A DNA stretch of 64,000 nucleotides from the UHGV virus genome UHGV-0351052. The stretch is one strand, 5' to 3'. The position numbers and the translations under genes were made by a program. Origin of the DNA: a virus. Under the pieces are notes generated by a model. That model worked only from the letters and a program-made list of their open reading frames with translations. It made no database searches and was not told the origin of the DNA. Positions 1 to 64,000 of the stretch are shown here, in pieces; the first letter of the stretch is position 1; every line of letters starts with the position of its first letter.

Positions 1-273
1 CACTTCTCCAACTTGTAAATCTTTAATGAGTTCTTTTGCCGATTTTGATATACCACGATATAGCTGATAAGGCGATTTAGTTAAATGCTTTTTAACGATT
101 TTATTCAACTGCCTATGAAGAGCTTCATTCTTTTTGGCTTCCATACATTGCCAAAGAATTGACTGTTCAAAGTCAGTAAATTTTTCACAGACCTTTTTAT
201 ACATATCATATTGAAAATCGACACTTTCAGCTTTTATAGATAACTGTTCAACATCTGCAAGATTAATAATCAT
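1..273 (-). CDS. ADP-ribosyltransferase-like protein (Mod-like), partial; C-terminus lies left of window
   Basis: Minus-strand ORF running off the left edge; N-terminus MIINLADVEQLSIKAESVDF...LYRGIS with GGAGG Shine-Dalgarno upstream of ATG at 271-273; position upstream of soc matches T4 modA/modB region; identification from memory only. Confidence 0.4.
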   Translation of the reverse strand, partial: MIINLADVEQLSIKAESVDFQYDMYKKVCEKFTDFEQSILWQCMEAKKNEALHRQLNKIVKKHLTKSPYQLYRGISKSAKELIKDLQVGEV

Positions 274-340
274 GATAGCCTCCATATACTTCAGAAGCTA
301 TCATATCATCGTTAGAAAGGAAAGTAAACAACTTTTTGAA

Positions 341-523
341 TTATTTTGCCCAGGGAGCCCAGGGCGGAGGGTCAAGATGGTATGAAGCTAGTTCTTCTAG
401 AAGAGCATCTGGGGCTTCAATTCCATAATTCTGTAATACTATACGGTACTCTTTCTTATAATCACTAGAATCATTCTGGATATTCGTAGAATGATTATCT
501 TCTAACATCTCAAATAAATCCAT
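341..523 (-). CDS. hypothetical protein (60 aa)
   Basis: ORF track; intergenic fit in minus-strand operon. Confidence 0.4.
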   Translation of the reverse strand: MDLFEMLEDNHSTNIQNDSSDYKKEYRIVLQNYGIEAPDALLEELASYHLDPPPWAPWAK

Positions 524-531
524 ATTAATTC

Positions 532-1002
532 CTAGCGATAAAAACCAAAATAACGATTAGCTTCAATAATCTTTCTTTCTTCTTCGGACATTCTCCAGCG
601 TAGTCCAACATCAAAATGAGCCCAGACCATCTTAACAAATGCATTTATATCTTTAATATCTTCAATAATGAATGTTTTACTTTTCGAAGGTTGACTCGCT
701 AATTTAACTTTATCATCTTCAAACAGGTCAAAAAGACCATATTCATGAGCTCTTTTATAGCCTTTAATAGTTAAAGCTTCGGAAGAAGAAAACGGTGAAT
801 CAGTATTTTGTAAAATATCTTCAGTATGCTTTATAATTAGAATAATATTTTCTGGATATTTTCTTTCTTTTATATCTTTAATTAAAAAATCCGGATTTTC
901 TGCTAAAGGAATAATCAATGAGCAATTTTTATCAAGCGTATTTACTGATTTACCTTCTTTAGACATAAATTCTATCGAATAATGTTTTGCTACTTCAATC
1001 AT
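532..1002 (-). CDS. hypothetical protein (156 aa)
   Basis: ORF track; tightly packed with neighbours. Confidence 0.5.
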
Positions 1003-1155
1003 GTGATTTCCTTTTGCCTACTAATGGACCGTCGGGAATTTTGTTTTCCTGGATATATTTCTCATTTTCTTCCATCATTTTACTACCAATTTTAAGAAGC
1101 AAATCCATTGCTTCATTTGCTTTAGCCTTAGCCTCTTCTAACGTCATATCTTTGT

Positions 1156-1359
1156 TCATGATTTATCCCCATAGATGTCTCTCATCAATTTAAGCGCTGA
1201 GCGTTCTAATTTCTTTTCTTTCTCAGCACTAATCATTGATTTCATCCACTCTTCCGATTCGTTCTGCATTTCTTTATTTGCCTGTTCAACCCAACCATCA
1301 TCAATATACATTGAGTTTGGTCTATTGAACCATTCAAGCATCTTCTTCAGAACTTTCAT
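1156..1359 (-). CDS. hypothetical protein (67 aa)
   Basis: ORF track. Confidence 0.4.
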
Positions 1360-1831
1360 TTGTTTTACCTAAAACAATAGTAGGAGCATCGTCAAATTCA
1401 TGAATTTTTAGCAATTTTGGATTTAAATTATTCCATACATAATAAATGAAGTATGATAAAGCATCTTCACTCGCAATTATAAATTTATTTCCTTTATCTA
1501 TTTTCCAGTCATATACTGAATCGTACGAATAAAAAGATAAAGGGTTATCATTATATTGTTCTGCGCTAACATTGATGTATTCGGATTTAGTAAATGCTTC
1601 AATTGCTCTAAACGGACTATTTGGCACAGTTTCAATAATTCCGATCTTTTTAAGTTTTATTTCAGCATCTTCTGGAACTGGCATTGAAACGAAATTTTCT
1701 ACGAGATACATAGGGTTACGATAACCCTTATCAATCATTACGGCTACAGTAATTGGAACATCTTTAGCAAACGACATGCTATTACTGCTAATATACATTT
1801 CAAACAAAATCGCTTCCATAATTTTCCTCAA
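1334..1831 (-). CDS. hypothetical protein (165 aa; start may be internal)
   Basis: ORF track. Confidence 0.5.
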
Positions 1832-2172
1832 TCACAAGATGTAGATGAACAACTAGAATCACAAGAACTTCCACATGAATCGCCCGTCCATACATGAACA
1901 GGAACATTAGTATCATATGAATCAGAACTAGACTGTGTATTCTGTGTGTTAGGTGATGTAGTAGGTGTTGACCAGCGCCAAGGATTTTTATAATATTCTT
2001 GGGCTTCTTCATAAGTCATAGTAACTGCTTCTACTGTTCCATCTCCCATATAAACATACTCAACTACAGTTAAAGGAAGATAGTCATTTGAAATAGGAAC
2101 TACACCTTCCCCAGGAGTTGTAGAGAAAAAATCCGTAAAGAAACTTTTAAACCAATTAAAGATAAACATCAC
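1828..2172 (-). CDS. hypothetical protein with Cys/Ser-rich C-terminal tail (114 aa)
   Basis: ORF track; C-terminus [16 protein letters not shown]. Confidence 0.5.
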
Positions 2173-2381
2173 AAAAATCCTCTTTGAAATTCGACTCTTT
2201 GAAATCCACCCCAGTCAGTATATCGCATTTCAGCATTGAACTCGACTGAACCATCTGCATGCATCATGAATGAATGCGTGACGACATCACAATCCCAGCT
2301 TTTCATACCCCATTTATCAGCGATAGCTTTATCAAGAACCTTCTGGAGGTCTTCATTTGGTTTAATCCAACGATTTAACAT
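2169..2381 (-). CDS. hypothetical protein (70 aa)
   Basis: ORF track; immediately downstream of early promoter at 2408-2437. Confidence 0.5.
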   Translation of the reverse strand: MLNRWIKPNEDLQKVLDKAIADKWGMKSWDCDVVTHSFMMHADGSVEFNAEMRYTDWGGFQRVEFQRGFL

Positions 2382-2407
2382 AGCGCTCTCCTCTATAAGA
2401 TAATTTT

Positions 2408-2437
2408 ATTATACCATACTCATTTTGGAAAGTAAAC
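2408..2437 (-). promoter_or_regulatory. T4-type early promoter (-10 TATAAT, -35 GTTTAC on minus strand)
   Basis: plus-strand attata at 2408-2413 and gtaaac at 2432-2437 with A-rich upstream element. Confidence 0.55.
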
Positions 2438-2453
2438 CGTTTAAATGAAAAAA

Positions 2454-2471
2454 GGACTCCCGAAGGAGTCC
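2454..2471 (-). terminator. UUCG-tetraloop hairpin / intrinsic terminator after soc
   Basis: ggactcc-cgaa-ggagtcc inverted repeat; on minus strand followed by U-run. Confidence 0.6.
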
Positions 2472-2479
2472 TTGAATTA

Positions 2480-2716
2480 TTAACCACCTATTTCTGTAGG
2501 CGTAAACATTGCAGCATTCTTAGTTTTCCAGTCAGCTGCATCAGAAACTACAGTAGAATATGCCGCCTTTTCAGAAGGAAAGGTCTGATAATGAGAATCT
2601 GCAATACGATGCTCGTTAGAATAGATTTCAAACGGAACAGAAACTTCCATACCTTTAACTTCTTTGCCTTCACCCGCTGGATGAGTAAAGGTCTTGATGT
2701 TAACGAAACCACCCAT
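2480..2716 (-). CDS. soc: small outer capsid protein Soc
   Basis: 78-aa ORF with YQTFPSEKAAYSTV motif recalled from T4 Soc; late promoter TATAAATA (plus tatttata 2748-2755) upstream. Confidence 0.8.
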   Translation of the reverse strand: MGGFVNIKTFTHPAGEGKEVKGMEVSVPFEIYSNEHRIADSHYQTFPSEKAAYSTVVSDAADWKTKNAAMFTPTEIGG

Positions 2717-2747
2717 AATAAACTCCTTTATTGTTTAATTACAGGTG

Positions 2748-2755
2748 TATTTATA
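2748..2755 (-). promoter_or_regulatory. late promoter TATAAATA for soc
   Basis: exact reverse complement of TATAAATA 32 nt upstream of soc start. Confidence 0.55.
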
Positions 2756-2929
2756 TCAGTCTTCAATGAAAACTTGTGCCAGGAATTCGTGTTCATCTTG
2801 AATTTGTTTATATAAAGCCATTACAGCATTTATATTAGAGCTATCTACTTTAAGTTGATAAGCATACCACTCGTGTAAATTAATTAAAGCTTTTTGACGT
2901 CTAATAAATTCTTCTTTGGATATTTTCAT
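2756..2929 (-). CDS. hypothetical small protein (57 aa, not in ORF track)
   Basis: Hand-translated MKISKEEFIRRQKALINLHEW...; ATGA start/stop overlap with upstream ORF ending at 2926. Confidence 0.4.
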   Translation of the reverse strand: MKISKEEFIRRQKALINLHEWYAYQLKVDSSNINAVMALYKQIQDEHEFLAQVFIED

Positions 2930-3126
2930 TTTGAATGCTCTATAATTAATTTTAAGGCTTTTTCACTGACAAAAATTTCATCAGGACCTTCTTCTATAAC
3001 CCAATCAACTGTACGAAGCTGATTAGATAGGAGCTCGTATGTGAGCTCCTTGTCATAATTTTTAAATAGCTGGTCAATACGTTTCTTGTGGGCTTTCTTA
3101 AGTTGACGTTTATTTAAACGAGCCAT
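2926..3126 (-). CDS. hypothetical protein (66 aa)
   Basis: ORF track; stop overlaps start of next ORF. Confidence 0.5.
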   Translation of the reverse strand: MARLNKRQLKKAHKKRIDQLFKNYDKELTYELLSNQLRTVDWVIEEGPDEIFVSEKALKLIIEHSK

Positions 3127-3644
3127 TAATAACCTCGGTCTTGACGAGCGAAGTTTTCAGCATTTTTCAGATAATAAAGTTTAAAGATTTCTTCTGCTGT
3201 AAGACCAAGACCTTGAAACATGTTCAGAACAAAATGGAGAATATCAATCATTTCGAATTTGATTTCTAACTGGTCCTGTGGAGACAAATCAGTAATCAGA
3301 GTTTCACGACGTTCACCATGCTGAGCTTTCCACGGCTTCCATACAGCAGATGCATCTTTTTCGCCATTGCTCATACCACCAAGAGAAGTCAGAAGTTCGC
3401 GGAATTCATCATCAATATAATCTTTCTGATTACGCAGCCAATCAACAACTTCACCTGCGGTAGCCAAATCATCAGGATGACGATTATATTCAGGTTTATC
3501 TTTAGCTAAACGAATCTGCAGAGATTTCTGCATGTCAAGCATTACCTGTAGCGGGTCTTTTTCATCACCGAGAATATCCCAATATTCATTTTGAGCTTTA
3601 TCAGCGCCTTCGATCAGTTGACTACATTCGTTAAAGTAAGCCAT
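3126..3644 (-). CDS. 56: dCTP pyrophosphatase (dCTPase/dUTPase, MazG-like) gp56
   Basis: ORF 3126-3659; protein matches remembered T4 gp56; start trimmed to internal Met to give about 171 aa. Confidence 0.8.
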   Translation of the reverse strand: MAYFNECSQLIEGADKAQNEYWDILGDEKDPLQVMLDMQKSLQIRLAKDKPEYNRHPDDLATAGEVVDWLRNQKDYIDDEFRELLTSLGGMSNGEKDASAVWKPWKAQHGERRETLITDLSPQDQLEIKFEMIDILHFVLNMFQGLGLTAEEIFKLYYLKNAENFARQDRGY

Positions 3645-3704
3645 TATTTTTCCTTTCAATTCATTAATAAGTTAAATAATTATATCATTTGAATATGTAA
3701 GCAA

Positions 3705-4493
<789 letters not shown>

Positions 4494-4592
4494 TCATTTA
4501 TTGCAGCAAAAAACGAATTATACAATTCTTCATCATATGTATTTGATAATACTAACACGTTTTGCGATAAATATTAATTTAAAGGAGGATAC

Positions 4593-4793
4593 ATGGTACA
4601 AAAATTAATGGCACTTGTTAATGCCATAAAAGGTAATAAGAAACGTATAGCTTTTACTATTTCTGCTATGATAGGAATTTTACTTTGGAATTTTGTTTTA
4701 TCGCCAGTTGCTATTGCTCATGGCGTTAGTATTCCAGTAGTTACTCTTGATACATTCGTAGATTTAGCATTTGCTTTAGTTGGGTTAATTTAA
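4593..4793 (+). CDS. hypothetical small membrane protein (66 aa) on plus strand
   Basis: Intergenic plus-strand ORF with strong AGGAGG Shine-Dalgarno 7 nt upstream of ATG; hydrophobic; late-promoter-like gATAAATA about 20 nt upstream. Confidence 0.5.
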   Translation: MVQKLMALVNAIKGNKKRIAFTISAMIGILLWNFVLSPVAIAHGVSIPVVTLDTFVDLAFALVGLI

Positions 4794-5818
4794 ATCTTAG
4801 CATATTTAGATAGCCGCATTTTAGCCATCAACCCCTGGGCAATATTATTTTTCATATATTCCATAATTTGTTCAGGGGTTGCACCTTCCTTTCTAATCAT
4901 ATCATTAACATCTTTTGATTTCCAGGGAGATTTATCCCAAAACATAACCCTTTCTCCTGCATCAACTAATTTAGTCATTCGTTTAATAGTGTCAGGGTGA
5001 CGAGGTTCATTATCTAAGACCCACACTCGTCTATCTTTAAATGGAACAACTTCTAGGTCTAATTGACCACCCGTAATAGCTATACCATTTTCAATAAAAA
5101 GTGAATCTATAGGTCCTTCTAGAACATATACATCACCATCTTTAACTCGTTCGACTCCATAGATTTTTGTTGCCTCAGGATAAGCTTTGATGGTGATATA
5201 TTTTTGAGGAGCATCTTTCTTTAATGCACGTCCTTGAAAAGACTCAGCTTTTCCATTAGCATTATAAATTGGAATAACAAGACGAGGCTCAGAAATTTCC
5301 TTTTTGTATGTTCCCGGTGCTATGCTATTAACCAATTTAGGCCATTCGGTTGTAAACCAAAGATATTTCCATTTATCCTTTGGAATACAACGAGCTTTTA
5401 CGTATTTTATAATTGGATGGTCTTCCGCCAGTTTATCTAATCTAACACATGACGGAAGAGATTTAATTATTTTCTTCTCAGGTTGTTTAGGAAGTTCTTT
5501 AGGTTTTTCTACTGGACGACTTTTACCTTTTTCTTTTCTTATTTCAAAGATATACTCACGATATAAATCAGGTTCAAACTCCTTTAGATATATTCCGATT
5601 GGTGCATGATAGTTACAGTTATAACAATGAATATTTCCTTCATTATTATCACCATAATACCATCCACGGGCTTTATTTTGGTCGGTTTTTGAATCTCCAC
5701 AAACAGGACATCTAAACCGTAATTTAAAAGTTGAACTATTATTTACTTGTGTGAATTTAGGTAAATGAGCTAATGCACGGTATGCGAACTCATTATCAAT
5801 CCAAGGTATTGATGACAT
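4790..5818 (-). CDS. 61: DNA primase gp61
   Basis: 342 aa; zinc-ribbon CPVCGDS near N-terminus; matches T4 gp61 from memory. Confidence 0.9.
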   Translation of the reverse strand: MSSIPWIDNEFAYRALAHLPKFTQVNNSSTFKLRFRCPVCGDSKTDQNKARGWYYGDNNEGNIHCYNCNYHAPIGIYLKEFEPDLYREYIFEIRKEKGKSRPVEKPKELPKQPEKKIIKSLPSCVRLDKLAEDHPIIKYVKARCIPKDKWKYLWFTTEWPKLVNSIAPGTYKKEISEPRLVIPIYNANGKAESFQGRALKKDAPQKYITIKAYPEATKIYGVERVKDGDVYVLEGPIDSLFIENGIAITGGQLDLEVVPFKDRRVWVLDNEPRHPDTIKRMTKLVDAGERVMFWDKSPWKSKDVNDMIRKEGATPEQIMEYMKNNIAQGLMAKMRLSKYAKI

Positions 5819-5820
5819 TT

Positions 5821-5985
5821 TTACTCTTCTTTTTCTTTAGATTCCTCTTTTTTCTTTTTAGGAATCTGTTCAGGACCTTTATTTACTACAGCACCTGATG
5901 TTGTTCCAGTAGAGATATTTTCAGGATTACCACCTGAATCTCCAGCAACCATATCTTCTTTGATAAATTCTTTATATGTTTTCAT
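5821..5985 (-). CDS. 61.1-like small protein (54 aa) with capsid-targeting-like N-terminus MKTYKEFI
   Basis: Hand-translated MKTYKEFIKEDMVAGDSGGNPENISTGTTSGAVVNKGPEQIPKKKKEESKEKEE; not in ORF track (<60 aa). Confidence 0.45.
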   Translation of the reverse strand: MKTYKEFIKEDMVAGDSGGNPENISTGTTSGAVVNKGPEQIPKKKKEESKEKEE

Positions 5986-5986
5986 A

Positions 5987-6613
5987 TTAACCTCTATTCA
6001 TAAAAGCATTAAAAATTTGGTCATCAATAGAAACATTTACTTTAGACTGTTTTTCAGATGGCAATTCATATCCACATATTACAATTTTATGATCAATATC
6101 AAAATACACAGAAGCAATATGATTAATGATGTTTTCAGTAAAGTCTAAATCAACATCAATATCTTTTTGACCACAGCCCAAAGGATAAATAATGCGAGTA
6201 ATTCGATTATCTTTAACAAATATTCCACCGACATACTCTGTGCTGCGTTTAAAGTCTACACGCCGACGAAATGAAAAATATTCAGGCTCTTTATGAGCTC
6301 GGCTCATAGGGCACAACGAATAACTAGAATAAGAGATGTCAAATCCTACGCCTTCAATATGAACTAAATTGTCATGATTAAACCAATTATAATCATATGC
6401 CAAGTCCATTAGATTGTCATATGTAAAAGGCACCGGATTAACATCATTGGTCACAAGCATATAATTAGCAACTGCTATAATTTCATTATTTTTAACGAAT
6501 ACAAACCGTGATTGATGCGAATGACCTGGACCTGCGTTTTCACGATTAATGATATAACACTGGGCACCTTTATATTTGTACGTGTCTTTACACTTGTGCA
6601 TTTGATAAAGCAT
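5987..6613 (-). CDS. 61.2-like hypothetical protein (208 aa)
   Basis: ORF track; position between 61 and sp. Confidence 0.5.
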   Translation of the reverse strand: MLYQMHKCKDTYKYKGAQCYIINRENAGPGHSHQSRFVFVKNNEIIAVANYMLVTNDVNPVPFTYDNLMDLAYDYNWFNHDNLVHIEGVGFDISYSSYSLCPMSRAHKEPEYFSFRRRVDFKRSTEYVGGIFVKDNRITRIIYPLGCGQKDIDVDLDFTENIINHIASVYFDIDHKIVICGYELPSEKQSKVNVSIDDQIFNAFMNRG

Positions 6614-6906
6614 TATTCACCTACCACTTCAGCGATGATATTTTTATTATTAAAGTTTTTATCACAATACAGAACATAATTATACTGCATTACACCACCA
6701 GACTTAAGCTGTTTTTGCACTTCAGCTTTCATTTCAGGACGATCACGCTCAACTATATTCATAATATCTGCTTCAATTTGAGTTTCAACCTCAGTCTGAT
6801 CCGCAGTCATAGACCATTCGCACAAATCTTTATCATAACCTGCCATAGCAGGCTGAGCAGCACAAGAAGCTAAAGCAAAAATTGTAGCAAAGATAAATTT
6901 TTTCAT
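6613..6906 (-). CDS. sp: Spackle periplasmic protein (superinfection exclusion; inhibitor of gp5 lysozyme)
   Basis: Internal Met start gives 97 aa with signal peptide MKKFIFATIFALASCAAQPAMA; matches T4 Sp from memory. Confidence 0.7.
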   Translation of the reverse strand: MKKFIFATIFALASCAAQPAMAGYDKDLCEWSMTADQTEVETQIEADIMNIVERDRPEMKAEVQKQLKSGGVMQYNYVLYCDKNFNNKNIIAEVVGE

Positions 6907-6967
6907 GATTAATCTCCTCAGTAGTTTATGTTTATATAGTATCTCAATTTCCAATAAAAGTAAACAG

Positions 6968-7267
6968 TTATTTTAAAACTTTTGCATAATCACATGTTAC
7001 AAACTGTTTCTCTAACTTGACGATCTTACGAAAATACCTTTTACACTGACGAATCTGCCTCTTCGTAGGACGTACAGCAAACTTAATAAATTCCACTCGA
7101 CCAAATGGAGGACTTTCTTCTGCTGGAATATCTAACACCAATTCCCACGTATCTGCAATAAGTGCTTTGAATTGCGTATTTTTCCTGATGTTATACGGCG
7201 TAGGTTTAAATAAAACAATATGCATATTATCCTCGGCAATCCACTTCACATACTTTCTTGTCATCAA
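6968..7267 (-). CDS. 61.4-like hypothetical protein (99 aa)
   Basis: ORF track. Confidence 0.5.
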   Translation of the reverse strand: MMTRKYVKWIAEDNMHIVLFKPTPYNIRKNTQFKALIADTWELVLDIPAEESPPFGRVEFIKFAVRPTKRQIRQCKRYFRKIVKLEKQFVTCDYAKVLK

Positions 7268-7409
7268 TGAAAGCTTTAACTAATGCTTTATTAACTTCAG
7301 CATATTGAGTAGTAGCCCATTGAACGTCATCTTTCATCATTGTGGTTTCTTTAGTAAACATGCTTTCATTCTTAAACCACCCCATAAAAACTACCTTTAC
7401 CAATTCCAT
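7227..7409 (-). CDS. dmd: Dmd-like protein (antitoxin against host RnlA/LsoA), 60 aa
   Basis: 60-aa ORF beginning MELVKVVFMGWFK immediately downstream of gene 41, consistent with T4 dmd (61.5); from memory. Confidence 0.6.
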   Translation of the reverse strand: MELVKVVFMGWFKNESMFTKETTMMKDDVQWATTQYAEVNKALVKAFIDDKKVCEVDCRG

Positions 7410-7435
7410 AACAATCTCCTCATTTAACCAACAAG

Positions 7436-7468
7436 ACTACTATACCATAGTCTCGTCAGCTTGTAAAC
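7436..7468 (-). promoter_or_regulatory. T4-type early promoter
   Basis: gtaaac at 7463-7468 plus tatacc -10 region in conserved early-promoter context. Confidence 0.45.
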
Positions 7469-8895
7469 TAAAATTTTAATTCATTTGCCAAAGCATCTAA
7501 CTGAGCTCGAGTGGATTCGTTTCTTTGATAGCGATTCTGCTCAGCCTGAATCTGCTGCGAACCTGCTACTTCACTCACTCCAGTTGGAGTAGAATCTTGT
7601 TCAATTTCTACCCATTTCTGATTTCCCTTTTGAACACCCATCAAAAACTTATTCCATTTGTTCTTATCACCATATCGTGATTTGATTTGCTTAATGAGTT
7701 GTTGCTCAGCAGCTGCTAGCTCCTCAGTTTCAATGACCGCAAGCATAAAATCAGCTGTTGCTGGAAGACCAGCAGATTCTGCAATATCGCTCATGTTAAC
7801 ATCGGAAGAGTCCCAAGCTTGTTTACCAACCTGTGCTGCAGTCCAAAGAACAGTTTCGGTTTCAACAGCCAGAGCACGCAATTCCTCTGCAATAGCTTTA
7901 ACAGTTGTGTAACTATTTTCTGAATAAACTCTAATGCGGCAAGATTTACAAATACCTAGATAGTCAACAATAATGATTGTTGGAACAAAATTCTTCTTGA
8001 GCTTTAATTCATTTAAAAGCGATCGAAATGTATTAGCATCTGCTCCACCGGTAGGATACTGTTTAACGATTAAACGACCGAGAGTAGATTTCTCACGCCA
8101 TTTTTCCATTTTTCCTTTATACTCAGCGTAAGAAATATGCCCATCATCAATGTCATCAAGAGAAACATCAAGCATATTAGCATCAATACGCTTAGCACAG
8201 ACTTCTTCTGCCATTTCCATGGAAATGTAAAGAACATTATGTCCGAGCTGTAAATAATCTGCTGCCAATGAACACAGACCTAATGACTTACCAACGTTAA
8301 CGCCAGCCATTAAAACGTTCAGTGTTCCAGTTTCAGCTCCGCCTTTAGTAATTTTGTTTAGAATTCTGAGTTTAAATGGAACCTTACGAGCTTTATTCAT
8401 ATAAGATAGCCAACGTGCTTCATAGTCATCCATCCAATCATGACCAACGTAACTATCAAATGAAATTGATAATGCTTGGCGCATGATGTCAGGAATAGCA
8501 CCAACATCCGGCATTTTCTTATTTCGTTTTTCCGGAGGAAGCTCAGCATTAGTTTGAATTTCGATTATTTTAGACGTAGCATTAAACATCGCCCTTTGCT
8601 GAACATATTTTTCTGTTTCTTTTACTAACCAGCTATGGTCTTCCGGAGAATCAGCTAGTTTTGAAATAAGTGTTTTTACACCAGAATATTCTGTTTCAGT
8701 AAATGAACTATTTTCTAATGCAACATTTAACGCATTAATAGATGGAACGCTATGATACTCATTGACATGAGATTTAATTAATTTGAATGTATTTTTAGCT
8801 GGACCACTTTCAAAATATTCTGAATCCATATATGGCCAAACTTTTGAAAAATAAGCTTGATCAAATATGAGATGAGAAAGAATAATTTCTACCAC
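7468..8895 (-). CDS. 41: replicative DNA helicase gp41 (DnaB-like)
   Basis: 475 aa; Walker A GVNVGKS; T4 gp41 length and sequence. Confidence 0.9.
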   Translation of the reverse strand: MVEIILSHLIFDQAYFSKVWPYMDSEYFESGPAKNTFKLIKSHVNEYHSVPSINALNVALENSSFTETEYSGVKTLISKLADSPEDHSWLVKETEKYVQQRAMFNATSKIIEIQTNAELPPEKRNKKMPDVGAIPDIMRQALSISFDSYVGHDWMDDYEARWLSYMNKARKVPFKLRILNKITKGGAETGTLNVLMAGVNVGKSLGLCSLAADYLQLGHNVLYISMEMAEEVCAKRIDANMLDVSLDDIDDGHISYAEYKGKMEKWREKSTLGRLIVKQYPTGGADANTFRSLLNELKLKKNFVPTIIIVDYLGICKSCRIRVYSENSYTTVKAIAEELRALAVETETVLWTAAQVGKQAWDSSDVNMSDIAESAGLPATADFMLAVIETEELAAAEQQLIKQIKSRYGDKNKWNKFLMGVQKGNQKWVEIEQDSTPTGVSEVAGSQQIQAEQNRYQRNESTRAQLDALANELKF

Positions 8896-8904
8896 ACTTA
8901 CTCC

Positions 8905-9249
8905 TTAAAAGAATTTAAATTTTTTCTTTGACCTTTTATTAAATGCATCTTGCAGTTGCATTGTAATACATTTTTCTACATGAGGAGCTAACTCAGCTTT
9001 TCTTTCTTGGTCAAGAACAGCAAAGTCCATTACAACCTTTCCATCAACCCAATCCAGTTTAGTTACATACACTATATGTGTAGAACCATCTTCTAGTTTA
9101 ATGACAATCTCCTGGATAACATTTTCCATAGCGGATTTAATTATCTTAAGAGACTCATTAAAAAGACGTTCTTTTCTTTCTTCTTCCCCCTCCGAAGAGG
9201 GGGATTCATCGATAATTTCTAGATCTAAATCTAAATCATCTTTACTCAT
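8905..9249 (-). CDS. 40: gp40 head vertex assembly protein (start uncertain)
   Basis: ORF between 41 and uvsX as in T4; internal Met chosen. Confidence 0.55.
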   Translation of the reverse strand: MSKDDLDLDLEIIDESPSSEGEEERKERLFNESLKIIKSAMENVIQEIVIKLEDGSTHIVYVTKLDWVDGKVVMDFAVLDQERKAELAPHVEKCITMQLQDAFNKRSKKKFKFF

Positions 9250-10423
9250 TAAATTCTTCCATATCACTTAACTGCTCGAGGTCAGTTTCTAAATCAGCAG
9301 CTGATTTACTTTTACTTTCTGGAGATTTAAATTTTTCAACCTTTGAGTTAATCAATTCATCAACTTCAGCTTCAACAATTTCATTACTATCAATAGCACC
9401 TAACTGATAAGCGCGTTTAATAGCATCTCGGAATGGTTGATGCTTAAATAAAGGACCCCAGAATGTAGTGCAGTTGGTATCTTTTGCACGCCAAGATTTT
9501 TCTTCGCGAATCATCTCGCCAGTTTCTTCGTCAAGAAATTCACGAGCATACCAGCCATTTTTAGGTTTTACTACAAATCCTAATTCTAGAGCCATATCTA
9601 ACAATCCAGAATAAGGATCGATACCACCGTCAAATTTAACATCAATAAAGAATTTACTTTTTTCTTTAACGGTACGAGATTTTTCTACATTTAGAACAAA
9701 TTGATACCCCTGAAGATCAGAACCATCTTTAATCTGACGCTTACCGATAATGAATACGGTATCAGCCGAATACATTACGCCTGTACCACCTGTCATCACG
9801 GTTTTACTAAACATTTCAATTGTTTCAATTGTATGGTTAACCGCAACACATGGAATATTTTTAATGCTAAAATAAGGAGTAACAATACGGAATAATGACT
9901 TCAGTGATTTAGCACGAGTCATATCTGCCACAGATTTTTCATTCAAGGCATCTTCCGTTTCTTTCTTAGAAGCCATATTACCGATTGAGTCGATGAATAC
10001 AATAACCTTTTCACCACGCTCAATAGCTTCAAGCTGGTTCACCATATCAATTTTCAGCTGTTCAACTGACTGAATTGGCGTATGAATTACTCGTTCCGGG
10101 TCAACTCCCATGGATCGCAAATAAGCTGGAGTAATACCAAATTCGCTATCATAGAATAGACAAACCGCGTCAGGATATTTGTTCAAATATGCCGCAACCA
10201 TAGTCAAAGACATATTTGATTTAAAGTGTTTAGAAGGCCCTGCGAAAATAGTTAAACCAGACTGCATACCGCCATCAATCGCACCAGAAATAGCGATATT
10301 AAGCATTGGAATTTTTGTACGAATTACATCCTTTTCATTAAAGAATTTAGATGTAGTCAGTTCAGCAGTCATTTTAGAAGTGGAAGCTTTAATCAAACGG
10401 GATTTTAAATCTGCAATAGACAT
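9242..10423 (-). CDS. uvsX: UvsX recombinase (RecA-like)
   Basis: 393 aa; C-terminal two thirds identical to remembered T4 UvsX, N-terminal third diverged. Confidence 0.9.
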   Translation of the reverse strand: MSIADLKSRLIKASTSKMTAELTTSKFFNEKDVIRTKIPMLNIAISGAIDGGMQSGLTIFAGPSKHFKSNMSLTMVAAYLNKYPDAVCLFYDSEFGITPAYLRSMGVDPERVIHTPIQSVEQLKIDMVNQLEAIERGEKVIVFIDSIGNMASKKETEDALNEKSVADMTRAKSLKSLFRIVTPYFSIKNIPCVAVNHTIETIEMFSKTVMTGGTGVMYSADTVFIIGKRQIKDGSDLQGYQFVLNVEKSRTVKEKSKFFIDVKFDGGIDPYSGLLDMALELGFVVKPKNGWYAREFLDEETGEMIREEKSWRAKDTNCTTFWGPLFKHQPFRDAIKRAYQLGAIDSNEIVEAEVDELINSKVEKFKSPESKSKSAADLETDLEQLSDMEEFNE

Positions 10424-10500
10424 TCATTTTTTCCATAGGCATCATTATATTTTCCTCACTGGTTAAAGATAGAGTAATTATAACACAATAAATTTAGGCA

Positions 10501-11349
10501 TTAATCAACTGCTATTGGATGAATAGCATTAAACTTATGAAATGCTTCTGATTTTTCTTTACGCGAAACACACATGCGAAGAACCTTTAATGGCTCGTCT
10601 TCTTCACCCAACGATTTTCGTTTTTCAATATTCGATGTTTTCCAACGAGCTTGCTCTGGAAACTCTCTATTGATTTGCTCAAGCGCTCTATTATGTTTAG
10701 AATTACTACGAATTGAACTACACCCACCGGGAGCGTGTGATTTTCCAGATACAACTAGATATTTGAACAAGGCCAAATGCGGATAACCTTGATTAATTAA
10801 ATTGAGAAATGCATACATATCTTCGCATAAATCAATTTTTCCATACCCAATTTGTTCTGTCGTAAGTTTTCCGAGGTCATACCATGTATTCGTGAATCCA
10901 TATGAGTTTTCACGATAATTACCCCAAGATGAAGTAATTTTAAAAATTGGTAGACGAGCATGACCGTGATAATACCCGCAATCCATGGCATCCTCAACGT
11001 ATTGAATCAATTCATAGAACTGTTCACGAGTTAATTGATTAATTTTATCTACGCGCCGTTTATCGTCTCTCTTTCGTATTGAACTCATACGAATAGTAGT
11101 ATCATCATCAATCATCCAGATTCGTTGACCTGCATACATATCAGTAATTGCTTTACGAGTACCGGCAATTCCGTTTACATCATCAGGAATAGTTACAATT
11201 TTAGCTCTAGACCCATAAGCATCATAATAAGCTTTTTCTTCGTGTTCACGCACTACAATATGGGGCTCATAATCAGTCGGAAACATATTAAGGGCAGAAA
11301 CTGCCCCTACACGCTGATAACTTGGAATTACGAATTGAATCATTTCCAC
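10501..11349 (-). CDS. putative glycosyltransferase (DxD motif) at the beta-gt locus; not T4 beta-glucosyltransferase
   Basis: 282 aa; RIWMIDDDTT motif; occupies T4 beta-gt position between uvsX and 42 but does not resemble T4 beta-gt. Confidence 0.5.
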   Translation of the reverse strand: MEMIQFVIPSYQRVGAVSALNMFPTDYEPHIVVREHEEKAYYDAYGSRAKIVTIPDDVNGIAGTRKAITDMYAGQRIWMIDDDTTIRMSSIRKRDDKRRVDKINQLTREQFYELIQYVEDAMDCGYYHGHARLPIFKITSSWGNYRENSYGFTNTWYDLGKLTTEQIGYGKIDLCEDMYAFLNLINQGYPHLALFKYLVVSGKSHAPGGCSSIRSNSKHNRALEQINREFPEQARWKTSNIEKRKSLGEEDEPLKVLRMCVSRKEKSEAFHKFNAIHPIAVD

Positions 11350-12080
11350 TCACCGTTATAATCTTTTTTCACAATATGAGTTTCGCCAGTATTCCACCAA
11401 TGATCAACCAAGTAAAAATGACGAGAATATACATGAAGACTTCCAACATTCCATATAATAGAACCTGCTTTATACTGACGAGTTGAATCGCCTGCATTCA
11501 AATCAGATACTAATTTATCTAATACGTATTTTTGCCATGCATAATCATTACGGAATCCGAAGACCACGTCATTTGAGCGCATGTTAACAACCGCATTGAC
11601 TTTCTTATCACGAATCAGGTACTGTACTGTATTAGTACACATGAAATCTGACATACCATCTTTATTGTAGTCAAATTGCATGGATGGACGAGTATAAATC
11701 ATGATACCACGTCGAGAATCAGGATTTTGACCAAGTTCAGCTAAACACATATCATACTGAGCATAGTTATCTTCTGACCAGATAGCCCAACCATAATTCG
11801 AGTTAATTTCGCCTTTAGAAGATGCTACTTGTTGCCAAATCTTTGGTGTTTCACCCGGAATATCTTTAACGAACAAGCTTTTAGATTTATACCATTCAAG
11901 TTCACGCTGAATGTATTCATCATTAAGAGCGCCAAAAATAAACGGTTCATCTGCTACAAATGATGCGCCAATAATTTCAATAGTTTTAACACCAGTTTTA
12001 TCAACTACGAAATCTTTTTCTTTTAATGCAAGCCCCAAATGAAGACGGATTTCTTCAACTGTCATAGAGTCACTAATCAT
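11340..12080 (-). CDS. 42: dCMP hydroxymethylase gp42
   Basis: 246 aa; matches T4 gp42. Confidence 0.9.
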   Translation of the reverse strand: MISDSMTVEEIRLHLGLALKEKDFVVDKTGVKTIEIIGASFVADEPFIFGALNDEYIQRELEWYKSKSLFVKDIPGETPKIWQQVASSKGEINSNYGWAIWSEDNYAQYDMCLAELGQNPDSRRGIMIYTRPSMQFDYNKDGMSDFMCTNTVQYLIRDKKVNAVVNMRSNDVVFGFRNDYAWQKYVLDKLVSDLNAGDSTRQYKAGSIIWNVGSLHVYSRHFYLVDHWWNTGETHIVKKDYNGEWK

Positions 12081-12087
12081 TTAAACC

Positions 12088-12237
12088 TCAATTGATACAT
12101 TCATATTTAACTTGTAACAGTAATAAACCCCAACCTAAAATAATAGTTGGAATCATAAGAGGAACCGTTACACTATAGTATATACTTATTATAATCATCA
12201 AGATTAAAAGCAATGCTGCTATAATTTTGCTTTTCAT
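12088..12237 (-). CDS. hypothetical small hydrophobic protein (49 aa, not in ORF track)
   Basis: Hand-translated MKSKIIAALLLILMIIISIYYSV...; ATGA overlap with imm stop. Confidence 0.35.
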   Translation of the reverse strand: MKSKIIAALLLILMIIISIYYSVTVPLMIPTIILGWGLLLLQVKYECIN

Positions 12238-12485
12238 TCCTTTTCTCTGATGATAATTACCTGATTTGGCTGTGCAGACTTTTTAGTTTCACCCGCAATT
12301 GACCAAATAAATGTAATAAACCAACCAATAATTGACCAGTTAAACAGTAAAGATGTGAAAAAGATTCCTACTGTCGATTTTGACCCACGCATCAAGGCAA
12401 TAAACCATGGAAGCATGTATATAATAATAGCCAACACACCTGAAACTAAAACCATAAAAATTGAACCTGCTACTAAAGTTTCCAT
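12234..12485 (-). CDS. imm: superinfection immunity protein Imm (membrane)
   Basis: 83 aa, two hydrophobic helices; matches T4 Imm. Confidence 0.75.
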   Translation of the reverse strand: METLVAGSIFMVLVSGVLAIIIYMLPWFIALMRGSKSTVGIFFTSLLFNWSIIGWFITFIWSIAGETKKSAQPNQVIIIREKE

Positions 12486-12492
12486 GTTTTCC

Positions 12493-12873
12493 TCACTTAG
12501 TCAAATTTTTTACACATGAATTATAAGAATTCACTACATACTCCATCGGAGCATTTTTACCTGTACGCCATTGGTAATTATTAGCCCAATTTGCCCAAAG
12601 TTCAGCGCAGTAGTTTTCAATTTTTTCTTCGCGTGTAATTACATCAGAATTACGATATGCTTGAGCAGATTCATCTGGACGAATAGCCTCGTCAAAATTC
12701 GCCTGCATTTGTTCTACTGTCTGTTTTGGAGCTTCTTTATAACACTTGACATTAGGATTATAAAACTTGCTTGAACAGTTTACAATTTTTCCTACATCAG
12801 ACTGATTTACTACCGGTCCTTGAGCCACACAACCAGTAAGACCTAATGCAATAACCAAAATAGCGATTTTCAT
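12493..12873 (-). CDS. putative lipoprotein (126 aa)
   Basis: Signal peptide with lipobox LTGC. Confidence 0.5.
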   Translation of the reverse strand: MKIAILVIALGLTGCVAQGPVVNQSDVGKIVNCSSKFYNPNVKCYKEAPKQTVEQMQANFDEAIRPDESAQAYRNSDVITREEKIENYCAELWANWANNYQWRTGKNAPMEYVVNSYNSCVKNLTK

Positions 12874-12883
12874 AATAATTTCC

Positions 12884-13132
12884 TCAAATGCAAGTAGTAA
12901 TTACTCCAGTAGTGCTTATGCAGGTATTACCCATTTGCACACCTAAAGATCCATTTGTATTCACATGAAGATTATCATCAATTTTAACTGATATTTTACC
13001 ATTAGTGTGAATAACGGTGCTAGATTTAATCACAGGTTGAGTATCATTTTCAACACTAACAAATGGAACTGCTACTAATGCAACTAAACACACTGCTAAG
13101 CAACCATAAACAATTTTCATTTCATTCTCCAA
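12884..13132 (-). CDS. putative secreted small protein (82 aa)
   Basis: N-terminal signal-like hydrophobic segment. Confidence 0.5.
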   Translation of the reverse strand: MENEMKIVYGCLAVCLVALVAVPFVSVENDTQPVIKSSTVIHTNGKISVKIDDNLHVNTNGSLGVQMGNTCISTTGVITTCI

Positions 13133-13150
13133 ATCCGTATCAGTAGTTGA

Positions 13151-13187
13151 TAGTTGTATAGTACCATAGAAGAACAGGGATGTAAAC
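13151..13187 (-). promoter_or_regulatory. T4-type early promoter
   Basis: conserved motif tagttgtatagtacca ... gtaaac (13182-13187) shared with 15+ other sites. Confidence 0.55.
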
Positions 13188-13274
13188 AGTTTTGTGAAAA
13201 ATTTTTAGGGAATCCAAAGGGTCCAGAATCATCTCTTTTTCATAAGTATAGATTTATATTACTTGTATGAAAAA

Positions 13275-13290
13275 GGGACCTGGAGGTCCC
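13275..13290 (-). terminator. hairpin terminator after gene 43
   Basis: gggacc-tgga-ggtccc inverted repeat 14 nt downstream of gene 43 stop. Confidence 0.55.
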
Positions 13291-13303
13291 TAGATTTATT
13301 CTA

Positions 13304-16000
13304 TCAGCCAAACAGGAAGTCTAACGAAGCTTTTTCTTCATAGTCCATACCAGCCGATTCACACATGCCTGCAAGCGGTTTAACAAACGATTTTTGGAAC
13401 AAAGTTGAGTGGTCAATCCAAGATAGTACGTCAGAACGAATTTCTTTTGGAAGTTCTGTACCAGACGGCCAAGCAATGCATTTGTCACCAAATGGATTTC
13501 CTTCACGTAATGGAAGAACCATTACTTTATTTCCATCCAAAATTGGAGCTACACCCAGACCACTAACAGCTCGACGATAAGTTAGCACACCGCGAATATG
13601 GAACGGGCATTTAAATCCTGGCCAACCTTTATCATCATATTTCGCTATATCGTTCGCAGTTTTTACTTCAGCAATAACTTTATAGTCGAGTTGACGATAT
13701 TCTTTCTCGAAGTTCTTGTAGTATTCTTGGACAGACTCTTCGCCTTCCTGAAGAATACGACGAATACTTTCTTCGAGAGCTTCTTGCACTGCTTTTGGTG
13801 TTGAACTCTGCTGAGTTTCCATACCCATGATTTTTAGATGCGGTTCAGCAAATCGCTTATCTTCCATATCATAAACGTTCAGAGCATAACGCTTTTTCGC
13901 TTTCCAAAATCCACCAACGCCCTTTGAACCAAGTGGAGGACAAGAAATAGCTTCACGGTCCATATGCATCAGATGCTCGCGGTTATTCATATAATCACAT
14001 AACTCACGATATGCAACATCAATCATAGGTTCCATCTTTTTCTTACCGAACTGATTCATAAATTCAACCAAATCGTTCTGCTCTTTGAATCGGTCAAGAC
14101 CAACTTTTTCAATAACTTTATCTACACAAACATATACCGAATCAGTATCACCTGCTGCGATAAAATCTTCACCATTAGTTCCGCATACTTTATTCAGATA
14201 TTCATTGATTTTACGAGCAATCCACTGAATACCGACTTGGCCAAAAATTGTGATAGCAGTAGCATTTCGCAAATCATAGTAACGGAAATGAATATTACCA
14301 AGAGCACCATAAAGACTGTTAATGAGAATTTTACGGTTCAGCTGATTTGTGTTAGCAAGTGTAGCAGCTTTTTCACATTCCTCAATCAGACTATTGAGAA
14401 CAGATTCAGTATAATTCGACAGTTCATTTAAGAAATCATCACTGAACTTAACATATCGTTCAACTTCTGGTTTAGTTGAACAAGACCCTGCGCCTTTCAT
14501 AATAATCTTTTTAATAGCTTCGGCATTCATTTCTTCAGCGAACATTTTCTTTTTCCAGTCTTTACGCTGGAAAAATACTTTAGCGATTTCCTTTGGAATG
14601 ATACCTTCTTGATGCTTATCATACATCCATCCATTCGGAGAACAAGAATATTCTTCACTTGGCTTAGGAGCTGTTCCTGCGATATATTCATGGATTGGAT
14701 GAACTTTAAATTGTCCACGAATAGTCTCAGGACTAATGTTAACCTGACGAATAATGCTCGGATACAGAGACGTCAAGTCAAAACTCATAATATATCGACG
14801 AGCAATTGGTTTAGGTTCAAACACAAATGCACCCGGAAAACTCTGTTTAACGTGCGAACCTTGTTGAGGAATAACCTTATGTTCACCTTTCAATGAGTTA
14901 AAAATAATAGCATCCCAAGTTTTAATAGGACTCATTACACCGGAAAAAGGCATTTTAGCGTAATAAGACATACTTAAAACTAGATCGATAAACCCGCGAA
15001 TTTTATCAATTGCTTGAACTGATTCTACGTCAATGATGTTATAACTAATGTATCGTTGATGATTAGTTTCACGAAGTTTATTAATAGGACCGTCGTATGG
15101 TAATTTACCTTTTTTGGTTTCATGTTGAGCAACTGATTCCAAAGAGAATGACGGCAAATTAGTAAATGCGAACTTCTTGTACAAATCTAAATAATCAAGA
15201 ATAGATACGCCATCAATAGAATAAATTTCTTTGCTACCGTACACATTTTGAATTAGTTTAGATTTTACTCGACCGATTGGAGAGAAGCGTTTCATACTAC
15301 GTTCACCGAGAACCATTTTAACACGATTCATGATATACGGAACGTCAAATCCCTCAATATTCCAACCGGTAAAAATAGCAGGTCGTTTCTGTTCCCAGAG
15401 ATTAATATATTCCATGAGCATATCACGCTCATTATCAAATGGCATATAAATTACTCGGTCAAGAATTTCTTGAGGAACTTCATCACCACCTTCACAGTCA
15501 AGCTTAGCAGCTAACTTTGCATCCCATTTTGATACTGAACCGTACATTGAATTCAACAAATCAAAGACGTAAAAACGATCGTCAATTGAATCATAATGAG
15601 TGATAGCATCAATTTCATATTCTGCTTTCATTGGGTCAGGAAATTTATCACCAGTAACCTCAATGTCGCAGTTAGCTACACGAACAAATTTTCGGTCATA
15701 AACAATTTCTGAACCATATGTATCACTGATGTAAGCGAGTTTAAAATCGTTCATACCGAGAGCTTCGAGACCGATGTCTTCCATTCGCTTCATCCAGTCT
15801 CGTGCATCTTTCATTGATGGAAATTTTTGAGGAGCGCAGTTTTTACCATAGATGTCTTTGTATTTTGACTCTTCCTTACAATGTCTAAACATAGTTGGAA
15901 GATATTCTACTTCACGAGTACGTTCCTTTCCGTTTTCATCAATATAACGTTCAACAATGTTATTTCCGACTGTTTCAATAGAGATATAAAATTCTTTCAT
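13304..16000 (-). CDS. 43: DNA polymerase gp43 (family B)
   Basis: 898 aa; exonuclease and polymerase motifs (DTDS); T4 gp43 length. Confidence 0.95.
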   Translation of the reverse strand: MKEFYISIETVGNNIVERYIDENGKERTREVEYLPTMFRHCKEESKYKDIYGKNCAPQKFPSMKDARDWMKRMEDIGLEALGMNDFKLAYISDTYGSEIVYDRKFVRVANCDIEVTGDKFPDPMKAEYEIDAITHYDSIDDRFYVFDLLNSMYGSVSKWDAKLAAKLDCEGGDEVPQEILDRVIYMPFDNERDMLMEYINLWEQKRPAIFTGWNIEGFDVPYIMNRVKMVLGERSMKRFSPIGRVKSKLIQNVYGSKEIYSIDGVSILDYLDLYKKFAFTNLPSFSLESVAQHETKKGKLPYDGPINKLRETNHQRYISYNIIDVESVQAIDKIRGFIDLVLSMSYYAKMPFSGVMSPIKTWDAIIFNSLKGEHKVIPQQGSHVKQSFPGAFVFEPKPIARRYIMSFDLTSLYPSIIRQVNISPETIRGQFKVHPIHEYIAGTAPKPSEEYSCSPNGWMYDKHQEGIIPKEIAKVFFQRKDWKKKMFAEEMNAEAIKKIIMKGAGSCSTKPEVERYVKFSDDFLNELSNYTESVLNSLIEECEKAATLANTNQLNRKILINSLYGALGNIHFRYYDLRNATAITIFGQVGIQWIARKINEYLNKVCGTNGEDFIAAGDTDSVYVCVDKVIEKVGLDRFKEQNDLVEFMNQFGKKKMEPMIDVAYRELCDYMNNREHLMHMDREAISCPPLGSKGVGGFWKAKKRYALNVYDMEDKRFAEPHLKIMGMETQQSSTPKAVQEALEESIRRILQEGEESVQEYYKNFEKEYRQLDYKVIAEVKTANDIAKYDDKGWPGFKCPFHIRGVLTYRRAVSGLGVAPILDGNKVMVLPLREGNPFGDKCIAWPSGTELPKEIRSDVLSWIDHSTLFQKSFVKPLAGMCESAGMDYEEKASLDFLFG

Positions 16001-16045
16001 AGATATTCCTTAGTTTATAGCCCGAGTTATTAGGCTCTTGATATA
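16001..16045 (-). promoter_or_regulatory. gene 43 translational operator (gp43 autoregulation hairpin plus Shine-Dalgarno)
   Basis: minus-strand RNA reads AAGAGCCUAAUAACUCGGGCUAUAAACUAAGGAAUAUCUAUG, matching the remembered T4 operator. Confidence 0.6.
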
Positions 16046-16060
16046 TTATACTCCAAATAA

Positions 16061-16074
16061 GGGGCCGAAGCCCC
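16061..16074 (-). terminator. UUCG-tetraloop hairpin
   Basis: ggggc-cgaa-gcccc. Confidence 0.5.
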
Positions 16075-16078
16075 TTGC

Positions 16079-16300
16079 TTAAATTAGTACTATTTGCCGG
16101 GTGAAAATTGTCAATCCATCTGCATTAATTGACTTAACGACTGCTGTAAAATGTTTTTGTTCTGGATGAACTAGTTTTTGAAATTCTACCTGAAATTTTA
16201 GTTGGAGGTTTTCTGGTAAATCAAAAAGTGTTTCTGTTGCAGAAAGATTATATTTTTCTTTAAGAGACACCATGTATTCTTGCGGGGTTATAGCAGTCAT
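16079..16300 (-). CDS. hypothetical protein between regA and 43
   Basis: ORF track 16079-16342, start trimmed to avoid regA overlap. Confidence 0.4.
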   Translation of the reverse strand: MTAITPQEYMVSLKEKYNLSATETLFDLPENLQLKFQVEFQKLVHPEQKHFTAVVKSINADGLTIFTRQIVLI

Positions 16301-16301
16301 A

Positions 16302-16670
16302 TTAATTACCAATCGTATATTTAGGAACGAGTTTCCATTCATGTTTTTGTTTAAAAGAAATAACTCGGAAGTTATTAGTTAAATCTTTCATAAAAGTTCT
16401 TTGACCAGGGACGATTTCAATCAGTCCCCAATCTTCTAACAACCATGCAATCGAATCACGACGAACTTCATCTTCTTCTGTCATTTCAACTTGACGACCA
16501 TCCATACGAAGCATTTCTTTAAAATGGACGATATAGTATAGTCCTTTTTTCTGAAGAATATGACAGGACTGATACAGAACTTTATCTTTATTATTAGCAA
16601 TTCCCATACGAGTCAAAGTTTCTTTTACTTTCAGAAAATCTTCAGGTTTTTTAAGAGTAATTTCAATCAT
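16302..16670 (-). CDS. regA: translational repressor RegA
   Basis: 122 aa identical to remembered T4 RegA. Confidence 0.85.
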   Translation of the reverse strand: MIEITLKKPEDFLKVKETLTRMGIANNKDKVLYQSCHILQKKGLYYIVHFKEMLRMDGRQVEMTEEDEVRRDSIAWLLEDWGLIEIVPGQRTFMKDLTNNFRVISFKQKHEWKLVPKYTIGN

Positions 16671-16671
16671 T

Positions 16672-17235
16672 TTACCATTCCAATGCTAGTTTTTTGAGTT
16701 GTTTCTGTTCTTTTACGTTCTTAGTCACTTCTTTCAAAAAATCATCCGTGACTAAACCTTTTAGTTCTTTTAATACTAAAGGAAGTTTTCCATTTTTAGT
16801 AAGAATTGATTTATAGTTAATTGCATCATTTGTATTAACTTGATACCGTTTAGCAAGTAACTTAATAATCAATACTTCGGTGGAATCTTCAACCAGTTTT
16901 GCCCATTTACCGTATCTTTTACCCCGAGGAACAGCAGCCATCAGATAATTAAAATGGGCTTCATCACTTAAACCTGATCCAATTAAATTCATAGCATATA
17001 CAGCTGGCATGCATTCAGGAAATTGTGATAATGCATTCTCAACCATGTATTTTGAATAATCTTTTTGAGCAATAGAGCATTTAGTTTTATTATTAATAGC
17101 TCCAATTATTTCAAAAAATTCATTTTCAGCTTTTTCTTTAAAAGAATCAGCAGCGGATTGGACAGCTGTCCAATCTTTTGAATACCAAGCAACTTGATGC
17201 TCGTTTAATTGAATATCATCTTCAAATAAGCTCAT
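16672..17235 (-). CDS. 62: clamp loader subunit gp62
   Basis: Start at internal Met MSLFEDDIQ gives 187 aa; ATGA overlap with gene 44 stop. Confidence 0.85.
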
Positions 17236-17236
17236 A

Positions 17237-18196
17237 TCACTTCCACTGCATTTCACATGCCAATTGAATGAAAAGATATGCTAAATGTAATTCAGTATTA
17301 GCCGCAATTCCATGATACTGGTTATTTTCACCAACAATTTCATACATACGAATAATACTTTGCGGAGTTACGCGTGTATAGATTTCTTCGGCAAGTTTAC
17401 CAACGAACCACGAATAATCAGCTGCATATTTTGGTGCTAAAGCTCTGAGTTGTTTAACATCTTTATTTTTGAGAGACTCAAGAACATCATCAATAGCACC
17501 ACGATCGTTAGTAACCAGTGATAAAATACCAGCATCCAAAACACCTTTAGATGAATAACTATCGAGCTCGCCAATAGTTTTACGAAAATCAGGAAAATTC
17601 TTTTTAACCAAAGCTGCTACAACTTTCATATCAGCTATAGCAATTCCTTCACGCTTGCAGATTTCAGTCAATCGACGAATCATCTGCTTCATCATTTCAA
17701 TTTTATCTTCATCGGTCGGTTGACCGAATGTAATAACTCGGCAGCGTGACTGAAGCGGTTTAATAATACCATCAATATTGTTAGCAGTAATAATAATACT
17801 ACAGTTTGAACTATAAGCTTCCATAAAGGAACGAAGATGTCGCTGAGACTCTGCTAACCCTGAGCGGTCAAATTCATCAATAACGATTACTTTTTGACGA
17901 CCATCAAATGAAGCTGCACTCGCAAAATTAGTTAAAGGACCACGAACGAAATCAATTTTACAATCTGATCCATTCACAAACATCATATCAGCATTTACAT
18001 CATGACACAATGCTTTTGCTACAGTTGTTTTACCTGTTCCTGGAGAAGGAGAATGAAGAATAATATGTGGAATCTTACCTTTACTTGTAATAGATTTAAA
18101 GGTTTCTTTATCAAAGGCGGGAAGAATACATTCATCGATAGTAGATGGACGATATTTCTGTTCAAGAATGTGTTCTTTTTCATTTACGGTAATCAT
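17237..18196 (-). CDS. 44: clamp loader ATPase gp44
   Basis: Start at MITVNEK gives 319 aa; Walker A GTGKTT. Confidence 0.9.
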
Positions 18197-18230
18197 AATT
18201 TCCTCATTCAAGTTTTAGTGTAAATTATAA

Positions 18231-18244
18231 AGGGCCGAAGCCCT
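18231..18244 (-). terminator. UUCG-tetraloop hairpin in 45-44 intergenic region
   Basis: agggc-cgaa-gccct. Confidence 0.5.
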
Positions 18245-18247
18245 TTA

Positions 18248-18934
18248 TTAAAAATCGTGGGTAGAATCAGCTTCAAGAGCTACCACATAATTCGCGTGTT
18301 CACCTTCAAATTTAGCAGCACCTTGTTTACCTTTTGCCCAGAGCAGAAGTTTATAATTTCCTGGTTGCATTTTCATATTTGCCATATTGATAATGAAATT
18401 AAATGTATTTTCACCATCATAATCACCAAGAGTCAAAGAATATTTAACACGGGTCAGAGCAGAATCTTCTACTTTATTAAAACCGTTAATTACGATTTTA
18501 CCTTCTTTTACCGTGATAGCAATTGTATCAATTTGCAGACCACGAGATACACGCAACAGTTGTTGAAGGTCTTCAGCTTTAATTTCAGTAACAACAGATG
18601 CTACCGGGAATGGAATTGGTTTATTAGGAGCAACTACTGTACTCGGATCGGCTGCTGGCCAAAAAATTGTTGAACGAGCATCAGCAATTTTAATATTTCC
18701 ATCTTCTGACTGGGAAATTTCTGCATCATCATTAACTAGCGACAGAATACCGAGAAAACCGTTCAAATCGTAAATTGCTACATCAAAATCAATAGTGTCA
18801 GAAATATTTGCTTCCGCATAAGTTGTACCATTAACTGCGCGAGTCATAATAAATTGACCGGATTTAAGCATAATACCGGAGTTAATAGTAGCGAAATTTT
18901 TAAGCAGAGCGGTAGTATCTTTAGACAGTTTCAT
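18248..18934 (-). CDS. 45: sliding clamp gp45
   Basis: 228 aa; T4 gp45. Confidence 0.9.
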   Translation of the reverse strand: MKLSKDTTALLKNFATINSGIMLKSGQFIMTRAVNGTTYAEANISDTIDFDVAIYDLNGFLGILSLVNDDAEISQSEDGNIKIADARSTIFWPAADPSTVVAPNKPIPFPVASVVTEIKAEDLQQLLRVSRGLQIDTIAITVKEGKIVINGFNKVEDSALTRVKYSLTLGDYDGENTFNFIINMANMKMQPGNYKLLLWAKGKQGAAKFEGEHANYVVALEADSTHDF

Positions 18935-18961
18935 GTAATTTCCTTCAATTCAAATGAGATT

Positions 18962-18992
18962 TAATTTTATAACTAATTTAATAAAAGCAATT
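18962..18992 (-). promoter_or_regulatory. middle promoter (MotA box TGCTT plus -10) for gene 45
   Basis: minus strand reads aattGCTTttattaaattagtTATAAAAT upstream of gene 45. Confidence 0.45.
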
Positions 18993-19380
18993 AACGATTA
19001 AAATCAGCCGCAATTGTTTCGGCAACAATTTGAGCAGCAACAATCAGACGTTCATCTGCATTGCCGCAATATTCATCTTCAAGGCGTTCACCACATGAAG
19101 TCATAATAAATTTAGCACCAGCGTTTAGGGATTCTGTAGTATGTTTGCGCATTAGTTCAATCCATTTATTACTTACTTCACGATCGATAGCTTCATAATA
19201 CGCATGACGAGCAGGTGCAGATTTAATTTTGTTCTGAATAACTTCCATTGCGTTATCAGAAAGAGACAAAACCCATGCTCGACGAATTTTATTTTGGTTT
19301 TGTGGATTTGATTCAGAACGCACGTGTTTTGGCTGAATATCTTTTACGTCAACAGTATAATTCACAGTAATTTTAGTCAT
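18991..19380 (-). CDS. rpbA: RNA polymerase binding protein RpbA
   Basis: 129 aa; position and sequence as T4 rpbA. Confidence 0.75.
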
Positions 19381-19389
19381 AATACACCT

Positions 19390-19578
19390 TTAGTCATAAT
19401 AATCAGTAACAGTCCAAGCTTCATTTCTATTGGACATTATTTTTGTATATTCTGCTTTAAATGCATTCCTAAGCATAGATTCAGTAACTATATGCTCTTC
19501 ATTAGAAAAATTATTTCTCAGAATATATCGTTTTATTTCAGGAATAGTTAATAGATGCTGTCCAGTTGAATATTCCAT
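19390..19578 (-). CDS. hypothetical protein (62 aa)
   Basis: ORF track. Confidence 0.45.
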   Translation of the reverse strand: MEYSTGQHLLTIPEIKRYILRNNFSNEEHIVTESMLRNAFKAEYTKIMSNRNEAWTVTDYYD

Positions 19579-19633
19579 GTTTTTCCTCCATAGAGATTAT
19601 ACTCTAATAAATTAAAGCATAATCTCTTATAAA

Positions 19634-21316
19634 TTAAACCATTACAGTAAATCGACCGACTTTCTTCATTTGAAGATGCTGACCATATTCTTGTGGGTCA
19701 TGGTCTTTATGCGAAATTATAAAAACATTAGTGTTTTTCATTGAATTTATAATATTAGCTACACCTTTAATACCTTCGGCATCAAATGACCCATCAAACA
19801 CTTCATCAAGAATTAATGTACTAATACTAACACCAGATACGATAGAAGCAATATCACGCCAAGTAAATAAAAGAGCAATATCAATTCGTGCCTTTTCACC
19901 TTCACTAAATGAAGCATAACTAAAATCTTCACGACCACGGGATTTAATTGTCTCATTAAATTCTTCATCTAATGTAAACACATAATCCGCTTCCATTATT
20001 TTAAGATAATGGTTAATCTGCTTATTAAATAATGGAATGTACTTTTTAATAATAGCACCTTTAATACCAGAATCTTTGAGCATATCAGTCAAAATTCCTC
20101 GGTGGTATTTTTCCATTACTAAATTAGTTTTTGTCTTAACAATTTTATCAAGTTCTTCTTGAAGCAGTGCTATTTCATCAGCATGGTCAATAAACTCAGA
20201 AGATGCTTTTTCTATAGCCGCTTTAACCTTTTTGGCTTTATCTACCGTCGTGATTAGAGATTGCTTTTTATTGCGAATATCATTTGCCAACGACTGTTGG
20301 GTTTTAATATTATCTCGGTATTCATCAACAAGAACTTTTAAATTATCACGATGTGTTGAAAGCTGTTCAAATGAATGTGTGCATTCAGAAACTTTATCTT
20401 TAATTTTAGAAACAACTTTATCACCGGAACTTAATTGTGACAAACAGGTTGGGCATAATCCACCTTCGTGATACATATTAATGACTTTATTATACGAGTC
20501 AATTTTTGATTTAATTAAAAATGCTTCTTGACCGATTTTATTAAATGCATCAGTCGGGTCTTCATCTAAAACAATATTAACTAATCTTTCATTAGCTTCT
20601 TCTATTTCCGATTTTAGCGTTCTAGCTTCTTTTGCCAAATCATCATACATATTTTGTAGACGAGTAAGGTTGTCACCAGTTAATTTTTTCTGGCGTTCAA
20701 CGTTATCATTATATATTTTAATTTGTTGGATAATACTATCTTTTTTAACATCAAGCACTTGGTTCTGCGAATTTAATTCACGTATTAGTGCTTTATTAAG
20801 CTTATCCATTTCAGCTAATGTTCCTACCTCAAGCAGGTCTTCCACAAGCTTTCTTCGCGCAGGGGTCGACAAACCCATGAAAGGGGTATACCCTGCTGTA
20901 CCAAGGACAACAATCTGCTTGAAACTGGCATATGACATTCCGATAAGCTGTTCAAATTCTGCTTGGAAATCTTTACTGCTGGCAGATTCATTAAGACGTG
21001 TACCGTTAACGGTGATTTCGAAAACGTTCGGTTTTTGTCCTCTTTTGATATAGTACTTTTTCTCATCATATTCCATCCACAGTTCAACTAAAAGTTCTTT
21101 CTTATTTGTGCTGTTTATTAATTGGCCTTTCTTTACATCACGGAATGGTTTGCCAAAAAGCCCAAATGTGATGGCTTCTAGCATAGTAGACTTACCACCG
21201 CCATTTCGGCCAGTAATAAGAGTTTTTTGAACCTTATCTAATTGAATGTCAATCCCATTTTGACCAACTGACATTATATTTTTATATTTTACTCTATTAA
21301 GTTTAAAATTCTTCAC
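19634..21316 (-). CDS. 46: recombination endonuclease subunit gp46 (Rad50/SbcC-like ATPase)
   Basis: 560 aa; Walker A GRNGGGKST, coiled coil, CPTC zinc hook. Confidence 0.9.
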   Translation of the reverse strand: MKNFKLNRVKYKNIMSVGQNGIDIQLDKVQKTLITGRNGGGKSTMLEAITFGLFGKPFRDVKKGQLINSTNKKELLVELWMEYDEKKYYIKRGQKPNVFEITVNGTRLNESASSKDFQAEFEQLIGMSYASFKQIVVLGTAGYTPFMGLSTPARRKLVEDLLEVGTLAEMDKLNKALIRELNSQNQVLDVKKDSIIQQIKIYNDNVERQKKLTGDNLTRLQNMYDDLAKEARTLKSEIEEANERLVNIVLDEDPTDAFNKIGQEAFLIKSKIDSYNKVINMYHEGGLCPTCLSQLSSGDKVVSKIKDKVSECTHSFEQLSTHRDNLKVLVDEYRDNIKTQQSLANDIRNKKQSLITTVDKAKKVKAAIEKASSEFIDHADEIALLQEELDKIVKTKTNLVMEKYHRGILTDMLKDSGIKGAIIKKYIPLFNKQINHYLKIMEADYVFTLDEEFNETIKSRGREDFSYASFSEGEKARIDIALLFTWRDIASIVSGVSISTLILDEVFDGSFDAEGIKGVANIINSMKNTNVFIISHKDHDPQEYGQHLQMKKVGRFTVMV

Positions 21317-21576
21317 AAAAGATTCCTTTTAATGTATCTTTTAGACCATTCTATCATATCATCATAATCTAAAAAGTATTCATCAAATTCAGCCATGCAA
21401 ACAACACCTTGTGCTGCTTTTGATGTGATATAAATTATTCCAACATATCTAGAATCTTCTTCGGTATAATCAATATTTGCTATAAATTCATCATTAATGT
21501 CAAATGTCGAAAACTTCACAGTATGCATCCTTAATACAAGATACAGCCATATCTCGCAATGATTTAGGTGTGTCAT
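21313..21576 (-). CDS. hypothetical protein (46.1-like)
   Basis: ORF track. Confidence 0.4.
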   Translation of the reverse strand: MTHLNHCEIWLYLVLRMHTVKFSTFDINDEFIANIDYTEEDSRYVGIIYITSKAAQGVVCMAEFDEYFLDYDDMIEWSKRYIKRNLL

Positions 21577-21763
21577 TATCTAAAATGTTAAAGTTAAAAG
21601 ATACAGCCCAGTCAGTGCAGACCGTAACCTTTTTAATACAATTATCTTCAACTTCTAGCGGTTCAAACCAGTATTCAATAATTTCTTTATGCCCAATATC
21701 ATCTTTTACTTCGCATTCAAAATGCTGACTCATCATAACATTTTTAAATTCATCAAAAGTCAT
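21500..21763 (-). CDS. hypothetical protein (46.2-like)
   Basis: ORF track. Confidence 0.4.
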   Translation of the reverse strand: MTFDEFKNVMMSQHFECEVKDDIGHKEIIEYWFEPLEVEDNCIKKVTVCTDWAVSFNFNILDNDTPKSLRDMAVSCIKDAYCEVFDI

Positions 21764-22779
21764 TGTGTTGCCTCTACATATAGCTGGTTTGCATATTGAA
21801 TAAGTGCTTCACGGTCAGAATCAGTGATGTCTGGAATTGCATTAATGTATTCTTCCATCAACGTCTGAAGAGATTGAACTTCAACCTCTTCGCTGTCATC
21901 TGACTCGACAGAGTTATCAATCTTTGACACAACTCGTAACGAATGCACAACTTTCTCTAGTTCAGATTCGAACTTCGTCAGATTTTTGTCTACTTCAGTT
22001 ACTATAACACGTACTGATAGATTTGTAAAATCTTTATAGTCAATTTTTCCTTTAAATGGATAATGAATTCTACGATGCCAGGTAGTATTGTTTGGAATAA
22101 ATTCCATTCGTTCTGTTTCTGTATCAAACATCCAGAACCCACGAGGGTCATTCTCGTCACCTGCAGTTAGTGTCCATGGTGTCCCAATATATCTGACGTT
22201 TGCAGCCTCAGAAATAGTATGGAAGTGACCAGACCACACTTCTTTATAAGTCTTAAGGAAATCAGGTTCAAGACCGTGAGATTTCATTCCTTTATAAAAA
22301 TAAAATCCATTCAGTTCCCAGTGACCGACACAAAAAGAAGCAGATGAAGTTTTGATATGCTCAAGAATTTCACCAGTATTTTCTTCGCACATCCAAGGAA
22401 TCAAATCAATCAAACATCCGTCAAAATCTACTGTAGTAGGCTTATCATATACTTTAACATTAGGATATTTAGCCAAAAGCTCAGTAGAGGCATTTGGATG
22501 CATTACATTTTTATAGTGGAGATCGTGATTTCCTACAATAGTATGTAATGTAATTCCAGCATCATCAAGCGTTTGAACTATTTCACGGGCAAACTCCATA
22601 GTTTTATGTGTGATCGCTTTTCGCACATCAAAAATATCACCGTATTGAATCCAGGTAGTAATTCCATTTTTCTTAGAATATTCTATTGCTTGTTTAATTC
22701 CATCAATTTGAATACCGCGAATCCACTCATCATCAGCTTTAACGCCTAAATGCCAATCACCTAAATTTAAAATTTTCAT
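21760..22779 (-). CDS. 47: recombination nuclease gp47 (Mre11/SbcD-like phosphoesterase)
   Basis: 339 aa; calcineurin-like motifs GDWHLG, GNHD. Confidence 0.9.
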   Translation of the reverse strand: MKILNLGDWHLGVKADDEWIRGIQIDGIKQAIEYSKKNGITTWIQYGDIFDVRKAITHKTMEFAREIVQTLDDAGITLHTIVGNHDLHYKNVMHPNASTELLAKYPNVKVYDKPTTVDFDGCLIDLIPWMCEENTGEILEHIKTSSASFCVGHWELNGFYFYKGMKSHGLEPDFLKTYKEVWSGHFHTISEAANVRYIGTPWTLTAGDENDPRGFWMFDTETERMEFIPNNTTWHRRIHYPFKGKIDYKDFTNLSVRVIVTEVDKNLTKFESELEKVVHSLRVVSKIDNSVESDDSEEVEVQSLQTLMEEYINAIPDITDSDREALIQYANQLYVEATQ

Positions 22780-22916
22780 ATATCAAGAACCGTCATTGAA
22801 ATGCAAAATAAAATTATTGAAATAAATCCATCTGGAGTGCTAAAGAACCCAATCCAACATGCTCTAGTGAATAGATAAAATGCAAGAAAAAGTATCACAT
22901 ATCCAAGAAATATCAT
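22776..22916 (-). CDS. hypothetical small membrane protein (about 45 aa, not in ORF track)
   Basis: Hand-translated MIFLGYVILFLAFYLF...; ATGA overlap with gene 47 start; coordinates approximate. Confidence 0.3.
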   Translation of the reverse strand: MIFLGYVILFLAFYLFTRACWIGFFSTPDGFISIILFCISMTVLDI

Positions 22917-22940
22917 TATATCAAACTCCGCATAAAGCTA

Positions 22941-22954
22941 AAGGGCCGAAGCCC
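22941..22954 (-). terminator. UUCG-tetraloop hairpin after a-gt
   Basis: agggc-cgaa-gccct immediately downstream of a-gt stop. Confidence 0.55.
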
Positions 22955-22955
22955 T

Positions 22956-24158
22956 TTATTTTGTAATAATGTCAAACTGTTCTTTAAAGCAGAAGCTTGA
23001 ATCTTGATGCTGATACAAAAATTCATATGCTTTTTCTCGCTCACGGTCATAAAGAGCTCGGTCAGATGACAATTCTTTAATACGTTCAAATGTTGATTCC
23101 ATGTCATTTTCATCAAACCAAATGATACCACTATCATGTGAGGTCAAAGGAGTATTATCAACACGGAATTTTAAATTATCACCCGTTGATTTCCAGAAAA
23201 CAGGAATTGTTCCACATGCACCAAGCTCGAGATGAGTATATTCGAGTGAGCGTTGTAAGTATTTTTGGTTAAGTTTACTCAACTGATATCCAAAGCCAGA
23301 TTTACTCATTCGTTCAAGCATTTCACTATTAATATAACAATCTAGGATTTGTGCCGGTTGATTCGGCGTGAGATTCATTTTATCAATCTCACGATTACCA
23401 TAATATTCATACGGAATACCTTTTTCCTTAATTGCAATAAAAGCAGGGGAACGTTCAAGACCTTCCATTACAGTGGATTTACCAGCAGGTTTTAAGAATT
23501 TTTCGTGAAAATCAAACATCTGATAAAAACCTTTCCATGTAGTCGTACGACCAATCCAACGGTTGATGTTCATGTTAATTTCAGAAACATCTTTCCAATA
23601 AGTTGACCGAACCTTCACAATATCCATAGGAGGCTGAAAATTATATACTGTTGGTGCTTCTTCAATATCATCAAACAGAGAAACAGTTTCTGGATACCAT
23701 TCTTTCATCAGAACTTTATTAAAATCACCATTATCAGAATGGCTAAAAATAACGTCAGCTCGACGAACAGTTTCTTCTAATCCCAAATTTCGACGCAAAG
23801 AAAGAACAGAATGATCATGCTGATAAACTACAACACGAATAGAAGGTTTAATATTATCTAAAAGTTTTTTATAGTTATTAATCGTGGCTTCTTGAACGGA
23901 AGTAGCAGGAACAGAATTAATAATTAGAATATCACAATCATTTACCAGCTTAAGTGCTTTATCGTATTCTTTAGCTAAAATAACTGGAATTGAAAATGAT
24001 TTGTGGTCATGAGAACTTGTACGAGTAAATGATTTATCTTTAGCATAAACCAAAGTTACTTCATGACCATTTTTAATAAACCAATCACGCTGCTCAAGAG
24101 AAAATTTAGTTACACCGCAACCTTCAAGACCCCGAGCCAGAAAAATGCATACTTTCAT
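22956..24158 (-). CDS. a-gt: DNA alpha-glucosyltransferase
   Basis: 400 aa, nearly identical to remembered T4 alpha-gt. Confidence 0.9.
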   Translation of the reverse strand: MKVCIFLARGLEGCGVTKFSLEQRDWFIKNGHEVTLVYAKDKSFTRTSSHDHKSFSIPVILAKEYDKALKLVNDCDILIINSVPATSVQEATINNYKKLLDNIKPSIRVVVYQHDHSVLSLRRNLGLEETVRRADVIFSHSDNGDFNKVLMKEWYPETVSLFDDIEEAPTVYNFQPPMDIVKVRSTYWKDVSEINMNINRWIGRTTTWKGFYQMFDFHEKFLKPAGKSTVMEGLERSPAFIAIKEKGIPYEYYGNREIDKMNLTPNQPAQILDCYINSEMLERMSKSGFGYQLSKLNQKYLQRSLEYTHLELGACGTIPVFWKSTGDNLKFRVDNTPLTSHDSGIIWFDENDMESTFERIKELSSDRALYDREREKAYEFLYQHQDSSFCFKEQFDIITK

Positions 24159-24208
24159 TTAATATCCTCTTTGTTTTGGTTTATTTTATCAAAAAATTTA
24201 TAAAGCAA

Positions 24209-24228
24209 TATAGGAGCCGAAGCTCCTA
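24209..24228 (-). terminator. UUCG-tetraloop hairpin
   Basis: ataggagc-cgaa-gctcctat. Confidence 0.5.
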
Positions 24229-24403
24229 TCCGCATAATACGCCATACAGAGGCTCATTAGAACTTTTAAATTTTTATGCGCTTATATGTTATAGTTCCTT
24301 CTGCTTTAGCTTTATCGTAAGACTCTTTAAAGCGTCTCATCATTTCCTCTTTAGAGAAACGAATTTTATTATAATCTATTTCAGAAGTCTGGGTGTTCAT
24401 CTT

Positions 24404-24610
24404 TCATAACTGCCACCATTTTTTGACTTGATAAGAATCAACCCACACTTTCATATTAGGGTCTGCTCTTACAATAGGAGGATTAACTTCTTTAATTGAA
24501 CTATCATGGTATTCTTTTTCAGAAATTTTCACACAAAGATGACCATTTAAAGATTCAGTAAATCCTGCATTAATTTTAAGACGCTTGAATTTTACGTGTG
24601 TAAGCATCAA
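24404..24610 (-). CDS. hypothetical protein (68 aa)
   Basis: ORF track. Confidence 0.4.
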   Translation of the reverse strand: MMLTHVKFKRLKINAGFTESLNGHLCVKISEKEYHDSSIKEVNPPIVRADPNMKVWVDSYQVKKWWQL

Positions 24611-24893
24611 TCATATCCTCAATCTGCGATCTAGTAGTCTTCCAAAGAATACTGATGAGTTCATCGTTATATGGCTGTTTCAGAATATCCCGACTTTTCT
24701 TGATAGCATATTCGTATTGAGCAAAATTATTATTTTCAGCTGCGATCTGAGCGTGCTTATAAAGACGATTCAGTTCGCGTTTGTTTTTAGACAATAACTT
24801 ATTTGCTTTTCTTTCTGCTTCAAGACGGTTCTTTTCTTCAATAGAAGAAATAAGCTTTTCCACTTCATCATTAATTTCGGGTTTATCAGTCAT
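24576..24893 (-). CDS. hypothetical protein (105 aa)
   Basis: ORF track. Confidence 0.5.
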   Translation of the reverse strand: MTDKPEINDEVEKLISSIEEKNRLEAERKANKLLSKNKRELNRLYKHAQIAAENNNFAQYEYAIKKSRDILKQPYNDELISILWKTTRSQIEDMIDAYTRKIQAS

Positions 24894-24894
24894 A

Positions 24895-25113
24895 TTATTT
24901 CTCTAATATAAAATAAAAATCATCATCTGTTAAATGATACCGATAGTTTAATTCTACACCATTAGATTTAAAAGCGGTATCATACGGATTTTCTGGATCA
25001 ATATCAATGTCAAGAGCTAAAACTTCCCTGAGATACATTTTAAGTAAATAGGGAATAGCTTCAACTTCAGGTATTTCTTCCAAGAATCCGGAGAGGTTAA
25101 TCGTTAGCCTCAT
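24895..25113 (-). CDS. hypothetical protein (72 aa)
   Basis: ORF track. Confidence 0.5.
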
Positions 25114-25654
25114 ATAAAAAATCCAAACTAGGAGAATCGTCTACAACACTTTTCTTTTCAGCCCCCGGTGTTCTATAGGTTGATTCTTCGTAATGCGTCA
25201 TTTTATCGTAGATGTCTTGAATAAAAGTTTCATCTACTAACGCAACCATATCGTCGTCACGGCTGTCATAGACATTGTGAACGAAGTAACTATATTTCTT
25301 TGCAACTTCCTTACGTTCTTTTTTAATACGTTGGACGAATGCATTAAAACAAGCTTGAGTTATATACGCATGTGGGTTTTTATATTTCGTTTCATCAAAA
25401 TTGTGAAGCCCCTTAATAGAAGCTTCTATACCATCTGCAATCATTTCTTGTTTCCAAGACTGGGTGTATCCTGAAAAGTTGAAACGTTTAGATAAGCCTT
25501 CTGCAATAAGCATAATGGCTAATCCGATAGTATCATTCTGACGAACTACTTTATTTGGGTCTTTATTATTTGCTAATTCTGTTTTCCAATCAATAATAGC
25601 TTGTAAAAGCTCTTTATTGTTTACGTAATTATATTTAGGCTTAGTTTCTGACAT
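25097..25654 (-). CDS. 55: late transcription sigma factor gp55
   Basis: Start at [10 protein letters not shown] gives 185 aa matching T4 gp55. Confidence 0.85.
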
Positions 25655-25732
25655 TTTCACCTCTTAGCTCAATTCATAGATCTATTATATCATAATATTT
25701 GAAGACCTATCTTAAAGCATAGAGGATATCAG

Positions 25733-26002
25733 TTATCTAAGTAAACAGTATGCTTGGAATACTTTCTCCATCATCTTTTTAAATTCATGAATATCTATAT
25801 AATGACTAGTTAGATCAGCATGATATAAAAAGTCTAAAAACTTTTCATGTGTGCTAACATATTCGCTTTCATTTAATTCAGAAACATGGCTTTCCCAATA
25901 TCCAACACCAGTCTTATTTGGGAAAAATGAAATTTTCATGTATTGGTCAACATAGAAAATGCCATAATTTTCAATAGTAATAGAAATATTAATAAATTTC
26001 AT
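25733..26002 (-). CDS. hypothetical protein (89 aa)
   Basis: ORF track. Confidence 0.5.
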   Translation of the reverse strand: MKFINISITIENYGIFYVDQYMKISFFPNKTGVGYWESHVSELNESEYVSTHEKFLDFLYHADLTSHYIDIHEFKKMMEKVFQAYCLLR

Positions 26003-26214
26003 ACATTCATCAACTTAGCCGCTTCAAGAGCTGCATCTAGTGAATCAAATTGGTCAACATATTCAATCAATTCGCCGTAATTAGCATATAACCACCATTG
26101 GCTAAATTCATACTCAAGGATGAATCCGTTTCCTTCAATTTGAGTTAAACCAATGCCATTTGTATTTACTTCATACCCAGCAAGACGTAAATCGTTAATA
26201 AGAGCTTCGTTCAT
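25999..26214 (-). CDS. hypothetical protein (71 aa)
   Basis: ORF track. Confidence 0.5.
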   Translation of the reverse strand: MNEALINDLRLAGYEVNTNGIGLTQIEGNGFILEYEFSQWWLYANYGELIEYVDQFDSLDAALEAAKLMNV

Positions 26215-26216
26215 AA

Positions 26217-26543
26217 TTATACCTTAGTAATTTTCAGGTCTGCAAATTTTTTCTTGCGTTGATTTTTCATGCGACGAATAGTTTTATCGGAAATTTCATG
26301 CTTTTGATAAGCTTTAGATTCTACACCAAAAGCTTTAACATCAAATTCTGACAAGATATATTGAACCAACAATTCACGGACAGTATTGCGTCCAATCTTC
26401 TGATCATTCTGTTTCATCATCTGATGAAGCTCTTTTTCCCATTTATCCAAAATTTGAGGAGTTACAATATCGCCTTTTTCTAGCAAAGAAACTACTTTAT
26501 CATATGCGTAAGAATTAATGACGTTTTTAATTTGAATAGTCAT
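26217..26543 (-). CDS. hypothetical protein (108 aa)
   Basis: ORF track. Confidence 0.5.
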   Translation of the reverse strand: MTIQIKNVINSYAYDKVVSLLEKGDIVTPQILDKWEKELHQMMKQNDQKIGRNTVRELLVQYILSEFDVKAFGVESKAYQKHEISDKTIRRMKNQRKKKFADLKITKV

Positions 26544-26581
26544 ACATTATCCTCAATTACGTTAAAATTTTATTATCCAAA

Positions 26582-26597
26582 AAGGGCCGAAGCCCTT
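26582..26597 (-). terminator. UUCG-tetraloop hairpin
   Basis: aagggc-cgaa-gccctt. Confidence 0.5.
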
Positions 26598-26796
26598 AGC
26601 TAAACTTTTTGGCACCCTTCCAGCCTTCATACATCATTGCGGCTGATATTAATATTGCTCCTGAGCAACTTGAATATTTGTGGTTCCAAAACCAGTTTAG
26701 AAAAACTTCGTCATCAATACCTTGGGCTATCATATTTTCAAAGAACTGACGACGAGCTTCGGCAATTCGCTGCGATAATTTAGATTCAGGATTCAT
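26596..26796 (-). CDS. hypothetical protein (66 aa)
   Basis: ORF track. Confidence 0.45.
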   Translation of the reverse strand: MNPESKLSQRIAEARRQFFENMIAQGIDDEVFLNWFWNHKYSSCSGAILISAAMMYEGWKGAKKFS

Positions 26797-27015
26797 TTAA
26801 ATTTCCCACCAATTGCCATTTTCATCAATAAATTTAATCCAGTCATTTACTGACCACTTGGTCGTATCGCCTTTTGGAGTAACATTTAAAGTATATAGCC
26901 CTTGCTTAAAAAGCATTCGTTTGATATTCATATTTTCCTCAGCTATAACGATAGCACTCGTTTGATTTACGTTTAGCAACTCGTTGAGAAGTATTATAAT
27001 CAAAATCATCGTCAA
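26797..27015 (-). CDS. hypothetical protein (72 aa)
   Basis: ORF track; overlaps next ORF. Confidence 0.4.
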   Translation of the reverse strand: MTMILIIILLNELLNVNQTSAIVIAEENMNIKRMLFKQGLYTLNVTPKGDTTKWSVNDWIKFIDENGNWWEI

Positions 27016-27277
27016 TGTAAACTGATTTTTTCAACTTTCTTACTTCACCACGTAATTGACGATTTAGCTCATCTTTAACTTCTGAATCAATGCCTTTCAT
27101 TCTACGCCATTTATCTGAGCGAAAAATGTTTTCAACCATATCTTTATGACTTACACCATCAGGAGCTTTGCGCTTTCCGAAATAGTCATAATCACGAACT
27201 TTCAAGTCTCTACGACGATACGTTTTACCCATGGAGTTTAATTTCCTTAGCAACTGAACTAAATACAGCACGGTCAC
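26939..27277 (-). CDS. hypothetical basic protein (112 aa)
   Basis: ORF track. Confidence 0.45.
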   Translation of the reverse strand: MTVLYLVQLLRKLNSMGKTYRRRDLKVRDYDYFGKRKAPDGVSHKDMVENIFRSDKWRRMKGIDSEVKDELNRQLRGEVRKLKKSVYIDDDFDYNTSQRVAKRKSNECYRYS

Positions 27278-27407
27278 AAATCATCTGTTTATGTAACTTG
27301 AGTATAAGATAATAAACTTCAAAACCGTTTACGTAAGTAACACGAACAACATTACCATTAATAAAATAATATTGTCCCTTTTTAATTTCTTTATCAACCA
27401 CAACCAT
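27225..27407 (-). CDS. hypothetical protein (60 aa)
   Basis: ORF track. Confidence 0.4.
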   Translation of the reverse strand: MVVVDKEIKKGQYYFINGNVVRVTYVNGFEVYYLILKLHKQMICDRAVFSSVAKEIKLHG

Positions 27408-27435
27408 ATTAATTCCTCAAAGGCAATTCATGTGT

Positions 27436-27467
27436 TAATAATACCACAGTTTGAACTTGTTGTAAAC
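27436..27467 (-). promoter_or_regulatory. T4-type early promoter
   Basis: gtaaac at 27462-27467, -10 region taataatacc, shared upstream motif tttgtgaaa. Confidence 0.55.
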
Positions 27468-27542
27468 AACTTTGTGAAATTATTTTAGGGAATGATAAGA
27501 AGGGAACGATAGCTTAGAATGGTAATATACAGAATGTGAGAA

Positions 27543-27560
27543 AGAAAGGCCCAGAGGGCC
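27543..27560 (-). terminator. hairpin terminator after nrdH
   Basis: ggccc-aga-gggcc with U-rich tract on minus strand. Confidence 0.5.
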
Positions 27561-27564
27561 CGTC

Positions 27565-27855
27565 TTAGTCTTCTATGATATCTCTATCATATCCAAGTGA
27601 AATGAGAGTTTCTTTGAAGTGTTTAATGTTCTTTTGTCTAGAATCATTGATGAAAATGACTGGATAACGAATGTTAAGAGATGTGAATCCAGCTCGTTTA
27701 GCAAGAGATACAATCAGTGGACGATCATACTCAATCTTACCATTATTTGTAAGAACTTTATAGAAAGTAAAAGGAGCATTGAGCTCCTTTAGAAGTTTTG
27801 TAACTGATTGACATCCAGGACAACGACCTACTTCTTCGGGGATGCCATAGATTTC
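27565..27855 (-). CDS. nrdH: glutaredoxin-like protein NrdH (start uncertain, possibly non-ATG)
   Basis: CPGC redox motif in KIEIYGIPEEVGRCPGCQSV; ORF track extends further upstream without an obvious Met. Confidence 0.55.
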   Translation of the reverse strand, partial: EIYGIPEEVGRCPGCQSVTKLLKELNAPFTFYKVLTNNGKIEYDRPLIVSLAKRAGFTSLNIRYPVIFINDSRQKNIKHFKETLISLGYDRDIIED

Positions 27856-27859
27856 AATC

Positions 27860-28171
27860 TTATTCTTTAAGTTCGAGTTTTGTTCCACGAGAAATAATTC
27901 CTTGATAAGCCCAGTATGGCGGGTTAACAGAATCCTCACCAGAGTTTTCTTCAGGAAAATAAACCTGGATAACGAAGCCGGATTCATCAAAGGTGAAATA
28001 AGTAGTAGGCAGTTCACCTAACAAATCGGCACGAGCGTTGATTTCTTCGAGGTCTTGTTCACGTCCAGCCCAGAAGCTTGGGTTCAGACTACATTCATAG
28101 AAATAATAGTCATTACCGAACATATCAAAACCATTCCAACTCTCTACTACATACCGCTCAAAACTAATCAT
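27860..28171 (-). CDS. hypothetical protein (103 aa)
   Basis: ORF track. Confidence 0.5.
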   Translation of the reverse strand: MISFERYVVESWNGFDMFGNDYYFYECSLNPSFWAGREQDLEEINARADLLGELPTTYFTFDESGFVIQVYFPEENSGEDSVNPPYWAYQGIISRGTKLELKE

Positions 28172-28173
28172 AA

Positions 28174-28389
28174 TTAAGCCTTTTTATCAAGAACAGCATT
28201 CAACTTATTAGTAATTTTATCCAGACGTTCATTGAACTCACTAGAAGATAAGCCCTTTTCTGGAGAAATCAAACTAATCACAAAAAATATAGCAATAAAA
28301 GGAATAAGGAAAATAGCTCCAACTGCCATAAACAGAAAGAATGTTACAGTTGTAAGAAAATCAGCTAAACCTTTACGAAATTTATACAT
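28174..28389 (-). CDS. hypothetical membrane protein (71 aa)
   Basis: ORF track; hydrophobic. Confidence 0.5.
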   Translation of the reverse strand: MYKFRKGLADFLTTVTFFLFMAVGAIFLIPFIAIFFVISLISPEKGLSSSEFNERLDKITNKLNAVLDKKA

Positions 28390-28504
28390 ATTTTACCCTT
28401 AATTGATTAACCAAGCATTGATAAGCACTAAACTATACTGCGAATAAAATTCTGGACCAAAATGAAAAATCATATCATTTATAGTATCCATAATATAATT
28501 CAAT

Positions 28505-28975
28505 TTAATCATGTTTCCACACCCCATCGGTATTTGACCAAAGTCGCTGATTATCTGATCCTCGCCACAGCTTTTTAGTCGGAAGATTTTTCTCATACTT
28601 CCCATCAATAATAACATCAACATATTTAAGCATTTCTAGTTGTTTAATATCTTCAAACTTATATCCTGTCCACAACCAAATGCTTTTATTGGGATAAAGA
28701 TTTTTTACTGTTTGAACAATGCAATGAACAACATCTCGGTTATCAGGATAGAGAGGGTCTCCTCCAGTTATAGTTAATCCTTCTATATAATCATTATTCA
28801 AACATTCAATTAATTGTTCCAGTGTTTCACCAGTGAATGGAACGCCATTTCTAGCATTCCAAGTACTACGATTATAACAACCTTCGCATTTATGCAAACA
28901 ACCTGTAACGAAAAGAACGACCCTGCATCCAGGGCCATTCACAAAATCGCAAGGATAAAATCTATCATAATTCAT
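28505..28975 (-). CDS. nrdG: anaerobic ribonucleotide reductase activating protein NrdG (radical SAM)
   Basis: 156 aa; CxxxCxxC-type cluster CLHKCEGCYN. Confidence 0.85.
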   Translation of the reverse strand: MNYDRFYPCDFVNGPGCRVVLFVTGCLHKCEGCYNRSTWNARNGVPFTGETLEQLIECLNNDYIEGLTITGGDPLYPDNRDVVHCIVQTVKNLYPNKSIWLWTGYKFEDIKQLEMLKYVDVIIDGKYEKNLPTKKLWRGSDNQRLWSNTDGVWKHD

Positions 28976-28987
28976 TGGTGTTTAACC

Positions 28988-30805
28988 CTATGCATGTTTT
29001 ACTCGTTTTACCATTTCTTTCATTTTACCTAAATTCCATGGAACAACGCTAGGAGTTCCAAGATATCCGCATGTTCTTCTTATGGTATTCATCTTTTTAG
29101 GATCAGTTTCTCCACAAATAGAACAAACAAATCCGTTTTCAGTAGGAGTCATTTCATGGGTGCTTCCGCATGTAAAACACTTATCTACTGGCATATTAAC
29201 ACCAAAATAATCTAAATGCTGTGCAGCATAATCCCATACGGCCTCAAGTCCTTTTAAGTTATTTTTCATATCAGGAAGTTCAACATAAGAAATGTGACCA
29301 CCTGTCGCAATGAAATGATATGGCGCTTCACGAGAAATCTTTTCAAACGGAGTAATATTTTCTTCTACTGAAACATGGAAACTGTTAGTGTACCAACCTT
29401 TATCGGTAACATCTTTTACGCTTCCATATTTTTCTGTATCGAGTTTACAGAAGCGATAACAAAGGTTTTCAGCAGGAGTCGAATATAAACTAAAAGCAAA
29501 TCCAGTTCTTTCAGTCCACTGTTTAAGATGAGCATTCATTTTAGTTAAAATTTCTCGTCCAATATCACGACCGACAAGAATATTCAATTCGTGAATACCA
29601 ATGTATCCTAGGGACACTGAACTTCTACCGTTTTTAAATAACTCAATTATGTCGTCATCAGGTTTAAGACGAACCCCGAATGCACCTTCTTGGTAAAGAA
29701 TAGGAGCAACAGTAGCTTTAACTCCTTTTAAGGAACTAATTCTACACATCAAAGCTTCAAAACACAAATCCATTCGTTCATTGAATAATTCAACAAATTT
29801 CTGTTCATTGAACTGTGTTCCAATATAAGAATCTAACGCGATGCGAGGAAGATTCAGTGTTACAACACCAAGATTATTACGTCCATCAAGAATTTCATTG
29901 CCAGTCGAATCTTTCCATACGCTCAAGAAACTACGGCAACCCATTGGAGAAACAGGAACAGATGAACCGGTGATAGCTTTATTGTTCTTAGCCGAAATGA
30001 TGTCAGGATACATTCTTTTACTTGCACACTCTAGAGCAAGCTGCTTAATATCATAGTTCGGATCGTCTTTATAAAGATTAACACCTTCTTCAACGAACAT
30101 AACAAGCTTAGGGAAAATAGGAGTTATCCCATCGCGGCCAAGACCTTTAATGCGATTTTTCAGAATTGCTTTCTGAATCATTCGTTCAGTCCAGTCAGTT
30201 CCCGTACCAAATGTAATTGTTACAAAAGGCGTTTGTCCGTTTGAACTAAAGAGAGTATTTACTTCATATTCATAAGCTTGGAATGCATCGTATACGTCTT
30301 TTTCTGTTTTAGATTGGGCATAATTCAACGCGTCAGCGATTTGCCATTTTTCTGCGTCCTCAATATGTTTTGCATAGGTGTGTTTAACATAAGGAGAAAG
30401 TACTTTATCTACATTCGCAAAAGTTGTTCCGCCATATTGATGGGAAGCAACCTGCGCAGTAATTTGTGCCATAATTGCAGTAGCAACGCCGATTGATTTA
30501 GGAGTTTCAATCTGTGCATTGCCGAGCTTAAATCCGTTTTCAAGCATTCCTTTTAAATCTACTAAACAGCAATTAGTAAATGGAAGAGCAGGGGAATAAT
30601 CAATATCATGGAAATGGATAATTCCGCTTTCATGCGCTTTCATAATAAAAGACGGGACCATATTTTTGGCAATGTGTTTAGACACAATACCAGCCATAAG
30701 GTCCCGTTGAGTTGGAAAAACACGAGAATCTTTATTAGCATTCTCGTTCAAAAGGTCTTTATTAGTTTTATGAATCAATCCTTCAATTTCTTTTTCAATT
30801 GTCAT
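28988..30805 (-). CDS. nrdD: anaerobic ribonucleoside-triphosphate reductase NrdD, uninterrupted (no intron)
   Basis: 605 aa continuous ORF; C-terminal zinc site CFTCGS...CSICG. Confidence 0.9.
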   Translation of the reverse strand: MTIEKEIEGLIHKTNKDLLNENANKDSRVFPTQRDLMAGIVSKHIAKNMVPSFIMKAHESGIIHFHDIDYSPALPFTNCCLVDLKGMLENGFKLGNAQIETPKSIGVATAIMAQITAQVASHQYGGTTFANVDKVLSPYVKHTYAKHIEDAEKWQIADALNYAQSKTEKDVYDAFQAYEYEVNTLFSSNGQTPFVTITFGTGTDWTERMIQKAILKNRIKGLGRDGITPIFPKLVMFVEEGVNLYKDDPNYDIKQLALECASKRMYPDIISAKNNKAITGSSVPVSPMGCRSFLSVWKDSTGNEILDGRNNLGVVTLNLPRIALDSYIGTQFNEQKFVELFNERMDLCFEALMCRISSLKGVKATVAPILYQEGAFGVRLKPDDDIIELFKNGRSSVSLGYIGIHELNILVGRDIGREILTKMNAHLKQWTERTGFAFSLYSTPAENLCYRFCKLDTEKYGSVKDVTDKGWYTNSFHVSVEENITPFEKISREAPYHFIATGGHISYVELPDMKNNLKGLEAVWDYAAQHLDYFGVNMPVDKCFTCGSTHEMTPTENGFVCSICGETDPKKMNTIRRTCGYLGTPSVVPWNLGKMKEMVKRVKHA

Positions 30806-31275
30806 TTTAAACTCTTTCTAAGCTGCTTCTTAAATGAAGCTATTAATTGTGTTTTGGTGTCAGATTCATTATATTCAAATCCTCTTTGAAGCATCTCAGC
30901 CATCATTTCCTCTTTTCCTAAACGAGAAAATTCCTTTGATTTATCTCCAACAAAGTTAGGGTGAATATTATTTTGGGTGTAATCGGATTTTAAATAAGTA
31001 AGTAAATTTTCTAACCATTCAAGATAATCAACACCTTGTCCCTTTAAGCCAGAACGATTAAATTTGTGCTTCATTTGACCTTCTGCGGCATTGCAGAGAT
31101 TACAAAGCAATCCACGCACCTTTCCTGCTTTTGGTCCATTTAATTCATGGTCATGGTCGAGGTGATTAGCTTGAACATCAGGATTTAATTCTCGTTGGCA
31201 AATTAAGCATTTACCGTTTTGTGCATTATAAAATTTCTGTTTTTCTTCTTTGTATAATTTGCCAGTCAATAACAT
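30802..31275 (-). CDS. 49: endonuclease VII (Holliday junction resolvase) gp49
   Basis: 157 aa essentially identical to remembered T4 endo VII. Confidence 0.85.
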   Translation of the reverse strand: MLLTGKLYKEEKQKFYNAQNGKCLICQRELNPDVQANHLDHDHELNGPKAGKVRGLLCNLCNAAEGQMKHKFNRSGLKGQGVDYLEWLENLLTYLKSDYTQNNIHPNFVGDKSKEFSRLGKEEMMAEMLQRGFEYNESDTKTQLIASFKKQLRKSLK

Positions 31276-31320
31276 AATAAAACCCTTACCTTAAATAGAT
31301 AAGGGTATTTATTATTTTTA

Positions 31321-31494
31321 AGTATTGTAAAACATTCGATGCAATCGTTTATACTGTCGAATCATCTTTTTAGTAGGACGAGAATAGGTTCCTACGCAAG
31401 TGGTCATATGAGGGTCCGTAGAATGTCCTTTAATAAAAAGTTTCCAAACCTTACCGCCATTTAACTTTTCAGTATAAACCAATTCGGTTTTCAT
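31321..31494 (-). CDS. hypothetical small protein (58 aa, not in ORF track) whose 3-prime end duplicates the 3-prime end of pin
   Basis: Hand-translated MKTELVYTEKLNGGKVWKLFIKGHSTDPHMTTCVGTYSRPTKKMIRQYKRLHRMFYNT. Confidence 0.35.
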
Positions 31495-31530
31495 TAAAAT
31501 GTCCTGTCAGAAAAAGAATTTTGAGTTTTT

Positions 31531-32016
31531 TCAAGTATTGTAAAACATTTGATTCAATCGCTTATATTGCCGAATCTTTTGGTCAGAAAAAGAAATTTGA
31601 TTTTCAAGCCATTCAATGTATTCTGCAGCAGCTTGCATCAGGTTACCTTCATAGCCATCGTTATTTTCTTGCGCAGCTAATTTAGCTAATGCGTATGAAA
31701 TACGTTCACCTTGAAAAGAGGCTTTAGGCTTCTGAACAACTTGATTAGTTCTCTCTACAACTTCTTCAATTTCGCCATTTTCAACGGATTCAGTATTCCA
31801 TAAGCACCAATACGTAATTGGCTTATCATAGATATTAATAATCTTTCCGTCGGAAAGTTCAATTTCAATAATTCCAGTATCAGGTTCTATATCATCTTCA
31901 CATTCTTTTGCAAGTTCACGAACTTTAAAGACAGTACCTGCGCTAAGTTCCGGCCAGTAATTACACAGCCCTGTATCAGCACGATTAATTCTAAACCACT
32001 TATCTACTGTAATCAT
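31531..32016 (-). CDS. pin: Pin-like protein (inhibitor of host Lon protease)
   Basis: Start at internal Met gives 161 aa, the T4 Pin length; position downstream of 49. Confidence 0.55.
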   Translation of the reverse strand: MITVDKWFRINRADTGLCNYWPELSAGTVFKVRELAKECEDDIEPDTGIIEIELSDGKIINIYDKPITYWCLWNTESVENGEIEEVVERTNQVVQKPKASFQGERISYALAKLAAQENNDGYEGNLMQAAAEYIEWLENQISFSDQKIRQYKRLNQMFYNT

Positions 32017-32138
32017 GTTCCATCTCCATATCAATTAAGTCATTTATCGTTGGTTCATTATATACTGTTTCTTCATCAGTGTAAACCGGTTCTTCCGGCT
32101 CTGGCTCTACAGTTTCCCATCTAGCCGCCCACCAAGGT

Positions 32139-32348
32139 TTAACCCCGAAGCTTATTAAGTTCTTCATAATCAATCCAGGATTCTAATCCTGATGGCAAAT
32201 CAGATTCAATTTCCCAAAGAAGTTCTTCAATTTTATGAAGACGATCTAATTCTTCAACTGGAATAGTAACCATTGACGGAGCTCTTGCTGCATTAATATC
32301 GTAAATCATATTTACCCCAGTTTGACCATGCAATCGCCGTATTTCCAC
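32139..32348 (-). CDS. hypothetical protein (69 aa)
   Basis: ORF track. Confidence 0.45.
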   Translation of the reverse strand: MEIRRLHGQTGVNMIYDINAARAPSMVTIPVEELDRLHKIEELLWEIESDLPSGLESWIDYEELNKLRG

Positions 32349-32527
32349 TTAGAAATAGACTTTTCACCATTAGAATAATAAACTTCGAGTTTAGCGCGGC
32401 CATTTTTAATTTGAATAACCTTGGCTGTCATCAAAGTTCCATATCCATAGTAAACTGCAACTTCATCACCTACATATACCGCGCTTCCGCGGTAATCATG
32501 GATATAATCAGTTCCTTCAAGCATCAT
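32312..32527 (-). CDS. hypothetical protein (71 aa)
   Basis: ORF track. Confidence 0.45.
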   Translation of the reverse strand: MMLEGTDYIHDYRGSAVYVGDEVAVYYGYGTLMTAKVIQIKNGRAKLEVYYSNGEKSISKWKYGDCMVKLG

Positions 32528-32787
32528 TTAAAGTATTCCCGCAATTGGTCAAATCCACCAATATGACTTCCATCAGGAGCAAATACCTGAGGCATTGTCA
32601 AGCCGATTTGAGTATCACGACCTAGTTTAGCTAGAAGCTCAGCAATTTTCTCATCATCAAAAACACCTTTTTCCGGCATAATGTTGATAAATTCAAACGG
32701 CTGTTTTTTCACGGTCAAGAGACGTTTTGCATTATCACAATACACACATTTATGGATGTTGCTATCATAACCATATACTTTAAACAT
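32524..32787 (-). CDS. nrdC: thioredoxin/glutaredoxin NrdC
   Basis: 87 aa; CVYC redox motif; T4 NrdC length. Confidence 0.8.
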   Translation of the reverse strand: MFKVYGYDSNIHKCVYCDNAKRLLTVKKQPFEFINIMPEKGVFDDEKIAELLAKLGRDTQIGLTMPQVFAPDGSHIGGFDQLREYFK

Positions 32788-32788
32788 A

Positions 32789-33031
32789 TTATTCCTTAAT
32801 TCCTAGTACTTGTTTAAAAGTCTCGTCGTAATCAAGACTTTGGCCCGTTTGTTCTTTATGTTTGTATATAATATCACTTACTTCTGATAGCATATTTTTA
32901 TATGAACGAGTTAAAGCAGATTTAAGCACGCTGTATCTATCAGGAAATTTACCATGTTCATTATAATACGCTATTGCTAATTCACGGACTGCCTTTTCAG
33001 CAGCCTCCATATATTCTTTACGCTTTGTCAT
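32789..33031 (-). CDS. hypothetical protein (about 80 aa)
   Basis: ORF 32789-33190 trimmed to internal Met after upstream stop. Confidence 0.4.
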
Positions 33032-33335
33032 TTTCTTCTCGGTCAAATCGGTGTTTACAATGGCGACATTTATAACGAAGATTACTAGTCTGCCAATGGA
33101 CCAATTGCACCTGTTCAGTTCCACATTCAGGGCAATTAGGAACGTTTTTAGAAGCACGTTCGCGGCGTTCAACCATAACCATAATGGCATCCCAGGCTGG
33201 AGGTTTAAAATCTAAATCATCACAACCGTGAATCTTTCTACGCATTTCCAGATTGTCTTCTTCACCAGCCATAATAATTTTAATTAGACTAGAATTACTT
33301 GAAGCTGCAATGTCTTCTAATAGACGCTTTTTCAT
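33018..33335 (-). CDS. zinc-ribbon protein (105 aa)
   Basis: CPECG...CRHCKH four-Cys motif. Confidence 0.5.
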
Positions 33336-34258
33336 TTCAATACCTCAATAGCATTACGTAAACCATTTGCTTTTGCATTAAGAGCTTTTAACAATTTGGT
33401 GTGTTCTGCAATTTGGGCTTCAACTTCAATCAAACGAGCATTGAGATATTCGCGTTCTTCACTCAGATTATCAGCCTTTTCTGCTTTAGGTTCTTTTACA
33501 ACTTGCTTATATGTATTAGGGTTCTTCAGTTTAATTAGAATGCGTGAACTGTACAGCATTGAACCATTATCTTCGGTTTCGTCATACATTTCCACTACGT
33601 CCATCATCTCCACCATCGTGCAGAGTTTATAAGACAACGAACGAATAATTTTGTTGTGCTTATTAATTTCTCTAGCTGTCATGGTGCCGAGATTACGTGA
33701 GTAATAATAAGGAACCTGGATATTAATTAATACTGATGAACCACCTGGCTTATGTGTTACTTCATCAGCAATAACCCAGTCCTTAACATGAACTGTATTT
33801 GTACGGTCATCACCAGCGGTAAATAGTTTGCGAGCATGCTTAAAAAGCATATTCACTTGGGTATTGAATTGACAAGCAAATTTATCAGCAAATTTAGTTT
33901 CAGGAATGGTAGATAACCAATCAGCCAAATGGGTCTTTTTAACATCGTTAACAATAGTAAATTCAACCAAATCGGTTATAGATGTTGTAGATTTAATGAA
34001 GCTTGGCTTCATAAAGTTTTTAATGTTATCGCGAGCTATAGTAGAAGATAACATACGAGAACGTTTAAACCATTCAAGCAAATTGCCTAACGAATGAGAA
34101 TAAGCGTTTTGAGTATCTTTACAGATATGATTTTCCTGGCCAACATATTGAAGGAAATCACGAAGAATATTATTAATTACTGCTCTGTGTCCGATCTGAT
34201 AATTGCGGGGTTTAGTAATAAGACTGTCAAAATAATCAATATAATGTTTACGAGTCAT
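33332..34258 (-). CDS. hypothetical protein with C-terminal coiled coil (about 308 aa)
   Basis: ORF 33332-34309 trimmed to Met with GAGGAG Shine-Dalgarno. Confidence 0.55.
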   Translation of the reverse strand: MTRKHYIDYFDSLITKPRNYQIGHRAVINNILRDFLQYVGQENHICKDTQNAYSHSLGNLLEWFKRSRMLSSTIARDNIKNFMKPSFIKSTTSITDLVEFTIVNDVKKTHLADWLSTIPETKFADKFACQFNTQVNMLFKHARKLFTAGDDRTNTVHVKDWVIADEVTHKPGGSSVLINIQVPYYYSRNLGTMTAREINKHNKIIRSLSYKLCTMVEMMDVVEMYDETEDNGSMLYSSRILIKLKNPNTYKQVVKEPKAEKADNLSEEREYLNARLIEVEAQIAEHTKLLKALNAKANGLRNAIEVLK

Positions 34259-34287
34259 AATAATCTCCTCAGTAGAAAGTAAGAACA

Positions 34288-34316
34288 TTATACCACATCC
34301 TTGTGGCAAAGTAAAC
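34288..34316 (-). promoter_or_regulatory. T4-type early promoter
   Basis: attata (TATAAT) 34288-34293 and gtaaac 34311-34316. Confidence 0.5.
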
Positions 34317-35338
34317 TAGTTCAGTGCATTTAGTGCATTGTTCAGTTTAGAACGTTGCTTTGTCAGATTTTGAACCCTTGACTGTGCTTGTTCTAACGCC
34401 TTTTCAGCTTCTAACACTTCATTAGTTGCTTTAACGAGTTCATCATCTACTGCTTTAAGAGACTTCTCAATCGCGTCAGCGTGCCATTTTTCTACAGGTT
34501 TAAAATTTGAATTTTCAGTAGGAAGAAAACTCACTTTATTAAGTTTACATGCATCTATATTGCTTGAGCTATACATCCAAAATTTAGGATCGTTTGATAA
34601 GTAATTGGATAAATTTAAGTTATCTTGCACTTCCTGCTTTTTCTCTTGCGGGACTTCATCCTTTCTCAAAAAATCATATTTAAATGAAACGATCATATCA
34701 AGTTCATACGTTGTTGTATGTTCCCAATTTCGCTCAAAATGAGGTAAAATCTTAGACTGAACAGCGGCAACAACATCCATATACTTAAATGCTTCTGTCA
34801 ACTGCGATTTAAGGCATTCACAAATTGAAAGAGAATTTTTTGTATTAGGTTTAAAGCTAATTCGTGCAGTTCTGTTATTTTCTTTTAATGGTCTTACTTC
34901 CATCTGAAGAGTATAACCATCAAATTTCAGGTTCTTTAAGTTAATGTCAGAACCTTTTAATCGACTAGCCGTCGACAAAATTTGCTTTAATTGTTTACGG
35001 AATAGAGCAATAAATCTCCATTCAATACGATAATGATTTGGATTAAAAAATCCAGATGATAAATCAACCTTACTTTGACCAACGCCTTGAACAAATAGAG
35101 GATTTTTATAATCAATAGTTTTACAGAAATCGGTGAGCTGCTCACGAGCAGTCATTTGTGTAATATACCCTGCTTTACTAAAATTACGCACCCATTCACT
35201 GCTATTCGTATACTTAAAGTGATGAATAACACGATTAACTTTATCAGGGTCTAAATTATTTTCACACAAAAATGTCATAACATCACGAGTATAACTGGCA
35301 TTACGAACCATATCTTCAATTTGAGAACGAGTTTTCAT
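34316..35338 (-). CDS. hypothetical protein with C-terminal coiled coil (340 aa)
   Basis: ORF track. Confidence 0.55.
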   Translation of the reverse strand: MKTRSQIEDMVRNASYTRDVMTFLCENNLDPDKVNRVIHHFKYTNSSEWVRNFSKAGYITQMTAREQLTDFCKTIDYKNPLFVQGVGQSKVDLSSGFFNPNHYRIEWRFIALFRKQLKQILSTASRLKGSDINLKNLKFDGYTLQMEVRPLKENNRTARISFKPNTKNSLSICECLKSQLTEAFKYMDVVAAVQSKILPHFERNWEHTTTYELDMIVSFKYDFLRKDEVPQEKKQEVQDNLNLSNYLSNDPKFWMYSSSNIDACKLNKVSFLPTENSNFKPVEKWHADAIEKSLKAVDDELVKATNEVLEAEKALEQAQSRVQNLTKQRSKLNNALNALN

Positions 35339-35346
35339 AGTGTTCC

Positions 35347-36255
35347 TTAAGATTTAAGTAAATCAACAATTTTAATTAATTTTTCACGCTCAGATTTAGC
35401 TTTACTACTCAGTCCAGATAGTCTGAAAATTTCATCATCATATTGTTGAATAGAAATATTCAGCTCTTCAATCTGCTTATTAAAATAATCAATTTGTTCA
35501 GAATGTTTTTCGTTACTACGAACTGGTACAGGGTTTGTAGGCAATTTAGTTGAACTGGATTCATCCGGGCGATAAATTAAAATACAACTTGAACCAATCG
35601 GGCATTTAGCACCAGATGAATATTCTAATGTTCCAGCTTCTTTTAAAACTTCAAAAGCTAAACAGAGGTGATGCCCCATATTAACATAATCTGTAGAGCG
35701 AGCTCTGATATAATAATCATCGCCCCTAGTACTAAATTTAAAGCATTTAAGGTCTTCTGTATTATTAGTTTTAAAAATCATTTGTTTATCTAGACCTTTA
35801 GCTAATCGAGCGCCTAATGCTAATAATCGTCGTTGATTTTCCCACAAATCTGCGATCATTTGGTCAAATGATAATTTCGGCATTAGTCGGCCATAAAGGT
35901 CATATCCTTTATTATAATTGCGAAGGATTTCACTCGCATTAATACGAGACAATGCTCCAATTTTATTAAGGGCTTTCATAATGCGATTAGATAAATCCAT
36001 TCCAGACTCGTGTGTTCGCTGCAAATGTTTTTCTAATCCAAATCCAATATCAACTTTAAATTTATCTAAAATTTCAGCATGAACATCTTTGTCAATAACA
36101 TTCAAATTCAGAGTTAGATTAAATCTATGAAAAAATTTATCTGGCTCTCCACGACGAAGTACAGTCCATTCATTCAATTTTTTATTAACTAAAGATTTAA
36201 TTACTGTATTGACATTATTAATTGCTACTGACATATTTTCCTCACTCAATTTCAA
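35347..36255 (-). CDS. hypothetical protein with C-terminal coiled coil (302 aa)
   Basis: ORF track. Confidence 0.55.
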   Translation of the reverse strand: MKLSEENMSVAINNVNTVIKSLVNKKLNEWTVLRRGEPDKFFHRFNLTLNLNVIDKDVHAEILDKFKVDIGFGLEKHLQRTHESGMDLSNRIMKALNKIGALSRINASEILRNYNKGYDLYGRLMPKLSFDQMIADLWENQRRLLALGARLAKGLDKQMIFKTNNTEDLKCFKFSTRGDDYYIRARSTDYVNMGHHLCLAFEVLKEAGTLEYSSGAKCPIGSSCILIYRPDESSSTKLPTNPVPVRSNEKHSEQIDYFNKQIEELNISIQQYDDEIFRLSGLSSKAKSEREKLIKIVDLLKS

Positions 36256-36649
36256 TTTTACTAAATATACAGAATAAGATGGAACAGACTATATAAGCAC
36301 CACACACAGATTGAACTAATACCATTCCAAAGAACCAAACAATATTATCAAACAATGTCTGTTTTACGTCGAAAGGACGTAAACTTACAGTAATATTATC
36401 ACCTTTTTCTATTGAAGAATACATCTCTGGTGAAATATATTCACTAAATCTATAACCGTCTTTGAGTTCATATACGGCAATAAACGATAAACTAGACCCC
36501 TTTCCTTGAGTTCCTGTAAGGGTATTAACTACAGTAACATCATAATCTTTATAATGCATATAATCATTAATTGCGTAATAACCATATGCAACTACTACAC
36601 ATAAACAACATATCAATAAATTCAATCTTTTAATTATCAGCTGTTTCAT
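36242..36649 (-). CDS. hypothetical membrane protein (135 aa)
   Basis: Two hydrophobic segments. Confidence 0.5.
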   Translation of the reverse strand: MKQLIIKRLNLLICCLCVVVAYGYYAINDYMHYKDYDVTVVNTLTGTQGKGSSLSFIAVYELKDGYRFSEYISPEMYSSIEKGDNITVSLRPFDVKQTLFDNIVWFFGMVLVQSVCGAYIVCSILFCIFSKIEIE

Positions 36650-36678
36650 AATAATCTCAATTAAAAGGGCTTAGAACC

Positions 36679-36706
36679 ATTATACCATCCTTGGTATAAA
36701 GCAGTT
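36679..36706 (-). promoter_or_regulatory. putative middle promoter (MotA box TGCTTTA plus extended -10 TATAAT)
   Basis: minus strand reads aacTGCTTTAtaccaaggatggTATAATgg. Confidence 0.4.
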
Positions 36707-37232
36707 ATGCGAGTACCGTCTTTAACCGTTCTTCAAACTTCCGAAGAGTATTTTGGCGTTCAGCTCTTTGCTTTTTGTAAGTTTCAATACGCTCTGAAAT
36801 GAGAGTGTATCGTTCATTTACTGATTCTTTCATAAAATCAGGAATTTCACGAGAAGCTTTAATCTCGTCAAATTTATCAATAACAGCTTGCTCTTCAGCA
36901 ATTAAGTTATCATACATCAAAATATCTTTCTTGATGAACTCAATATCTTCTTGAGTTACACGAGATAATTTAGATGCTTTATCCTTTTTGTACTGTTCGT
37001 TAGTATCACGAGACCAGTGTAATGTACGATTTTTATTCGTATTCTTGTAAATTTCTACAATACCAATCTCATCAATAATAACGATCCAATTCCAACGGGA
37101 TTTGTAAATTTGTCCTCCATCAACCGTGATTTCACCTCCGATTGAGATGTCATTAAAGAACTTGCTTTGTGCTTCTGATTTAAATTTACCATCGTTGTAA
37201 TTTACCAGGTTGAAAATATCTTTAGCGTTCAT
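36705..37232 (-). CDS. hypothetical protein (175 aa)
   Basis: ORF track. Confidence 0.5.
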   Translation of the reverse strand: MNAKDIFNLVNYNDGKFKSEAQSKFFNDISIGGEITVDGGQIYKSRWNWIVIIDEIGIVEIYKNTNKNRTLHWSRDTNEQYKKDKASKLSRVTQEDIEFIKKDILMYDNLIAEEQAVIDKFDEIKASREIPDFMKESVNERYTLISERIETYKKQRAERQNTLRKFEERLKTVLA

Positions 37233-37254
37233 TTTGTGTTCCTCCGTAGTTGAT

Positions 37255-37290
37255 AGTTGTATAGTACCACAGAGGAACGATCTTGTAAAC
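37255..37290 (-). promoter_or_regulatory. T4-type early promoter
   Basis: gttgtatagtaccac -10 region and gtaaac 37285-37290. Confidence 0.55.
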
Positions 37291-37292
37291 CA

Positions 37293-37607
37293 CTAAAAGA
37301 AACTTCTTTCACAATTTTTTCCACTGAACCAAGCGCTCACTGCTTTCTTAGTCTCAGGAGCAGTGTTATCCATAAACCATTCAAAGGCAGCCTTTTTATG
37401 ATTCTGGAGGGCTTCTCGGGCTTTAATCTGCTCACGGTCTATTAACACTAACATATGAGCCTTTCTTGTCACCAGGGGCTTCTTATGATTTTTTGAATAC
37501 TCCCAATCATTTGTCCATCGCATCGTTGTTGCGAATTGAAATACTGCTTCTTTAATTTTAGTTTCGTAAATTTCACGAGCCTTTGAGTATAACATCATTA
37601 CCTCCAT
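37293..37607 (-). CDS. hypothetical protein (104 aa)
   Basis: ORF track. Confidence 0.5.
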   Translation of the reverse strand: MEVMMLYSKAREIYETKIKEAVFQFATTMRWTNDWEYSKNHKKPLVTRKAHMLVLIDREQIKAREALQNHKKAAFEWFMDNTAPETKKAVSAWFSGKNCERSFF

Positions 37608-37697
37608 TTACCAGTTTAATTCTAGTCATCTTTTTAATGGCAGTCCATATAATCTATTTCTGAACTGCCTTTTTGTCTTAGAAGTCCTCTTATGAAT

Positions 37698-38678
37698 TTA
37701 TTTCAGAAGAGTAACCTCAGCGATTTCTTCCCAACCGTTTTTGTCGGTCATAATGAAGTCAGCAAGATAAAGAGCAGTACGCAGTGAAACATTACGTAAA
37801 CGGTTAACATTGACTTTCATCCATGATAATGCTTTATAAGTTTCTTCATCAGAAAGACCACGCTTTTGCATCATGTCGGTTGAAAGAATAACATCTTCAA
37901 CCCTGACCATAATTTCTTCATTAGTGTGAACACCCAAATCCAAATAAACTGAGCGGGACACTAATGCTTGTAAATGTGGAGCAAGTTTAGTACCACGGTC
38001 TAATTCGCGGTCAATATCAACGTTTGTGATAAAAACAATCGTTCCTTTAAATTCAAACTCACGCTCAATGCCTTTTTCTTCTAAGTAAGAAGATGCGGTG
38101 CTCCAGCAGACTTTACGGGTCTCTCCGGTGTCCAGAGCAGCTTTCAGAAGATTAAGAATGTCCATATCAGAGAAAACATCCACATCATCAATCAAAAGGA
38201 CAGAATTCTCTTCACGATTATTCCAGAGCTGTTCATAAAGACCGATACCAGAGATTTTACCGTTAATGCTTTTATATTCAATGTATCCATTATCATTTGC
38301 TTTATTTAAAGCTTTATCTAAAGAATACGTTTTACCAATACCCGCCGCACCAGAGATAATTAATGAACGAATGTTTCCGTTAATAATACCATTCGTCATC
38401 ATTCCCATAACATTAAATCTTTTATTAATGCGGGTTTTCATATCTTCATATGATTCTTTAACTTCTTCAACTTTTACACCATCATATGAAATGTCTGATT
38501 TGTAAACCCAAACACCGCGACGCTTACCGTCAATTTCAACAAAAACTTTACCATCTCCTTGCGCATCTACCGGAGCATTATCTGGGAACCATTCGCCTAA
38601 GAGCTCAAAAGTTCCAGAGATTTCTTTACCGAAGTAGATACCCTTATTGATAGTTACAGTTTTCATTTTATTCTCCAA
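37698..38678 (-). CDS. P-loop NTPase (Walker A GAAGIGKT, Walker B LLIDDVD), unknown function
   Basis: Motifs read directly from translation. Confidence 0.6.
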   Translation of the reverse strand: MENKMKTVTINKGIYFGKEISGTFELLGEWFPDNAPVDAQGDGKVFVEIDGKRRGVWVYKSDISYDGVKVEEVKESYEDMKTRINKRFNVMGMMTNGIINGNIRSLIISGAAGIGKTYSLDKALNKANDNGYIEYKSINGKISGIGLYEQLWNNREENSVLLIDDVDVFSDMDILNLLKAALDTGETRKVCWSTASSYLEEKGIEREFEFKGTIVFITNVDIDRELDRGTKLAPHLQALVSRSVYLDLGVHTNEEIMVRVEDVILSTDMMQKRGLSDEETYKALSWMKVNVNRLRNVSLRTALYLADFIMTDKNGWEEIAEVTLLK

Positions 38679-38700
38679 TTTTACATTTGTTTTGATAGGG

Positions 38701-38732
38701 TAATAGTATCACACTACTACCCTACTGTAAAC
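38701..38732 (-). promoter_or_regulatory. T4-type early promoter
   Basis: taatagtatcac -10 region and gtaaac 38727-38732. Confidence 0.5.
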
Positions 38733-38735
38733 AAT

Positions 38736-38999
38736 TTATTTTAACGTTCGCCAAATTTTTACTGCTTCACGGCGAGATACTTCTACAGCTCCAAGTTCTA
38801 CAGCTTTTTGGCGTCGGCGAGCGTGTAAGTCATAATGTTTAATGCGTTTATCTTGAAACCAAGAACGTTTCATTCCTATTGCTTCTGCCATTTCATGAAG
38901 CTCTTCAATATCTCCATCAGTGAACATATGACAATTTTTAGTTGGATGACCGCGAAGTTTCCATCCATGATTCATTAAAACATCTACGTAAACTGTCAT
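38736..38999 (-). CDS. DUF4031-like small protein (87 aa)
   Basis: MTVYVD...HMFTD...ELHEMAEAIG...W pattern resembling the DUF4031 family as remembered. Confidence 0.45.
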   Translation of the reverse strand: MTVYVDVLMNHGWKLRGHPTKNCHMFTDGDIEELHEMAEAIGMKRSWFQDKRIKHYDLHARRRQKAVELGAVEVSRREAVKIWRTLK

Positions 39000-39145
39000 T
39001 GATTCTTCTCCAAATAAGTTTCGATAATTTTCTGAGCGAGATAAACTGCATTATCTTCAGTTGCATCTTCTAAGAAACTTTCAAAACACTCTGAAATTTC
39101 TTCTGTGTCAATCAACTTTTTTACTTCAATTGGTGTAATTTTCAT
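38996..39145 (-). CDS. hypothetical small acidic protein (about 49 aa)
   Basis: ORF 38996-39214 trimmed to Met downstream of promoter. Confidence 0.4.
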   Translation of the reverse strand: MKITPIEVKKLIDTEEISECFESFLEDATEDNAVYLAQKIIETYLEKNQ

Positions 39146-39180
39146 TTTGTTTTTCCGTTTAAGTGTTTGTTTTGATAGTT

Positions 39181-39212
39181 GTATAGTACCATAAAGCTTT
39201 ATGCTTGTAAAC
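39181..39212 (-). promoter_or_regulatory. T4-type early promoter
   Basis: gtatagtacc -10 region and gtaaac 39207-39212. Confidence 0.55.
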
Positions 39213-39242
39213 AACTTTGTGAAAAATTTTTGAAATAAAAAA

Positions 39243-39260
39243 GGGAGCCCGAAGGCTCCC
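39243..39260 (-). terminator. UUCG-tetraloop hairpin terminator
   Basis: gggagcc-cgaa-ggctccc directly downstream of the nucleotidyltransferase ORF. Confidence 0.6.
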
Positions 39261-39262
39261 TA

Positions 39263-40276
39263 TCATTTATAATAACTTCGGTGGTTTTCAAGATAGACCT
39301 TCTCAAGGAAGTCATCCCAGAAACTCATGTCTACTGTTTTAGGCATACCGTTCTTAGAAGCTTCAGTAGATGCTGCTTCTACTTGATCGACCACATCTTC
39401 CAAAAACTCTTGAACTGTTTTAAATGGATGTTTACCCAACTTCACGTCGAGAATAAATGGAGCGTCTTGAAGTGGATAAACCAAGTCACCAGTTTTGTAA
39501 ATTTCCAATAGTTGGAGTCCACCGCGACAAGCATGGCTCAGAGCTTTCCAGTCAATGCCTTCGTTGGCTTCGGCCTTACGAGCACGTTCACCATATTCAG
39601 CATCTAATTTGTTCAGTGACTGCTTAAGCTCAATAAGAGAAAGCGTTGTCTGATATTTACGACCCAACACAGTGTAGAACATTTGTGGGCCTGTTTTCTC
39701 ATGATTATGGAACACCCATTCACAGAATTCGTTTTCTGGAAGACGATGCTTAATATCTTCAACTTTAGTACGACGCTGCTTAATGGAACCGTCTTCTTGG
39801 TAATCAACCCATTGCTCAGGGATTTGATTAACTACTTTCAATACATCGCGTAATGCAGCCAAACGAGAACCCTTGACACCGTATTTAGAAGCTTGCTTGC
39901 GGACATATCCTAAATAGGATTTCATGTTAGTCGTATAAAAACGAGAACGGTTGTCTTGAATAAACTTCCACACATCAGGCAAATCGGATTTAACCACTAG
40001 TTCAGGTGGAGTGTGAAGCATATCCAACGCTACAGTTTCACCATCTGCTGCTAATTTAAAGAAATATTTAAGACTGTATAGTTCATGGTCAATATCATCT
40101 TTAGTGTTTTTAGATGATGTGTTGTTGGTATTTTTACTCATATGCTCTTTAACATTTCCGATAAGAATATCACGAGCAGGAGGAACAAAGATTTCTTTAA
40201 AATCTACATCAGATTCTGGGGTAGAAGTTCCATAAAGATGACTACCAAAATAGCTTTTCATTACTGTTTTCATCAT
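39263..40276 (-). CDS. Pol-beta-superfamily nucleotidyltransferase-like protein (337 aa)
   Basis: N-terminal GSHLYGTSTPESDVDF (GS ... DxD) signature. Confidence 0.55.
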   Translation of the reverse strand: MMKTVMKSYFGSHLYGTSTPESDVDFKEIFVPPARDILIGNVKEHMSKNTNNTSSKNTKDDIDHELYSLKYFFKLAADGETVALDMLHTPPELVVKSDLPDVWKFIQDNRSRFYTTNMKSYLGYVRKQASKYGVKGSRLAALRDVLKVVNQIPEQWVDYQEDGSIKQRRTKVEDIKHRLPENEFCEWVFHNHEKTGPQMFYTVLGRKYQTTLSLIELKQSLNKLDAEYGERARKAEANEGIDWKALSHACRGGLQLLEIYKTGDLVYPLQDAPFILDVKLGKHPFKTVQEFLEDVVDQVEAASTEASKNGMPKTVDMSFWDDFLEKVYLENHRSYYK

Positions 40277-40758
40277 TTAGCCTTATATTCAATAACAGGA
40301 CATACTTTAGCTTTACGAGCTTTTAAAAATTCGACGATAATAGATTTCTTGGGTTGAATAGGCTCAAGTCCATTTTTGATTCGTTCTTCGTTTTGTACAA
40401 TGAACTCAATTTCTTTATTGAGCTTTCGGTCGTTATATTTGTCTAACAACCAGGAAGGACCAATTACCGCCCCGACAGCAATAAGAACCATAACCGATAA
40501 TGCTAAAATGCCTATACCAATTGAAGCCGGAACTAATGTCCATAGACTACTAAAGACAAAGAATTTAATTAAAATTTCTTGGCCAATTATTGCGGCACCT
40601 GCTAAAGTTGCAAATCCAACAATTGAAACAGCTAATACCGGGAGAAACGTTTTCCAAAAATAAGCACATAACGTTTTTGGACGATTCCATGTGCTATTAA
40701 ATGCCGAGTAAATTTTATAGTGCCAAGAGTTTTCATTAATAATCATAATTATAATCAT
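40273..40758 (-). CDS. hypothetical membrane protein (161 aa)
   Basis: Multiple hydrophobic helices. Confidence 0.5.
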   Translation of the reverse strand: MIIIMIINENSWHYKIYSAFNSTWNRPKTLCAYFWKTFLPVLAVSIVGFATLAGAAIIGQEILIKFFVFSSLWTLVPASIGIGILALSVMVLIAVGAVIGPSWLLDKYNDRKLNKEIEFIVQNEERIKNGLEPIQPKKSIIVEFLKARKAKVCPVIEYKAK

Positions 40759-41276
40759 CCTTTCATTGAAGGTGTAACAGTTGTTAAATACTTAATCATA
40801 GCTTCAGCTTCTGATTTTGATAATGAAATTTCTTCATTGTTTTGACGAATAGAAATAAAATCCGGATGACGGTCACCACCGGCTTTTAAAACACACATAT
40901 AAGTATCAGTTTCATCTTCAATATTTGAAATGATTGAAGCAGTTCCACACGAATGTGGTTTTTGATAAATCAATACAGCTTTTCTTCCACCGTTTGACTG
41001 TTCATAAACTTTTAATACATCAAACAAATCACTTCTTTTATCAATAGCTAAAATGTTATTTTCATCTTCAATGTTAAATCCTTCGGATACTTCATAAAGT
41101 GTCACCCATAAATCACCTATATCGATAGTAGCATTTTCCTTTCCATGACTTTCAAGAGCATGACAAATTTTCTTAATTTCGTCATAACTCATTTTAATAA
41201 TATCATCTCCTTGAATAAGGAAGATGTCATTTTTAAATTCAACACGAATTAAACCGCTTCCACTTGAAATAAACAT
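40755..41276 (-). CDS. hypothetical protein (173 aa), paralog of next gene
   Basis: C-terminal similarity SKSEAEAMIKYLTTVTPSM vs TKDEAIALKTYLDSVIPTM. Confidence 0.5.
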   Translation of the reverse strand: MFISSGSGLIRVEFKNDIFLIQGDDIIKMSYDEIKKICHALESHGKENATIDIGDLWVTLYEVSEGFNIEDENNILAIDKRSDLFDVLKVYEQSNGGRKAVLIYQKPHSCGTASIISNIEDETDTYMCVLKAGGDRHPDFISIRQNNEEISLSKSEAEAMIKYLTTVTPSMKG

Positions 41277-41282
41277 ATTTCC

Positions 41283-41837
41283 TCACTTTGAAATCATAGT
41301 TGGAATGACAGAATCAAGATAAGTCTTTAACGCAATAGCTTCGTCTTTGGTAAATGTGACAATATGCGCTCGAAAATCATCAATTTGACGAATAGTTAAG
41401 ACATCTCCATCTTCATAGCATTTTGACACATTTAAAATAGTTTCATCATTCTGATTACAGGAGTTAGTAATAATAGCATTGCAATTTTTAAGCCATTTTA
41501 AACTATGTTTTCTTTCATTAGAATAATAAAAATATTTAATCTTAGCTATAAAACTATCCCAATGGATAACTGATAAACACATTGACTCACTTTTAATATT
41601 AAATCCTGGGCATGAAGAATAAAAATGAATTTTGTGCTCATCATTGATGCTTACTATTTTATCAGTATAAGGATATTCAATTTGGGTTAAATGAATGATT
41701 TCACTAGGCGTAAAATACAGCATATCGTCTTCTTGCGTCAAACGATACATATTATTTACTTTTTCTATAGCCAATTCACCAAAAAGTGGACTAACTTCTA
41801 ATACTAATCGTTTCATATTAATCCTTTTTATTGGCAC
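41283..41837 (-). CDS. hypothetical protein (184 aa), paralog of previous gene
   Basis: See previous. Confidence 0.5.
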   Translation of the reverse strand: MPIKRINMKRLVLEVSPLFGELAIEKVNNMYRLTQEDDMLYFTPSEIIHLTQIEYPYTDKIVSINDEHKIHFYSSCPGFNIKSESMCLSVIHWDSFIAKIKYFYYSNERKHSLKWLKNCNAIITNSCNQNDETILNVSKCYEDGDVLTIRQIDDFRAHIVTFTKDEAIALKTYLDSVIPTMISK

Positions 41838-42096
41838 GAATTTGTTCTAAAATTTTAGAGTATTCCTTTGTATCAGATTTACGTACAATCGATACACTAT
41901 AAGGCATACTATCGGTGTCTTTTATAAAGCGTTCCAAATGACACTCTAACAAAATTTCTGGATTATAAATCGTGTACATCAAATTACCTGTTGCTCCACG
42001 ATATTGACAGATTTCTACTGATTGAGCATCATTCCACAATTTTGTTAAAACTAAATCACCTACTTCTAATTTAGGAAAGCCCATGTTATTCACCAA
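41818..42096 (-). CDS. hypothetical protein (92 aa)
   Basis: ORF track. Confidence 0.5.
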   Translation of the reverse strand: MVNNMGFPKLEVGDLVLTKLWNDAQSVEICQYRGATGNLMYTIYNPEILLECHLERFIKDTDSMPYSVSIVRKSDTKEYSKILEQIRANKKD

Positions 42097-42271
42097 TTAA
42101 AGTTTCAATATAAGAATCAAGATTTACTTTAGCTTCTTCCATAAGAGTTTTGTATTTAATCTTGTTAGCATGTCCGGAGAAAGCTGATTCATCAATAACT
42201 GTTGCTGTATGAACAGCTTTACTATACGTCTCAATTAATTCTCTTAATTTAAAAGCCTGCTCACTTGTCAT
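42086..42271 (-). CDS. small helical protein, paralog family member (61 aa)
   Basis: N-terminus MTSEQAFKLRELIE; family pattern M-x-[ST]-x-EQ-x-K. Confidence 0.5.
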   Translation of the reverse strand: MTSEQAFKLRELIETYSKAVHTATVIDESAFSGHANKIKYKTLMEEAKVNLDSYIETLIGE

Positions 42272-42402
42272 TACATACTCCTCTGAATCATATCAATAAT
42301 GTTGTTCACCAGATTATAAGTAAACATTGGGTAATTATATTGAATCATCACATACACAACAAACAAAACTTTCATTCTCTTCTCCTTGGCAGTTGACAAG
42401 AT

Positions 42403-42433
42403 TACTATACCATAACCTTGCCAACTTGTAAAC
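42403..42433 (-). promoter_or_regulatory. T4-type early promoter
   Basis: attactatacca -10 region and gtaaac 42428-42433. Confidence 0.5.
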
Positions 42434-42435
42434 CG

Positions 42436-42609
42436 TTAAATGTTGTTTTCAATAAAATTCTGAAGCTTTGTGTGAGCATCAACCATGATTTTCATTTCTT
42501 CTTTGGCGAAAGCTGTACCTCTTTCCCGAGCAGAATACTCATAGTCAGAAACTGCATTAGCATATTCTTCAATTAGCTTCATTAAAAACATCTGCTTTTC
42601 AGTTTTCAT
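42436..42609 (-). CDS. small helical protein, paralog family member (57 aa, not in ORF track)
   Basis: Hand-translated MKTEKQMFLMKLIEEYANAVSDYEYSARERGTAFAKEEMKIMVDAHTKLQNFIENNI. Confidence 0.4.
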   Translation of the reverse strand: MKTEKQMFLMKLIEEYANAVSDYEYSARERGTAFAKEEMKIMVDAHTKLQNFIENNI

Positions 42610-42793
42610 TGTTCCACCTAATCATTTCAAGATATTGAACTAACTTAGCTTTAGATTTATCCAAATCCTTTTTAGCTGCTTCTATACCGTCGTATGAATA
42701 TCCTTCACAATGCTCAACTGCTAATTGGTATGAATCTATTTCAATATCACGTGCTAATTTAATGATTTTTTCAAACTGTTCACGTGTTAGCAT
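42599..42793 (-). CDS. small helical protein, paralog family member (64 aa)
   Basis: MLTREQFEKIIKLARD. Confidence 0.5.
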   Translation of the reverse strand: MLTREQFEKIIKLARDIEIDSYQLAVEHCEGYSYDGIEAAKKDLDKSKAKLVQYLEMIRWNNEN

Positions 42794-42795
42794 AA

Positions 42796-42999
42796 TTAAA
42801 CTCTCGTATTATGATCGATAATTTCATCAAGAAACATATCTAACGCTTCTATAGCATTATCCACTTTAGTTTCAAAGTCTTTAATGCCTTTATTCGAAAT
42901 ACCCGATGAATACCAAGCAAAGTCAATCAGCTCTTCATCTGCTTTGCGAATTGAAGCCACTAATTCCTTAATTTTATCCGCTTGTTCGATACTAATCAT
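42796..42999 (-). CDS. small helical protein, paralog family member (about 67 aa)
   Basis: Internal start [16 protein letters not shown]. Confidence 0.45.
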   Translation of the reverse strand: MISIEQADKIKELVASIRKADEELIDFAWYSSGISNKGIKDFETKVDNAIEALDMFLDEIIDHNTRV

Positions 43000-43187
43000 T
43001 ATTCCACCACATATGAAAGAGAGAATATTGCACACGCCATGTGAGTTGCAACTTCATCACACATATTATAACGTTTCTTAAGAAGTTCTACAAGTTCTTC
43101 ACTAGTGACTTCATCCATGTCGACGAAAAAATCACCATTAATGATGACGTAGATATTTCCTTCTTGATTAAGTGCTTCAATTTTCAT
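42999..43187 (-). CDS. hypothetical small protein (about 62 aa)
   Basis: Start [10 protein letters not shown] with AGGAG Shine-Dalgarno; ORF track gives longer 42999-43232. Confidence 0.45.
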
Positions 43188-43212
43188 GATGTTCTCCTCT
43201 TTATCCGATGGT

Positions 43213-43245
43213 TGTATAGTACCACGGCTCAAACGGAAAGTAAAC
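43213..43245 (-). promoter_or_regulatory. T4-type early promoter
   Basis: gttgtatagtaccac and gtaaac 43240-43245. Confidence 0.55.
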
Positions 43246-43260
43246 CGGTAAAATGAAAAA

Positions 43261-43278
43261 AGTCTCCCGAAGGAGACT
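43261..43278 (-). terminator. UUCG-tetraloop hairpin terminator
   Basis: agtctcc-cgaa-ggagact. Confidence 0.6.
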
Positions 43279-43282
43279 AATG

Positions 43283-43669
43283 TTATTCGAGGGAAAGAAG
43301 ATACTTACTCTGGTAAAACATTCCAGTAATATCATCTATCGTGCTTTGGATGGCTGGAGGCATTTCTTTATAAATGCTGTTAGATTGGTCTAGTATGCGA
43401 TCAATCATTTTAATTGTGTCGGTAGGAAGTTTACTGGCATCTGGAATTGAAGGTGTGTATTTTCTACCAGAATACCCCAAATATTGCTCACCAAATTTAT
43501 CAATCAAATCTGGCAACTCGGAGAAAATAAAATCGTATGCTTTGTGTCTAGCATAACTTTTAGTTTCAAAATGTGCAGAATGAAAATAAGCTTGTGCAGC
43601 CATTAATAAACCTAAGTATTCATCTGCCTTTGAAGGTTTTCCACTTTGTGAAAAGTCGCTGAATTTCAT
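43283..43669 (-). CDS. hypothetical protein (rI.-1-like, 128 aa)
   Basis: ORF track; position. Confidence 0.5.
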
Positions 43670-43959
43670 TCAGTCTCCAATTTAATATTCATAATTCTAG
43701 CGTATGATTGTGCCATCTCCGCGCCTCGTTCTATACATTCAAAATCAGAAGAGCACGGGTCATTTTTATAGGTCGTTCTCATAAAACTATAGAATTGTTC
43801 AGACGATTCTACGCTTTTATTTTCAAAAAGCATATAAACGTGTCTAATACCAGATTCCATAAATTTATCAAAATGAGGATCGACATTCGCTTCAATCGAT
43901 GGAGATAAAGCAAACGCTAATCCTAGCATGGCAAATAGTGCCGTTGCTTTTAAGGCCAT
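43666..43959 (-). CDS. rI: lysis inhibition antiholin RI
   Basis: 97 aa with N-terminal signal-anchor; matches T4 RI from memory. Confidence 0.7.
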   Translation of the reverse strand: MALKATALFAMLGLAFALSPSIEANVDPHFDKFMESGIRHVYMLFENKSVESSEQFYSFMRTTYKNDPCSSDFECIERGAEMAQSYARIMNIKLETE

Positions 43960-43971
43960 AAAGGCCTCCTA

Positions 43972-44184
43972 TCATTTTTGCCCTGTATTTACTTTATGCC
44001 GATGCACGGCCTTAACTTTATCAAGGTATTTTTCAAAATTTCGCAATCTAGTATAGTCTGCCGGAGATTGGTTGAGTGATACTTCTCGACGCAAAGCTGA
44101 AATGATATTTCCAACTTCCCTACGAATTTCATCTAATTGAAGCACAGTAAGATTGCGAAGTTGCTTTTCAGTTAATTGTAGCAT
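43972..44184 (-). CDS. hypothetical protein (rI.1-like, 70 aa)
   Basis: ORF track. Confidence 0.5.
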
Positions 44185-44226
44185 ATATACCCCTTTAGTT
44201 AGATAAACCTATTTATAACTTTTGCA

Positions 44227-44808
44227 CTAACCGAGCTTTTTAGTTAATTCATTCCAATGTTTTCTACACAAAGAAACATAAATTTCATCACCAATACAGA
44301 TTTGATTACCTTCTTTAACGGGTGTTCCATCTTCCATTAATCGAGCTGTCATAATCGCTTTTTTACCACAATGACAAACTGCCTTTAGTTCAATAAGTTT
44401 ATCTGCGATCGCCAAAAGTTCTTTAGAACCTTCAAACAATTTTCCAGCGAAATCAGTCCTTAATCCATAAGCCATAACAGGAACATTATATGTATCAACA
44501 ATTCGGCTCAATTGATGCACCTGTTCAGTTTTTAAAAACTGGGCTTCATCTACAAATACACAATGAATATCTTTTTGTGCTTCAGCCCATTTATAGAACT
44601 CAAAAATATCCATATCATCTGTAATAATATTTGCTTCCTGCCTAATTCCAATGCGAGAAACGACTTCACAGACAGAATCGCGAGTATCAATAGCAGGCTT
44701 AAGAACTAATACACTCATTCCACGTTCTTTATAATTATGTGCAGCAGTCAAAAGAGAAGCAGATTTTCCAGCATTCATTGCTGCATAAGTAAAAATTAAA
44801 CTCGCCAT
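44227..44808 (-). CDS. tk: thymidine kinase
   Basis: 193 aa; Walker A NAGKSA; matches T4 Tk. Confidence 0.9.
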   Translation of the reverse strand: MASLIFTYAAMNAGKSASLLTAAHNYKERGMSVLVLKPAIDTRDSVCEVVSRIGIRQEANIITDDMDIFEFYKWAEAQKDIHCVFVDEAQFLKTEQVHQLSRIVDTYNVPVMAYGLRTDFAGKLFEGSKELLAIADKLIELKAVCHCGKKAIMTARLMEDGTPVKEGNQICIGDEIYVSLCRKHWNELTKKLG

Positions 44809-44809
44809 C

Positions 44810-44998
44810 TTAGTCCTTAGTTAAATTTTCTAAATATGTTTTTAAATCATTTTCAGCTTTATCGATAGATTTTACTAATTCGTAATATGTTTCGGCATCT
44901 CCATATTCAGAAGATATTTCAAAAGACAAATCCTTTTCTAAACTAATAATTTCACCAACTAAAAATAATATTTCGTTCTTTTGTTCGCGAGTAATCAT
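44810..44998 (-). CDS. small helical protein, paralog family member (62 aa)
   Basis: MITREQKNEILFLVGE. Confidence 0.5.
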   Translation of the reverse strand: MITREQKNEILFLVGEIISLEKDLSFEISSEYGDAETYYELVKSIDKAENDLKTYLENLTKD

Positions 44999-45180
44999 AA
45001 GGAATTTATATAATCAATAAGTTCTTGTTCTTTATTATCGAATTCTTTAGAAAGTTCTTCGTACTCGTTTGCACTAAAAGGACCGCATTCATTACAAACT
45101 TTTTCCAATTCACTATTTTTATCCATAACTTCGTGGATAAGAGAAAAGAGTCTGTCTTTTTGTTCTTTGCTTAGGCTCAT
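44995..45180 (-). CDS. small helical protein, paralog family member (61 aa)
   Basis: MSLSKEQKDRLFSLIHE. Confidence 0.5.
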   Translation of the reverse strand: MSLSKEQKDRLFSLIHEVMDKNSELEKVCNECGPFSANEYEELSKEFDNKEQELIDYINSL

Positions 45181-45346
45181 ATATTAATTTCCAGAAGTTT
45201 TAAAATAATTCGCTTTTGCTTAAATATTTCCATAGTTAAATGATCAGTATCTTTTTGGCCAATTCCAATGGCAAAACCTTTATTAGCAGCGAGTTCAATT
45301 AAATTATCAAGTTCACGTGACACTTCATATTGTAACTCAGAACTAT

Positions 45347-45559
45347 TCATTTCGGTTTACCTTCTTTAACGAAATCTGGATAAGGATAAAATCCCGAATA
45401 AAATCCTTCACCTTTATGATTGATGCATCCTTTATTAGAACAATAGCACCAATAATCGAAATCACAAGCCATTTCATCGTTGCATAAAGCAAAAACAACT
45501 GGCCATTTACACTTTTCACAATGGGCATTTTTAAGAATACTAGTTTGGCTCATAACCAT
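45347..45559 (-). CDS. Cys-rich small protein (70 aa), possible zinc binding
   Basis: Nine Cys including CEKC and CxC pairs. Confidence 0.45.
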   Translation of the reverse strand: MVMSQTSILKNAHCEKCKWPVVFALCNDEMACDFDYWCYCSNKGCINHKGEGFYSGFYPYPDFVKEGKPK

Positions 45560-45777
45560 GTCACCTTTAAGCAGTATTCTTCTACATGTTGTTTACGACC
45601 TTTCTTATCAATAAAGGTATATTCAACGAATGTTCCAATGTAGTCTTTATCTACATCATGTGGACTATTAATTGGACATTTAGTACGGCAAATGCGTTCC
45701 CATTGACGAATAATTACTGCCTTATTCTTTGGGTCATATGGATGTGGATAATGTATATTCATAATAATGGTTCCCAA
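45550..45777 (-). CDS. hypothetical protein (75 aa)
   Basis: ORF track. Confidence 0.5.
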   Translation of the reverse strand: MGTIIMNIHYPHPYDPKNKAVIIRQWERICRTKCPINSPHDVDKDYIGTFVEYTFIDKKGRKQHVEEYCLKVTWL

Positions 45778-46226
45778 TCAACAATCACAATTTCTAATTT
45801 AGAGGAATATGTATCTAAAATCCCCTCAATAATATCCCAGTTCCCTTTACCTATGCCTGCACCAATCCTAGGCATATAGATTGTAGGTTTAATCAGTTTA
45901 TTTTCACCAAACTCATTTAATTCTAACATACAATTCATTAAAGCGGAATACTCAAAATTTGGCCCTGGTTGAAATTGAGTATAAAGATTGAAGCAGTAAG
46001 CTTTATGAGTCCTAAAGTATTTTTCATAGACTGAATAAGAACCAAGTTTAGTTACATCACCCCATTCAGTCTGTAATTTATCAGCTTCCAAAATTTTAGG
46101 GAAAGCTTTGGTTAATTGACCTGCGACTCCAGCTTTCATCGTATGAAAACAATTGCATCCATGCGCAATATTTTTACCTTCAGCGAAAAGGGCGACAATA
46201 TCGCCCTTGATATATTTTACAATCAT
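45759..46226 (-). CDS. macro-domain-like protein (putative ADP-ribose binding/hydrolase)
   Basis: GDIVALF...NIAHGCNCFHTMKAGVAGQLTKAFP and IGAGIGKG motifs resembling macro-domain signatures. Confidence 0.5.
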   Translation of the reverse strand: MIVKYIKGDIVALFAEGKNIAHGCNCFHTMKAGVAGQLTKAFPKILEADKLQTEWGDVTKLGSYSVYEKYFRTHKAYCFNLYTQFQPGPNFEYSALMNCMLELNEFGENKLIKPTIYMPRIGAGIGKGNWDIIEGILDTYSSKLEIVIVDWEPLL

Positions 46227-46570
46227 TTAGTACTCAATCCTCGATTATAAGAATCTACCAAACGGTCAACCATTGAATGACAAGCGGCTTTATCTTTCTC
46301 CTCCGCAACTGAACATTCTAAGGTATTCCACTTTTTAGCATATCGTTTTAATAATGTATCGTTTTTGTATCTGCTTGATTTATCTCTTTCTCCATCTTTA
46401 TATGCATATATTAATTTCTGCGCAAATTCAGCTTGGCATGCTTTATTTTTCCCACAATAATCTGCCGCAGTGCGATTTACATATTCTCTAATTTCAGTAT
46501 ATGATGTATCTGCTGACGCAGAAGCAGAAAATGAAATTAATCCTATACATAAAACCAAAATTTTAGTCAT
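46223..46570 (-). CDS. vs: Vs-like protein (valyl-tRNA synthetase modifier), signal peptide
   Basis: 115 aa, the T4 Vs length, in the tk-regB interval. Confidence 0.5.
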   Translation of the reverse strand: MTKILVLCIGLISFSASASADTSYTEIREYVNRTAADYCGKNKACQAEFAQKLIYAYKDGERDKSSRYKNDTLLKRYAKKWNTLECSVAEEKDKAACHSMVDRLVDSYNRGLSTK

Positions 46571-47108
46571 TTACTATTTCCAAAAGTTTATTATTTTTAA
46601 GGTAATTAGCCTTTTCTAGGACTTCAGAAGCATATTTAGAACCAGCTTTAACATTCCATCCCGAATTATAAGAGGATATTGCTTTTCTTATATCGCCCTT
46701 ATGTATATTTAACCAATAAGAAAGTTCAATGTACGCCCAGGAAGCTGAATTGGATCGTTTATTCAACATTCTTTTTATTTCAGCATCGGTCATATTATAA
46801 CCAAGTTCCTTAACTCTCGCTCGCATAGTAGGCAAATAATTTTGGAACATTCCGTAGGCGTGATGCTTTGGTTTAGATTTTAAATTAACTCCGCCAGAGC
46901 TTTCTTGCCATAAAATGGCTGCCATTATATGACCTAATCCACTCTTGTGGATGTTTTTGTGTGTTTTATATTTTCCATCCTTAGAAAATTGTTCCCCGAA
47001 TTGATACGCGTAACGCATGTTATCGAGTTGGACATTACTGAAAGTATGCTCGGAGCTATGTGCCATCATTGAAATGGCCAATAGACCAGCGAGTAGTGCT
47101 TTTCTCAT
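46563..47108 (-). CDS. lytic-transglycosylase-like secreted protein (vs.1-like)
   Basis: Signal peptide plus QESSGG motif (catalytic Glu-Ser of SLT-like folds). Confidence 0.5.
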   Translation of the reverse strand: MRKALLAGLLAISMMAHSSEHTFSNVQLDNMRYAYQFGEQFSKDGKYKTHKNIHKSGLGHIMAAILWQESSGGVNLKSKPKHHAYGMFQNYLPTMRARVKELGYNMTDAEIKRMLNKRSNSASWAYIELSYWLNIHKGDIRKAISSYNSGWNVKAGSKYASEVLEKANYLKNNKLLEIVND

Positions 47109-47115
47109 GCTTACC

Positions 47116-47577
47116 TCATTGAGTTTTAATTACTGCTTTAGAAGCCTTTCCTGGTAAACGACGACTGTTGATAATTGCCATCCTACATTGAAGTGACGGG
47201 TCTTTGAACTTCGCGTTAGGTTTACAAACTGTAAATCCAAGCCAAAGATTTCCATCTGTGATTTCTAAACGTCCAGGACGATATTCAACCCCATCAATAA
47301 AATCCTCGTCAATGTCAGGACGCGGAGGCATACTCAGGAATTCATTAACTTCTAAAACATGGTCTTTTATTTTATGGAATAATTCAAAAACATATGTCTC
47401 ATCAATCTCCCGTTGAATTGCGCGATCAAGAAGATGTTGAGAATATTTTAGATGAAACGATGAGACCCCTGCTGCTTTTGATGCCTCACGAATCTCATTG
47501 TTGATTTGACGAAACTCCGACTCAAAGTGACGACGAAGCTTATTTCGACGGATAAAAACTTCTGTATTGATAGTCAT
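47116..47577 (-). CDS. regB: endoribonuclease RegB
   Basis: 153 aa essentially identical to remembered T4 RegB. Confidence 0.85.
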   Translation of the reverse strand: MTINTEVFIRRNKLRRHFESEFRQINNEIREASKAAGVSSFHLKYSQHLLDRAIQREIDETYVFELFHKIKDHVLEVNEFLSMPPRPDIDEDFIDGVEYRPGRLEITDGNLWLGFTVCKPNAKFKDPSLQCRMAIINSRRLPGKASKAVIKTQ

Positions 47578-47604
47578 GTTATTCTCCTCTTAACTGATAG
47601 AAAA

Positions 47605-47634
47605 ATTATACCACAGTCAAGAGGAAAAGTAAAC
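47605..47634 (-). promoter_or_regulatory. T4-type early promoter upstream of regB
   Basis: attata (TATAAT) 47605-47610, gtaaac 47629-47634. Confidence 0.55.
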
Positions 47635-47636
47635 AG

Positions 47637-47957
47637 TTATTCTTTAAATCTAATCAATTTATTCATAGACTTTGAAACTTCTGCACGAACCTCATGTAGA
47701 TTTTTGAGCTGTTCAAGACGCTGCTCATAGTAAGCAATTTCATCTTCTTCGAGACAGTCCTGTGAATCTTCTTTAAGATAACGTGCATAGTCCTGGAAAG
47801 CATTACGAACTACTTCCTGGAAGTCATCAAGACTTTGAATTTTCTTAGGAGCAACAGATACACGACGAGGGGCAGTATAATACTCATAACCAAACCCTGC
47901 GCTTAATTGAGCCATTAGTATTTTTCCTCTGGTTGGAACACTGCGCGACAAGCCCAC
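47637..47957 (-). CDS. hypothetical protein (vs.3-like, 106 aa)
   Basis: ORF track. Confidence 0.45.
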
Positions 47958-48181
47958 ATACTGGCTTCTTTGAGTTTCGTTTTAGCAATAGCTAACTGAT
48001 CGAGGCTTTCAGCATAATTCTTCGCGAGTTCAAAGTCTTCGCAATCATCCCACGCTTCCCAGAATTCATCGTATAAAGCATCAAAGATAAGTCCTAAACG
48101 AACTTCAGCGTCTTTGATAGCATTCACTTTACCGATTTTCTCTTCAGTATGTGGTTTATAACCCTTAATATCTTCAATCAT
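47915..48181 (-). CDS. Vs.4-like protein, candidate Acb2-type cyclic-oligonucleotide sponge
   Basis: Position (second ORF upstream of regB) and size match T4 vs.4, which I recall as the T4 homolog of anti-CBASS Acb2; sequence itself not verified. Confidence 0.4.
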
Positions 48182-48395
48182 ATTTGACTTCCTCACCAGT
48201 ACATAAATCGTATTCAACTAAACGAATAGGTTCATGAATGCCATATCCCTGAACAGAAATTTCTGTCGTGGGATAAATTCCATCAATATCGCCCATATTC
48301 CACGCTTCATTAAATTGCTGTTCGCCTGAATTACTAAACCATTCGGCGAAAGCATTTAGCACATCTTCAGAACCTTCAATAATTATCTTTGCCAT
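48174..48395 (-). CDS. hypothetical protein (73 aa)
   Basis: ORF track. Confidence 0.5.
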   Translation of the reverse strand: MAKIIIEGSEDVLNAFAEWFSNSGEQQFNEAWNMGDIDGIYPTTEISVQGYGIHEPIRLVEYDLCTGEEVKYD

Positions 48396-48757
48396 TACAA
48401 ACTCTCGGTAAAGGTACGAGCGATAACGTCGCGCTGCTGTTCCGGAGTCAGAGAGTTAAAGCGAACTGCATAACCGGATACACGGATGGTCAGCTGCGGA
48501 TATTTTTCCGGATGCTTAACTGCATCTTCCAGAGTTTCACGACGCAGAACGTTAACGTTCAGGTGTTGACCACCTTCAATTTTAACTGTAGGCTGTTGCT
48601 CAATTTCAATTTCACGGGCATGCAAACCGTAGAAAATTTCTGGGTCTACAAAAGAGTCCTCTTTAAAGGTTTTAGAGACAATAATTCGTGCTTGAATACC
48701 ATCTTCAAAATAAATAGTACCTTTATGTGTGCCTTCAAGAATTTGATATGCTTTCAT
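48395..48757 (-). CDS. autonomous glycyl radical cofactor GrcA/YfiD-like protein
   Basis: C-terminus [60 protein letters not shown] with glycyl radical motif RVSGY; coding DNA for this half is GC-rich and host-like. Confidence 0.8.
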
Positions 48758-48764
48758 ATAAACC

Positions 48765-49145
48765 TCAATTAGAAAATAAATTTATCCAAGATTGTTCTTT
48801 AATTAAAAATGGCTCAGAATCATATGCCATTAAACTCTGTGTGATTAGTCCTTTAAAAGGCCCATCAATAAATTCCATGGTAAAATATGGAATTTTATTC
48901 ATTAGCCGTGCATTAGGAGCAGTGCACAAAACTCTGCATCCTTTGAATACACCTTTTTGTAATTTGTATTGCTTGGGATAAAATTCGCTCAAAATGTTAT
49001 TTTTTGCCAAAATTTCAAAATGATTCACCAATTTATTTTTAATAGTTTTTGGCGAAAAATAAAGATATTCGAAAAGCTGAGTGTCTGTCATCATTGCATT
49101 CCGATTACGAAAAACTGTGGACGAGTAATACCACCAATGCAACAT
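48765..49145 (-). CDS. hypothetical protein (126 aa), possibly 3-prime part of a split gene
   Basis: ORF track; overlaps next ORF by 55 nt in another frame. Confidence 0.4.
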
Positions 49146-49678
49146 TTAATATTACAGCAGCAGTGTACAGTGTCAATATGGACACTATAAATCTTATCCA
49201 TATCAGGAGATTTGACAGGCTCATCAATTATATACAAAATTCGCGAAAGCGATAAACCTCTGAACTTGCTTCCTTTATTACCAATAAAACTGCGCACAGA
49301 ATCAGTAAATAAACGAAAACGTATATCATCATTAGAATAACGCGAAAATTCCTTTTTAATATTATCTGCGGAAATTTTAGCGTAAGCTGAAGTATTAGAA
49401 AGAACAATAACTGTTCCACCGTCATACAACCAATTAGCGGCAAAATTAGTTACTGCAGTTGATTTACCGGATTGACGTCCACCATCTATACGAAGTGTGC
49501 AATACTGTTTAAGTAAGTCTTCAAATGGTGGGATATAATCGTTTTTACAAATTTCTTCTACTCTAGCATCAGAATGGTGTGTAAAAGCATTCATCAGGGA
49601 TAGATAAGGACCAGTTAAAAATGTTCTCATTTTGTTCTCTCTAGGTTTGGGCCATTCCATGGCGCATGAATTGTCCAT
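49091..49678 (-). CDS. P-loop NTPase-like protein with terminase-like Walker A (GGRQSGKS) and Walker B (YIIDE); possibly truncated
   Basis: Motifs read from translation; odd Cys-rich C-terminal tail suggests frame disruption. Confidence 0.45.
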   Translation of the reverse strand: MDNSCAMEWPKPRENKMRTFLTGPYLSLMNAFTHHSDARVEEICKNDYIPPFEDLLKQYCTLRIDGGRQSGKSTAVTNFAANWLYDGGTVIVLSNTSAYAKISADNIKKEFSRYSNDDIRFRLFTDSVRSFIGNKGSKFRGLSLSRILYIIDEPVKSPDMDKIYSVHIDTVHCCCNIKCCIGGITRPQFFVIGMQ

Positions 49679-49787
49679 TTCTGTATTTACCCATTACCGC
49701 ACTTGGGCTCGACCTTATTACAGGTTGGCGGGAATCCCTCACAGAATCATGAGGTCCAGGTTGTTCCCATGTTATTTGAATGTAAAT

Positions 49788-49805
49788 AGGCCTATACTTA
49801 GGCCT
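49788..49805 (-). terminator. hairpin downstream of ipIII
   Basis: aggcc-tatactta-ggcct. Confidence 0.45.
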
Positions 49806-49807
49806 TA

Positions 49808-50383
49808 TTAATTACCACGGGCCGCATTAGCAACGGCGTAAGCATACTGAACATTAGCGTCCTTAAACGTACCTTTAGAGGTATCTATTTCTGCCTTAAA
49901 GCCGCCTTTAGCCATAACATCGGCAAATTCTTTACGGAAAGCCATTGCATCAAGACCTTTCCATGATGATTTATGCTTGGCAAATTCAAGACCAGCGTAG
50001 TTGACAGCCTTAGCTAATTTATTATCAATAACCCATTTACCAGCTTTAGGCACAAACACCGGGCCTTTCTGTTTGGAGAATAGTTTTAAATTCCAGCGAC
50101 GAAGGTCACCGTCAGCTTTAACAAAAGCTGCGTCCAAGTTACTAGCAACAACATCTTGAATATGGCCAAATTTAAGCCCATCAACTTCAATATTTAGATC
50201 GGTACGCCAGCGAAGTCCTTCCCAAGCGAAGCCTTTAAAGTCGGAAGCCTTTGTAGCTAAGTACCGTTCAATAGGAGCTGTTTTAGGGTCAAAGCCGTTT
50301 CCTCGGTAAGTCCACTCATCTTTATTAATGCCTTTGGCCTTTTCCACAGAAGCTTCGGCGATAAATTCTTTATACGTTTTCAT
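49808..50383 (-). CDS. ipIII: internal protein III (capsid-packaged, CTS leader MKTYKEFIAEA)
   Basis: 191 aa with canonical capsid targeting sequence; matches T4 IPIII. Confidence 0.8.
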   Translation of the reverse strand: MKTYKEFIAEASVEKAKGINKDEWTYRGNGFDPKTAPIERYLATKASDFKGFAWEGLRWRTDLNIEVDGLKFGHIQDVVASNLDAAFVKADGDLRRWNLKLFSKQKGPVFVPKAGKWVIDNKLAKAVNYAGLEFAKHKSSWKGLDAMAFRKEFADVMAKGGFKAEIDTSKGTFKDANVQYAYAVANAARGN

Positions 50384-50444
50384 ATGTTTCCTTTAAATAT
50401 TTTAATTAGTAATTTGTCTCTTCAAGTAACTGTGAATATACTAT

Positions 50445-50467
50445 CACAATTCCAAGAGAAAGTAAAC
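50445..50467 (-). promoter_or_regulatory. T4-type early promoter
   Basis: atatactatcac -10 region, gtaaac 50462-50467. Confidence 0.5.
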
Positions 50468-50471
50468 AACT

Positions 50472-51002
<531 letters not shown>

Positions 51003-51458
51003 TTAAAAGAGGTTGTTCATTATTCGGTAAAGTGAAGGACCCATCACATATTGCCACTGAGTACGAGGAATAAGAGCAAAAGCGTCCATCTCTGGAATCA
51101 TAACACCATCTTTATTTTCAAAATAAGACTCACAATGGCAATTTCTAAACATCTCATGCTCTACTGGAATCGTATAATAAAATAACTGTAAGTCTTTATT
51201 ACTAGAATATTTAAATACACCTAGGTCTTCTAGAAGGTCTGGATTATAATTGCTAAAACCGGTCTCTTCTAAGCATTCTCTTTTTGCAGCTTCCAGTGCA
51301 TTCAAATCAGAACTTTCTACACGACCTTTTGGAATATCCCAGCGATGTGCCATCATTCCAGGCTTACGAGAACCAGTAACCCGACCCATAAATAAATCTT
51401 TATCTTCTGTCATGAAGATAATACCAGCTGATAATGTTTTCATTTTAATTTCCTGCAT
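51003..51458 (-). CDS. nudE: Nudix hydrolase NudE
   Basis: 151 aa; Nudix box GRVESSDLNALEAAKRECLEETG. Confidence 0.8.
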   Translation of the reverse strand: MQEIKMKTLSAGIIFMTEDKDLFMGRVTGSRKPGMMAHRWDIPKGRVESSDLNALEAAKRECLEETGFSNYNPDLLEDLGVFKYSSNKDLQLFYYTIPVEHEMFRNCHCESYFENKDGVMIPEMDAFALIPRTQWQYVMGPSLYRIMNNLF

Positions 51459-51943
51459 TCAGTGATAAAGTTATTTAAATTTTGAGCATATTTCTTTTCA
51501 TCATAAATCTTTTGCTGTCTGCGTAAACGCCATGGCATTTCAATGAACACACGCCATATTCCTGATAATACTGCTGCTGTAAAAATATTAACAAGTATAG
51601 TTAAAAGAACCCAATCTCCTATTCTGTCCATTGGATTTTTTATAAAAAAGTAAAATACGAATGATGATATAGGAAGACTAATGATATACCATAGAAGAAC
51701 CTTCTTATTTGTGAACCAATCAGCATTCGTTAACTTAGCGCGACCATTTTGAATACACACGAATTTATCATCTGTTACAGTAAATGGCTTAGCTGCTTGA
51801 TATCCCATTCTAAACTCCCTAATTAATCGTTTCTTTGTATCTTCGGAACAACCATTCCAATCAACTCTATCAACTGAAATGCCATCATCCCCATCGTCTA
51901 AGTCATACCAGCGAGTTTTTAAAATCATCTGATTTTCCTGCAA
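51440..51943 (-). CDS. hypothetical membrane protein (167 aa)
   Basis: ORF track; hydrophobic segments. Confidence 0.5.
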   Translation of the reverse strand: MQENQMILKTRWYDLDDGDDGISVDRVDWNGCSEDTKKRLIREFRMGYQAAKPFTVTDDKFVCIQNGRAKLTNADWFTNKKVLLWYIISLPISSFVFYFFIKNPMDRIGDWVLLTILVNIFTAAVLSGIWRVFIEMPWRLRRQQKIYDEKKYAQNLNNFITECRKLK

Positions 51944-52287
51944 TCACTCACAAACTCTTTCATTGATTCATTTTCAATATAAGACATGTAGTTGTTATAT
52001 TCTTTTAATTGTATTTTGTAATCTTTTTTTCTTTGCCAATTTATTTTAAAATTATCATAATGAAAATATAACATGGTACCAAAGAATGAAAATAATGAAA
52101 TCGCTATAGTATAATGAAGTTCACTCCAAACTTCTATTATATTTACTGTGCCGTCAATGTTTAAAATAAGACAGTCAATTAACAATCCAAAAAGACTACC
52201 CGCAAGAGCTGCAGCCAACGCCACAGCAAAAATTAAAAATGACTCAGGAAGCGAATATTTGGCTTTATTTAGTTTTGGCTTTTGCAT
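51925..52287 (-). CDS. hypothetical membrane protein (120 aa)
   Basis: ORF track. Confidence 0.5.
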   Translation of the reverse strand: MQKPKLNKAKYSLPESFLIFAVALAAALAGSLFGLLIDCLILNIDGTVNIIEVWSELHYTIAISLFSFFGTMLYFHYDNFKINWQRKKDYKIQLKEYNNYMSYIENESMKEFVSDCRKIR

Positions 52288-52682
52288 CGTGATTCCTTAA
52301 CAAATTTCATAATTTCATCAAATTCATACGCAGCAAGTTTAAGCTGATGTTCCTTTTTAATCTTTTTACACTGTGCTTTCCAATCACGTACGCGTTTACG
52401 ATAATGCCTTCCTTGATACCAGTATCCTACCCAATTTACAGGTACTAATAAAAGCGGAACTACTAATGGAAGAATTAATACTAACAGAAATATTACGCCA
52501 GATTCAATATCAGTCATAAAATCTATAATCATTCCAACAATCAATAGAATTACAAATGATATAGCTGTCACAGGACCTATTAACACATCAGTAGAAATTA
52601 TCTGACGCTTTAATTCATACTTCAACGGTTTACTTGGAAGATACATTGATGGCTTTGACATATTCTCTACATTCCTTAACAA
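52269..52682 (-). CDS. hypothetical membrane protein (137 aa)
   Basis: ORF track. Confidence 0.5.
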   Translation of the reverse strand: MLRNVENMSKPSMYLPSKPLKYELKRQIISTDVLIGPVTAISFVILLIVGMIIDFMTDIESGVIFLLVLILPLVVPLLLVPVNWVGYWYQGRHYRKRVRDWKAQCKKIKKEHQLKLAAYEFDEIMKFVKESRCKSQN

Positions 52683-53238
52683 ATTTTTCTAATAATAAAT
52701 CGCTTTCAAAATTGGGATTTTCTACGAATTTATCAAAAAGATCATCAACAATATTCAAGATATTCCTTTTACTAAGAATACGTTTATTTTCATGCTTCGT
52801 TTCAGAATCAACTATAAGAGTAAAGAAATATTTCTTGCCCTGAAATTTTACAGTAGTATCAATATAAAATAAATTTGACTTTTGTAAATTACGTTTAAAC
52901 CATGCGTCACTTAAACTATAAACGCCAAGATAATCATAATCGTTGTTTAAATAACAGACCGTCCATTCAGGAGAAACAAAATCAGTAAATTCAACATCAA
53001 AATCACACGTCAATAAATGAATTGATTCAATACTGTTAATAAGTATTCCAGGACGTATTAAAGACTTTTTACCTCTGGAAAATCTTCCAGAAAGACTTTC
53101 ATTAGTTTCATATGAAGAACCCCAATAATAATTACGCCCTTCTGCCATACGTTTAAGAGCATTTAGTAATTGGTCTGGAACATCAACCTGTCTTTGGAAC
53201 TCTTCAAACATTGAATTAAAATCACTTTGCATTTTCAT
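52630..53238 (-). CDS. hypothetical protein (202 aa)
   Basis: ORF track. Confidence 0.5.
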   Translation of the reverse strand: MKMQSDFNSMFEEFQRQVDVPDQLLNALKRMAEGRNYYWGSSYETNESLSGRFSRGKKSLIRPGILINSIESIHLLTCDFDVEFTDFVSPEWTVCYLNNDYDYLGVYSLSDAWFKRNLQKSNLFYIDTTVKFQGKKYFFTLIVDSETKHENKRILSKRNILNIVDDLFDKFVENPNFESDLLLEKFVKECREYVKAINVSSK

Positions 53239-53258
53239 TCCTACTTACTCCAAGTAAT

Positions 53259-53274
53259 AGGGGCCGAAGCCCCT
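53259..53274 (-). terminator. UUCG-tetraloop hairpin terminator
   Basis: aggggc-cgaa-gcccct. Confidence 0.55.
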
Positions 53275-53279
53275 TATCA

Positions 53280-53873
53280 TTATTTCAGAGAATTAATATA
53301 TTCCTGAACATCGGCAGAGGTAGTTTCAACCCCAGAAATATTGCCATTAAAGGTTTCAACTCGGGCGAGAGTATCTTCAATATCAACCTTAGTCAGCGCT
53401 GCAATTTCAACTACATCATCAGCAGTACTAATTCCAAGGGCATTTGCTGCACGAGTTTCACGGATATATTCCAATTTAACTGCAAGTTCTTGACGAGCAT
53501 CATCTAACTCAACTACTTTCTTAGCGATTTCAATTCGCATTTCAGCATAACCATCAGCTTTAGTAGTCAGCTGTTCAGCTGTTCGACGATATAGCAAGCC
53601 GAGTTTAGCATGCATTGTTACATCTTGACCTTCGGAAAGAAGCTTGCGAATTTCACGCTCTTTTGATTCGGCCTGCTTATTCTTTTCAATAACAAGTTCA
53701 CGAATACGTTTTTCTTCATTAATAGATTTAACAGAAGCAGTTTTTAGATCTTTAATTTTATCAAGCAGTTTTGCTGCTGCGGCAGTATACTGTTCTTCAA
53801 CAGATAGATTTTTAGCCATAGCAGAACTAAGTTTAGTGCGAATAAACTCAATAATTTTCTTCAGTGTGTTCAT
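53280..53873 (-). CDS. coiled-coil protein (197 aa)
   Basis: ORF track; heptad-rich. Confidence 0.5.
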
Positions 53874-53916
53874 AGTATTTCCTTAGGTTGATTAAAAATT
53901 AAAATCTGTGGAAGAA

Positions 53917-54450
53917 TTATATCCCATTACTCGAGGGATGTAAACTATTTTTAATTTTACAAATTCGTTCAGCTTCTTCAACAGCGGCAGTGATAATGCT
54001 TTTAGCTATAGGAGTACTAATATTAGTAGCTTTTACACTTAACACGATTTCTTTATCTTTACCAGGCCAACCCCACGATTTTTCACCATGAGTGCCTTTA
54101 ATTACAGCAGACACCTCAAGTGAGCATCCATTATCGCATGTTTTTACATTAACAACCCAAGTGTCACTTTTCTCAACCGGTTTATCCCAGTAAATATTAA
54201 GAATACGTGGGACATCAAATTTAGCAGGGCAAATCTTAACAGTAAGACCTTCGCTTTCTAGCCAATTAATAAGAGGGCGTTCATACATGCGGAGATGTGG
54301 GCTTTGAACTCGACAAGCCTTGTACCCATTGCTTGCGGCTTCACTAAGCTCTTCTAATACCTGCTTTTGCATTATTGATAAGATACCATCAAAAGATTTT
54401 TCGGAAGTTTCATTCAGTTCGGTATAAAGAGACATAACAGTTTTCCTCAA
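53917..54450 (-). CDS. hypothetical protein (177 aa)
   Basis: ORF track. Confidence 0.5.
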   Translation of the reverse strand: MRKTVMSLYTELNETSEKSFDGILSIMQKQVLEELSEAASNGYKACRVQSPHLRMYERPLINWLESEGLTVKICPAKFDVPRILNIYWDKPVEKSDTWVVNVKTCDNGCSLEVSAVIKGTHGEKSWGWPGKDKEIVLSVKATNISTPIAKSIITAAVEEAERICKIKNSLHPSSNGI

Positions 54451-54491
54451 ATTATAGGCTCATAATATCTCAATCATGAGCCTATGTAAAC

Positions 54492-54755
54492 TTATTTCAT
54501 ATTATTGAAATATTCTTCTGCGATTTCGTCGTTATCATGGTAAACTTTAGAAGACAGTTTAACATAACCTTCTGCCGTGAACATATTAATCACAACCTTT
54601 ACAGTATACCACTGACCGTCTTCATTACCCATTACTGCGTAAGTTTCAAACATCGGATGATCAGGACCGATAACTTTAATATCATTCACTGTACGACCGA
54701 AATCTTCTGAAACGCATTTCATAAAGAAGTTGAACAGTTCGCCGTAATTATCCAT
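54492..54755 (-). CDS. hypothetical protein (about 87 aa)
   Basis: ORF 54492-54818 trimmed to Met downstream of promoter. Confidence 0.45.
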   Translation of the reverse strand: MDNYGELFNFFMKCVSEDFGRTVNDIKVIGPDHPMFETYAVMGNEDGQWYTVKVVINMFTAEGYVKLSSKVYHDNDEIAEEYFNNMK

Positions 54756-54794
54756 TTCATTCTCCAAGTTGTTTTCTGTATCAGTAGTTGATAG

Positions 54795-54827
54795 TTGTAT
54801 AGTACCATGGAAGGACAAGGATGTAAA
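54795..54827 (-). promoter_or_regulatory. T4-type early promoter
   Basis: gtatagtacc -10 region, gtaaac 54822-54827. Confidence 0.55.
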
Positions 54828-54962
54828 CCGTTTTGTGAAAAAAATTTTTAAAAAGTTTTAGGGAATTCTAGGGCAGGGAGGGGTAATTAAAAGATAGGAT
54901 AATATATTATAAAGGGTAGAAACTAAATGATACCTAGAGAGGTCCAGAAAGGCCTAGATACC

Positions 54963-54989
54963 AAAAAGCCCCAACCTTTCGGTCGGGGC
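54963..54989 (-). terminator. strong intrinsic terminator ending the tRNA/stable-RNA unit
   Basis: minus strand reads GCCCCGACC-GAAA-GGUUGGGGC followed by UUUUU. Confidence 0.7.
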
Positions 54990-55300
54990 TAAGCCTTGCG
55001 GCAACCTTGTCGGGGTTCCACCTGCTAAGGCAAGTGTTTGTACGAAACGCCGGGATTCGAACCCGGTTATTAAGTAGTTGACGCTACTCAATATTTTTAA
55101 AAGGCCATATCTCGACTATATCCGAACGTTCCGTCAAAAACGCTACTCGGCTTACGGCAAAGATATTTCCTCGAATCGATAATTCGGTGCGCCGTTTCTG
55201 CTGTGATATAAGTGGACATTAGCAAAACATAAAGATTTATTAATGCCAGTCCTTAAACAGGGAACATCAGTCCGACGACTTACCGGTAGCGACCCGGTTT
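54990..55300 (-). ncRNA. putative stable RNA region (T4 rnaC/rnaD species 1 and 2 equivalents)
   Basis: GC-rich, ORF-poor stretch with tRNA-like T-arm element cccgggttcgaatcccgg, downstream of tRNA-Arg and upstream of strong terminator. Confidence 0.35.
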
Positions 55301-55301
55301 C

Positions 55302-55652
55302 TTAATATTCTTTTAAAGAATCAATATATTCACGGCGTTTACGCCACAAATCAATTGCTTCATACGCGGATTCAGCATTTCGAATTGGTCGGCATTTATG
55401 TAAAGACTTATGATTTTGATATTGTGTAGATAACGGAATTGTATCTAAAAGGTCTTTACGATCAAAATATTCGTAACCATCTAAACCAAATGAACGATTT
55501 TTAAGAAATTGCCAATGACCATATTCGTTTTCGACATAAACATAATCTGCATGCTGATAAAGCAAATTAATTACACGTTCAGAAATAACAGTATCATTAT
55601 GATTAAAATAGAATGTTAAATCATGAACTACTAAATAAACATTACCTTTCAT
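55302..55652 (-). CDS. hypothetical protein (about 117 aa)
   Basis: ORF 55302-55700 trimmed to Met with GAGGAAA Shine-Dalgarno so as not to overlap tRNA-Arg. Confidence 0.45.
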   Translation of the reverse strand: MKGNVYLVVHDLTFYFNHNDTVISERVINLLYQHADYVYVENEYGHWQFLKNRSFGLDGYEYFDRKDLLDTIPLSTQYQNHKSLHKCRPIRNAESAYEAIDLWRKRREYIDSLKEY

Positions 55653-55670
55653 ATTTTCCTCACTTATAAT

Positions 55671-55747
<77 letters not shown>

Positions 55748-55750
55748 TAA

Positions 55751-56416
55751 TTAAAATTTCATTTTTCGACCTTTAAACCATCCTTCTGGAATTGGGTCAG
55801 TTTTCTTAATACGTTTAGAAACTTTTTCATCTAATGAATGAATCCACATCATACCAAATTGGGAATTCTTTTCGCCCTGTTGATGTTTATTTCTGGCGTG
55901 AGATTCTTTCATTTTATTAATAGTTTCAGGAGTATGGGTCTTACCCAAGAAAGATTTAGTATTTAAAAATTTCTCTCTATACTTAGGATTATCCCAAAGC
56001 TGTTTAAACCTTTCTGAACCCATTTTACGATATTTTTCTTTAAGGTCTGGGTCGTTCTCAAATCTGGTTTTAAAAGCGGCAGCTCCTTTTAAAGAAGCTT
56101 CTTTCTTTTTATCCAAATATTCTTTAGTGTTTAAATGGTCCCAACCACCTTCACCACCTAATTTCAAATTATAAACATCAGAGCGCTTTAAAAACTCTTC
56201 AGTCACAATATTCTTTTCTGACTCAAACATAGAGGTTTTATCGTCAAAGAACTCTAATATTTCTTTAGAAAAATTTTCTATACCATACTTATCTTGGGCT
56301 CTTTTTAATAATTTACCAGAACCCATATATCCATCATCTAAATTTTCGGTAGAATGAGCGCCTATATAGATTTTATTATTAATTTTATTTGTTATTTTAT
56401 AAATGTAATGGAACAT
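55751..56416 (-). CDS. segB: GIY-YIG homing endonuclease SegB
   Basis: 221 aa; N-terminal YIYKITNKINNKIYIGAH GIY-YIG motif; located between tRNA subclusters as in T4. Confidence 0.8.
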   Translation of the reverse strand: MFHYIYKITNKINNKIYIGAHSTENLDDGYMGSGKLLKRAQDKYGIENFSKEILEFFDDKTSMFESEKNIVTEEFLKRSDVYNLKLGGEGGWDHLNTKEYLDKKKEASLKGAAAFKTRFENDPDLKEKYRKMGSERFKQLWDNPKYREKFLNTKSFLGKTHTPETINKMKESHARNKHQQGEKNSQFGMMWIHSLDEKVSKRIKKTDPIPEGWFKGRKMKF

Positions 56417-56457
56417 AAATATCTCCTATTTCTAAGAGTATTTATGTTCTCAAAATA

Positions 56458-56529
56458 TGGCCCTGGGTGGAATTGAACCACCATCTGGCGATTATGAGTC
56501 GCTTGCTTGAACCTTCCAGCTACAGGGCC
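56458..56529 (-). tRNA. tRNA-Ile (anticodon CAU, Ile2-type)
   Basis: Hand-folded; anticodon loop CUCAUAA; last tRNA of the T4 order Gln-Leu-Gly-Pro-Ser-Thr-Ile. Confidence 0.7.
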
Positions 56530-56535
56530 TTGATA

Positions 56536-56608
56536 TGCTGATTGACGGAATCGAACCGCCGACGTCCTCATTACAAGTGAGGTGCTCTACCTACTGAGCT
56601 AAATCAGC
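56536..56608 (-). tRNA. tRNA-Thr (anticodon UGU)
   Basis: Hand-folded: acceptor GCUGAUU, anticodon loop CUUGUAA, T-arm GGCGG-UUCGAUU-CCGUC. Confidence 0.8.
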
Positions 56609-56615
56609 GAAATTA

Positions 56616-56702
56616 CGGAGGCGATAGGATTTGAACCTATGAGTCGCCGGAGCGACTGCCGGTTTTCAAGACCGGTGCATTAAACCACTCTGCCACGCCT
56701 CC
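56616..56702 (-). tRNA. tRNA-Ser (anticodon UGA), long variable arm
   Basis: Hand-folded: acceptor GGAGGCG, anticodon loop CUUGAAA, long extra arm. Confidence 0.8.
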
Positions 56703-56704
56703 AG

Positions 56705-56778
56705 TCTCCGTGGCAGGATTTGAACCTACGACATTCTGCTCCCAAAGCAGACGCTCTACCAAACTGAGCTACACGGAG
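56705..56778 (-). tRNA. tRNA-Pro (anticodon UGG)
   Basis: Hand-folded: acceptor CUCCGUG, anticodon loop UUUGGGA. Confidence 0.8.
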
Positions 56779-56790
56779 TAAATTAAATTT

Positions 56791-56863
<73 letters not shown>

Positions 56864-56868
56864 AAATT

Positions 56869-56955
56869 TGGTACGAGAAGTGGGACTCGAACCCACAAGG
56901 AAATCATTCCGCAGCATTTTAAGTGCTGTGCCTTTACCAATTTGACCATTCTCGC
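56869..56955 (-). tRNA. tRNA-Leu (anticodon UAA), long variable arm, CCA encoded
   Basis: Hand-folded: acceptor GCGAGAA, anticodon loop CUUAAAA. Confidence 0.8.
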
Positions 56956-56956
56956 G

Positions 56957-57029
56957 CTGGGAATAAAGGACTCGAACCTTTGCATCTAGCAGTCAAAGTG
57001 CTATGCCTTACCAACTTGGCTAATTCCCA
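56957..57029 (-). tRNA. tRNA-Gln (anticodon UUG)
   Basis: Hand-folded: acceptor UGGGAAU, anticodon loop CUUUGAC; separated by 1 nt from tRNA-Leu. Confidence 0.8.
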
Positions 57030-57126
57030 ATTATTAACAAAGGCTCTCTAACAAGAACCCTTGATGATAGAGGGTATTAATCAGTGCGATATGAGTTAAT
57101 AATAACAAATAATTCTTAAAGCATAT

Positions 57127-57414
57127 TTACCATTTATGATAATACATATTTACGATGCATTCAAGACCCAAAGGATTCTTGAAAATATCATATTCAAGAG
57201 GACCTTTTTCTGTTTCGATAAAGAAATCAAAATTTACTGTATTAAATTTACGTTCTTCCTTCACTAATTTAACTTGAGAAGATGAACGGTCAATGTAAAC
57301 CTTTTCAACTTCAAAACATGTTAAAATGCCATAATCATCAATCAAGGCTTTAGCTGCTTCTTGATCATATTTATATCCATTTTCAATGGATGATACTTTA
57401 GCATAAAGAATCAT
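57127..57414 (-). CDS. hypothetical protein (95 aa)
   Basis: ORF track. Confidence 0.5.
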   Translation of the reverse strand: MILYAKVSSIENGYKYDQEAAKALIDDYGILTCFEVEKVYIDRSSSQVKLVKEERKFNTVNFDFFIETEKGPLEYDIFKNPLGLECIVNMYYHKW

Positions 57415-57416
57415 TA

Positions 57417-57824
57417 TCAGCCTCTATCAACGATAGTATGAGTATGAGCATTTACGATTTGCCACCAATCAAAGCGATTAGAACCATAATCTGGTTTGTT
57501 TTCATTTTCTTTGATAATATCACGCAGTTTATCTTCTGTTTCAGCATACGCAATTAAATCATCATATCCACCACAAGGATAATAATTATCACCTGCGAAT
57601 AAAAGAAAATTTACCTTAGATGGATTTACGTAATAATGGTCTTTAGGATATTTAGTTCCCCTCCAATCAGTTACTTCAACATAACGATAAGAAAATCCAT
57701 TTTTACTTTCAATCCAACTCCACGCTTCAAAAGGAGTATTAAAAACTCTATCAGGTATTAAATTACCTTCAAAATGAGAAGGATTTGCATAATCCCCGGC
57801 ATAAACATAATATTCGTTACTCAT
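57417..57824 (-). CDS. hypothetical protein (135 aa)
   Basis: ORF track. Confidence 0.5.
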   Translation of the reverse strand: MSNEYYVYAGDYANPSHFEGNLIPDRVFNTPFEAWSWIESKNGFSYRYVEVTDWRGTKYPKDHYYVNPSKVNFLLFAGDNYYPCGGYDDLIAYAETEDKLRDIIKENENKPDYGSNRFDWWQIVNAHTHTIVDRG

Positions 57825-58010
57825 TTATTCACCTTTAGAAATTTTATCCATAACGATAGCGATTAAACCAATTAAAAATGCTACTACAAGTGAAAACACA
57901 TTTTCTGCTGTAGTCAATAATCCGCATATAAATCCAACAAACATTGAAAAACTAAAAGCGGAAGCAGAAATTGCAATAGCAGCATTTCGAATTAATTCAC
58001 AACGTTTCAT
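57825..58010 (-). CDS. hypothetical small membrane protein (61 aa)
   Basis: ORF track; hydrophobic. Confidence 0.5.
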   Translation of the reverse strand: MKRCELIRNAAIAISASAFSFSMFVGFICGLLTTAENVFSLVVAFLIGLIAIVMDKISKGE

Positions 58011-58036
58011 TTTATTCTCCTCAGTAGTTGATAGGG

Positions 58037-58068
58037 TAATAGTATCACAACTAAAACCCTATGTAAAC
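58037..58068 (-). promoter_or_regulatory. T4-type early promoter
   Basis: taatagtatcac -10 region, gtaaac 58063-58068, upstream motif ctttgtgaaattattttaaa identical to site at 58381-58410. Confidence 0.55.
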
Positions 58069-58080
58069 AACTTTGTGAAA

Positions 58081-58338
58081 TTATTTTAAATCTTCTAATC
58101 GTTTCTTCATCTTAGAACCATTTTTAGCAATTTCTCCTGCATCGGAGCATAATGCTAAAAGCGCTTTAACTTTAGTTTGGTCTCCTTTAAAAGATGAAGG
58201 ATCGACTGCAGCAGCAAGTTCTTTAATACGAGAGAAAAGACGTTCAGCTTCAGCTAAAGCCATTCCAAGCTTTACTTCCATACCGTGGGAAGATTCAGTA
58301 ATAGTAGTTTTTGTAGCAAACTCTTTGAAAGTTTTCAT
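58081..58338 (-). CDS. IP-locus internal protein with capsid targeting sequence (MKTFKEFATK), distinct from T4 IPI
   Basis: 85-aa ORF immediately upstream of 57B (the ipI position in T4); N-terminal leader resembles CTS of ipIII; body differs from T4 IPI as remembered. Confidence 0.55.
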   Translation of the reverse strand: MKTFKEFATKTTITESSHGMEVKLGMALAEAERLFSRIKELAAAVDPSSFKGDQTKVKALLALCSDAGEIAKNGSKMKKRLEDLK

Positions 58339-58366
58339 TTTATTTTCCTAATTAATTTTGATGAGG

Positions 58367-58398
58367 TAATAGTATCACTACCTCGTCAGTATGTAAAC
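58367..58398 (-). promoter_or_regulatory. T4-type early promoter for IP-locus gene
   Basis: taatagtatcac and gtaaac 58393-58398. Confidence 0.55.
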
Positions 58399-58410
58399 AA
58401 CTTTGTGAAA

Positions 58411-59095
<685 letters not shown>

Positions 59096-59096
<1 letters not shown>

Positions 59097-59821
59097 TATA
59101 GTACCTTTAGTGTATTTTTAATTTTAGAAAAAAGTTCTTCAAGAGAACCATCGTTTGTAATTACTAAATCGCCATCACGAATTGGCAATCCAGCTTCTGT
59201 AATATGTGTATCATTGGATTTTTGACCAGGACGAACTACATGAATTACTGTAGCACCCATCGCCCTAGCCGCATCCATTTCATGGTCTTGACGAGTATCA
59301 GGAACGATATAATAATCATAACCTGAGTTAAATTTATCAAGATAATCTAAAGCAAATAATTTTACCCAGTACATGCGATCGAAGTTATTAACGATCAAAT
59401 CCGTACCTAGGGCTTGCATCAGACGACGGACTGACCATTGATCTTCAATATTATTTATAACGTCAATAATCTTGTTAAATGCTACGGAATTAACTGATTC
59501 TTGTCCTTCGTCATCAAAAACAAACACACCTTTAATTGGGCTTTTACCATTAAGATAGCAAAATGCTTGTTCCATAATCGTGATTACTTCTGATTTAGTC
59601 AGATTTAAATTAGTCTCACGATCATAGTCAATTCCTTCAAACTCTTTACGAGTTAAGCAAGGATAGTCAGTGTTTTCTGCAAATACGCCCCATGCATAAG
59701 CCAATGCATCCTTAATAGGACCAGCAAGTTGGTATTTAACTGCAGAATAATTGCTCATAATAAAATCAGCAGTAGTATCTTTTCCACTACGCTTTACACC
59801 GCTTAAAAAGATTAGTTTCAT
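59096..59821 (-). CDS. 1: deoxynucleoside monophosphate kinase gp1
   Basis: Start at MKLIFLSGVKRSGKDT gives 241 aa (T4 gp1 length); P-loop. Confidence 0.9.
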
Positions 59822-59870
59822 GTGTTTCTCCTCAAATTTAATTAAGATTATAACACACAAAACTGAAGCA

Positions 59871-60401
59871 TTAAACTTCTGCTATAATTTTTCCATCTTT
59901 TTCTACTTGAAAATAGGTGTAAGGAATCGTTGCAGTACATACTAAAGCCGGGTCTGAATCTTCCGTGTAGCTAAATTCTACTTCAGACAGGTCAGAAACC
60001 CAAGGCTTATAAAAATTTATTGACATCACGATTTCAGTTTTGCTATTATCTAAGATGTAAAGCGTAATGTACTCAGGACCTGTTTTTTGGGCAGTATTTT
60101 CACCTGTAAGATAGTTGCTAGTTCCTAGCATCCATTCATACATTCCTATCCATGATTTAAGTTCTTCATCAACTATAAATCTCACAATGAGTGGATCATA
60201 CTCAAATGTAACACCTGGACGTTGTGCTCGGCCTAGTCCAAACGGCCCAGTCACGGTATCAGTAACAGGTATTCTAATTCCTGGAATAGGAACTGACTGA
60301 GCATTTAAAGTAAAAGCAGATGTAGTATTACTATGTGGTATTGATACTACAAAGTTAGTTGTATTTGCTTGGTTAAAAATTTGTTGCAGAGCTTGCGACA
60401 T
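59871..60401 (-). CDS. 3: tail completion / sheath stabilizer gp3
   Basis: Start at internal Met MSQALQQIF gives 176 aa with GAGGA Shine-Dalgarno; ORF track gives 59871-60482. Confidence 0.65.
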   Translation of the reverse strand: MSQALQQIFNQANTTNFVVSIPHSNTTSAFTLNAQSVPIPGIRIPVTDTVTGPFGLGRAQRPGVTFEYDPLIVRFIVDEELKSWIGMYEWMLGTSNYLTGENTAQKTGPEYITLYILDNSKTEIVMSINFYKPWVSDLSEVEFSYTEDSDPALVCTATIPYTYFQVEKDGKIIAEV

Positions 60402-60507
60402 ATATTCCTCATAATGCTTTATAACTGTTGGTGGTATAATGGGTCTAAGTCCCTTCCATTCAATTCCATTTAGAACAAACAACAGAAAAGAATGGAAGAT
60501 AATAGAA

Positions 60508-61332
60508 TTAGATATTTGACCAGACTTTGTTTGCAGAGAAACGTTTTCCTTTTGAAACGAACTGCTGAAGTGGCATCAACACGACGTTCGCCCAGTCTTT
60601 CGGGGCGATTTCAACAAGGCTACCCATAATATTACCAGGTATATATGCCTTAATCATTTGGTCTGCACCCCTAAATCCTTTCACTTGACTCCAATCAATT
60701 TTTAATTTCGTTTTATTAGTAATAGTAGGTGTATTTGCATATTGCTTTAAAAGCTCTTCTAGAAATTGCTGACGAGCTTTAGGTGGAATATAGTGCAAGT
60801 TCAATCCGTACATTAAGTTATGCTTACCTAAACCAAGGTAAATTATCAAAGGAAATTTATCCCAGTAAGGAAGAGTTTCCTTGTGTTTAGCGTCATAAGC
60901 AAAAGCATATATTCGTCCCGGTTGCGGGCGAACAACTTTATGTCCTTTTACTTGCTTAATAGTTTCAGCAAACCATTTTCTGGTTTTATTATTAATTGCT
61001 GCACCTTCATTACGAATTTTATCGCGCAATGTTTGTCTGAATGAATTTATCATAAGCAGTTGTCTTTCTTGCTTATTGAGTTTATTCATTGGTTTTGATT
61101 CAAGCTTTTGAATCTTTTCAGCCGTTTTAATTCCTGAAGCATATTTTGACATTGCTGAAGTAAACGTAGAGTATTTAATTCCTCTTTCTTCAGCAAATTG
61201 CTTTCCTGTCATTCCTTTTGCTTTGGCCTTTTTATATTCAAGACCTATCTGAATCCATTTCTTTTCGTTTAATGATTGCTTAACCTTTGGAACTTGGGGA
61301 TTGCTTTCATTAATTATTTGAAAAATAGCCAT
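60508..61332 (-). CDS. 2: DNA end protector gp2
   Basis: 274 aa; T4 gp2 length and position. Confidence 0.85.
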
Positions 61333-61784
61333 TATGCCCCCTTAAAGCCAAGAGCTCGTAATCCATCTTCTGTTAAAATTCTAAATTTTATTCCACGCTT
61401 TTCAGCTAAAGCTTGAGCTGCTTTCCATTTGTCAGTGTTCACAGACCAGGTATAAATTTCATTCATAAATCTTTTCTTCGCTGCGGTTGTTAGATGTGCG
61501 GGTTTAACCGGTGGTTGTGTTTCTTTTTTAGGTTTTATTTCAATAAAAAATTCTTGTCCAGAAGAATCTTTCATCCAAATATCCATGAAGTATCTACGTT
61601 TTTTCCCTTCTGCATTACAAAAATAAGGAATTACTGCTGTTTCACTACCCCATGCAATAATTTCTGGATTTTTATCTAACCATTCAAAAAAGAATTTTTC
61701 CCAATTTGATCTATACGTAATTTTTTTAGGGTCACCTCTATATTTTGATATATTTTTAGGAACCCATTTTCCAGAATATGCCAT
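61332..61784 (-). CDS. 4: head completion protein gp4
   Basis: 150 aa; T4 gp4 length and position. Confidence 0.85.
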
Positions 61785-61795
61785 TGGATTCTCCT

Positions 61796-61818
61796 TATAA
61801 ATAGATAATATATTTATA
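61796..61818. promoter_or_regulatory. divergent late promoters (TATAAATA on each strand) for gene 4 (minus) and gene 53 (plus)
   Basis: plus-strand tataaata 61796-61803; minus-strand TATAAATA as plus tatttata 61811-61818. Confidence 0.6.
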
Positions 61819-61831
61819 AACAGGAGGGCCC

Positions 61832-62422
61832 ATGCTCTTTACATTTTTTGATCCGATTGAATATGCGGCCAAAACGGTGAATAAAAACGCGCCGACTATT
61901 CCTATGACAGATATTTTTAGAAACTATAAAGACTATTTTAAACGCGCTCTTGCGGGATACCGCTTACGTACTTATTATATCAAAGGTTCACCACGCCCGG
62001 AAGAATTAGCAAATACTATATATGGAAATCCACAGCTGTATTGGGTTTTATTGATGTGTAATGATAATTATGACCCGTATTATGGATGGATTACTTCACA
62101 AGAAGCAGCTTATCAAGCATCTATACAAAAATACAAAAACGTAGGTGGAGACCAGATAGTATATCATGTAAATGAGAACGGTGAAAAATTTTATAATTTA
62201 GTATCATACGATGATAATCCATATGTTTGGTATGACAAAGGCGATAAAGCTAGAAAATATCCTCAATATGAAGGAGCGCTTGCTGCGGTCGATACGTATG
62301 AAGCGGCTGTTCTTGAAAATGAAAAACTTCGTCAAATAAAAATAATAGCAAAATCAGACATCAATTCATTTATGAACGACCTTATACGTATAATGGAGAA
62401 ATCTTATGGAAATGATAAGTAA
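61832..62422 (+). CDS. 53: baseplate wedge protein gp53
   Basis: 196 aa; T4 gp53 length; strand switch to late plus-strand cluster. Confidence 0.85.
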   Translation: MLFTFFDPIEYAAKTVNKNAPTIPMTDIFRNYKDYFKRALAGYRLRTYYIKGSPRPEELANTIYGNPQLYWVLLMCNDNYDPYYGWITSQEAAYQASIQKYKNVGGDQIVYHVNENGEKFYNLVSYDDNPYVWYDKGDKARKYPQYEGALAAVDTYEAAVLENEKLRQIKIIAKSDINSFMNDLIRIMEKSYGNDK

Positions 62423-64000
62423 TAACCTTAATTGGTTTGTTGGTGTTGTTGAAGATAGAATGGACCCATTAAAATTAGGTCGTGTTCGTGTTCGTGTGGT
62501 TGGTCTGCATCCACCTCAAAGAGCACAAGGTGATGTAATGGGTATTCCAACTGAAAAATTACCATGGATGTCAGTTATTCAACCTATAACTTCTGCAGCA
62601 ATGTCAGGAATTGGAGGTTCTGTTACTGGACCGGTAGAAGGAACTAGAGTTTATGGTCATTTTTTAGACAAATGGAAAACTAACGGAATTGTCCTTGGCA
62701 CGTATGGTGGAATAGTTCGCGAAAAACCGAATAGACTTGAAGGATTTTCTGACCCAACTGGGCAATATCCTAGACGTTTAGGAAATGATACGAACGTACT
62801 AAACCAAGGCGGAGAAGTAGGATATGATTCGTCTTCTAACATTATCCAAGATAGTAACTTAGACACCGCAATAAATCCCGATGATAGACCACTATCAGAG
62901 ATTCCAACCGATGATAATCCAAATATGTCAATGGCTGACATGCTTCGCCGTGATGAAGGATTAAGATTAAAAGTTTATTGGGATACCGAAGGATATCCGA
63001 CAATTGGTATTGGTCATCTTATCATGAAACAGCCAGTTCGTGATATGGCTCAAATTAATAAAGTTTTATCAAAACAAGTTGGTCGTGAAATTACTGGAAA
63101 CCCAGGTTCTATTACAATGGAAGAGGCGACAGCTTTATTTGAGCGTGATTTGGCTGATATGCAACGTGACATTAAATCACATTCTAAAGTAGGACCAGTC
63201 TGGCAAGCTGTCAACCGTTCTCGTCAAATGGCATTAGAAAATATGGCATTTCAGATGGGTGTTAGTGGTGTAGCTAAATTTAACACAATGTTAACTGCTA
63301 TGTTAGCCGGAGATTGGGAAAAAGCATATAAAGCCGGTCGTGATTCATTGTGGTATCAACAAACAAAAGGCCGTGCATCCCGTGTTACTATGATTATTCT
63401 TACGGGAAATTTGGAATCATATGGTGTTGAAGTGAAAACCCCAGCTAGGTCTCTATCAGCAATGGCTGCTACTGTAGCTAAATCTTCTGACCCTGCTGAT
63501 CCTCCTATTCCAAATGACTCGAGAATTTTATTCAAAGAACCAGTTTCTTCATATAAAGGCGAATATCCTTATGTGCATACAATGGAAACTGAAAGCGGAC
63601 ATATCCAAGAATTTGATGATACCCCTGGGCAAGAACGATATAGATTAGTTCATCCAACTGGAACTTATGAAGAAGTATCACCATCAGGAAGAAGAACAAG
63701 AAAAACTGTCGATAATTTATATGATATAACCAACTCTGATGGTAATTTTTTGGTAGCCGGTGATAAAAAGACTAACGTCGGTGGATCAGAAATTTATTAC
63801 AACATGGATAATCGTTTACATCAAATCGATGGAAGCAATACAATATTTGTACGTGGCGATGAAACTAAGACAGTTGAAGGTAATGGAACTATCCTAGTCA
63901 AAGGTAATGTTACTATTATAGTTGAAGGTAATGCTGACATTACAGTTAAAGGAGATGCTACCACTTTAGTTGAAGGTAATCAAACTAATACAGTAAATGG
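62406..64000 (+). CDS. 5: baseplate hub / tail lysozyme gp5, partial (3-prime end beyond window)
   Basis: Hand-translated MEMISNNLNWFVGVVEDRMDPLKLGRVRVRVVGLHPP...; contains lysozyme domain paralogous to gene e and start of VEGN beta-helix repeats; runs to window end. Confidence 0.9.
   Translation, partial: MEMISNNLNWFVGVVEDRMDPLKLGRVRVRVVGLHPPQRAQGDVMGIPTEKLPWMSVIQPITSAAMSGIGGSVTGPVEGTRVYGHFLDKWKTNGIVLGTYGGIVREKPNRLEGFSDPTGQYPRRLGNDTNVLNQGGEVGYDSSSNIIQDSNLDTAINPDDRPLSEIPTDDNPNMSMADMLRRDEGLRLKVYWDTEGYPTIGIGHLIMKQPVRDMAQINKVLSKQVGREITGNPGSITMEEATALFERDLADMQRDIKSHSKVGPVWQAVNRSRQMALENMAFQMGVSGVAKFNTMLTAMLAGDWEKAYKAGRDSLWYQQTKGRASRVTMIILTGNLESYGVEVKTPARSLSAMAATVAKSSDPADPPIPNDSRILFKEPVSSYKGEYPYVHTMETESGHIQEFDDTPGQERYRLVHPTGTYEEVSPSGRRTRKTVDNLYDITNSDGNFLVAGDKKTNVGGSEIYYNMDNRLHQIDGSNTIFVRGDETKTVEGNGTILVKGNVTIIVEGNADITVKGDATTLVEGNQTNTVN

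Follow-up and report, generated by a model that had tools for sequence, protein, structure and literature searches.

Genes and Features of the Locus

The DNA under study, here called the window, is a stretch of 64,000 nucleotides from the virus genome UHGV-0351052. It is T4-like, with a nucleotide identity of about 95–97% to Tequatrovirus genomes. In a blastn comparison, vs.5–vs.8 of T4 correspond to positions 48300–49768 of the window and ipIII–e of T4 to 49799–50600. Every gene at the locus is on the minus strand, and along this strand ipIII is followed by a terminator-like hairpin, then by the conserved non-coding leader and the genes vs.8, vs.7 and vs.6 (Table 1).

The vs.8 region is about 96% identical to T4 at the nucleotide level, and the Vs.8 protein is 96% identical to T4 Vs.8. 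Vs.7 is 100% identical to its T4 counterpart and matches PHROG 2049 with an E-value of 4e-54; a sequence search of the PDB with Vs.7 gave nothing significant, and NCBIfam holds no model for either protein. The likeness to T4 vs.8 and vs.7 (NP_049732 and NP_049731) extends to the arrangement: they are the same genes in the same order with the same ATGA overlap. The gene content next to them differs. T4 has denV and ipII between vs.8 and ipIII, whereas vs.8 and ipIII of the window do not have them in between.

Table 1. Genes, motifs and predicted RNA elements from ipIII to vs.6, with positions in the window.
Feature	Position	Strand	Basis or remark
ipIII (internal head protein III), upstream neighbour	49808..50383	-	T4 IpIII 93% identical; PHROG 5341, E 2.5e-116
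Terminator-like hairpin directly after ipIII	49788..49805	-	
30 bp in place of the 886-bp T4 denV-ipII cassette	49769..49798	.	blastn breakpoints vs T4
Conserved non-coding leader, candidate pseudoknotted structured RNA	49651..49768	-	conservation, covariation, covariance model
P1	49764-49768 with 49730-49734	-	
Hairpin	49749-49754 with 49737-49742	-	
P2	49726-49728 with 49691-49693	-	
P3	49722-49725 with 49712-49715	-	
P4	49707-49708 with 49699-49700	-	
P5, possible	49757-49759 with 49681-49683	-	
3' hairpin	49660-49663 with 49651-49654	-	
vs.8, conserved form, 179 aa, putative stand-alone terminase-like P-loop ATPase	49091..49630	-	T4 homology, PHROG 1488
Walker A / P-loop GGRQSGKS, with the P-loop Arg typical of large terminases	49460..49483	-	aligns with gp17 SRQLGKT
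Walker B LYIIDE and adjacent catalytic-type Glu	49220..49237	-	aligns with gp17 MIYIDE
Cys-rich variable loop HCCCNIKCC	49139..49165	-	between last helix and last beta-strand
ATGA stop/start overlap of vs.8 and vs.7	49091..49094	-	junction in 36 loci
vs.7, 109 aa	48765..49094	-	T4 identity, PHROG 2049, dN/dS
vs.6, GrcA-type glycyl-radical protein	48395-48757	-	Pfam E 2.5e-18

Exchange of the denV/ipII Cassette

A preliminary description of this DNA had noted that only about 130 bp lie between the terminase-like ORF and ipIII and that denV and ipII are absent. Both observations are correct. The stop of ipIII is 129 bp away from the 195-aa ORF. The T4 stretch that is replaced comprises bases 2977–3862 of the T4 locus (L001), i.e., the 886 bp that extend from the stop of denV to a point 9 nt past ipIII, and the 30 bp found instead include the terminator-like hairpin of ipIII. 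By tblastn, denV has no match in the entire 64-kb window, and the matches of ipII there are confined to the shared N-terminal targeting peptide.

Related phages vary at this place. In UFV13, vs.8 adjoins ipIII, and denV and other ip genes lie between ipIII and e. In PST, ipIV is annotated in the region, and denV is absent from the annotation listed under the match. The order in KP185 is e, one ip gene, vs.8. Among the best-matching records listed, each aligned in at least two pieces, none had the compact order e-ipIII-vs.8 in one piece. The 5' ends of the ip genes are repeated, as seen from multiple blastn matches, and may offer sites for recombination. Hyperplastic regions with variable gene cassettes are established for T4-type phages (PMC2839356), and gene cassettes are swapped between such phages at this hypervariable locus, denV and ipII simply not being carried here. 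The loss of the two genes is ordinary variation of gene content at a T4-type locus.

The Junction of vs.8 and vs.7

The preliminary description considered the terminase-like ORF to be split across two frames, either as a frameshifted pseudogene or by a programmed frameshift. The two ORFs do exist, at 49091–49678 and 48765–49145 of the minus strand. Their reported overlap of 55 nt is valid for the longest possible ORF and is due to this choice; counted from the conserved start of vs.7, the ATG at 49094, the overlap shrinks to the 4 nt of ATGA. The junction reads ...GGA ATG CAA TGA TGA CAG..., with the vs.8 stop TGA at 49093–49091.

This arrangement is not peculiar to the window. The Vs.8 family comprises 1010 phage records and 36 representative clusters. 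A stop codon with an overlapping ATG was seen in 36 of 36 related loci that have a full-length vs.8 homologue. The stop is TGA in 28 and TAA in 8 of them; the overlap is ATGA in 28 and TAATG in 8. T4, SP18, Merlin, X20 and KP185 are annotated alike in this respect. The two ORFs are kept in Tequatrovirus, Gaprivervirus, Moonvirus, Winklervirus and Jiaodavirus, where the identity of Vs.8 goes down to 36–44%. The dN/dS values against relatives, 0.10–0.32 for vs.8 and 0–0.26 for vs.7, indicate purifying selection on both genes. Homologues of vs.8 typically encode about 165–196 aa, the few longer ones being N-terminal over-extensions, and the reading frame in the window is undisrupted, with the same length and stop as in the orthologues. 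No fused Vs.8-Vs.7 homologue was found in collections of 5.8 and 1.8 billion proteins. The idea of a frameshift, be it in a pseudogene or programmed, is not supported, as the ORFs are separate in each of five genera and in all 36 loci. Orthologues with the same two independently conserved ORFs are just what the preliminary description had named as evidence to the contrary, and they identify vs.8 and vs.7 as two genes, not a split one.

A programmed −1 ribosomal frameshift near CAG TTT TTC, which would yield a Vs.8-Vs.7 fusion beside Vs.8, is most unlikely. Of course, vs.7 sits in the −1 frame, and this frame is open for 11–31 codons upstream of its ATG, so that openness of the frame alone is no argument against rare −1 slippage; also, TTTTT precedes the stop in the window and in T4. 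The T run is, however, not conserved across the 36 loci. The codons before the vs.8 stop read TTT TTC, TTC TTT, TTC TTC, TTC ATC or TTT TTT, and therefore no slippery heptamer of the type X XXY YYZ is conserved. Moreover, the open stretch upstream of the vs.7 ATG is short and variable in length, and in several lineages the vs.7 frame offers no start codon ahead of the conserved ATG. The chance that a single terminase-like gene was broken into a two-piece pseudogene by a frameshift mutation or a sequencing error is negligible: the ORFs do overlap out of frame with each other, and five consecutive T lie 20 nt before the stop, yet both ORFs and the same stop recur in T4 and 35 further loci, no homologue exceeds about 246 aa, the long ones being over-extended N-terminally, the C-terminus FFVIGMQ-stop is kept as protein down to 36% identity, and dN/dS is 0.0–0.32 for both genes.

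Genes translated by re-initiation are typically laid out in this way, with a dedicated ATG in an ATGA or TAATG overlap. Judged from this overlap, vs.8 and vs.7 are most likely coupled translationally; ribosomes that end vs.8 would re-initiate at the ATG of vs.7. Taken as a whole, the region is, with a probability of roughly 0.9, an ordinary early vs cluster of the T4 type with an intact vs.8 and a separate vs.7, without a frameshift, and denV and ipII are not carried at this locus.

Vs.8, a Putative Terminase-like ATPase

The Vs.8 protein matches PHROG 1488 over its full length (E 1e-79, profile positions 2–177 of 177), as do all 30 aligned family members. It also sits where the family sits, between the ip/denV cassette and vs.7 and with the stop/start overlap. 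In the Walker A motif, G51, G55 and K56 are invariant among the 30 homologues, and R52 and Q53 are nearly so. In a profile-profile alignment (hhalign), residues 39–153 of Vs.8 fall on residues 149–270 of the 610 residues of gp17, with an E-value of 1.3e-4; Walker A including the P-loop Arg, a common RG and Walker B with its Glu are in register. A large-terminase PHROG is matched by 23 of the 30 members (best E 4e-8). The terminase-like P-loop of the preliminary description is thereby corroborated, and the Walker motifs and the cysteine-rich stretch had been placed correctly (Table 1).

Other searches returned less. In Pfam, Vs.8 has sub-threshold matches to AAA and Terminase_6N alone; the latter scores 14.2–14.4 bits, which is below the gathering score of 22, and is matched by 18 of the 30 members, in all cases below threshold. 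Searches of PDB sequences with Vs.8 profiles gave nothing significant. The structural model was obtained with AlphaFold from the 30-sequence alignment; a 14-sequence version had a pLDDT of 49 and was unusable. Structure searches put Vs.8 about equally near to RecA1 domains of SF2 helicases and to terminases, and Foldseek against the PDB yielded weak, generic P-loop matches. A match of 1153 aa in the homologue search (P0048) is a spurious repeat protein.

The cysteine-rich stretch is there, as had been described, but it is not a tail, since a conserved C-terminal strand, RPxFFVIGMQ, comes after it. No other C-terminal segment of the family is as well conserved as this strand. The cysteine-rich stretch, in contrast, is variable and is replaced or absent in more distant homologues; in the model, residues 160–167 have a pLDDT below 50 and form a low-confidence loop before the last beta-strand. 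It is a variable loop and no product of a frameshift. A metal site is rejected because the cysteines are not conserved.

By its sequence, Vs.8 appears to be a one-domain ASCE P-loop ATPase that is closest to subdomain I of the terminases. A terminase it is not. It has a similar Walker A with Arg, a similar Walker B with Glu and a similar fold as the ATPase subdomain I of gp17 (PDB 2O0H). The N-terminal region, the lid subdomain and the RNase H-like nuclease domain of gp17 are, however, all missing from Vs.8, whose 179 residues end behind the last core strand. Also, it is encoded among early accessory genes and not in the packaging module.

What Vs.8 might do can be guessed from its company. 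We take vs.4 to be Acb2. Nearby, vs.3 encodes an anti-Thoeris sponge (PMC13243611). A recent paper describes vs.8 as an uncharacterised ATPase-like protein homologous to the ATPase of the T4 terminase; it is reported to trigger the immune sensor Avs2 and is named as a possible third non-terminase case, Ksap1 and Ksap2 being non-terminase activators of Avs2 (PMC13601566, 2026). The latter are phage proteins of small size whose fold resembles that of a terminase ATPase and which are toxic together with Avs2, and Vs.8 can be likened to them by description (PMC13601566). An accessory early or anti-defence function might be suspected because vs.8 clusters with proven anti-defence genes and its product is reportedly recognised by Avs2 as terminase-like; it is the likeliest role, but we consider it a rather doubtful guess. 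The resemblance of Vs.8 to terminases, right as it is, was already published in 2026.

Where vs.8 Starts

In the window, the ATG at 49678 opens an ORF of 195 aa, and vs.8 of T4 is annotated with 219 aa. The coding part of both is probably shorter. The PHROG 1488 match begins at the Met of 49630 (MRTFLTG), and most homologues begin with MRTF or MKYL. T4 has a tandem duplication of 8 nt, CTTATAGA, and the two phages therefore read the sequence upstream of MRTFLTG in different frames; the N-terminal extensions of other database entries are in yet other frames. Judged from such comparisons, codons 1–16 of the 195-aa ORF are probably not coding, and the T4 annotation, which is 40 aa longer at the N-terminus, is probably an over-extension.

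That the leader is coding and vs.8 starts further upstream would agree with the 195 aa available here, with the 219 aa annotated in T4 and with some database entries of 194–196 aa. It is quite unlikely nevertheless. Apart from the 8-nt indel, the divergent frames of the extensions and the common start at MRTF or MKYL, the core of the leader varies in length by 1–2 nt and displays base-pair covariation (see below). These 1–2-nt changes, together with the shifting frames, speak against a coding leader, and a micro-ORF is rejected for the same reason. The T4 vs.8 of 219 aa and many relatives (189–246 aa) have thus probably been extended too far, into non-coding sequence, which is relevant to anyone who expresses Vs.8, e.g., in studies on Avs2.

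The Leader: Conservation and Distribution

In an upstream alignment of five genera, the nucleotides of the leader are conserved far better than the Vs.8 protein and include the invariant CCTGTAATAAGGTCGAGCCCAAGTGCGGTAA. The near-invariant core is ACCUGUAAnAAGGUC...CGGUAA. The leader is present in essentially all Tevenvirinae that have vs.8, and in T4, where it lies at about 64822–64938 of NC_000866 (minus strand), it is annotated as the N-terminus of vs.8. Its core was found by blastn in 1062 phage records; in 50 sampled rows it mostly lies under no annotated feature, otherwise under a 'hypothetical protein'. Pattern scans of IMG/VR yielded 63 usable loci, among them those of phages of 24–360 kb that are not T4-like.

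A covariance model built on the 48-nt core recognises the window at 49685–49732 with 69 bits (E 6e-20), as a single copy. In 70 phage matches it scores 45–72 bits. Bacterial matches selected by the pattern reach 16–39 bits, and their number is about that of a rough chance estimate for a pattern of such length; because of the near-chance count and the low bits they are no evidence of bacterial copies. In Rfam 15, nothing up to an E-value of 10 overlaps the element in the window and in five of seven loci searched, those with known element coordinates, and nothing reaches the gathering score in 14 loci. A literature search by sequence string and topic found no description of the element.

The Leader: Proposed Fold and Covariation

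The core helices are 92% paired in 43–59 distinct sequences; the corresponding values are 82–83% in shuffles and at most 51% in slid controls. One pair of P2 occurs as AU, UA, CG, UG and GC, the closing pair of P3 as AU and GC, and one pair of P4 as CG, UA, GC and UG. At these pairs, unpaired cells number 0 of 43 in one alignment (A4) and 2 of 59 in the other (A5), both at P2. An alignment-free test of the P2 flanks gave a z of about 6. The upstream P1 covaries in T4-type sequences (GC, CG, AU).

P5 is a long-range helix that crosses P1. Two of its pairs covary and none is broken in ten diverged T4-type sequences (CCG/CGG, CAC/GUG, CGC/GCG), and in other lineages compensatory P5 pairs are recognised by eye: GGGUA/UACCC, GGGAG/CUCCC, CCAG/CUGG and GAGG/CCUC. 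A broad alignment-free test of P5 is marginal (p ~0.03); the helix rests on the compensatory changes within lineages. With the full pseudoknotted model, the ten diverged T4-type sequences are 94.7% paired, and the covariation score is 0.147 versus 0.056 in shuffles, none of 500 shuffles reaching 0.147; the shuffle controls for the leader ignore phylogeny. Folding of the single leader sequence is no better than that of shuffles (z −0.19). Judged from conservation and covariation, the leader of about 120 nt most likely represents a separate structured RNA and is probably neither a spacer nor coding.

The Leader: Genomic Context

Outside the T4-type phages, the element keeps company with tRNA genes. 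The nearest one is 46–576 nt away in 20 of 30 non-T4-type loci, on the same strand in 20 of 20. In Vequintavirus and other unrelated phages, the element lies beside clusters of tRNA genes and is co-oriented with them; FFH2 is an example. No tRNA is within 1 kb of the element in the T4-type loci checked. In three Jiaodavirus-like loci, it precedes an ip gene and not vs.8, and therefore it is not tied to vs.8. By inspection, some of the non-T4 copies appear to be preceded by a promoter-like sequence.

Instead of being a folded RNA, the leader could act as DNA, i.e., as a promoter, an operator or a recombination site beside the variable cassette. It does border the hypervariable ip/denV cassette; in plasmids, the upstream DNA of T4 has served as 'the promoter of vs.8'; and in many T4-type phages a −35-like box, GTTTACA, comes after P2. 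We nevertheless consider this unlikely. P1–P5 are kept paired by compensatory changes, and the G-U pairs make sense on one strand alone. The core occurs in unrelated phages in the orientation of the tRNA genes, without exception in the 20 loci. What looks by eye like an intrinsic terminator follows the element in two non-T4 loci (L029 and L066), and the minus strand has no sigma-70-like site in the leader (49631–49770). Also, the leader is present once in the window, unlike repeated cassettes of promoters and stem-loops.

The Leader and Known Systems

The promoter-early stem-loop cassettes (PeSLs) of T4-type hyperplastic regions are likewise short conserved non-coding DNA at the edge of variable gene cassettes (PMC2839356). 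PeSLs, however, are repeated in a genome and consist of a promoter and a simple terminator (PMC2839356), whereas the leader is about 120 nt long, has several helices and is common to unrelated phages. A repeated PeSL is excluded by the single copy in 64 kb. With the stable RNAs rnaC and rnaD of T4, no common order of motifs is seen by eye.

The HDV-like/theta ribozymes are phage-borne and associated with tRNAs (PMC10879173), as is the leader element. The order of its parts, P1, P5, hairpin, P1', branched domain and P5', resembles the nested double pseudoknot of these ribozymes. The details differ. The HDV-like ribozymes have a catalytic C at the start of J4/2; in the leader, the junction before the last strand reads GUAAAUA in the window and, by inspection, is missing in some lineages. 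P1 is closed by G-U in the ribozymes and by A-U or G-C in the leader. The conserved nucleotides of the leader are in the branched domain, unlike those of the ribozymes, and the latter abut tRNAs, from which the leader keeps the distance mentioned above. Rfam HDV does not match the leader, and an HDV-like ribozyme was discarded for want of the catalytic C.

Invariant unpaired nucleotides in a scaffold of several helices are the pattern of ribozymes, ligand-binding RNAs and protein decoys. At a little less than even odds, we tentatively propose that the 120 nt between ipIII and vs.8 are an undescribed, phage-specific pseudoknotted RNA. Its neighbourhoods, anti-defence genes here and tRNA clusters there, would suit a function in RNA processing or counter-defence, and we may speculate that it is either a small processed RNA or a leader that serves such a function. 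Genes vs.8 and vs.7 themselves are known T4 genes, and their finding is ordinary; the leader RNA is the most interesting object at the locus. If it is real and new, a conserved structured RNA common to more than 1000 phage genomes may have gone unrecognised even in the best-studied phage, and a testable object would be at hand in a gene cluster rich in anti-defence functions. In some phages, the element occurs in tandem copies.

A conserved candidate RNA element between ipIII and vs.8

The non-coding stretch between ipIII and vs.8 holds a candidate structured RNA. Compensatory base-pair changes are found in all five of its proposed helices (P1-P5), which are arranged in a pseudoknotted model, and Rfam 15 contains no family for it. 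The element is present in 1062 phage records, mostly without annotation there, as seen in 50 sampled rows.

Features of the window and of related loci
Feature	Position	Strand	Evidence
Candidate structured RNA element, GC-rich, non-coding	49651-49768 (core 49685-49732)	minus	Strong conservation and compensatory base-pair changes
RNA core copy	L196 (Vequintavirus FFH2) 1501-1544		
vs.8 N-terminal extension over the element	L001 2887-2950 = T4 NC_000866 about 64849-64912; also homologous entries P0028, P0001, P0008, P0010		
vs.6, autonomous glycyl-radical cofactor (GrcA/YfiD-like)	48395-48757	minus	RVSGY motif; Pfam Gly_radical E 2.5e-18
Capsid-targeting N-terminal peptide common to ipII and ipIII, second weak match	5893-5985	minus	MKTYQEFIAEA-like
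Second lysozyme-like sequence	62925-63422	plus	43% identity to T4 e

The annotation of vs.8 collides with this element. The T4 gene is annotated at 219 aa and its relatives in other phages at 189-246 aa; the extra N-terminal codons traverse the conserved element, in a frame that differs between entries. These extensions are probably over-predictions. In T4, an 8-nt tandem duplication (CTTATAGA) lies immediately 5' of the conserved start of vs.8.

Copy number and neighbours

In some contigs the element is duplicated in tandem, the copies being spaced about 35-65 nt apart (L023 5092-5250; L053 9021-9180; L051 830-962), and the second copy shows compensatory changes in P3 (GCCU/AGGC). In three Jiaodavirus-like contigs (L016, L018, L024), an internal-protein gene (MKTYKEFI...) replaces vs.8 as the 3' neighbour, which places an inserted cassette between leader and vs.8.

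The element also occurs outside the T4-type phages. In non-T4-like viral contigs (L037-L074) and in Vequintavirus FFH2 (L196), tRNA genes lie 46-576 nt from the core, and core and tRNA gene were co-oriented in 20/20 cases. A long closing stem, e.g., GTTGTGAC/GTCACAAC in L038, surrounds some of these copies. By eye, terminator-like hairpins can be read 3' of two copies (L029 and L066). One viral contig (L042) has a 45-bit match to the abiF RNA motif of Rfam (RF03085) at 3624-3655, between tRNA gene and element.

Within the core, the motif GUAAnAAGGU (49712-49721) is followed by a short hairpin and then by UGCGGU (49696-49701), a pair that resembles the 3' end of 16S rRNA (GUAACAAGGU ... h45 ... 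UGCGGU). As the probability of such a 10-mer match by chance is estimated at about 0.2, this likeness is a lead only.

Other genes and labels

GenBank names for Vs.8 homologues differ: "DNA packaging protein", "terminase family protein", "P-loop NTPase" and "endoribonuclease", the last of which looks like a mis-transfer from regB close by. Going by its peptide match, 5893-5985 may be another internal-protein gene, distant from the ip locus. From the T4 map, the second lysozyme-like sequence is probably the lysozyme domain of the baseplate protein gp5.

Follow-up and report, generated by a model that had tools for sequence, protein, structure and literature searches.

Besides eight tRNAs, the tRNA cluster of phage T4 encodes two further small RNAs, known as species 1 (rnaC) and species 2 (rnaD). 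All of these RNAs are reported to derive from one primary transcript of ~1.75 kb, which starts from a middle promoter upstream of the cluster and ends after the species I gene (PMC2330249). During T4 infection, both RNAs were detected by RNA-seq, and RNAC was also detected by Northern blot (PMC9697503). Their function was called unknown in 2010, 2022, and 2025 (PMC3014915, PMC9697503, PMC12685909), in agreement with a sequence-only reading of the locus studied here, which had described it as poorly understood. In the T4 annotation (NC_000866; T4s001/T4s002 = rnaC/rnaD), rnaC occupies positions 70908–71046 and rnaD positions 71053–71171, and tRNA-Arg is located at 71173–71247. The locus described here is already known, as it holds the T4 species 1 and 2 RNAs, and since these are textbook T4 biology, their presence in a T4-like genome is expected. 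What we add is the family-wide conservation of these RNAs, a covariation-tested fold of rnaC with a probable kissing loop, and the modularity of rnaD; these results are of modest, specialist interest, and together they make the question of rnaC and rnaD function somewhat more testable. The two RNAs are among the oldest known orphan RNAs, and the fold, the putative loop–loop contact, and the lineages that lack rnaC provide handles for experiments.

Outside T4, the closest described systems are RNAs that share with rnaC either a tRNA-like structure or a place in a tRNA transcript. The tmRNA (SsrA) is a known non-tRNA substrate of RNase P that has a tRNA-like structure. Hartmann et al. (1995, cited in PMC11143913) reportedly found that the C4 antisense RNAs of P1 and P7 and the CI antisense RNA of P4 are cut out of longer transcripts by RNase P, which acts via a tRNA-like stem. 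These antisense RNAs act through hairpin loops, and the loops of C4 pair with an mRNA target. The bacterial Y-RNA-like YrlA RNAs, some of which are phage-encoded, are modular and consist of a tRNA-like part and a long helix; in these RNAs, the Ro-binding stem is made up of the two ends, and the tRNA-like part lies inside. Finally, 3′ETS-leuZ of E. coli is a functional RNA that originates from the 3′-terminal part of a tRNA transcript and is released by tRNA processing.

Gene order, trailer and terminator of the locus

The window, i.e., the whole stretch of 64,000 nucleotides of viral DNA that was analyzed, contains eight tRNAs as identified by ARAGORN and Rfam. The tRNAs for Gln, Leu, Gly, Pro, Ser, and Thr as well as a CAU tRNA are located at 56458–57029, and tRNA-Arg(UCU), the last tRNA of the operon, is located at 55671–55747. 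A search with a 431-nt query around the region of interest (54963–55300) matched 764 phage records, nearly all of which are from coliphages and their relatives, with 90–99% identity. The locus is the tRNA region of a Tequatrovirus (T4-like) genome, and all of its genes, along with the RNAs and structural elements described below, are on the minus strand.

Alignment to NC_000866 places an orthologue of rnaD (T4 species 2 RNA, 120 nt) at 55186–55305 and an orthologue of rnaC (T4 species 1 RNA, 139 nt, tRNA-like) at 55041–55179, the latter being recovered by a covariance model as well. The two are separated by a 6-nt spacer (GAAUUA, 55180–55185; AAAUUA in T4). The fit to the species 1 and 2 RNAs that had been suggested from the letters was thus borne out. 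The rnaC orthologue is identical to T4 rnaC at 137 of its 139 bases, end to end. The rnaD orthologue shares 86% identity with its T4 counterpart over 118 nt and 94–100% with that of RB68-type phages; relative to T4, there is near identity over the first 47 nt and the last 22 nt, the center has diverged, and the central hairpin differs from that of T4 rnaD. The 83 nt that follow rnaC, including its trailer, are 96% identical to T4. The same stretch is annotated as rnaC/rnaD in the close relatives RB68, Kha5h, and RB3. T4 and the window agree in gene order, strand, 6-nt spacer, trailer, and terminator.

The two arrangements differ upstream of rnaD. In T4, rnaD starts 1 nt after tRNA-Arg, whereas here, as in RB68, a 116-aa ORF (351 nt; 55302–55652) that is absent in T4 lies between the two genes. 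This ORF matches phrog_3355, has no Pfam match, and extends with its stop codon into the first bases of rnaD. The sequence-only reading had placed the region downstream of tRNA-Arg; this is correct insofar as the region lies 3′ of that gene, but the ORF separates them, so the two do not adjoin directly. Because the adjacency to tRNA-Arg is a trait of the T4 arrangement and not of rnaD itself, the intervening 351-nt ORF leaves the orthology unaffected. It does imply that the 5′ end of rnaD must be made differently here than in T4.

Downstream of rnaC is a conserved 50-nt 3′ trailer (54991–55040), in which folding predicts three small hairpins (55019–55036, 55003–55017, and 54993–55002). Among the Tequatrovirus-type loci compared, most show 94–100% identity in the trailer (85% in one); the trailer exceeds rnaD in conservation and persists where rnaC is deleted. 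An antiterminator role of the duplicated trailer motif CCCCGAC...AAGGUUG was considered and dropped, as the variation was too low for a test. The trailer is followed by an intrinsic terminator (54962–54990). It consists of the hairpin AGCCCCGACC-GAAA-GGUUGGGGCU at 54967–54990, with 10 pairs of which 7 are G-C, and of UUUUU at 54962–54966, right after the hairpin, just as had been read from the minus strand at the outset. Its position is homologous to the end of the T4 tRNA transcript. The next promoter-like site downstream of the terminator is at 54799–54827, and the nearest late-promoter-like sequence, TATAAATA, is at 57368–57375, upstream of tRNA-Gln.

A 353-nt stretch covering the locus folds better than its shuffled versions (z = −4.7); by part, the z-scores are −2.7 for rnaC, −3.7 for the trailer plus terminator, and about −1.0 for rnaD. 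Rfam searches, at the gathering threshold and at E up to 10, yielded no family, and nothing beyond chance-level matches, for rnaC, rnaD, or the trailer. At the level of sequence comparison, these data establish the orthology of both RNAs to their T4 counterparts and the non-coding nature of the region. The best explanation, to which we assign a probability of roughly 85%, is that the region represents the non-coding 3′ end of a phage tRNA operon, which is composed of the rnaD and rnaC orthologues, a conserved trailer, and an intrinsic terminator.

Fold and distribution of rnaC

Relatives of rnaC were collected by distant BLAST and two pattern scans, and the resulting alignment of 23 distinct sequences was used to build a covariance model, R1. 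When run on the window, R1 matched 55041–55179 with 158.6 bits (E = 4e-42) and had no other credible match in the window; the covariance-model search that was proposed along with the sequence-only reading was thus successful with R1, there being no family in Rfam. The rnaC gene is present in at least six genera of the Tevenvirinae (Tequatro-, Karam-, Kanagawa-, Teguna-, Marfa-, and Moonvirus) and also in unclassified phages. Its carriers include Karamvirus PS49, the Kanagawavirus phages CIP9, PEi20, and Kosakonia phage 305, Tegunavirus fHe-Yen9-01, Moonvirus NM4.3, and Klebsiella phage Marfa and its relatives. It mostly resides inside tRNA arrays, 5–8 nt from the flanking tRNAs in at least five genera; for example, in PS49 it is located between tRNA-Trp and tRNA-Gly. 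In genera other than that of T4, it sits mid-array, with neither the terminator nor the trailer. A metagenome scan using the rnaC pattern contributed only four sequences, all near-duplicates, and revealed no further loop variant. Some T4-like phages lack rnaC and retain rnaD and the trailer. In two phage contigs (L098 and L116), rnaD is fused directly to the trailer; in L039, rnaD is present and something else lies downstream. These fusions indicate that rnaC and rnaD are independent modules and that rnaC is dispensable in nature.

The rnaC consensus comprises 43 nested pairs, 24 of which show changes on both sides. Across the alignment, 94% of the cells at these positions are paired, vs 38–48% when the partners are slid by 1–3 columns. 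As shown by this covariation, rnaC is predicted to form a four-way junction with its arms in the order of a tRNA, namely, an acceptor-like stem, a long arm at the position of the D arm, a 10-bp arm at the position of the anticodon arm, and a T arm. The acceptor-like stem (7 bp, nt 2–8 with nt 131–137; 55172–55178 with 55043–55049) contains a pair, nt 4:135, that is A-U in 10 sequences and G-C in 13, and two U-U mismatches of the T4 type that are replaced by U-A and C-G in Tegunavirus. The long arm (nt 9–78; 55102–55171) is an irregular hairpin in which 13 of 20 pairs have changes on both sides; in the Marfa and PEi20 groups, it is made of unrelated sequence that adopts the same hairpin shape. 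A conserved, purine-rich bulge of 3–4 nt (3 nt in this genome) is located five pairs below the apex of the long arm and could act as a hinge. The long arm is followed by a single-stranded linker, UUUAAAAA (nt 79–86; 55094–55101); the A-rich AAAAU at nt 82–87 is nearly invariant in the alignment. Arm 3 (nt 87–112; 55068–55093) is a 10-bp hairpin with changes on both sides in 8 of its 10 pairs. The T arm, CCGGG-UUCGAAU-CCCGG (nt 114–130; 55050–55066), adjoins the 3′ strand of the acceptor-like stem; its five pairs are 100% paired, two of them with changes on both sides, and its loop fits the T-loop consensus of tRNAs in most relatives, the motif having been lost in the cipnine group. This arm is the T-arm-like element that had been noticed, together with other paired segments, in the unaligned sequence.

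Two hairpin loops of this fold, UUGACG at the apex of the long arm (nt 43–48; 55132–55137) and CGUCAA in arm 3 (nt 97–102; 55078–55083), are exact reverse complements, with 6 of 6 pairs in 23/23 sequences. They have changed together twice, to UUGGCG/CGCCAA in the Marfa group (A-U to G-C) and to UUGAUG/CAUCAA in Tegunavirus (C-G to U-A), and three further genera retain the common loop pair. The complementarity ends at the loop edges, such that the flanking bases do not lengthen the helix, and both loops are unpaired in the ensemble of nested structures. Because the loops are exact complements throughout the alignment and changed together, we consider that they probably form a kissing-loop contact, with just two independent co-change events behind this assignment. 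Such a contact would either close one molecule into a compact ring or link two molecules; with a single-stranded linker of ~10 nt between the arms, intramolecular closure appears geometrically possible. There was no mention of a loop–loop contact in rnaC in the literature searched, and the primary papers of the 1970s fall outside that search. We also considered a 12-bp long-range helix arising from a 9-nt repeat, GAGUAGCGU, which was rejected; the first copy of the repeat does not covary with the 3′ strand of arm 3 in other genera, so the complementarity is confined to the loops. Collectively, the compensatory changes across at least six genera, the probable loop–loop contact, and the invariant unpaired bases point to purifying selection on the rnaC RNA itself.

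With tRNAs (RF00005), rnaC shares an acceptor-type stem of 7 bp, a T stem of 5 bp (here with the loop UUCGAAU), and a four-way junction in tRNA arm order, and it resides in tRNA arrays with a tRNA-like spacing to its neighbors. It differs from tRNAs in being 139 nt long, in having no tRNA-sized D and anticodon arms and no encoded CCA (the genome reads A-CAA at the 3′ end, whereas a tRNA would have N-CCA), and in failing both ARAGORN and the Rfam model. As in tmRNA, an acceptor stem formed by the RNA ends lies beside a T arm in rnaC, and the junction gives off a long helix; however, tmRNA has a three-way junction, and rnaC is devoid of a tag reading frame, a pseudoknot ring, a CCA end, and an ARAGORN tmRNA call. 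An in-frame UAAUAA before the T arm had prompted us to consider a tmRNA, which was rejected on the missing ARAGORN call and on the motif not being conserved in relatives. A mimic of the tRNA-Lys anticodon loop (a decoy for anticodon nuclease), prompted by the linker sequence CUUUUAA, was likewise discarded, as other genera conserve only AAAAU and not the U run. YrlA shares with rnaC the modular combination of a tRNA-like part and a long helix, but the ends of rnaC form the acceptor-like stem, and the region has no Rfam match even at E up to 10. Unlike the loops of C4, the two conserved loops of rnaC would pair with each other, and there is no sequence or family relationship between the two RNAs. 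Finally, the region resembles 3′ETS-leuZ in lying between the terminator and the last tRNA gene of the operon; it differs in that no sponge targets were found for it and that rnaC is not terminal in other phage genera.

Modules of rnaD

The rnaD gene encodes a separate module, which consists of a 5′ hairpin and a rod that is closed by a terminal stem and has a freely replaceable center. In the MFE fold, the 5′ hairpin is ACCGG-GUCGCUA-CCGGU (55282–55298), and the 3′ strand of the closing stem (55187–55194) pairs with 55273–55279. A 5′ hairpin of unrelated sequence occupies the same place in four lineages. The closing stem is likewise conserved in these four lineages; a G-C pair in it is changed to C-G in 3 of 20 sequences, which is the sole compensatory pair. 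The conserved motifs of rnaD are AAG-YCGUC, GUUCCCU, and the 3′ CACAGC...GGCGCA; the central 50 nt are hypervariable and have been replaced outright in two sequences (L015 and L018). As this center cannot be aligned, RNAalifold yielded a consensus of 10 pairs only, and the fold of rnaD is thermodynamically unremarkable when compared to shuffled sequences (see above). CIP9, the Marfa group, L022, and L045, all outside Tequatrovirus, have rnaD-like elements downstream of tRNA-His or tRNA-Asn. A loose rnaD pattern was also run on viral contigs; its hits were mostly chance matches and were filtered.

In a 2025 study in which the T4-like phage BW1 was evolved on the host ECOR34, three independent lines shared a single SNP, which is located inside rnaD, and the virulence measure on ECOR34 rose from 0.17 to 0.98 in the lines with this convergent change (PMC12685909). 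A point mutation in rnaD is thus tied to the performance of the phage on a semi-permissive host, which suggests that these RNAs affect host range and is relevant to phage therapy.

Processing, putative function and alternative readings

Based on T4 and on the anatomy of the locus, a single long transcript would cover the tRNAs, a segB-like ORF, tRNA-Arg, the 116-aa ORF, rnaD, and rnaC and would stop at 54962–54990. The small RNAs would then be excised from this transcript by the tRNA-processing enzymes of the host. In rnaC, the 7-bp end stem is contiguous with the 5-bp T stem and its 7-nt loop, an arrangement equivalent to an RNase P-type minihelix. The acceptor/T-arm minihelix is what RNase P recognizes, and the processing of the species 1 and 2 RNAs by RNase P and RNase III is described in the classical T4 literature. 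As the acceptor-like stem of rnaC is stacked on the T arm, RNase P is likely to make the 5′ end of rnaC at this minihelix. The trailer would be removed, and the 3′ end of rnaC would be trimmed by an exonuclease back to the stem.

Tentatively, rnaC may be a non-decoding tRNA mimic that engages a factor recognizing the acceptor and T arm, with both RNAs being dispensable, accessory fitness factors whose effect depends on the host. The loss of rnaC in some phages and of the T-loop motif in the cipnine group would be unexpected if tRNA mimicry were essential. A more far-reaching version, which we regard as speculative and doubtful, is that rnaC founds an uncatalogued, widely conserved RNA family of the Tevenvirinae and, either as a closed, nuclease-resistant tRNA mimic locked by a 6-bp kissing loop or as a dimer, titrates or diverts a host factor that recognizes the acceptor and T arm, and that rnaD is a second, independent modulator of host range. 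In this version, candidates for the host factor would be a tRNA-processing or tRNA-modifying enzyme and a tRNA-directed defense nuclease.

The main rival to a selected function is that both RNAs are functionless by-products that survive only through excision from the precursor and stable folding; rnaC would then be the remnant of a tRNA gene that has decayed, and rnaD would be a structured spacer. Several observations are in line with this possibility, including the deletion of rnaC in phages where rnaD is joined to the trailer, the wholesale replacement of the rnaD center in L015 and L018, and a fold energy of rnaD that is no better than that of shuffled sequences. A degenerate class-II tRNA shape, which ARAGORN detects at nt 46–139 of rnaC in some relatives, fits a tRNA origin, and about 50 years have passed without a function being found (PMC3014915). 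Against it, the structure of rnaC is kept by many compensatory changes in at least six genera, including the probable tertiary loop–loop contact, and some of its single-stranded bases are invariant; this depth of structural conservation argues against neutral by-products. For rnaD, the convergent SNP of the BW1 lines altered host performance (PMC12685909). On balance, we consider it rather unlikely that both RNAs are by-products.

It is less probable still that, much as in the case of 3′ETS-leuZ, the tRNA transcript releases at its 3′ end a trans-acting small RNA or sponge, which would be a regulator and not a tRNA mimic and would use the AAAAU linker, the loops, or the trailer and could bind Hfq. 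A region that closes a tRNA transcript and carries a terminator hairpin plus a U tail would suit such a regulator, as would the invariant unpaired bases of rnaC and a trailer that is better conserved than rnaD and persists in phages that have lost rnaC. However, the analysis identified no target, none of the conserved unpaired stretches exceeds 5–6 nt, and mutual pairing accounts for the two conserved loops. Moreover, the mid-array rnaC of other genera comes without a terminator or trailer, and according to a review, T4 has no characterized trans-acting RNA (PMC3014915).

We further evaluated whether nt 46–139 of rnaC could be a real tRNA with a long variable arm, with the first 45 nt as a leader. 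ARAGORN calls a tRNA-Met, tRNA-Phe, or tRNA-Stop of 94–96 nt at this position in several relatives (L006/L024, L009/L028, and L025), and ACGGAACG (nt 46–53) can pair with the 3′-end CGUUUCGU in a helix that is 89% paired across the alignment. In the genome studied here, however, neither ARAGORN nor Rfam calls a tRNA within 54963–55300, the best match in the Rfam tRNA clan being tRNA-Sec with 16.6 bits vs a threshold of 47. The D and anticodon stems of the proposed tRNA are full of mismatches, and its ‘anticodon’ is different in every lineage. Its acceptor helix (nt 46–53 with nt 131–138) shows no compensatory change and has one pair broken in 11/23 sequences, whereas the competing helices carry many compensatory changes. 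In addition, the annotated mature T4 RNA retains the first 45 nt. The class-II fold was therefore rejected on covariation, a real tRNA at this position is very improbable, and the tRNA shape may be a trace of the tRNA origin of rnaC instead of a conserved structure.

That the region encodes small proteins can be dismissed with near certainty: the 42- and 45-aa ORFs match phrog_24262 and phrog_28391 (E about 1e-32), and most related GenBank records have ‘hypothetical protein’ features over the region. However, a stop codon interrupts the 42-aa frame in T4 as well as in the PEi20 and Marfa groups, and the 45-aa frame, which opens within arm 3 of rnaC and crosses the terminator, has lost its start codon in several genera. 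Furthermore, relatives differ by 1–2-nt indels, and there is no Pfam match for the small ORFs of the region. The longest ORFs within 54963–55300 are 45, 42, and 34 aa, and none is conserved, which upholds the initial impression that convincing ORFs are lacking. As the frames are broken among relatives and the substitutions track base pairing, not codons, these ORF calls are, judging from the alignments, artifacts; the region does coincide with a protein-coding gene in relatives, yet nominally only, through automatic calls whose frames are broken in T4 and other genera. The simplest explanation for the two PHROG families is that they gather these very automatic calls. Among the matches listed, an RNA label for the region appears in only a few of the 764 related records, and there is no Rfam model for either RNA; the locus thus represents a case of mis-annotation, in which many spurious ‘hypothetical protein’ calls have seeded two PHROG families.

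The ORFs around rnaD and rnaC

Between tRNA-Arg and rnaD, the orthologue of T4 species 2 RNA, lies a 116-aa ORF (window 55302-55652, minus strand) that belongs to phrog_3355, a family of unknown function, and that gave no match in a Pfam search. RB68, a close T4-like relative, has a counterpart (RB68_139), and T4 is without it. The stop codon of this ORF overlaps the first bases of rnaD; because the ORF intervenes and overlaps in this way, 3' processing of tRNA-Arg cannot generate the 5' end of rnaD, unlike in T4. Two smaller minus-strand ORFs, one of 45 aa (window 54954-55091; phrog_28391, E about 1e-32) and one of 42 aa (window 55097-55225; phrog_24262, E about 1e-32), extend across rnaD and rnaC, the latter being the orthologue of T4 species 1 RNA. 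Both phrogs look like sets of spurious ORF calls over an RNA gene, and most related GenBank records carry a 'hypothetical protein' in place of rnaC/rnaD.

Possible alternative pairings and predicted limits of the transcription unit

The 3' end of rnaD (GAAACGGCG, window 55190-55198) and rnaC's 3' acceptor strand (CGGCGUUUC, 55044-55052) are complementary at 8 of 9 positions. In the unprocessed precursor, this rnaD segment could rival the 5' strand of rnaC itself as the pairing partner of that acceptor strand. Within rnaC, the 9-mer GAGUAGCGU is present in two copies, at nt 32-40 and nt 91-99. A second repeat, CCCCGAC ... AAGGUUG, has two copies in window 54967-55017 (minus strand): one, AACCCCGACAAGGUUG, belongs to the trailer, and the other supplies both halves of the terminator hairpin. 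Pairing of the trailer copy with the 3' half of the terminator is conceivable and would give an antiterminator-like alternative. Among relatives, variation in this motif is confined to the terminator copy (GAC, UUC or AGC).

A late-promoter-like sequence of the T4 type, TATAAATA, is located about 340 nt upstream of tRNA-Gln (window 57368-57375, minus strand), and a sigma-70-like promoter (window 54799-54827, minus strand; TTTACA, a 17-nt spacer and TACTAT, with TG) lies directly past the terminator and precedes an e.8-like ORF. As predicted elements, the two would mark the limits of the tRNA transcription unit. ARAGORN labelled the CAU-anticodon tRNA at window 56458-56529 (minus strand) 'Met'. 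The T4 reference has a tRNA-Ile at the equivalent place in the gene order, immediately before segB, and this tRNA is probably mislabelled by automatic annotation of T4-like phages.

rnaC loss and further RNA-like elements in related phages

In two viral contigs of T4-like phages, L098 (from a 155,101-bp contig) and L116, rnaC is cleanly missing, and rnaD is followed after 3 nt by the trailer; in a third locus, L039, unrelated sequence lies 3' of rnaD. Judged by sequence, all three are natural rnaC knock-outs.

Kanagawa-, Karam- and Marfa-type phages share a conserved element, about 150 nt long (GAGGCAGUCCAGAGAGAUGAG ... GUGUUCUACAUCAAGCUACUUGUUUGUACUCUCUGGACCCGGA), directly upstream of a tRNA-Met; it spans 1264-1428 in L004 and recurs in L005, L006, L008, L009, L011-L013, L022, L023, L027 and L029. 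This element is absent from the window and has no match in Rfam; the motif UGUUCCC is common to it and rnaD. Downstream of rnaC, L004 (about 1650-1790) and L008 (about 1570-1710) carry a tRNA-like stretch of about 130 nt, whose 3' end consists of a T-arm-like GUAGG-UUCGAGC-CCUAU and then an acceptor-like strand. This stretch, called by neither ARAGORN nor Rfam, could be an additional long tRNA-like RNA of those phages.

Directly 3' of the terminator, window 54895-54961 (minus strand) is conserved relative to T4 and includes UCUAGGCCUUUCUGGACC. In Karamvirus-type phages, the near-identical UCUAGGGCUUUUCUGGACC is part of a conserved element that lacks annotation and lies between tRNA-Gln and tRNA-His (L005, 330-440; L022, 125-235), and the window stretch may be a remnant or relative of another small RNA.

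Follow-up and report, generated by a model that had tools for sequence, protein, structure and literature searches.

Ip5 of a T2/T6-like phage: an interchangeable internal-protein cassette, probably injected against host defence, and a lead from uropathogenic E. coli CFT073

The gene ip5 lies at 58081..58338 on the minus strand of the window, that is, the whole stretch of 64,000 nucleotides (64 kb) of phage DNA analysed here. In the list of open reading frames it has an ATG start and 85 codons plus stop, and its protein begins MKTFKEFATKTTITESSHGMEV. The DNA is that of a T2/T6-like Tequatrovirus, whose set of an α-glucosyltransferase and a β-α-glucosyltransferase is of the T2/T6 type (96.8% identity to the Bas37 enzyme). 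In the order of transcription, the minus strand carries gene 1 (dNMP kinase), 57A (58866..59096, minus strand; Pfam GP57), 57B (58411..58866, minus strand), ip5, a trna.4-like gene (57825..58010, minus strand), trna.3, trna.2, seven tRNAs and segB. A preliminary description of this DNA had assigned the reading frame to the slot of T4 ipI, and indeed it is a real minus-strand gene of 85 amino acids situated between 57B and trna.4, where T4 carries ipI. The same description had put it upstream of 57B; in the direction of transcription it is instead downstream.

The internal-protein (IP) genes of T-even phages have two hypervariable loci, 57B–trna.4 and e–denV, with ip5 belonging to the former. 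The conserved left boundary of this locus is 57B, which encodes an anti-CBASS Acb1 phosphodiesterase (Pfam PF23474 Acb1, E 2.6e-60), so that two counter-defence genes, 57B and ip5, stand side by side. The conserved right boundary is the trna.4-like gene, coding for a membrane protein of 61 amino acids (phrog_1692) that is annotated Trna.4 in PP01, RB32 and T4. The second locus, adjoining the lysozyme gene e, contains ipIII at 49808..50383 (minus strand; phrog_5341 'internal virion protein', E 2.5e-116), which starts with MKTYKEFIAEA, as had been described. The internal-protein complement of the window phage includes ipIII, with neither ipII nor ip6. In the whole window the start motif MK.[YFW].[DE][FLIV] occurs in just three reading frames. 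An Rfam scan returned only the seven downstream tRNAs, with no RNA element within or beside ip5.

The gene is an already known member of the interchangeable internal-protein cassettes of T-even phages and not a discovery. Specifically, its product shows 100% identity to the Ip5 protein of RB15 (GenBank Z35082, 'RB15 DNA for Ip5, Ip9, Ip7, Ip8'), a record that, from its title and later citations, is to be assigned to Repoila et al. 1994, a study of genomic polymorphism among T-even phages. It matches phrog_3499 'internal head protein' over residues 1-85 of 85 (E 1.2e-49) and is identical to the translated bas37_0261 of phage Bas37 (MZ501089). The surrounding DNA is about 97% identical to that of Shfl2, RB32/RB33, RB14, T6 and PP01, and the syntenic gene of 258 nt is annotated in several of these genomes: 'Ip5 internal head protein' in PP01, 'internal head protein' in Shfl2, and 'Ip5 … similar to RB15 T6 T2 RB70 Ip5 … replaces ipI' in RB32. 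In RB15, T2, T6, RB70, RB32 and PP01, Ip5 agrees with the window protein in length and in its slot between 57B and trna.4, with differences in what follows: ip9, ip7 and ip8 come after ip5 in RB15, ip6 in Bas37, T6 and PST, while in the window ip5 is alone.

The mature domain of Ip5 is found at an identity of at least 90% in 269 phage records, 232 of which reach at least 99%; by comparison, the mature domain of T4 IPI is present at 90% or more in 280 records, and Ip5 is therefore roughly as common as IPI among sequenced genomes. Such near-identity is unusually static for a protein engaged in an arms race and counts against an anti-defence reading. A paralog with about 54% identity to the mature domain is carried by 228 further records. 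This Ip5-like protein (of the RB69 ORF127c type, in Mosigvirus and some Tequatrovirus) is 48-54% identical across both predicted helices, and its leader, like that of Ip5, contains a cleavage site. It differs in that it occupies the other IP locus in Mosigvirus, between lysozyme e and denV, and in its 94 amino acids, both the loop and the C-terminal tail being longer. HMMER, run exhaustively against 1.84 billion cluster representatives, retrieved only 3 clusters, so that the family is restricted to T-even phages and no deeper alignment could be made; a word-indexed homolog search gave only five near-identical clusters, and neither Pfam nor NCBIfam contained an above-threshold match.

The first 15 codons (MKTFKEFATKTTITE; 58294..58338, minus strand) specify a capsid-targeting sequence with a predicted prohead-protease cut after Glu15, and align with the 19-residue leader of T4 IPI (MKTFKEFATKT----TITE in Ip5 against MKTFKEFTSTTTPVSTITE). 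Residues 1-7, MKTFKEF, fit the MKT(Y/F)(K/Q)EF pattern, and the same kind of start is shared by T4 IPI, the IPIII of the window, Ip6, Ip7 and Ip9. In IPIII, Ip6, Ip7 and Ip9 the leader is of the canonical ten-residue form and closes with Glu10, a residue that both IPI and Ip5 lack, having a later ITE site instead; the Ip5 leader is therefore a shortened form of the IPI leader. In other words, the capsid-targeting type that had been recognised by resemblance to ipIII is borne out, but the nearest relative is the T4 IPI leader (MKTFKEF…TITE, no Glu10) and not that of ipIII. The proposed I-x-E site suited to the prohead protease is also there: on sequence evidence, the (I/L)-x-E motif corresponds to I13-T14-E15, aligned with I17-T18-E19 of T4 IPI. 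Since T4 IPI has 95 amino acids and its mature form, IPI*, has 76 residues (PMC3012670), the cut in IPI follows the ITE of residues 17-19; as TITE is retained at residues 12-15 of Ip5, a cut after Glu15 is predicted, which would leave a mature protein of 70 amino acids. Leader and (I/L)-x-E site are retained in the Ip5 orthologs (81-99% identity) as well as in the 48-54% paralog at the other IP locus of Mosigvirus.

Beyond the leader the resemblance to IPI ends. BLASTP against T4 IPI aligns residues 1-22 only, without any similarity of the mature domains; the possibility that Ip5 is a close homolog of T4 IPI is thereby ruled out, and the impression that the body of the protein is unlike IPI was correct. 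At the DNA level, window and T4 are near-identical 5′ of the gene, similar in the leader, unrelated in the part coding for the mature protein, and near-identical again from the stop codon onward. Locus, regulatory flanks and leader subtype are hence common to the two genes, and the mature products are alike in size and charge (70 and 76 amino acids, pI 9.2 and 9.0 for Ip5 and IPI*, respectively). They differ in fold: IPI* consists of two β-sheets flanked by helices (PMC3012670), whereas Ip5 is predicted to be an all-helical hairpin.

The predicted mature protein (58084..58293, minus strand; 7.5 kDa) was modelled with AlphaFold2 from a five-sequence alignment, and the resulting model, of only moderate confidence (mean pLDDT 71), shows two antiparallel helices, residues 17-44 and 54-84, joined by a short loop. 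Leader residues 1-12 are disordered (pLDDT below 50). In the two helices the heptad a/d positions are hydrophobic in 7 of 8 and 7 of 9 cases, so that mature Ip5 is predicted to be a small basic antiparallel coiled-coil hairpin. The structure prediction proposed at the outset yielded this hairpin; a profile search of PDB sequences gave nothing above chance level (best E 0.015). Similarly, Foldseek against the PDB and viral predicted structures found nothing at E <= 0.001, the hits being generic hairpins, among them the LSD1 tower and designed ones. As modelled, then, the helical-hairpin fold carries no specific functional information.

A direct repeat of about 92 nt (69 + 25 nt; families D1 and D2) brackets ip5, its two copies being 84% identical and spaced 328-330 nt apart. 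The upstream copy (58333..58426, minus strand) spans the end of 57B, an early promoter (58397 to 58369), a stem-loop, the ribosome-binding site and the ATG of ip5; the downstream copy (58005..58096, minus strand) has the same arrangement, from the end of ip5 through an early promoter (58067 to 58039), a stem-loop and a ribosome-binding site to the ATG of trna.4. According to a promoter scan, both promoters are of the T4 type, TTTACA-17 nt-TACTAT preceded by TG, and the core motif GTTTAC…GATACTAT occurs 4 times in the window, the expected number being 0. The stem-loops have energies of -13 kcal/mol (z -2.3) in the upstream and -19.3 kcal/mol (z -3.3) in the downstream copy. The stems themselves, at 58011..58080 and 58339..58410 (minus strand), differ (GAGGTAGTG…TATTACCTC versus ATAGGGT…ACCCTAT) and both hairpins overlap the -10 box; what is conserved between the repeats is the structure and not the stem sequence.

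This organisation recalls the PeSL cassettes, in which direct repeats with an early promoter and a stem-loop likewise surround a small accessory gene, and T4 homology breaks between the ip5 repeats. Arbiol et al. 2010, who credit Repoila et al. 1994 with the first sighting, regard the IP-locus elements as analogs and not homologs of PeSLs, differing in being based on T4 early promoters and in their weaker, AT-rich stems; Comeau et al. 2014 agree. The upstream repeat region is almost identical to the T4 sequence 5′ of ipI, and homology to T4 resumes at the downstream copy. On these grounds ip5 would be transcribed from its own T4-type early promoter, and its expression late in infection should resemble that of ipI, because the regulatory region almost exactly matches that of T4 ipI. 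A pattern search of the window found no late promoter motif directly 5′ of ip5. The nearest late-promoter-like sequence in that direction, TATAAATA at 59452..59459 (minus strand), lies about 1.1 kb away inside gene 1 and is a possible source of late read-through over 57A-57B-ip5, the eight matches to the pattern in the whole window being not above chance.

The strong early promoter with its TG directly 5′ of the gene, taken together with the distance of the nearest late motif, would also suit a protein newly made in the cytoplasm early in infection, neither packaged nor injected, whose leader is a relic of cassette exchange. We consider this very improbable. Even the 48-54% paralog retains the leader and the cleavage site, T4 ipI has nearly the same upstream sequence and yet its product is packaged at about 360 copies, and the leader alone is sufficient for packaging foreign proteins (PMC3012670). 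Packaging, processing and injection of Ip5 are, by contrast, what the leader, the cleavage site and the regulatory region common with ipI probably indicate.

The idea that a different cargo at this locus has a different host target, put forward in the preliminary description, is the standing hypothesis of the field, explicit in reviews and recent publications. According to the results of Silas et al. 2025, Ip1, Ip2 and Ip3 are inhibitors of GmrSD type IV restriction enzymes, the enzyme being a different one in each case; these authors proposed GmrSD variants as targets of all proteins of both IP loci. In addition, the HIDEN-SEQ preprint (bioRxiv 10.1101/2025.11.20.689424) reports that bas37_0260, identified as Ip6 from its resemblance to the ip6 annotated in VR26, inhibits McrBC of K-12. 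Four internal proteins, Ip1, Ip2, Ip3 and Ip6, thus have known targets, and Ip5 is without one. In the panel of Silas et al. 2025, covering ten ip genes (ip4-10 in the figure legend), no reproducible interaction with additional GmrSD variants emerged, the panel being composed of GmrSD variants active in the laboratory strain, which may not include the clusters CLS_001 or CLS_005. In the searchable literature we found no paper treating Ip5 by name, nor virion proteomics or injection data for it.

Published restriction data narrow the field of candidates. Phages T2 and T6, to which ip5 is native according to the RB32 annotation and the Ip5 records, are restricted by the GmrSDs of CT596, UTI89_C2960, ECOR21 and ECOR17, and these four are therefore not targets of Ip5. 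In particular, T2, which has Ip5 and no IPI, is restricted by the CT596 GmrSD unless IPI* is supplied, so the target of Ip5 differs from that of IPI. RB15 is not restricted by the CT596 GmrSD, and it has Ip9, Ip7 and Ip8 besides Ip5.

A host-specific requirement can be read from the HIDEN-SEQ data on Bas37, where the IP locus has the order 57B (bas37_0262), bas37_0261, bas37_0260, trna.4. Extended Data Table 7 of that preprint lists the transposon-insertion fitness of Bas37 genes on each host against K-12. On K-12 itself bas37_0261 is non-essential, with 18 of 18 TA sites hit. On uropathogenic E. coli CFT073, insertions in it are depleted with a log2FC of -2.09 (17 sites, mean count falling from 263 to 61, adjusted p printed as 0.00000), as opposed to non-significant values of -0.01 on CFE299, -0.01 on CFE303, -0.13 on CFE331 and +0.26 on CFE336. 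The authors do not mention bas37_0261, and its depletion on CFT073 is undiscussed. The K-12 control is one and the same in all five comparisons, so that the specificity for CFT073 does not stem from the control. Polarity on ip6 or trna.4 was considered as a cause and rejected, since insertions in these genes are not depleted on CFT073. The gene identical to ip5 would hence be required for fitness on CFT073 only, a lead that comes from a single unreplicated transposon screen. Taken from published data and cheaply testable, this lead is the useful result of the analysis, the gene itself being long known.

Two further entries of the same table deserve mention. Like those in ip5, insertions in 57B, the gene upstream of it, are depleted on CFT073 (log2FC -1.56, adjusted p 0.003), an effect that may stem from polarity on ip5 or from a separate role of the anti-CBASS protein. 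They are mildly depleted on CFE331 as well; CFE331 has a CBASS according to the HIDEN-SEQ table, and 57B is the anti-CBASS Acb1. Moreover, two hypothetical genes absent from the main text of the preprint, bas37_0239 and bas37_0240, are depleted on CFT073 far more than ip5 (log2FC -3.62 and -6.49).

Ip6 (bas37_0260) is the product of an adjacent cassette in the IP locus of Bas37; like Ip5 it has this kind of leader and is needed only on particular hosts. It differs in its unrelated, acidic mature sequence (precursor pI 5.8) and in the host concerned, Ip6 being needed on K-12 (McrBC) and Ip5 on CFT073.

A small and mildly basic protein (pI 9.2) might, on the other hand, be a generic DNA-associated filler of the head, aiding DNA condensation or ejection with no dedicated host target. 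Its dispensability on K-12 as well as four of the five clinical isolates, the GmrSD panel with no match for Ip5, and a very strongly conserved sequence would all agree with such a function. A need on CFT073 alone does not fit a filler, however; the locus exchanges unrelated cargos behind one leader, and each of the four cargos whose function is known specifically inhibits a type IV restriction enzyme. We therefore regard this explanation as quite unlikely.

The reading that we favour, and hold to be reasonably probable, is that ip5 is an internal-protein cassette whose product is packaged, cut by gp21 and injected, and then acts against a defence particular to certain host strains. Both the precedents and the fitness effect seen on CFT073 alone speak for such an anti-defence role. 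Specifically, the 15-residue leader would bring the precursor of 85 amino acids into the scaffolding core of the prohead, where the prohead protease gp21 would cleave after I-T-E15. The 70-aa mildly basic hairpin would then remain in the head with the DNA and be ejected into the next host, where mature Ip5 most likely binds and neutralises a strain-specific defence, probably, by analogy with Ip1, Ip2, Ip3 and Ip6, a modification-dependent (type IV) restriction enzyme. With regard to the preliminary description, the injected anti-defence cargo with a different target is in keeping with the leader, the ITE site, the locus, the unrelated cargo and the depletion on CFT073 alone, but it is not new, given that the protein is the known Ip5 and the proposal the field's own. 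Internal proteins enter the cell already made, together with the DNA, and disable restriction by the host before phage genes are expressed. The set that a phage carries helps to decide which wild E. coli it infects, and this bears on the choice of T-even phages for therapy.

In CFT073, two intact genes of the GmrSD family flank a type I R-M system at the position where K-12 has mcrBC and mrr. He et al. 2015 listed one of them, c5421, as a GmrSD gene that takes the place of mcrBC in the immigration control region, and in the cluster assignment of Silas et al. C_RS25605 (c5421; NC_004431 5162679..5164772) belongs to CLS_001 and C_RS25630 (5171396..5173048) to CLS_005. The c5421/C_RS25605 gene (NC_004431 about 5162553..5164772) is one uninterrupted reading frame, which RefSeq splits into a truncated pseudogene and a C-terminal gene; the same split annotation recurs in many other E. 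coli genomes. Genes of the C_RS25605 type are present in 1288 and those of the C_RS25630 type in 574 of 5426 complete E. coli genomes (24% and 11%). Being so common, they make a requirement on just one of five uropathogenic isolates harder to explain, and for this reason either of them is rated as a possible, not a likely, target of Ip5.

A more specific form of the preferred reading can nonetheless be put forward tentatively, as a conjecture that we hold at well under even confidence: Ip5 would be an injected inhibitor dedicated to a defence that CFT073 has and that K-12, CFE299, CFE303, CFE331 and CFE336 lack, acting through a hairpin unrelated to IPI*, with C_RS25605 and C_RS25630 as the most attractive candidates. 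If true, this would raise the number of internal proteins with a known target to five, and ip5 and ip6 of Bas37 would be directed at one each of the type IV enzymes that alternate at the same host locus.

The frequency of these GmrSD types, which does not obviously explain a requirement on a single isolate, would sit better with an injected Ip5 directed at a system of CFT073 other than type IV restriction, for example a toxin-antitoxin or an abortive infection system. Further points in this direction are the negative GmrSD panel, the other systems predicted in CFT073 (SanaTA appears in the HIDEN-SEQ table), and the depletion on the same host of the adjoining anti-CBASS gene 57B. Every T-even internal protein of known target, however, inhibits a type IV restriction enzyme, and a pre-made injected protein is best suited against systems that act on entering DNA; such a non-type IV target seems unlikely to us.

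A few other features of the window may be recorded. The phage encodes a T2/T6-type β-α-glucosyltransferase (10501..11349, minus strand) and has no ip6, as ip5 is followed directly by trna.4 (57825..58338). In Bas37, which has the same type of transferase, loss of ip6 leads to sensitivity to McrBC of K-12 (HIDEN-SEQ preprint). Given that Bas37 needs ip6 against McrBC, the window phage, devoid of ip6, might be sensitive to McrBC or otherwise protected.

After ipIII, in the place presumably taken by ipII in T4, the window contains no reading frame with a capsid-targeting leader. Instead, a frame of 195 amino acids (49091..49678, minus strand) is found there, with a P-loop, GGRQSGKST; it belongs to phrog_1488, of unknown function, and weakly matches the ATPase region of the terminase large subunit.

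Lastly, a 54-aa reading frame at 5821..5985 (minus strand), directly upstream of the primase gene 61, starts with the leader-like MKTYKEFIKE and lies outside both IP loci. In the major head protein precursor of Acinetobacter phage 133, residues 56-93 align with residues 1-38 of this frame at 45% identity (pairwise E 8e-12), and we take that stretch of the precursor to span the gp23 maturation cleavage region. Elsewhere in T-even genomes, IP genes are absent according to Arbiol et al. 2010. The 54-aa frame, conserved across about 1400 phage records, corresponds to phrog_1823, of unknown function.
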